Shown here one piece after another: positions 1 to 32,000 of a DNA stretch of 32,000 nucleotides (the first letter of the stretch is position 1; each line of letters begins with the position of its first letter). The notes below the pieces were generated by a model, which saw only the letters and a list, made by a program, of their open reading frames with translations, ran no database searches and was not told the origin of the DNA. Position numbers and translations under genes: made by a program. Origin of the DNA: Candidatus Saccharimonadota bacterium (GTDB lineage: Archaea; Micrarchaeota; Micrarchaeia; Micrarchaeales; Micrarchaeaceae). The stretch is taken from assembly GCA_963705375.1 (NCBI GenBank), contig OY970071.1:930001-962000 (forward strand), in the 5' to 3' direction.

Positions 1-1
1 G

Positions 2-244
2 GAATTCTCGCCATACTGGCCGAGAAGGCCTGACATGCTCTTGAAGCGCGCAGTACGCGGAATGCTGCCCTATGCAAAGACAAGAGGCAGGACTGCGTAC
101 AGGAAGCTTACAGTCTTCATTGGAACGCCCGCGGGGCTTGCAAAGGTAAAGCCAATAGAGATAAAAACAAAGGATGCTAATGCTATATACATGCCCCACA
201 TGACCATGAGGGAGCTTTCGCAATCGCTAGGATATGGTCGATGA
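2..244 (+). CDS. rpl13: Ribosomal protein uL13 (L13), C-terminal part; 5' end cut by the window edge
   Basis: The frame is open from the window start. The C-terminal sequence LKRAVRGMLPYAKTRGRTAYRKLTVFIG matches the conserved uL13 RGMLP...RGR region. It lies directly upstream of and overlaps uS9, as in the conserved archaeal L13-S9-RpoN cluster. Confidence 0.85.
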   Translation, partial: EFSPYWPRRPDMLLKRAVRGMLPYAKTRGRTAYRKLTVFIGTPAGLAKVKPIEIKTKDANAIYMPHMTMRELSQSLGYGR

Positions 245-803
245 TTATATGGTAGACGCAGCAACAACAACGCCAATGCAAGTGCAAGAGGCCGCGCCTG
301 CGGCAGCAGCACAGACCAAGACTCCGGCGAGACGGTCCCGGGCTGGTGCGGCTGTGTCAGGAGCTCCAAAAAGGAGGCCATCAAAAAAGGCGGCAGAGCG
401 GATTGTCTTCGTGAAGAGCAGGCGAAAGAACGCTATAGCTCGGGCTTCTGTTAGGAAAGGCACAGGCGTTGTACGATTCAACAGATTTGACATATCGACG
501 ATGGAGCCGGTGGAGCTCAGAAAGCTCATACTTGAATCTTTGCACATATCAAGCATAACAGAAGATTTTGCAAAGGGCGTTGACATATACTTGAACGTGC
601 GCGGCGGAGGCCAGAGCGGTCAGGCTCAGGCTGCAAGAAGCGCCGTGGCAAAAGGAATTTCCGAGTTTGCAGACGGAGACACAATACGCTCCATCTGCGC
701 GCAGTACGACAGGTTCCTTCTTGTCGACGATCCTAGAAGGGTCGAGCCGAAGAAGTTCAAGGGCCCGAAGGCAAGAGCGAGGTTCCAGAAATCTTATAGA
801 TGA
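234..803 (+). CDS. rps9: Ribosomal protein uS9 (S9) with an unusual ~55-aa Ala/Pro/Lys-rich N-terminal extension
   Basis: The core KSRRKNAIARASVRKGTG..., GGGQSGQAQAARSAVAKGI and C-terminal PKARARFQKSYR are hallmark uS9 motifs. The ATG overlaps the uL13 stop by 11 nt. The start is uncertain: an in-frame GTG at 411 would give a canonical-length protein. Confidence 0.9.
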   Translation: MVDDYMVDAATTTPMQVQEAAPAAAAQTKTPARRSRAGAAVSGAPKRRPSKKAAERIVFVKSRRKNAIARASVRKGTGVVRFNRFDISTMEPVELRKLILESLHISSITEDFAKGVDIYLNVRGGGQSGQAQAARSAVAKGISEFADGDTIRSICAQYDRFLLVDDPRRVEPKKFKGPKARARFQKSYR

Positions 804-807
804 TACT

Positions 808-1008
808 ATGATGATGCCAGTCAGGTGCTTCAGCTGCGGTGCTGTAATTGCGGACAAGTGGGACGAGTACGACAGGCGCGTGAGCAAGGAGCACGAGTCT
901 GCAGAGAAGGTGCTCGACGAGCTTGGAGTGAAGCGGTATTGCTGTAGGCGCATGTTTATAAGCAACATAGAGCTTATAGACGAATTCATGCAGTTTGGTA
1001 GAGTATGA
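808..1008 (+). CDS. rpoN: DNA-directed RNA polymerase subunit N (Rpb10 homologue)
   Basis: The 66-aa product MMMPVRCFSCGAVIADKWDEY...RYCCRRMF carries the CxxC ... CC zinc motif typical of RpoN/Rpb10. The start was trimmed from the 667 ORF to the ATG at 808, just after the uS9 stop at 803. Confidence 0.95.
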   Translation: MMMPVRCFSCGAVIADKWDEYDRRVSKEHESAEKVLDELGVKRYCCRRMFISNIELIDEFMQFGRV

Positions 1009-1156
1009 TGACGGGGTCGTCTGCTAGTTTGGTAGGCTTTCAGCATGGGGTGCTGAAGACCCGAGCGATGAAATATTCCGGGAATTCAAAAACAAAAGGC
1101 CTGAAAATCTCGGCGGCCCCAGATGCTTTATGAAGTGAAAAATGTAGGATGGTATT

Positions 1157-1786
1157 ATGGCAGAAGAGCAACTCTTGGCAAATCAGGAAGATTATCGCGA
1201 TGCTGGCGTGCATTTCGCTACTAAAGTGAAGAGCCCCGGCATGAAGAAGTTCATCTACCGCGTCAGGAATGACGGCTTATATCTGCTTGGAATCAAGACG
1301 ATAGATGCCAGGATTGCTGTTGCAGCGAAATTCATAGCCAGGTACGCGCCTGGCGACGTTGTCGCGACGGCTTCAAGGATCTACGCCATCGCGCCTGCGC
1401 AGAAATTCGCAGAGCTCATAGGCGCTAAGTTCGTAAAGGGGAGGGTCGTGCCGGGAGTGTTCACGAACCCGAACAGGTCCGACTTCATAGAGCCGAAGCT
1501 ATTGTTCATCAGCGACTCGAGGAACGAGAAGCAGGCCGTGAAGGAAGCCACCAAGGTCAACATACCGATAATAGCTCTCTGCGACACAGACAACTCCACG
1601 AAATTCATAGACCTGGTAATACCTGCGAACAACCACGGCCGGAGGTCCCTTGCTTTCGTGTACTACCTGTTAGCTAGGGAAATTCTGAAAGCCAGAGGTG
1701 CGATATCTTCAAATGAAGAATTCAAGTACTCTGTGGATGACTTCGAAACCAAGGTTGACGCTAGGCAGATGGCTCCACAGGAGTAA
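1157..1786 (+). CDS. rps2: Ribosomal protein uS2 (S2)
   Basis: YRDAGVHFATKVKSPGMKKFIYRVRNDGLYLL and IIALCDTDNSTKFIDLVIPANNHGRRSLAFVYYLLAREIL match the archaeal/eukaryotic-type uS2. The position after rpoN is typical of archaea. Confidence 0.95.
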   Translation: MAEEQLLANQEDYRDAGVHFATKVKSPGMKKFIYRVRNDGLYLLGIKTIDARIAVAAKFIARYAPGDVVATASRIYAIAPAQKFAELIGAKFVKGRVVPGVFTNPNRSDFIEPKLLFISDSRNEKQAVKEATKVNIPIIALCDTDNSTKFIDLVIPANNHGRRSLAFVYYLLAREILKARGAISSNEEFKYSVDDFETKVDARQMAPQE

Positions 1787-1819
1787 ACCGCACGCCTCTT
1801 TCTCTTTTCTGTTTCTCTT

Positions 1820-2686
1820 TCAGATGCCTATGTAGACGAACGTAGCGGTAATGAAAACAAGTATGGATGCTGCCATGGCAACAAGGCTTATGTTCCTCGC
1901 ACTATCGAAGAATTCCCTTGATGGCCTGCCCAGGTATCCGAGCGCGACGTAAAGCAAGGCCGCATCAACAAGAAGTATCGGTATCAGGTACACCGCGTTG
2001 TGCGCAAACGGGGCAGTCACAAAGAACATGTAAATGCTTATTGCTATTGCCTCGATGTAGAACACAAGCGCAGCATAGGACGCACGCTTGATTCCGAGTT
2101 GACGCACGATATTCTTCGTACGCCTTGCCTTCACATCGCCGACATGATCCCTTATCATGCCGTGTATCTCCCTTGCAAGGCCGCTCAAGAATACCACGGT
2201 CGCAATCATCACAATGCTAGGCAGGACCACGTTCACGACCACAAGGTTCCCGTATATGAACGGTATCGCCATGGACAGTGCGATAAGGACGTTGCCTATA
2301 AGCGGAGTGTCCTTCAGCTTATAGCTGTATATTATCGCTACGAATGCGAAAATGATTGCTACGATGAGCGCAAGATTGTTTATGAGCGCGCTCGCAGCTA
2401 CTCCGATGAGCAGTGTAATCATTCCTATCGCAAGCGCATCTTTTTCGCTCATCGCGCCGACCACCAACGGTCTGCGTATCTTGTTTACTGTGTCCGCTTC
2501 TACATCAAAATAATCGTTAAGTGCGAATGCGCCCATGCTGATGAATATCGGAGTGACCAGACTGAGAACAAGAACCGGTGCTCCAGGCAGCGCCCCAGCA
2601 ATGATCTCCGCGGCTATGACTGCTATGGCTAGCATTGCGCTATGCTCTATGCGCGTCAGCCTGACTATCGCTTCAAACTTGTTCAT
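1820..2686 (-). CDS. UbiA-family prenyltransferase, probably digeranylgeranylglyceryl phosphate synthase-like
   Basis: 288 aa with roughly 8-9 hydrophobic segments. The Asp-rich motif NDYFDVEADTVNKIRRPL (NDxxDxxxD) is typical of UbiA prenyltransferases. The size and archaeal context fit DGGGP synthase, but that specific assignment is inference. Confidence 0.8.
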   Translation of the reverse strand: MNKFEAIVRLTRIEHSAMLAIAVIAAEIIAGALPGAPVLVLSLVTPIFISMGAFALNDYFDVEADTVNKIRRPLVVGAMSEKDALAIGMITLLIGVAASALINNLALIVAIIFAFVAIIYSYKLKDTPLIGNVLIALSMAIPFIYGNLVVVNVVLPSIVMIATVVFLSGLAREIHGMIRDHVGDVKARRTKNIVRQLGIKRASYAALVFYIEAIAISIYMFFVTAPFAHNAVYLIPILLVDAALLYVALGYLGRPSREFFDSARNISLVAMAASILVFITATFVYIGI

Positions 2687-2798
2687 GCGAGTGATATGGG
2701 TCGATGAAACTTAATAACTTTCTTGTAGGCCTTCAGCTTGCGTCTCCGCAATCCAGAACGCATAAATAATTGCACTTCTTCTGCTTACCAGTGCATCC

Positions 2799-3554
2799 AT
2801 GCGGCAACAGTCTTCGATGGAGTTTGTCCTCACATATTCCTGGGCATTGCTGATACTTGGTGTATTTGTTGCAACAGTGGCGATAATATCTTTGTCGCAC
2901 CCCGTTCGGAGCTACATACCTTCGCAGTGCACAATCACTCCTTTATTTCAATGCCTCGACTCTCTCTTTGCCGCTAACACACTGACTGTTGTGTTCCAGA
3001 ACAATCTTGGCCAGGCGCTGTATTTTCCTTCAAACGCATTCAACGCGACAATCACTGGTTCAGGTTCGGAAACGCAGTATGGCATAGGGGAATGTGTCCC
3101 CTCATTTCTGCCAGTAGGTGGTGAGGCTGTATGCGACGCGACAGTTTCCGGAGCGCAGAACCTTCCTATGGGATCGCAATTATTGACGTCATTTCTGATT
3201 ACTTATGAGATCTGCAACGGGGGGTCCTTTGCAAGTTGCACGGCCCCGACCTATAAGACTGCTGGCTCTTCCCTTCAGGCTATTAGCCCTTCAGGCACGT
3301 CACTTTACTCTATAACCTTCCATGTGGGTGCTGACGCAAGCTATGGTACAATCGTTCTAAACGGGGTTTCATACCCCGATGGCGATACTGCATACTTTGT
3401 AAGTAGAGGCATTACCATATATGCGCTGCCGGCAGCTGGGCATGCGTTCGTATCGTGGTCGGTCACTCCGTCTTCAACAGTAGAGTCTACCGCCTCTCAG
3501 AACACGGTGCTTTCGCTCAGCTCCAACACAGTTCTCACTGCAACATTCACGTGA
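2799..3554 (+). CDS. Secreted/pilin-like protein with a class III (type IV pilin-like) signal peptide and an InlB-B-repeat-like C-terminal domain
   Basis: The N-terminus MRQQSSMEFVLTYSWALLILGVFVATVAII has the QxSxEF motif followed by a hydrophobic helix, as in archaeal EppA-type pilins. The C-terminus ...ITIYALPAAGHAFVSWSVTPSS...NTVLTATFT resembles the divergent InlB B-repeat pattern (A.P..G..F..W........A.F). A TATA-like ataaataa lies at 2762-2769. Confidence 0.6.
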   Translation: MRQQSSMEFVLTYSWALLILGVFVATVAIISLSHPVRSYIPSQCTITPLFQCLDSLFAANTLTVVFQNNLGQALYFPSNAFNATITGSGSETQYGIGECVPSFLPVGGEAVCDATVSGAQNLPMGSQLLTSFLITYEICNGGSFASCTAPTYKTAGSSLQAISPSGTSLYSITFHVGADASYGTIVLNGVSYPDGDTAYFVSRGITIYALPAAGHAFVSWSVTPSSTVESTASQNTVLSLSSNTVLTATFT

Positions 3555-3593
3555 TTTTTGTGTCGGGATGTCTTTATTGCAGTGATGCGCAAG

Positions 3594-4340
3594 CTATCTT
3601 GAGCGCCTTCTTCTGGATGCCCTGCGCGCGACCTGCGCCCTATTCTTAGACGTTGCGTCCTCTACGAAGTCACTGGAAAATTCCCTTGACGCATTGAAGA
3701 GCATCACCATGCCCGTTACTCCTGTCACAAGTATCACCACTACCGTTGATATGAACAGGGCATATGCCGTGATTGCTGTGGCCGGGATGCCGCTTGGTAC
3801 GACTTTCGCACACGAAAAGCTTATCAAGAATGCAATCCACAGGGTTCCTGCTGCTATCGCGACCTCATGATATGCATGCCTGAAGATGACTAGCACAGAC
3901 GTGTATGTGAGCAGAAACATTCCTCCAAGGCAGAACATGAAAACTATGAATGACAGCGGCCCGCTGAATAACAACATAGGCACCACAAATGCTATTGCGC
4001 CCAGTACAAGCACAGCAAGCCAGATCCCAACGCGCCCCGAATGCGCATTTTGCTCCTTGTCGTTCATAAGCCTTACGCTTGATATGTGTGCGCCAGCAAA
4101 ACTTGTCGAAAGCACCATCATGTCTATCGCTATCAACATTCCCCAAAATATGACCTCTATGATCATGCCGTTGCTGATGGAGTTCCCGACAAGGTTTGTG
4201 AACGCGGTGCCTATCGCAAGTATCAGCGCAAAAGAAATCAGCGACACACCCATGCTCCTCCTGTATGCGAATCCCCAATAACGTTTCACGTGCTCTCTAG
4301 CATATCTCATTATACCCACCGTAATGTTCTCGATGCACAA
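3594..4340 (-). CDS. Hypothetical polytopic membrane protein with an Arg-rich C-terminal tail
   Basis: A 248-aa ORF with about 6 hydrophobic segments and the tail ...RAQVARRASRRRRSR. No recognisable family motif was found. The overlapping ORFs in other frames look spurious. Confidence 0.5.
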   Translation of the reverse strand: MCIENITVGIMRYAREHVKRYWGFAYRRSMGVSLISFALILAIGTAFTNLVGNSISNGMIIEVIFWGMLIAIDMMVLSTSFAGAHISSVRLMNDKEQNAHSGRVGIWLAVLVLGAIAFVVPMLLFSGPLSFIVFMFCLGGMFLLTYTSVLVIFRHAYHEVAIAAGTLWIAFLISFSCAKVVPSGIPATAITAYALFISTVVVILVTGVTGMVMLFNASREFSSDFVEDATSKNRAQVARRASRRRRSR

Positions 4341-4380
4341 AATTAAAATAGTTCCGTTCGGGTCTTGAATATGGTACTGT

Positions 4381-4830
4381 CTAGTCTTTGCCTACCTCAT
4401 ACGGAAACACGATCCATTTGTCGATCTCTTCGGCGTAGAACGAAGGTCTAAATTTGCTGGTCTTTTTGTAGGCGACTGTGGCCGTCGTGACTTCGTTTCC
4501 AGCACTCTCTAGTCTCTCGACCCACTCCTTTAAGGTGTCTCCCCTGTCGCTTATGTCGTCCACCAGCAATATTTTCTTGCCAATGAGCTCCTCGCCGGGG
4601 ATCTTGCCGAACATCTCCACTTTGAGGTGGTGCGATAAGTAGACTGCTACAGGCAATCCTCCTCTCGGAATGCCAACAATGCAGTCAAAGTTGTTTTCTT
4701 GTGATACGCTGATCTGCATCGCAAGTTTTTCGAGCAGCACCCCATACTCCTGCCAGTCCATGAACAGCATTTCTTGTTTACCTTCATGTTTGGTTTTTGT
4801 TATCATTCTGTTCATCTGGTTTTCTCGCAT
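4381..4830 (-). CDS. Phosphoribosyltransferase (purine PRTase family)
   Basis: Contains the PRPP-binding motif KILLVDDISDRGDTL and GIPRGGLPVAVYLSHHL. An alternative start is at 4770 (MLFMDWQEY...). Confidence 0.8.
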   Translation of the reverse strand: MRENQMNRMITKTKHEGKQEMLFMDWQEYGVLLEKLAMQISVSQENNFDCIVGIPRGGLPVAVYLSHHLKVEMFGKIPGEELIGKKILLVDDISDRGDTLKEWVERLESAGNEVTTATVAYKKTSKFRPSFYAEEIDKWIVFPYEVGKD

Positions 4831-4840
4831 TAATCAATCT

Positions 4841-5752
4841 TCATAACAGGATTGGAAGTATGAATAAGAAAATGTTTCCGAACAGAAGTGAGAGCACAAC
4901 GCCTATCAATATTGGCAGCGCGAGCGGGAGTGCTTCTTTGTACACCGGAAACTTCTTGGTGATGTGTTTGGTGCGCATCTCCTTTATCAGTTCATATGTG
5001 ACGAGCCTGTCGAAGTGCTTGATCCTTTTCCTTGTGGCTTCTATGTCCTGCCGGCTCATGAGGTTGAACGCGATCAGGTCACCCTCTTCAAAATCGCCGA
5101 CAGGCGCATATTTCACCATAACGCCTGTTATTGGCTCCTCAAAGAGCGTTATCGTGGCTGAGCCTATGAGCAGCACTGCCAATATTATGGCGCTGTGCAG
5201 CGTGATCCCGCCTATCTCATTAAGCGCGATAGCAAAAAACAGGTATGCTGCCACGATTGCCAAGGCCTTTATCGCGCTGCTCCTACCCACACGCATGATT
5301 TTTTTGTTGCACCTGGCCTTCGGTATGTAGTATATCGGCACTATCACCAATGCCACTATTCCCGTGCCTATGATCACTGACACGACGAACGGTATGCCTA
5401 ACTGTGGCATGCTGCCTGCTATCAATGGCGCCGGCTGTATTGGCATGATAAGGGACAAGGCTGCAAACTCGATCACATCTGCAGCACCTAGCATACCCGA
5501 CCTGTATGTCACGTAGCCTACGCCTAGCACCACAAGCGCAATTGCCACGCTTGTGAGAATCGCTGCGGTATTGAGATACAGCAGCGTTAGGGCTGCAGCA
5601 TATGCCAAAGTCGCATATGCAAAGATGCCCGGGACATTCCTTTTGTTGAATATGTCAAACAGCATGTATGCCGTTGCTATGATTATGGTGCTGGCTATCC
5701 TGACAAGTAAGAGATTCATGCAGAAGCAAGAGGATGCAAAATATATAAACAT
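4841..5752 (-). CDS. A24-family aspartic prepilin/preflagellin peptidase (FlaK/PibD/EppA-like)
   Basis: A polytopic membrane protein. The first catalytic-Asp context is MLFDIFNKRNVP and the second is GMLGAADVIEF (a GxGD-like motif). The C-terminal part ...KKFPVYKEALPLALPILIGVVLSLL resembles the archaeal A24 C-terminal domain of FlaK. The probable true start is M12 at 5719. Confidence 0.7.
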   Translation of the reverse strand: MFIYFASSCFCMNLLLVRIASTIIIATAYMLFDIFNKRNVPGIFAYATLAYAAALTLLYLNTAAILTSVAIALVVLGVGYVTYRSGMLGAADVIEFAALSLIMPIQPAPLIAGSMPQLGIPFVVSVIIGTGIVALVIVPIYYIPKARCNKKIMRVGRSSAIKALAIVAAYLFFAIALNEIGGITLHSAIILAVLLIGSATITLFEEPITGVMVKYAPVGDFEEGDLIAFNLMSRQDIEATRKRIKHFDRLVTYELIKEMRTKHITKKFPVYKEALPLALPILIGVVLSLLFGNIFLFILPILL

Positions 5753-5758
5753 TCACAG

Positions 5759-6514
5759 CTATTCGCTGCGAGTGGCTGGGCCTTCACCGCACACATCAGA
5801 GTAGTCGTACTCGTTCAGAAGTTTCCTGCGTTTTTTGTAATCTGGGATCACGGAACCCACAATGCTCCAGAATCTTTGCGTGTGCCCCCGCACTCTTGTG
5901 TGCGCAAGCTCGTGCACAACCACGTACTCCAGGCATTCCTTAGGCATGAACAAAAGGCTGAAGTTGAGCGATATCGACCCGTCTGGCCTATATGTGCCCC
6001 ATCTCGACGTTCCTCCGTGCATTCTGACATCGCTTATGCTGCTGTTGAAATGGAGCCTGTTCAAATTTTCCACATACCCTACGAGGCTATCCCGTATTTG
6101 CCCGTACAAGAGACGTCTCGTTATGCTCAATATGCATTTGTTCTTCCTGTCATTCTGGAGCGACTCCGGCAAGGATATGTGTATGTCCGATCCATTAAGA
6201 CGGCCTGTGCTGCTGCGCCTCTTGCCTTCGCTTATGTGCATGCAGAAGGAGGAATCCATAACGCTTATTGTCTGGCCGTCCTTGAACTCAAGCATACTGT
6301 CTATGTAGCGGCCCGGCTTCGACTCTATGCTTTTCTTAATCCTTGTGTAAAGGTCGCTGGCCGCTTTAGAAGCTTCGTTGCTGCCGAGCCAGCGAGGTAT
6401 CCTTATCTGCACCGTGCGTCCTCTCACGCTCGCGTAGCAGTTCTTGTTCCTCGTAGCTATCACAGTAACGTCAAAGCTAGTGCCTTTGGCTGATATCGGT
6501 TCGAATTCCTGCAT
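5759..6514 (-). CDS. DUF45/YgjP-like (M48 family) zinc metallohydrolase
   Basis: C-terminal YVVVHELAHTRVRGHTQRFWSIVGSVIPDYKKRRKLL carries HExxH followed by the H..FW....P.. pattern typical of the YgjP/DUF45 family. Confidence 0.8.
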   Translation of the reverse strand: MQEFEPISAKGTSFDVTVIATRNKNCYASVRGRTVQIRIPRWLGSNEASKAASDLYTRIKKSIESKPGRYIDSMLEFKDGQTISVMDSSFCMHISEGKRRSSTGRLNGSDIHISLPESLQNDRKNKCILSITRRLLYGQIRDSLVGYVENLNRLHFNSSISDVRMHGGTSRWGTYRPDGSISLNFSLLFMPKECLEYVVVHELAHTRVRGHTQRFWSIVGSVIPDYKKRRKLLNEYDYSDVCGEGPATRSE

Positions 6515-6523
6515 GAAAGATCG

Positions 6524-7132
6524 CTACTTCTTTACTGCTCTGAACATCCTGTCTGCATAATTCCAGTTTACTATGCTCCACCAGTTGTCCACGAATCTAC
6601 TTCTGTCGTTCTTGTACTGCAGGTAGTATGCGTGTTCCCATACGTCGAGCACCAGCAGCACTGGCGACGCGGCAAGATGCCCGATGTTGTGCTTCTCCAC
6701 TTGCGCTATCGCTAGGTTATCAGTTTCTGGCTCGTACACGAGCGCAGCCCAGCCGCTGCCTTCCACAGTCTTTGCCGCATCACTGAACTGTGCCTTGAAC
6801 GCATCGAAACCAGAAAAGCTCTCATTTATCTTGTCACCGATCGCTCCTCCAGGAGTCCCTCCTCCTTTTCCTGATGGTGCCATCGACTGCCAGAATGTGC
6901 TGTGAAGCACGTGTCCGTTGAAGTTGAAGCTATAGTCTCGCATCACAGCACGCACGTCTATCTGCAACTCACCCTTCCTGGCCTTCTCCAGCTTGTCTAA
7001 TGCGCTGTTAGCGCCATTCACGTATGCAAGATGGTGCTTGTCATGGTGCAGTTGCATTATTTCTGTAAGTATGCACGGTTCCAACTCGCTGTAATCATAC
7101 GGAAGCTTCGGCAGTTCGTACCTTTTTGACAT
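6524..7132 (-). CDS. sod: Fe/Mn superoxide dismutase
   Basis: YELPKLPYDYSELEPCILTEIMQLHHDKHHLAYV and DVWEHAYYLQYKNDRSRFV are the canonical Fe/Mn-SOD N- and C-terminal signatures. Confidence 0.97.
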   Translation of the reverse strand: MSKRYELPKLPYDYSELEPCILTEIMQLHHDKHHLAYVNGANSALDKLEKARKGELQIDVRAVMRDYSFNFNGHVLHSTFWQSMAPSGKGGGTPGGAIGDKINESFSGFDAFKAQFSDAAKTVEGSGWAALVYEPETDNLAIAQVEKHNIGHLAASPVLLVLDVWEHAYYLQYKNDRSRFVDNWWSIVNWNYADRMFRAVKK

Positions 7133-7281
7133 TCTCTCACCTGCTATGACTTTGCTACACAGCCATTATAATCCTTTATTTCCGCGCCAAATAATACTGT
7201 AAATGCATTTTATCGAGTGAAAGGCTGGCCAACAAAACTATTAAATGTGTAGGGTCACATGCTATCTATCACGGTGCACCG

Positions 7282-10173
7282 ATGGTGCCAATGATTGACT
7301 ATAAGGCGATAGAGGAAAAGTGGCAGAAGGTCTGGGCAGACGCAAAAGTGTTCGAAGCCGAGCCTGACGACCGACCGGGTCTGCTCGTTACCGCTGCATT
7401 TCCATATGTCAACGCTCCGCAGCACATAGGCCACCTCAGGACTTACGGCACTACTGATATGTATGCTAGGTACAAGCGCATGCGTGGTCTCAACGTGCTG
7501 TTTCCTATGGGCATGCATGCGACAGGCACTCCTGTCATAGCGTTCGCCAAGAGGATCTCGAACAACGAGCAGGAGCTTATCGATGAGCTCAAGCTGTTCC
7601 ACATATCTGATGAAGACATAAAGAAGATGACAGACCCCAAGTACATAATCGACTACTTCGTCCCGATGACGGAAAAAGTGATGAGCAAGGCAGGGTACAG
7701 CATAGACTGGCGCAGGAAGTTCATATCGATAGAGCCGATATTCAGCAAGCTCATAGAGTGGCAGTTCCAGAATCTAAAGGAGAAAGGTTTGCTGAATCAG
7801 GGCCGGCACCCTCTCGGCTGGTGCACAAACGAAAACAATGCTGTCGGGCAGCACGACACAAAGCACGATGTGCAGCCAGAGATTGAGACAGTCACCGTGA
7901 TCAAGTTCAAAGACGCTTCAGCAGACGCTTTCTTCGCGTGCGCAACGTACAGGCCAGAAACTCTCTATGGTCTTACCAACATCTTCGTAGGAGAAACGAT
8001 CGAATACGTGACCGCAGAGATAGGCGGCACGACGTATTACATGTCAAAGGACACGGCCAAAGATCTCGGCAACCAGATGAGCATAGTGATAAAGGGCACA
8101 ATATCCGCAAAGGAGCTCCTGGGCAAGAAAGCGATAAACCCTATCAACGGCAAGGAAGTGCCCGTGCTGCCTGGTTTTTTTGTCAAGAGCAGCGTAGGTA
8201 CAGGCATAGTGATGAGTGTTCCTGCGCATGCGCCATTCGATTATGCTGCACTCGAACGCCTAAAGGCAACCGGGTATCCTGTGCCGAGCATGGAGTACAC
8301 AAAAGTTCTTGAGATAGAGCCCGTGAACGGCGTGACTATTGGAAGATCCTTGAGCGATGTCAATGCTGGAGAGGCTAAGGCCGAGCATCTCGAAATACCC
8401 GCACTTGCGGCTTTGGAAGTGCTTCACACAAATCCAAACGCAATAGATGACATGATAGAGTTCGCAACGAAGCTTCTGTACAGAGAGGAGTCGCACTGGG
8501 GCAAGATGATAGTCGGCAAGTACAAAGGCATGCGCGAGCCAGAGGCAAGGGATCTCATAAAATCAGACCTTATACAGAGCAAAGACGCGTTTGAGATATT
8601 CTCTCTGAGCAACGCTGAGCCTGTCTACTGCAGGTGCGGAACAAAAGTGATTGTCAAGACTGTGGAGGGGCAGTGGTTCATAAATTATGGCGACAAGAAG
8701 TGGAAGGACGACGCAAGGCTGGTGCTCAAAGGCATGTCTATATTCCCTGAGAAATACCGGCACACGTTCGAGAATGTAATTGACTGGATAGACATGCGTG
8801 CCACGGAAAGGGCGCAGGGGCTTGGCACTCCGTTCCCTCTCAATCCTAACCACATAATCGAGTCGCTGTCTGATTCGACAATATACATGCTATTCTACAC
8901 CTTCTCGCACATACTGCGCAGCAACAATGTCAAGCCAGAGCAACTTACGCCTGAATTCTTCGACTACGTCATATTGTCAAAGGGCGATGCTGACGCGGTT
9001 GCAAAATCCACGGGCATCGACAGCATAGTGGTAAAGAAGTGCAAGGACTCGCTCGAATACTGGTACAAGAGCACTTCGAGGCACTCTGGACCTGACCTGA
9101 TATACAATCACCTTACAATGTACATGTTCAACCATGTGGCTCTCCTCCCGCAGCAGTTCTGGCCCAAGCAGATTGTCGTGAATGGCTTCGTGAACTACGA
9201 AGGAGAAAAGATGAGCAAGAGCCTCGGCAACATAATACCCCTTACAGACGGTATAGAACAGTATGGTGCAGACCCGATGCGCTTCATAGAGATCGCTGGC
9301 GCAGAACTCGACACAGAGACAGAGTTCAGCACAACAGGTATAGAGAGCGTCAAGTCAAGGAACGAGTTCCTATACAAGCTCATTTCAGGTCTTCAGGCAA
9401 TGAAAAGCTCAGAGCTGTCCCACATAGACTATTGGCTCTACTCAAAACTCAACGCAAAGATAAAATATGCGACCGATTGCATGGATGCCCTGCGCATCAA
9501 AGAGGCCTACACCAGCATTTATTACAATTCCGTGTCTGAATTGAGGTGGTATTTCGAGCGCGGTGGCTCCAACGCCATAGCGGTGCGCGACTTCCTCGAA
9601 ACGGTAATACTCATGCTTTCGCCTGTGATGCCTCACATCGCGGAGGAATTCTGGCACATGCTGTATAAGAACACGCTCATAGCAAAGGAGCGCTGGCCTG
9701 AGTTCAATGCCCAGATGATAAATGAGGATGAAGAAGCGATAGAAGAAGAGATAAGAAAGACCGCAGAAGACCTTGACCAGAGCATCGCACTCACCGCGAA
9801 AATAGACGCAAACAAGGGCAAGAAGCTCGGCACGATACGCATAATACTTGCAGAAGACTGGAAGCTGAAGGCATTCAACATGCTTGCACAGACCAAGAAT
9901 ATTTCACAGGTCATGGGCAGCCCTGACTTATCGCTTGTAGACAAAGCGACGCTGTCGAAGTTCCTAACGCAGTTCTCTAAGAACATGCACGCCCTTGTCC
10001 CTATGCGTAACATGACAAGCGATGCCATACTGCGGGGCTTTGTCGAAGCTAAGGAGTATCTGGGCAAGAGGTTTGGCGCAGAGATTGTTGTGGAGCCAGA
10101 GGGTGCATCGAGATCCCCAAGGGCTTCAAGGTCGATGCCAGGCAAGCCAAGCATAGACCTATTGTGGCGGTGA
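7282..10173 (+). CDS. leuS: Leucyl-tRNA synthetase (archaeal type)
   Basis: 963 aa with a HIGH-type motif (PYVNAPQHIGHLRTY), a KMSKS motif (GEKMSKSLGN), and the N-terminal IEEKWQKVW...VLFPMGMHATGTPV pattern typical of archaeal LeuRS. Confidence 0.97.
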   Translation: MVPMIDYKAIEEKWQKVWADAKVFEAEPDDRPGLLVTAAFPYVNAPQHIGHLRTYGTTDMYARYKRMRGLNVLFPMGMHATGTPVIAFAKRISNNEQELIDELKLFHISDEDIKKMTDPKYIIDYFVPMTEKVMSKAGYSIDWRRKFISIEPIFSKLIEWQFQNLKEKGLLNQGRHPLGWCTNENNAVGQHDTKHDVQPEIETVTVIKFKDASADAFFACATYRPETLYGLTNIFVGETIEYVTAEIGGTTYYMSKDTAKDLGNQMSIVIKGTISAKELLGKKAINPINGKEVPVLPGFFVKSSVGTGIVMSVPAHAPFDYAALERLKATGYPVPSMEYTKVLEIEPVNGVTIGRSLSDVNAGEAKAEHLEIPALAALEVLHTNPNAIDDMIEFATKLLYREESHWGKMIVGKYKGMREPEARDLIKSDLIQSKDAFEIFSLSNAEPVYCRCGTKVIVKTVEGQWFINYGDKKWKDDARLVLKGMSIFPEKYRHTFENVIDWIDMRATERAQGLGTPFPLNPNHIIESLSDSTIYMLFYTFSHILRSNNVKPEQLTPEFFDYVILSKGDADAVAKSTGIDSIVVKKCKDSLEYWYKSTSRHSGPDLIYNHLTMYMFNHVALLPQQFWPKQIVVNGFVNYEGEKMSKSLGNIIPLTDGIEQYGADPMRFIEIAGAELDTETEFSTTGIESVKSRNEFLYKLISGLQAMKSSELSHIDYWLYSKLNAKIKYATDCMDALRIKEAYTSIYYNSVSELRWYFERGGSNAIAVRDFLETVILMLSPVMPHIAEEFWHMLYKNTLIAKERWPEFNAQMINEDEEAIEEEIRKTAEDLDQSIALTAKIDANKGKKLGTIRIILAEDWKLKAFNMLAQTKNISQVMGSPDLSLVDKATLSKFLTQFSKNMHALVPMRNMTSDAILRGFVEAKEYLGKRFGAEIVVEPEGASRSPRASRSMPGKPSIDLLWR

Positions 10174-10176
10174 ACA

Positions 10177-10830
10177 ATGCCCTCCAATACCGAGCTGCGC
10201 AATCTCGCTAAGAAGTACAAGCTTTTCGTGTTTGACTGGGACGGCACGCTCCTTTATATGCGCTTTCCACTGGCCGTGAACGAGTCGATAAAGCGCGCGT
10301 TGAGGCTGTGGAACGTGTCTGCGCCAAAAAGGCTTGTCGATACGCACGATTGCGAATTCAAAAAGACGCTGGTCCATGAGGAGATCAAGAACAGGATCTT
10401 CACCTTCTTCGCGGACATGATATTCCTGTTGAACAAGCCGAAACTGCACAATGATACCATAAGGATACTCAAGATGCTGAAGAAGGAGCACAAACTCATA
10501 GCGATATTCTCGAACAGCGGGCGCTACAGGCTGCTCAAAGAGATCTCATATCTCGGAGTAAAGGACTACTTCGACCTGATAGTGAGCGCGCGCGAATACC
10601 ACGCAACAAAACCTGATCCTGCAGGCCTCAAGGCATTGCTCCACAGGATGAATATAAAGCCCGGCGACTCAGTGTACTTCGGCGACATGGTGGACGATGT
10701 GATAGCTGCAGAACTGGCGCATATGCACACTTGCGGAGTTGCGGACGGCTTCGACAGCTACCACACCCTCAAGAGCGCAAAACCCGAGCACCTGTTCAAG
10801 AGCATGGAGGAGCTAAGCAAGGCATTGTAG
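10177..10830 (+). CDS. HAD-superfamily hydrolase (phosphatase, Gph-like)
   Basis: HAD motif I is FVFDWDGTL (DxDxT), motif II is IFSNS, and motif IV is YFGDMVDDVIAA. The gene starts 4 nt after the leuS stop. Confidence 0.8.
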   Translation: MPSNTELRNLAKKYKLFVFDWDGTLLYMRFPLAVNESIKRALRLWNVSAPKRLVDTHDCEFKKTLVHEEIKNRIFTFFADMIFLLNKPKLHNDTIRILKMLKKEHKLIAIFSNSGRYRLLKEISYLGVKDYFDLIVSAREYHATKPDPAGLKALLHRMNIKPGDSVYFGDMVDDVIAAELAHMHTCGVADGFDSYHTLKSAKPEHLFKSMEELSKAL

Positions 10831-10934
10831 GCCAAAACCATGTCCTGGCCGATTATTTCCTAATCCAAAGCCGGCAAATCGAGGAAAAAGACAGGTATAA
10901 ATATCTGGAAATATCCAACGGATTTCGTGGTTTG

Positions 10935-11723
10935 ATGAATTCAAACGCTTTGGGCAAGGCAATGCCTCTTGATGAGCAGATCAACGAACTTGACAAGGCT
11001 TCTTACAACTTTAAACAGGCCTATCAAGAATTTAACAGGAATCCTCGAAACTTTGGGCAGAACAAGGAAGACGTAGATGCTCTATGCACCGGTGCCGTGT
11101 TATGTATGCTATCCAAAAGGTATCGTGATGCGACCGAAGTGTGCGAGAAGATACTGGGTCTGGATCCGGTACGCGAAATTCTTGAAAAAGGGCTGAAAGA
11201 TGCTGCATCTGAGAAGAGACTGCTTGAAAACACATTCACATACAAGGCGATTGCCCTGGCAGGTCTCGACAATCTCGGTCCTGCACTATCATCTTTTCAA
11301 ATGGCAAATGCGCTCGGTACGTTGGCTCTTGACAAGTCAGAAAGAGATTATGAACGCGCTGACGTTGGCATTGAACTTGCCTGCGAAATCACCAAGCTTC
11401 ACTCAAAATTAAAGCAGAACCCCGAAGACCCAGAACCGCTGTGCAAAAGTGCGGCGGTGGTGATGCTGCTTAGGCGATACTCCGACGCGATTGATGCATG
11501 CGAGAGTGTGTTGGGCATGGTGCCTCTACCAAAAATACGCGAAAATGAGGTGACTAGTGCCGTGCTGCCAGAAGATGGAACGTTCAGAAAAGTATTGGTG
11601 CTTGAGAGGACGTATGTGTATGAGGCGATAGCGTTCGCAGGCATCGATGAGTCCAGCGCCGCCCTTGCGGCTTTTGCAACCGCAAATAGGCTTGGCACCT
11701 TGATAAGGCGCAACGAGCCGTGA
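10935..11723 (+). CDS. Hypothetical helical-repeat protein with an internal ~126-aa duplication
   Basis: The start was trimmed from the 10731 ORF, which overlaps the HAD gene, to the ATG at 10935, about 32 nt downstream of the TATA-like tataaata (10896-10903). The two halves align, for example NPRNFGQN..ALCTGAVLCMLSKRYRDATEVCEKILGLDP...ANALGTL against NPEDPEPLCKSAAVVMLLRRYSDAIDACESVLGMVP...ANRLGTL. Confidence 0.6.
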   Translation: MNSNALGKAMPLDEQINELDKASYNFKQAYQEFNRNPRNFGQNKEDVDALCTGAVLCMLSKRYRDATEVCEKILGLDPVREILEKGLKDAASEKRLLENTFTYKAIALAGLDNLGPALSSFQMANALGTLALDKSERDYERADVGIELACEITKLHSKLKQNPEDPEPLCKSAAVVMLLRRYSDAIDACESVLGMVPLPKIRENEVTSAVLPEDGTFRKVLVLERTYVYEAIAFAGIDESSAALAAFATANRLGTLIRRNEP

Positions 11724-11766
11724 ACGCAAGTAGTTGGTTCAAGGCCATTTACTGTACTAGGATAAA

Positions 11767-13020
11767 ATGAGGATTACCATGGTCACGCTTACAAAATTAC
11801 AACCGCTGTTGCCCAATGTCGAAGTGCTGACATACCAATCTGGTAGGTTTCCTATCCAATTAGAAATTCCAAAGTCCTCGACACTTTCCGAGCAGGACAT
11901 AGAGAAAATACTAAGGGTTAGCAGCTGGGAGACCAGTCCAGATAAAATCGCAGATGGCTACGAAGGCGGCAGATCGGTACTTTTGCTCAGGGAAAATCCC
12001 ATTCAGAAAGGGCCGATAGGGCTGCCAAGTCTGCAGGTCAGCGGGATAGGCTTTAGAGAAATTGATTTTTCTGGAAGCCTTCCGACCACTAACGAAGTAT
12101 TCTATCCTCCCAGCTCGGAGAATTTCATGAGCCGTGTTCCTGAAACTGTGATGGGGACAAGCTACGCCAAAGGCACTGAGTTAAAGGCAGACCGACCTAC
12201 GTATCTGCCGATAGGAACATATACTGCATCCGGATTGCTCAAGAAAGTAAAGAACACTCAGAAAGTCGCAGAGCTCGACCTAGAAAATATGATCGTGCCT
12301 CACGTTGAAGCTTATGGTAGATATCTAGATGCGAAGCTGCGAAACGAGGAAGGTCCCTTCGGATTTATAGTGCTTCCAAGTCCGGATCCGAAAAAGTCAA
12401 GAGCTGCAAACGATTTCTTTGGACAGTTCTGTAAAGTTGTACGCAGAGGCAACAGGGTAGATACTGACGCCACAATGGCATTCTACTACGGGCTTTCCCC
12501 ATACATAGCTGTGATGGCTAACGGACTTAGGGAACTGCACGACAAAGGCAGACTTGTGCACCTCCAAACTCACTTGGAGAATTTCTATGTTGTTAACGGG
12601 AAGCCGTATGTCGTGGATTGGACTACGATGAAACGGCTCGGAGAAAATGTAGAAGAGAACATTATCAACAGGACAATAGATCTAAAGAGGCCGGTTGATG
12701 ATTTTGGCACCCTTTTCTCTAAGGTCTTTCCGAATGTTCCTAAGGAGGTTAGGGCTGGAATAGTCATGCTGGTCGAAGAGGCGTCAATGGAGGTATATTC
12801 TGGCCATCCTGAAAAAGAGATAAAGCTTCTTTCTATCGTTGACAAACAACGTCCTGATTTAAGAAATAAGATGACCGAGTTCGACGCCATGGTGCAGTGG
12901 ATGAAGGATGAATGCATCGAAGGCTACAAAGAAAGAAAAGCGGACAAGACCGAGCCTCCGCATGGTTCCGGAAAGAAGTCCAAGCAATGGCGTGCTGCGC
13001 TCCTCCGCAAAGGTTCGTAG
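11767..13020 (+). CDS. Hypothetical protein; possible protein-kinase-like fold lacking the catalytic Asp
   Basis: A 417-aa ORF with no competing ORF. The segment LVHLQTHLENFYVVNGKPYVVDWTTM resembles the HxDxxxxN ... D(W/F) catalytic core of APH/choline-kinase-type kinases but has Gln in place of Asp. The C-terminal tail is Lys-rich. The product assignment is weak. Confidence 0.6.
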   Translation: MRITMVTLTKLQPLLPNVEVLTYQSGRFPIQLEIPKSSTLSEQDIEKILRVSSWETSPDKIADGYEGGRSVLLLRENPIQKGPIGLPSLQVSGIGFREIDFSGSLPTTNEVFYPPSSENFMSRVPETVMGTSYAKGTELKADRPTYLPIGTYTASGLLKKVKNTQKVAELDLENMIVPHVEAYGRYLDAKLRNEEGPFGFIVLPSPDPKKSRAANDFFGQFCKVVRRGNRVDTDATMAFYYGLSPYIAVMANGLRELHDKGRLVHLQTHLENFYVVNGKPYVVDWTTMKRLGENVEENIINRTIDLKRPVDDFGTLFSKVFPNVPKEVRAGIVMLVEEASMEVYSGHPEKEIKLLSIVDKQRPDLRNKMTEFDAMVQWMKDECIEGYKERKADKTEPPHGSGKKSKQWRAALLRKGS

Positions 13021-13414
13021 TGAATCGCAATCTGATTCTCCGACACGTTTTCTTGTCAAAAACTTTAAGGTAGTGGCAGGCCGTAGCCCTCTTTTTGTTT
13101 TAGGCAGCATCAGTCTAAGCGGCGTTTACGCCTTGCATACTCATCGCGCACGCATCGGCCGTTTCATCCGTATCTGCAAGCTCGTCGTGTCATCGCTTAT
13201 ATGCAGCAACGGTCTCGTTTCTGTTCCGAATTAGGCGTTATGCCATGTGCGGCTCTGTATGAGAGGAGCTTCCTCCTTTCGGTAGGCTGCCCGCCTGCCA
13301 CCAAATAAAAAGGGCATTTAACATCTATAAGCGTTACCAATAGCACACACCGTTTTAGAATGTGTCTGATTCGACCTAGAAATATTTTACGAGGCCATTA
13401 TGCCTTTTAAAGAA

Positions 13415-13449
13415 CCAAAAGATACCTATTTATATGTAAAAAAGGCAAT
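13415..13449 (+). promoter_or_regulatory. Putative archaeal promoter (A-rich BRE-like tract plus TATA box tatttatatg at 13427-13436) of repeat-protein gene 1
   Basis: The same element precedes all four paralogues (15984-15993, 19548-19557, 22356-22365). It lies only 22-23 nt upstream of the first ATG, which implies a leaderless mRNA or use of the Met-6 codon. Confidence 0.5.
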
Positions 13450-15243
13450 ATGATTCTTGTTCTTATGATCGACAGAAACTTTGACCCTACAAAAGGCAAA
13501 GAGTCTAGAAATTCGCAAGATCCTATTTCGGAAATATTGCGCGACGAAGCAGAAGAGCAACATGACAGTGCAGCATCTGTAGTCGAAGATCAGACGAATC
13601 AAGACAAGAAAATACGGCTGCTAAACGACCACGACATTATTGTTTCTGCATCAGATTTTGTCTTAGACGCGAGTTTGGTGACTCTAACTGAGAATGTCAA
13701 AACTTTAGAAGACAACCACCTTCCCCTCGATAAGTCAATAGAAGTCCTACGCTCCGATCCCCAGCGCCTAAGAGACAACATCCAGACCCTCACAGCCAAC
13801 CACCTCCCTCTCGACCAGTCGATAGCAGTCCTGGGCTCCGACCCCCAGCACCTGAGAGACAACATCCAGACCCTCACCGACAGCCACCTTCCCCTCGATA
13901 AGTCAATAGAAGTCCTACGCTCCGATCCCCAGCGCCTAAGAGACAACATCCAGACCCTCACAGCCAACCACCTCCCTCTCGACCAGTCGATAGCAGTCCT
14001 GGGCTCCGACCCCCAGCACCTGAGAGACAACATCCAGACCCTCACCGACAGCCACCTTCCCCTCGATAAGTCAATAGAAGTCCTACGCTCCGATCCCCAG
14101 CGCCTAAAAGACAACATCCAGACCCTCACCGACAACCACCTCCCTCTTGATCAGTCGATAGAAGTCCTAGGCTCCGACCCCCAGCGCCTAAAAGACAACA
14201 TCCAGACCCTCACCGACAACCACCTCCCTCTTGATCAGTCAATAGAAGCCCTAGGCTCCGATCCCCAGCACCTAAAAGACAACATCCAGACCCTCACCGA
14301 CAACCACCTCCCTATTGATCAATCGATAGAAGTCCTGATGTCCGACCCTCAGCACCTAAGAGACAACATCCAGACCCTCACCGCCAACCATCTTCCCCTC
14401 GACCAGTCGATATTCGTCTTGGGCTCAGATCCCCAGCGCCTAAAAGACAACATCCAGACCCTCACAGCCAACCACCTCCCTCTTGATCAGTCGATAGAAG
14501 TCCTACGCTCCGATCCCCAGCGCCTAAGAGACAACATCCAGACCCTCACAGCCAACCACCTCCCTCTCGACCAGTCGATAGCAGTCCTGGGCTCCGACCC
14601 CCAGCACCTGAGAGACAACATCCAGACCCTCACCGACAGCCACCTTCCCCTCGATAAGTCAATAGAAGTCCTACGCTCCGACCCCCAGCACCTAAGAGAC
14701 AACATCCAGACACTCACAGCCAACCACCTTCCCCTCGATAAGTCAATAAGCGTTCTAAGCTCCGACCCCCAGCGCCTAAAAGACAACATTCAGATTTTCC
14801 GAGCAAACAGTCTTCCCATCGCCCATTCGATATCCGCTCTAAGTGCCGATCCTGCCCGTATAAAAAAGAACATCACTCTATTATCCGAGCATAATGTTTC
14901 TCTCACCAAATCAATCCGGGTTCTGACTGGCGACCCTGTGCACGTCGAAGAAAATATCGCGACGCTGGAGGCTAGAGAAATAGATTTCGCAAAAGCAACT
15001 GATGTTTTACGTGCAAATCCCGGACATTTGAGGGAGAACATCGTGACTTTGGATGCCGCTGAAATCGATTTTACCAATACGGTTTCTGTCCTAAATGCAA
15101 ATCCAAAGTCCCTTAAGGAAAACATCCAGACCCTGATCAGTCTGGGAATGAACCCCTCAGAGTTCCCGCAACCGTCCCTTCTTAAGTACTCGCCCAAACG
15201 ATTTAGAAAGGCCTTGGCGGAATTGATGGCTATTTCTGTATGA
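13450..15243 (+). CDS. 28-aa-repeat alpha-solenoid-like protein, paralogue 1 (597 aa; 13 canonical + 4 degenerate repeats + cap)
   Basis: A single long ORF with a unique acidic N-terminus (no signal peptide), 13 in-frame repeats of NIQTLT[AD][NS]HLP[LI]D[QK]SI[AEFS][VA]L[GRMS]SDP[QR][HR]L[RK]D, then 4 degenerate repeats and a C-terminal cap. The periodicity and pattern are mTERF-like. An alternative start is Met-6 at 13465. Confidence 0.85.
   Translation: MILVLMIDRNFDPTKGKESRNSQDPISEILRDEAEEQHDSAASVVEDQTNQDKKIRLLNDHDIIVSASDFVLDASLVTLTENVKTLEDNHLPLDKSIEVLRSDPQRLRDNIQTLTANHLPLDQSIAVLGSDPQHLRDNIQTLTDSHLPLDKSIEVLRSDPQRLRDNIQTLTANHLPLDQSIAVLGSDPQHLRDNIQTLTDSHLPLDKSIEVLRSDPQRLKDNIQTLTDNHLPLDQSIEVLGSDPQRLKDNIQTLTDNHLPLDQSIEALGSDPQHLKDNIQTLTDNHLPIDQSIEVLMSDPQHLRDNIQTLTANHLPLDQSIFVLGSDPQRLKDNIQTLTANHLPLDQSIEVLRSDPQRLRDNIQTLTANHLPLDQSIAVLGSDPQHLRDNIQTLTDSHLPLDKSIEVLRSDPQHLRDNIQTLTANHLPLDKSISVLSSDPQRLKDNIQIFRANSLPIAHSISALSADPARIKKNITLLSEHNVSLTKSIRVLTGDPVHVEENIATLEAREIDFAKATDVLRANPGHLRENIVTLDAAEIDFTNTVSVLNANPKSLKENIQTLISLGMNPSEFPQPSLLKYSPKRFRKALAELMAISV
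13693..14784 (+). repeat. Array of 13 near-identical in-frame 84-bp units (coding)
   Basis: An 84-nt period is visible directly, for example caaccacctccctctcgaccag at 13797 and cagccaccttcccctcgataag at 13881. The coding strand is C-rich and G-poor (37 C against 15 G in a representative unit). Confidence 0.95.
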
Positions 15244-15252
15244 TGCCGATTT

Positions 15253-15624
15253 ATGCCGTTTGGTGTGTCTGCGTCTTGCCTATTAGACCAATGCGTAAAA
15301 CCTTTTATTGATTGTTATCCATACGGTATCGTGGTGACCATGGCCGCACTGTCCATCAGCAGCACACTCCTGGGAGAGATCGTACTCATAGCGCTGATAG
15401 CGGTCGTTCTGTTCATCATATTCAAGCTGGGCAAGTTCTTCTTCAAGCTTATCTTTGGAATATTAGCGAATAGCATATTGGGTCTGATAGCGATATTTGT
15501 TCTAAACGATTTCCTGAATTTCAGCATACCGATAAGTTTTGCTACGATGGTTCCAACAGCGATATTCGGTCTGCCTGCCGTGGGCACTCTTGTGATACTG
15601 CGCTTCTTCGGAATACCCCTCTGA
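15253..15624 (+). CDS. BofA-like small integral membrane protein, copy 1
   Basis: The gene starts 9 nt after the repeat-protein stop. The C-terminal half ANSILGLIAIFVLNDFLNFSIPISFATMVPTAIFGLPAVGTLVILRFF resembles the BofA family pattern (..N.....I.iP.N..T......LG.PG...L...) as I recall it. An alternative start at 15340 (MAALSISS..., preceded by ggtga) would give a BofA-typical ~94 aa. Confidence 0.65.
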   Translation: MPFGVSASCLLDQCVKPFIDCYPYGIVVTMAALSISSTLLGEIVLIALIAVVLFIIFKLGKFFFKLIFGILANSILGLIAIFVLNDFLNFSIPISFATMVPTAIFGLPAVGTLVILRFFGIPL

Positions 15625-15629
15625 AAGGA

Positions 15630-32000: not shown

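Follow-up and report, generated by a model that had tools for sequence, protein, structure and literature searches.

A tandemly amplified family of 28-residue repeat proteins in a Micrarchaeota genome, with mTERF-like features of sequence and predicted fold

Four repeat genes and their neighbours

The window analysed here, a stretch of 32,000 nucleotides, belongs to the genome of a Micrarchaeota (DPANN) archaeon, as indicated by its RNase P RNA, the Hel308-type helicase encoded in the window and the LeuRS, whose nearest matches are named Ca. Micrarchaeota sequences. Entry P0155 is 100% identical to the LeuRS of the window. Four genes (A to D; Table 1) encode tandem-repeat proteins with a period of exactly 28 amino acids (84 nt) and no insertion or deletion across the four arrays, which confirms the period originally read from the letters. 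Tandem Repeats Finder gives copy numbers of 12.9, 24.9, 15.9 and 12.9 for A to D with 85-91% matches, and the units are 88% identical at the DNA level.

Every array follows one plan: an N-terminal cap unit, the canonical units, a single transitional unit, then four degenerate units, and finally a 30-residue C-terminal cap. In protein A an acidic N-terminus of about 62 residues, modelled with low confidence, is followed by the N-cap unit (residues 63-90), the 12 canonical units (91-426), the transitional unit (427-454), the degenerate units (455-566) and the C-cap (567-597). The longest array, that of protein B, reaches about 31 units when caps and degenerate units are counted, and protein C has the most diverged N-terminal region of the four paralogues. 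Ten core unit types (24 full types) can be told apart, and their order differs in each paralogue. The segment at 14785-15243 that the original prediction had singled out is the in-frame, degenerate C-terminal end of plus-strand ORF 13450-15243 (residues 446-597, position 14785 falling at residue 446). The string quoted for it, SIRVLTGDPVHVEENIATLEAREIDF...SPKRFRKAL, is found exactly in the translation of that ORF, and the C-terminal module does recur, with one or two substitutions each, in the ORFs ending at 18807, 21615 and 24171.

The shared upstream element AAAAGATACCTATTTATATGTAAAAAGGCAAT, a putative promoter, carries a TATA-like box 12-19 nt upstream of the first ATG and forms the 5' boundary of the duplication-unit homology. 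Gene A is followed after 9 nt by a BofA-like gene, and three histone genes sit between the repeat genes, each transcribed divergently from the next repeat gene. Gene D belongs to the last, incomplete copy of the duplication unit, in which homology stops about 12 nt past the stop codon.

Table 1. Features of the repeat locus (positions within the window)
Feature	Position	Strand	Remarks
Archaeal RNase P RNA	13072..13302	-	Left edge of the ancestral locus that received the repeat genes
Shared upstream element AAAAGATACCTATTTATATGTAAAAAGGCAAT	13415..13449	+	Precedes all four repeat genes; alignment A6
Repeat protein A	13450..15243	+	597 aa; 12 canonical units
BofA-like small membrane protein	15253..15624	+	123 aa; Pfam BofA, E 5.5e-9
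Archaeal histone	15630..15827	-	65 aa; Pfam CBFD_NFYB_HMF, E 1.2e-9
Repeat protein B	16006..18807	+	933 aa; 24 canonical units; N- and C-terminal modules as in A
BofA-like gene, other copies	18817-19188; 21625-21996
Archaeal histone, other copies	19194-19391; 22002-22199	-
Repeat protein C	19570..21615	+	681 aa; 15 canonical units
Repeat protein D	22378..24171	+	597 aa; 12 canonical units

Amplification of the locus

In the closest relatives, loci L006 and L007, orthologues of the BofA-like gene (70-74% identity) and of the histone gene (81% identity) occupy the same site, one copy each, and no repeat gene is present. A repeat gene entered this locus of RNase P RNA, BofA-like gene, histone and Hel308, and later amplification produced four paralogues and extended their arrays to 12-24 near-identical units. 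The histone and BofA-like genes are ancestral neighbours that were co-amplified with it. The adjacency to histone genes named in the original prediction is real, three of them being interleaved with the repeat genes, but it is explained by this co-amplification. That histone and repeat gene are functionally linked was rejected as the default reading, since L006 and L007 keep both neighbours with no repeat gene.

Conservation and variation within the repeat unit

Residues L1, L3, I7, L10, P14, L17, N20, I21 and L24 of the unit are invariant, as are S and D at positions 12 and 13. Across the 63 canonical units (12+24+15+12), the 17 synonymous steps are distributed among 15 codons whose amino acid stays constant, and because the conserved residues vary synonymously we take the units to be under purifying selection. 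Non-synonymous change is concentrated on codons 8 and 11, which account for 10 of the 19 steps (P=1.7e-7). These two positions lie at the helix-loop junction of the predicted structure, and residue 11, the most variable, stands three residues upstream of the conserved P14. In relatives P0001 and P0151, whose arrays are diverged, variability likewise peaks at position 11, closely followed by position 8.

Could the arrays result from mis-assembly, could their ORFs be mere coiled-coil or low-complexity sequence, or could they be pseudogenes in decay? They are crossed by long antisense ORFs, the protein collection lacks the exact sequences of protein A, of the histone and of the BofA-like protein, the gene-position index lacks those of LeuRS and protein A, and the many Pfam matches of the repeat proteins in the window are to coiled-coil and low-complexity families only (MIP-T3_C at E 7e-27, for example). 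We rejected those matches as spurious because they are sums of many short ones, and no score approached the cut-offs of NCBIfam on the window proteins. All four ORFs, however, are intact and free of frameshifts and stops, their 84-nt register being perfect, synonymous variation at conserved residues shows purifying selection, genuine homologues have diverged units, and the predicted fold is confident (pLDDT 94), all of which leaves an artefact very improbable. Synonymous variation, together with diverged homologues in strict 28-residue register in other genomes, shows that the plus-strand ORFs are truly coding.

Relatives in other Micrarchaeota

The family is rare and unannotated, with about a dozen cluster representatives, and as far as seen it is confined to Micrarchaeota. 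Homologues P0001, P0002, P0004 (MCX6775935.1), P0151, P0153 and P0154 are all entered as "hypothetical protein". They share 40-49% identity over the repeats, the strict 28-residue register and the C-cap (PSEF..LL..P..F) with the window proteins, and differ from them in having 2-11 diverged units in basic repeat regions, in occurring as single genes or pairs rather than as a four-gene array, and in carrying an N-terminal "EFxxWLxKEFGM" helical domain and/or one or two C-terminal domains. The C-terminal domain looks winged-helix-like by eye; its weak matches in the search tools are to EF-hand proteins only. tblastn found none of these accessory domains in the window.

With the C-terminal 208 aa as query, a word-index homology search returned no matches; with alignment A2 it returned only six proteins. 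A genome scan with protein A alone found nothing. The scan with alignment A3 yielded two Micrarchaeota loci and one metagenome contig, and no viral contig. Arrays of this kind are expected to collapse in assemblies made from short reads. Nothing specific on archaeal mTERF or on Micrarchaeota repeat proteins emerged from literature searches.

Predicted fold

The alignment-based AF2 model is all-helical with pLDDT 94 and pTM 0.84, confidence that may be inflated because the input alignment is shallow, with 23 rows of which many come from the same proteins. For pseudo-alignments, the array was cut into non-overlapping in-register blocks. Each modelled unit consists of a short helix (residues 3-10), a three-residue loop (11-13) and a long helix (14-26). 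DSSP counts two helices per unit rather than three because the "P..L" turn is fused into the long helix. On this model the four genes are predicted to encode all-helical solenoids of the 28-residue unit, stacked into a superhelix like those that MTERF1 and TAL effectors use to follow the DNA major groove.

Foldseek searches of the PDB with the model are consistent with this description. All matches at probability >=0.99 are DNA-groove-tracking superhelical repeats (MTERF1, TAL effectors and BurrH), with no HEAT, ARM, TPR, PPR, ANK or LRR chain in the PDB matches, and the search against viral structures gave no match. The top matches are MTERF1-DNA complexes (TM 0.61-0.67, query-normalised; 18-21% identity; probability 1.00), with chains 5cky, 3mva, 3n7q, 3n6s, 5crk and 3mvb at ranks 1, 2, 4, 6, 7 and 9; their E-values of 1.8e-3 to 1.1e-2 are marginal, none falling below 1e-3. 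The TAL effectors dHax3 and PthXo1 and BurrH follow at TM 0.50-0.63, probability 0.99-1.00 and 11-15% identity. The structural comparison thus ranks MTERF1 first, in line with the original prediction, but with marginal E-values and with TAL effectors and BurrH nearly level.

A different solenoid was suggested by AlphaFold on the single sequence of protein A, which gave a poor alpha/beta model with a strand-helix unit. Leucine-rich repeats of the ribonuclease-inhibitor (RI) type have a period of 28-29 residues, with the segment LxxLxLxxN/CxL as a beta-strand, and an LRR-like alpha/beta solenoid would therefore agree with both this model and the 28-residue period. That model was discarded at pLDDT 52.7, against 94 for the alignment-based all-helical one. 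With LxxLxLxxN/CxL absent from the unit as read from its sequence, and with LRRs missing from the Foldseek matches, we consider an LRR-type structure the least credible of the alternatives.

Resemblance to mTERF proteins

The mTERF signature has proline at motif position 8 and, at positions 11, 18 and 25, leucine or a different hydrophobic residue (Roberti 2009, quoted in PMC11417379). The archaeal unit shows the corresponding P-x2-L-x6-L-x6-L at P14, L17, L24 and L3 of the next unit (P, +3, +10, +17), residues that change rarely or never among the 63 canonical units and are conserved in the relatives. The mTERF motif spans about 30-33 residues in three helices arranged as a triangle, and in MTERF1 conserved prolines cap the central helices and follow the major groove (PMC4705650). 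The archaeal unit likewise has an N/D-P helix cap followed by those hydrophobic residues, and its N..P spacing of 22 residues equals that of some MTERF1 motifs without a gap. It departs from the motif in size and helix number, with 28 residues against about 33 in MTERF1 (some five linker residues fewer) and two DSSP helices against three.

Two independent sequence profiles searched against 177,635 PDB sequences place MTERF1 first, at marginal E-values. With profile A5, made of naturally diverged units, the best eight matches are all human MTERF1 (E 0.001-0.0035), and three MTERF4/MTERFD2 sequences follow at E 0.3-0.9; with profile A1, MTERF1 is at the top (E 0.007-0.02). Profile A4, which includes the accessory domains, found no MTERF1 and only weak EF-hand and nucleoporin matches.

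The Pfam check suggested for the original prediction was negative. The mTERF family PF02536 stays below its gathering threshold of 23.1 bits everywhere and is absent at E<=1 for the C-terminal 152 aa encoded at 14785-15243; for full-length protein A it is missing among the 25 best families listed. On relative P0010 it scores 16.4 bits (E 0.0044), below the cut-off, and it matches two of 14 repeat segments, with a best E of 8.2e-4, while spurious coiled-coil families score equally or higher on these sequences.

The proposed resemblance to mTERF is supported by motif spacing and, at marginal E-values, by the PDB-profile and fold matches; PF02536, unit length and helix number speak against it. 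Like mTERF proteins, the window proteins are superhelical helical-repeat proteins by prediction, and mTERF is their best structural and sequence-profile match. Unlike them, they are built of strictly tandem, near-identical units instead of diverged, interspersed motifs, form acidic arrays, come from an archaeal host without organelle targeting and score below the Pfam threshold. The original prediction is thus partly supported: among the families tested mTERF is the closest in sequence and fold, formal membership not being established, and the unit is a shortened mTERF-type motif, whether relative or look-alike. What fits best is the alternative already allowed for in the original prediction, a distinct, compressed family with a unit about five residues shorter than that of mTERF.

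Convergence, by independent origin or from TALE-like ancestry, might also have produced a unit that mimics the mTERF pattern, with nucleic-acid binding still possible. Such an origin would be in keeping with the sub-threshold Pfam scores, Foldseek E-values of 2e-3 to 1e-2 with TALE and BurrH scoring almost equally, the two helices in 28 residues against three in 33, and the lack of MTERF1 among the matches of the wider profile A4. Yet MTERF1 and MTERF4 are the sole repeat family that the profiles found among the PDB sequences, no TALE or BurrH chain appeared at E<=10 with A1, A4 or A5, the 22-residue spacing and the proline-hydrophobic pattern align gap-free with the mTERF motif, and identity in the structural alignments is higher to MTERF1 (18-21%) than to TALEs (11-14%). 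We regard convergence as possible but on balance unlikely.

TAL effectors and bacterial pTERF

TALE units are 33-35 residues long and carry their specificity residues at positions 12 and 13. The archaeal units differ from this in having 28 residues and variable positions 8 and 11, and no secretion or nuclear-localisation modules were recognised in the proteins. Their similarities to TALEs and TALE-likes (AvrBs3/PthXo1/dHax3, BurrH/Bat, MOrTL, STAR), which are the second-best structural matches, are nevertheless several: a modelled two-helix unit in what Foldseek matches to a DNA-tracking superhelix, units near-identical in DNA with degenerate first and last ones, several paralogues that differ in unit number and order, and variation focused on two residues where a short helix meets a loop.

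A prokaryotic parallel is provided by pTERF, bacterial mTERF-like tandem repeats of 35 aa whose affinity for specific DNA is in the nM range (Hu et al. 2024, PMC11417379). These proteins have 3-11 units annotated as mTERF motifs, occur mostly in Bacillota of the ruminant gut, and show differences in unit arrangement that accompany differences in specificity; pTERF1 (MBQ3414883.1) is TR_35_C32_2, with a period of 35 aa, and its source MAGs are all bacterial (PMC11417379). The window proteins share with pTERF a prokaryotic host and strictly tandem, mTERF-like helical units, and pTERF offers a precedent for DNA binding. Going by the published description of pTERF, they are set apart as archaeal, with a 28-aa unit, up to 24 canonical units and no mTERF annotation. 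The novelty claimed for a prokaryotic mTERF relative is weakened because pTERF was described in 2024 (PMC11417379).

Proposed function

The best reading, to which we assign a probability of about 0.5, is a modular nucleic-acid-binding solenoid whose mechanism we infer. We favour it because every confident Foldseek match is a superhelix that tracks the DNA groove, because MTERF1 heads the PDB sequence matches of two profiles and PF02536 gives weak matches in relatives, because non-synonymous change clusters at codons 8 and 11, because the unit types are reordered in each paralogue, and because pTERF binds specific DNA (PMC11417379) and the repeats of the relatives are basic. Each protein would bind nucleic acid over a long stretch, double-stranded DNA being the most likely ligand, with one unit for every one to few nucleotides. 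L1, L3, I7, L10, P14, L17, N20, I21 and L24 would build the scaffold. The ligand would be read by the pre-proline loop together with the exposed side of the short helix (positions 5, 8 and 11), joined by position 16 and by 26/27 of the previous unit. The four orders of about ten unit types would then specify four different targets.

Counting against nucleic-acid binding are the marginal E-values of the mTERF matches in sequence and fold, the lack of the relatives' accessory domains in the window proteins, and the acidity of the canonical arrays. The latter carry a net charge of -21.6 per 12 units, with a whole-protein pI of about 5, unlike the repeat regions of the relatives (pI about 9.5) and unlike MTERF1, which is basic as well. 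The objection from acidity is softened, though not removed, by the apparent role of D4 and D13 as helix N-caps.

Micrarchaeota live attached to host archaea, and the acidic arrays may instead form a protein-binding scaffold or host-interaction factor, comparable to HEAT, ARM or TPR arrays, whose partner would be a basic protein, for example the histone, or else a protein of the host, with the variable positions tuning recognition in an arms race. The pI of 9.9 of the neighbouring histone, the rapid lineage-specific amplification with hypervariable surface positions, the large LamG-domain proteins (taken as surface proteins) that adjoin the array, and the absence from the window of what in the relatives are candidate DNA-binding accessory domains are all consistent with such a role. 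No protein-binding repeat family is found among the fold matches, though, the confident ones being all DNA binders; the histone linkage goes back to co-amplification, relatives having the histone without the repeat gene; and a signal peptide is absent by eye, the N-terminus being polar. We judge a protein scaffold rather unlikely.

Within the nucleic-acid-binding reading that we prefer, a more specific and quite doubtful version would make the proteins programmable readers in the manner of TALEs, each unit specifying one or a few nucleotides through positions 8 and 11, aided by 5, 16 and 26/27. The four paralogues would address four long targets, and their rapid, lineage-specific amplification would reflect an arms race, possibly because the proteins are aimed at the host archaeon's DNA or RNA, or at that of a virus, and not at the cell's own genome.

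Implications

mTERF-type repeats have long been held to be eukaryotic and linked to organelles. The archaeal 28-residue family carries an mTERF-like fold class, as predicted, to the third domain of life, and bears on the origin of mTERF-like and TALE-like DNA-wrapping solenoids. Up to 24 near-identical units that differ mainly at two surface residues, in four unit orders, bear at the genetic level the signature of a modular recognition code. If nucleotides are what the units read, they would constitute a module smaller than that of TALE (34 aa) or PPR (35 aa), usable in designed DNA or RNA binders, and would give a first molecular lead on nucleic-acid regulation or interference by a genome-reduced DPANN symbiont. 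Should the programmable version prove true, archaea would have their first "one unit, one code word" system, and the family would be a third such system, independent of TALE and PPR/PUF and more compact.

Four proteins built on an exact 28-residue repeat

The putative mTERF-like stretch at 14785-15243 lies in frame within a forward-strand ORF and encodes the C-terminal 152 residues (446-597) of its product, protein A; the amino-acid string quoted in the original prediction is an exact match to the translation. The same C-terminal module had been noted at three further places, and a region of ~170 aa is common to the ORFs ending at 18807, 21615 and 24171. When proteins A-D are cut every 28 residues from residue 7, the register is perfect to the end of each protein and the arrays hold no insertions or deletions, in exact agreement with the 28-aa period first proposed. 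Tandem Repeats Finder reports 84-nt periods with 85-91% matches. Each protein has a polar, acidic N-terminus (low-confidence in the model), a degenerate N-cap unit (IIVSASDFVLDASLVTLTENVKTLEDNH), canonical units numbering 12 (A), 24 (B), 15 (C) and 12 (D), one transitional unit, four degenerate units and a C-cap (MNPSEFPQPSLLKYSPKRFRKALAELMA) with a 2-residue insertion in the MAFFT alignment. The canonical form is LPLD[QK]SI[AEFS][VA]L[GRMS]SDP[QR][HR]L[RK]DNIQTLT[AD][NS]H.

Positions of the repeat genes and their co-amplified or flanking neighbours (L006 and L007, syntenic loci of the two closest relatives)
Feature	Position	Strand	Remarks
Archaeal RNase P RNA	13072-13302	-	89.7 bits; equivalent site occupied in L006 and L007
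Repeat protein A	13450-15243	+	
Repeat protein B	16006-18807	+	933 aa; N-terminal ~90 aa and C-terminal ~170 aa as in A
Repeat protein C	19570-21615	+	681 aa; N-terminal ~90 aa and C-terminal ~170 aa as in A
Repeat protein D	22378-24171	+	597 aa; N-terminal ~90 aa and C-terminal ~170 aa as in A
BofA-like membrane gene + archaeal histone gene, triplicated	15253-15827, 18817-19391, 21625-22199		

The arrays are a real coding repeat under selection. Across the 63 canonical units, mean pairwise nucleotide identity is 88%, and synonymous change amounts to 17 minimal steps over 15 codons, 10 of them amino-acid-invariant. Codons 8 (E/A/F/S) and 11 (G/R/M/S) take 10 of the 19 minimal non-synonymous steps (binomial P = 1.7e-7); positions 5, 9, 16, 18, 26 and 27 are two-state. 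Ten core and 24 full unit types occur, in an order that differs in each paralogue apart from some common blocks, and positions 26/27 of a unit vary together with 5/8/11 of the one after it. GC skew falls to -0.46 within the arrays (13700-14800, 16270-18360, 19830-21170, 22640-23720), a strong strand asymmetry reflecting a C-rich coding strand. Long antisense ORFs running through the arrays, such as 22527-23717 (-, 396 aa), are by-products of the repeat. A TATA-like box (TTTATATG) stands 12-19 nt before the first ATG (13415-13470, and at the corresponding places ahead of B, C and D), a second ATG occurs at codon 6, and translation may begin there on a leaderless mRNA.

Relationship to mTERF

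No window protein matches Pfam PF02536, the first check proposed for mTERF membership. The family model gave 16.4 bits on the relative P0010 against a cut-off of 23.1 and matched 2 of 14 repeat segments (E 8e-4), scores no better than those of spurious coiled-coil families. PDB sequences were searched with profiles. With in-register six-unit blocks, MTERF1 chains were 8 of the 9 best matches (E 0.007-0.02); with naturally diverged units, the top eight were all MTERF1 (E 0.0011-0.0035), followed by three MTERF4/MTERFD2 (E 0.3-0.9). The MTERF1 motif LNLENNIKFLYSVGLTRKCLCRLLTNAPRTF aligns without gaps across one whole unit. The MTERF1 matches disappeared when the profile was widened to take in the accessory domains.

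A single-sequence model was strand-helix-like and poor (pLDDT 52.7), and was rejected. When a 23-row alignment was supplied, the model of residues 399-597 of A reached pLDDT 94 and pTM 0.84, each unit comprising a short helix (3-10), a loop (11-13) and a long helix (14-26). Foldseek against the PDB placed MTERF1-DNA complexes first (TM 0.61-0.67, 18-21% identity, E 1.8e-3 to 1.1e-2), then TAL effectors, TALE-based editors and BurrH (TM 0.50-0.63, 11-15% identity), with no other match above probability 0.9. Repeat classes such as LRR or HEAT, which as best matches would have spoken against mTERF, did not appear: there was no HEAT, ARM, TPR, PPR, PUF, ANK or LRR match.

As quoted in PMC11417379, the mTERF motif is marked by Pro at position 8, with hydrophobic residues following at positions 11, 18 and 25; P14, L17, L24 and L3' of the window unit correspond to these. 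The window unit is, however, ~5 residues shorter, is predicted to have two helices instead of three, and falls below the curated Pfam threshold. By sequence and predicted fold, mTERF is the nearest known family and its signature is kept. Homology is plausible; we regard the repeat as a distinct, compressed mTERF-like family, an option the original prediction had already raised.

A small family within Micrarchaeota

Searching 1.84 billion cluster representatives with the six-unit profile yielded 289 matches at E<=1e-3, most of the best-scoring of which proved on inspection to be unrelated simple repeats and were rejected. The true relatives number about a dozen (P0001, P0002, P0004, P0010/P0151, P0018, P0026, P0049, P0093/P0152/P0153/P0154). 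All those named are Candidatus Micrarchaeota "hypothetical proteins", and no relative, named or not, belongs to a Pfam or NCBIfam family. Among 185,579 species genomes, scans found only two loci, both in Micrarchaeota; JGI metagenomes yielded one more and viral contigs yielded none.

The relatives keep a strict 28-aa register (11 diverged units in P0001, 7 in P0002) and have the C-cap motif PSEF..LLGLPPEEF in common with the window proteins. Most have an "EFxxWLxKEFGM" domain at the N-terminus and, once or twice, a C-terminal domain, YxFSD..FxYL..R..P.EQ.AF.EIG...RL..IL..LVKDGGLE (also given as FxYL..R..P.EQ.AF.EIG...G.L.K.EM.EIF....RL..IL..LVKDGGLE). The latter is the conserved C-terminal ~100 aa of P0002, P0004, P0049, P0152 and P0153, present twice in P0001; it has no Pfam family, its only matches among PDB sequences are weak ones to EF-hand proteins (centrin, CDPK, E 0.05-0.5), and to the eye it resembles a winged helix. 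Both accessory domains are absent from the window proteins. The canonical arrays in the window are acidic (-21.6 per 12 units); the relatives' repeat regions have a pI of ~9.5.

P0153 (L001 8001-8804) has the RNA polymerase operon (rpoH side) of its Micrarchaeota genome on one flank and the ribosomal protein L3 operon on the other, a position that would suit a gene-expression factor. The neighbours of P0151 (L003 4428-9688) are a phage-type integrase, a DNA methyltransferase and a HepT/MNT toxin-antitoxin pair, a setting that points to a mobile or defence island there. At L004 9203-12680, P0001 is directly followed by a second, shorter paralogue (357 aa; isolated units and two C-terminal domains), so tandem paralogy is not unique to the window.

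History of the locus

L006 and L007 both run from HAD hydrolase through RNase P RNA (-), BofA-like (+) and histone (-) to Hel308 (-), each single-copy, with no repeat protein gene. The BofA-like and histone pair occupies the same site (L006 13770-14342; L007 18681-19172). In the window, A follows RNase P RNA, a BofA-like gene and then a histone gene stand between each repeat gene and the next, and Hel308 comes after D. Homology among the copies runs from 35 nt upstream of the start codon to ~12 nt past the D stop. The arrival of the repeat gene is thus specific to this lineage, and tandem duplication then amplified it together with the ancestral BofA-like and histone genes. This genome-reduced archaeon has its three near-identical histone genes only as passengers of that amplification: their adjacency to the repeat genes, mentioned in the original prediction, is real but needs no functional explanation.

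Between the HAD hydrolase and RNase P RNA genes lie ORFs 10731-11723 (weak TPR matches) and 11767-13020 (417 aa, no family). L006 has no counterpart of either, and L007 has three unrelated genes there, after the HAD hydrolase; this intergenic site seems to accept insertions. A listed ORF at 12908-13234 (+) overlaps the RNase P RNA and is probably spurious. A LAGLIDADG homing-endonuclease ORF separates the YgjP-like and SOD genes of a relative (L007 8427-9248, L008 2014-2835) and is absent from the window and L006. Other window genes encode a Hel308-type helicase, LeuRS, SOD and LamG-domain proteins. The LeuRS is 100% identical to one database protein, 75-78% to two JGI proteins and ~64% to proteins named Candidatus Micrarchaeota. 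Downstream of the helicase (26438-31661), two large proteins (941 and 604 aa) with multiple Laminin_G_3 domains are conserved in relatives and resemble DPANN surface or adhesion proteins.

Novelty and proposed function

The premise of novelty for any prokaryotic relative of mTERF has been overtaken by the publication of pTERF in 2024; that report covers bacterial members only, with a 35-aa period, and archaea are not mentioned (PMC11417379). Our search of the literature on archaeal mTERF and Micrarchaeota repeat proteins returned no paper describing the 28-aa family, and to our knowledge it is undescribed, especially the hyper-expanded four-gene array with TALE-like hypervariable residues.

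The confident structural neighbours are all trackers of the DNA major groove, and MTERF1 has its central helices capped by conserved prolines that run along the groove (PMC4705650). Residue 11, the most variable, lies three residues before the conserved proline; residues 8 and 5 are predicted to be exposed together on one side of the short helix. In the old, diverged arrays of the relatives position 11 is again the most variable, with 8 close behind. Combined with the differing unit orders of the four paralogues, such variation is typical of a modular recognition code like that of TAL effectors. A precedent comes from bacterial pTERF: its tandem mTERF-like 35-aa units bind specific DNA at nanomolar affinity, and a different arrangement of units gives a different motif (PMC11417379). 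Against nucleic-acid binding speak chiefly the acidity of the arrays and the loss of both accessory domains; the main competing proposal is a scaffold that would bind proteins or interact with the host. Taken with the groove-tracking neighbours, the variable positions 11 and 8 and the unit orders, the pTERF precedent leads us to favour modular nucleic-acid binding, at a probability of about one half; the four proteins would then read their targets through the face formed by residues 11, 8 and 5.
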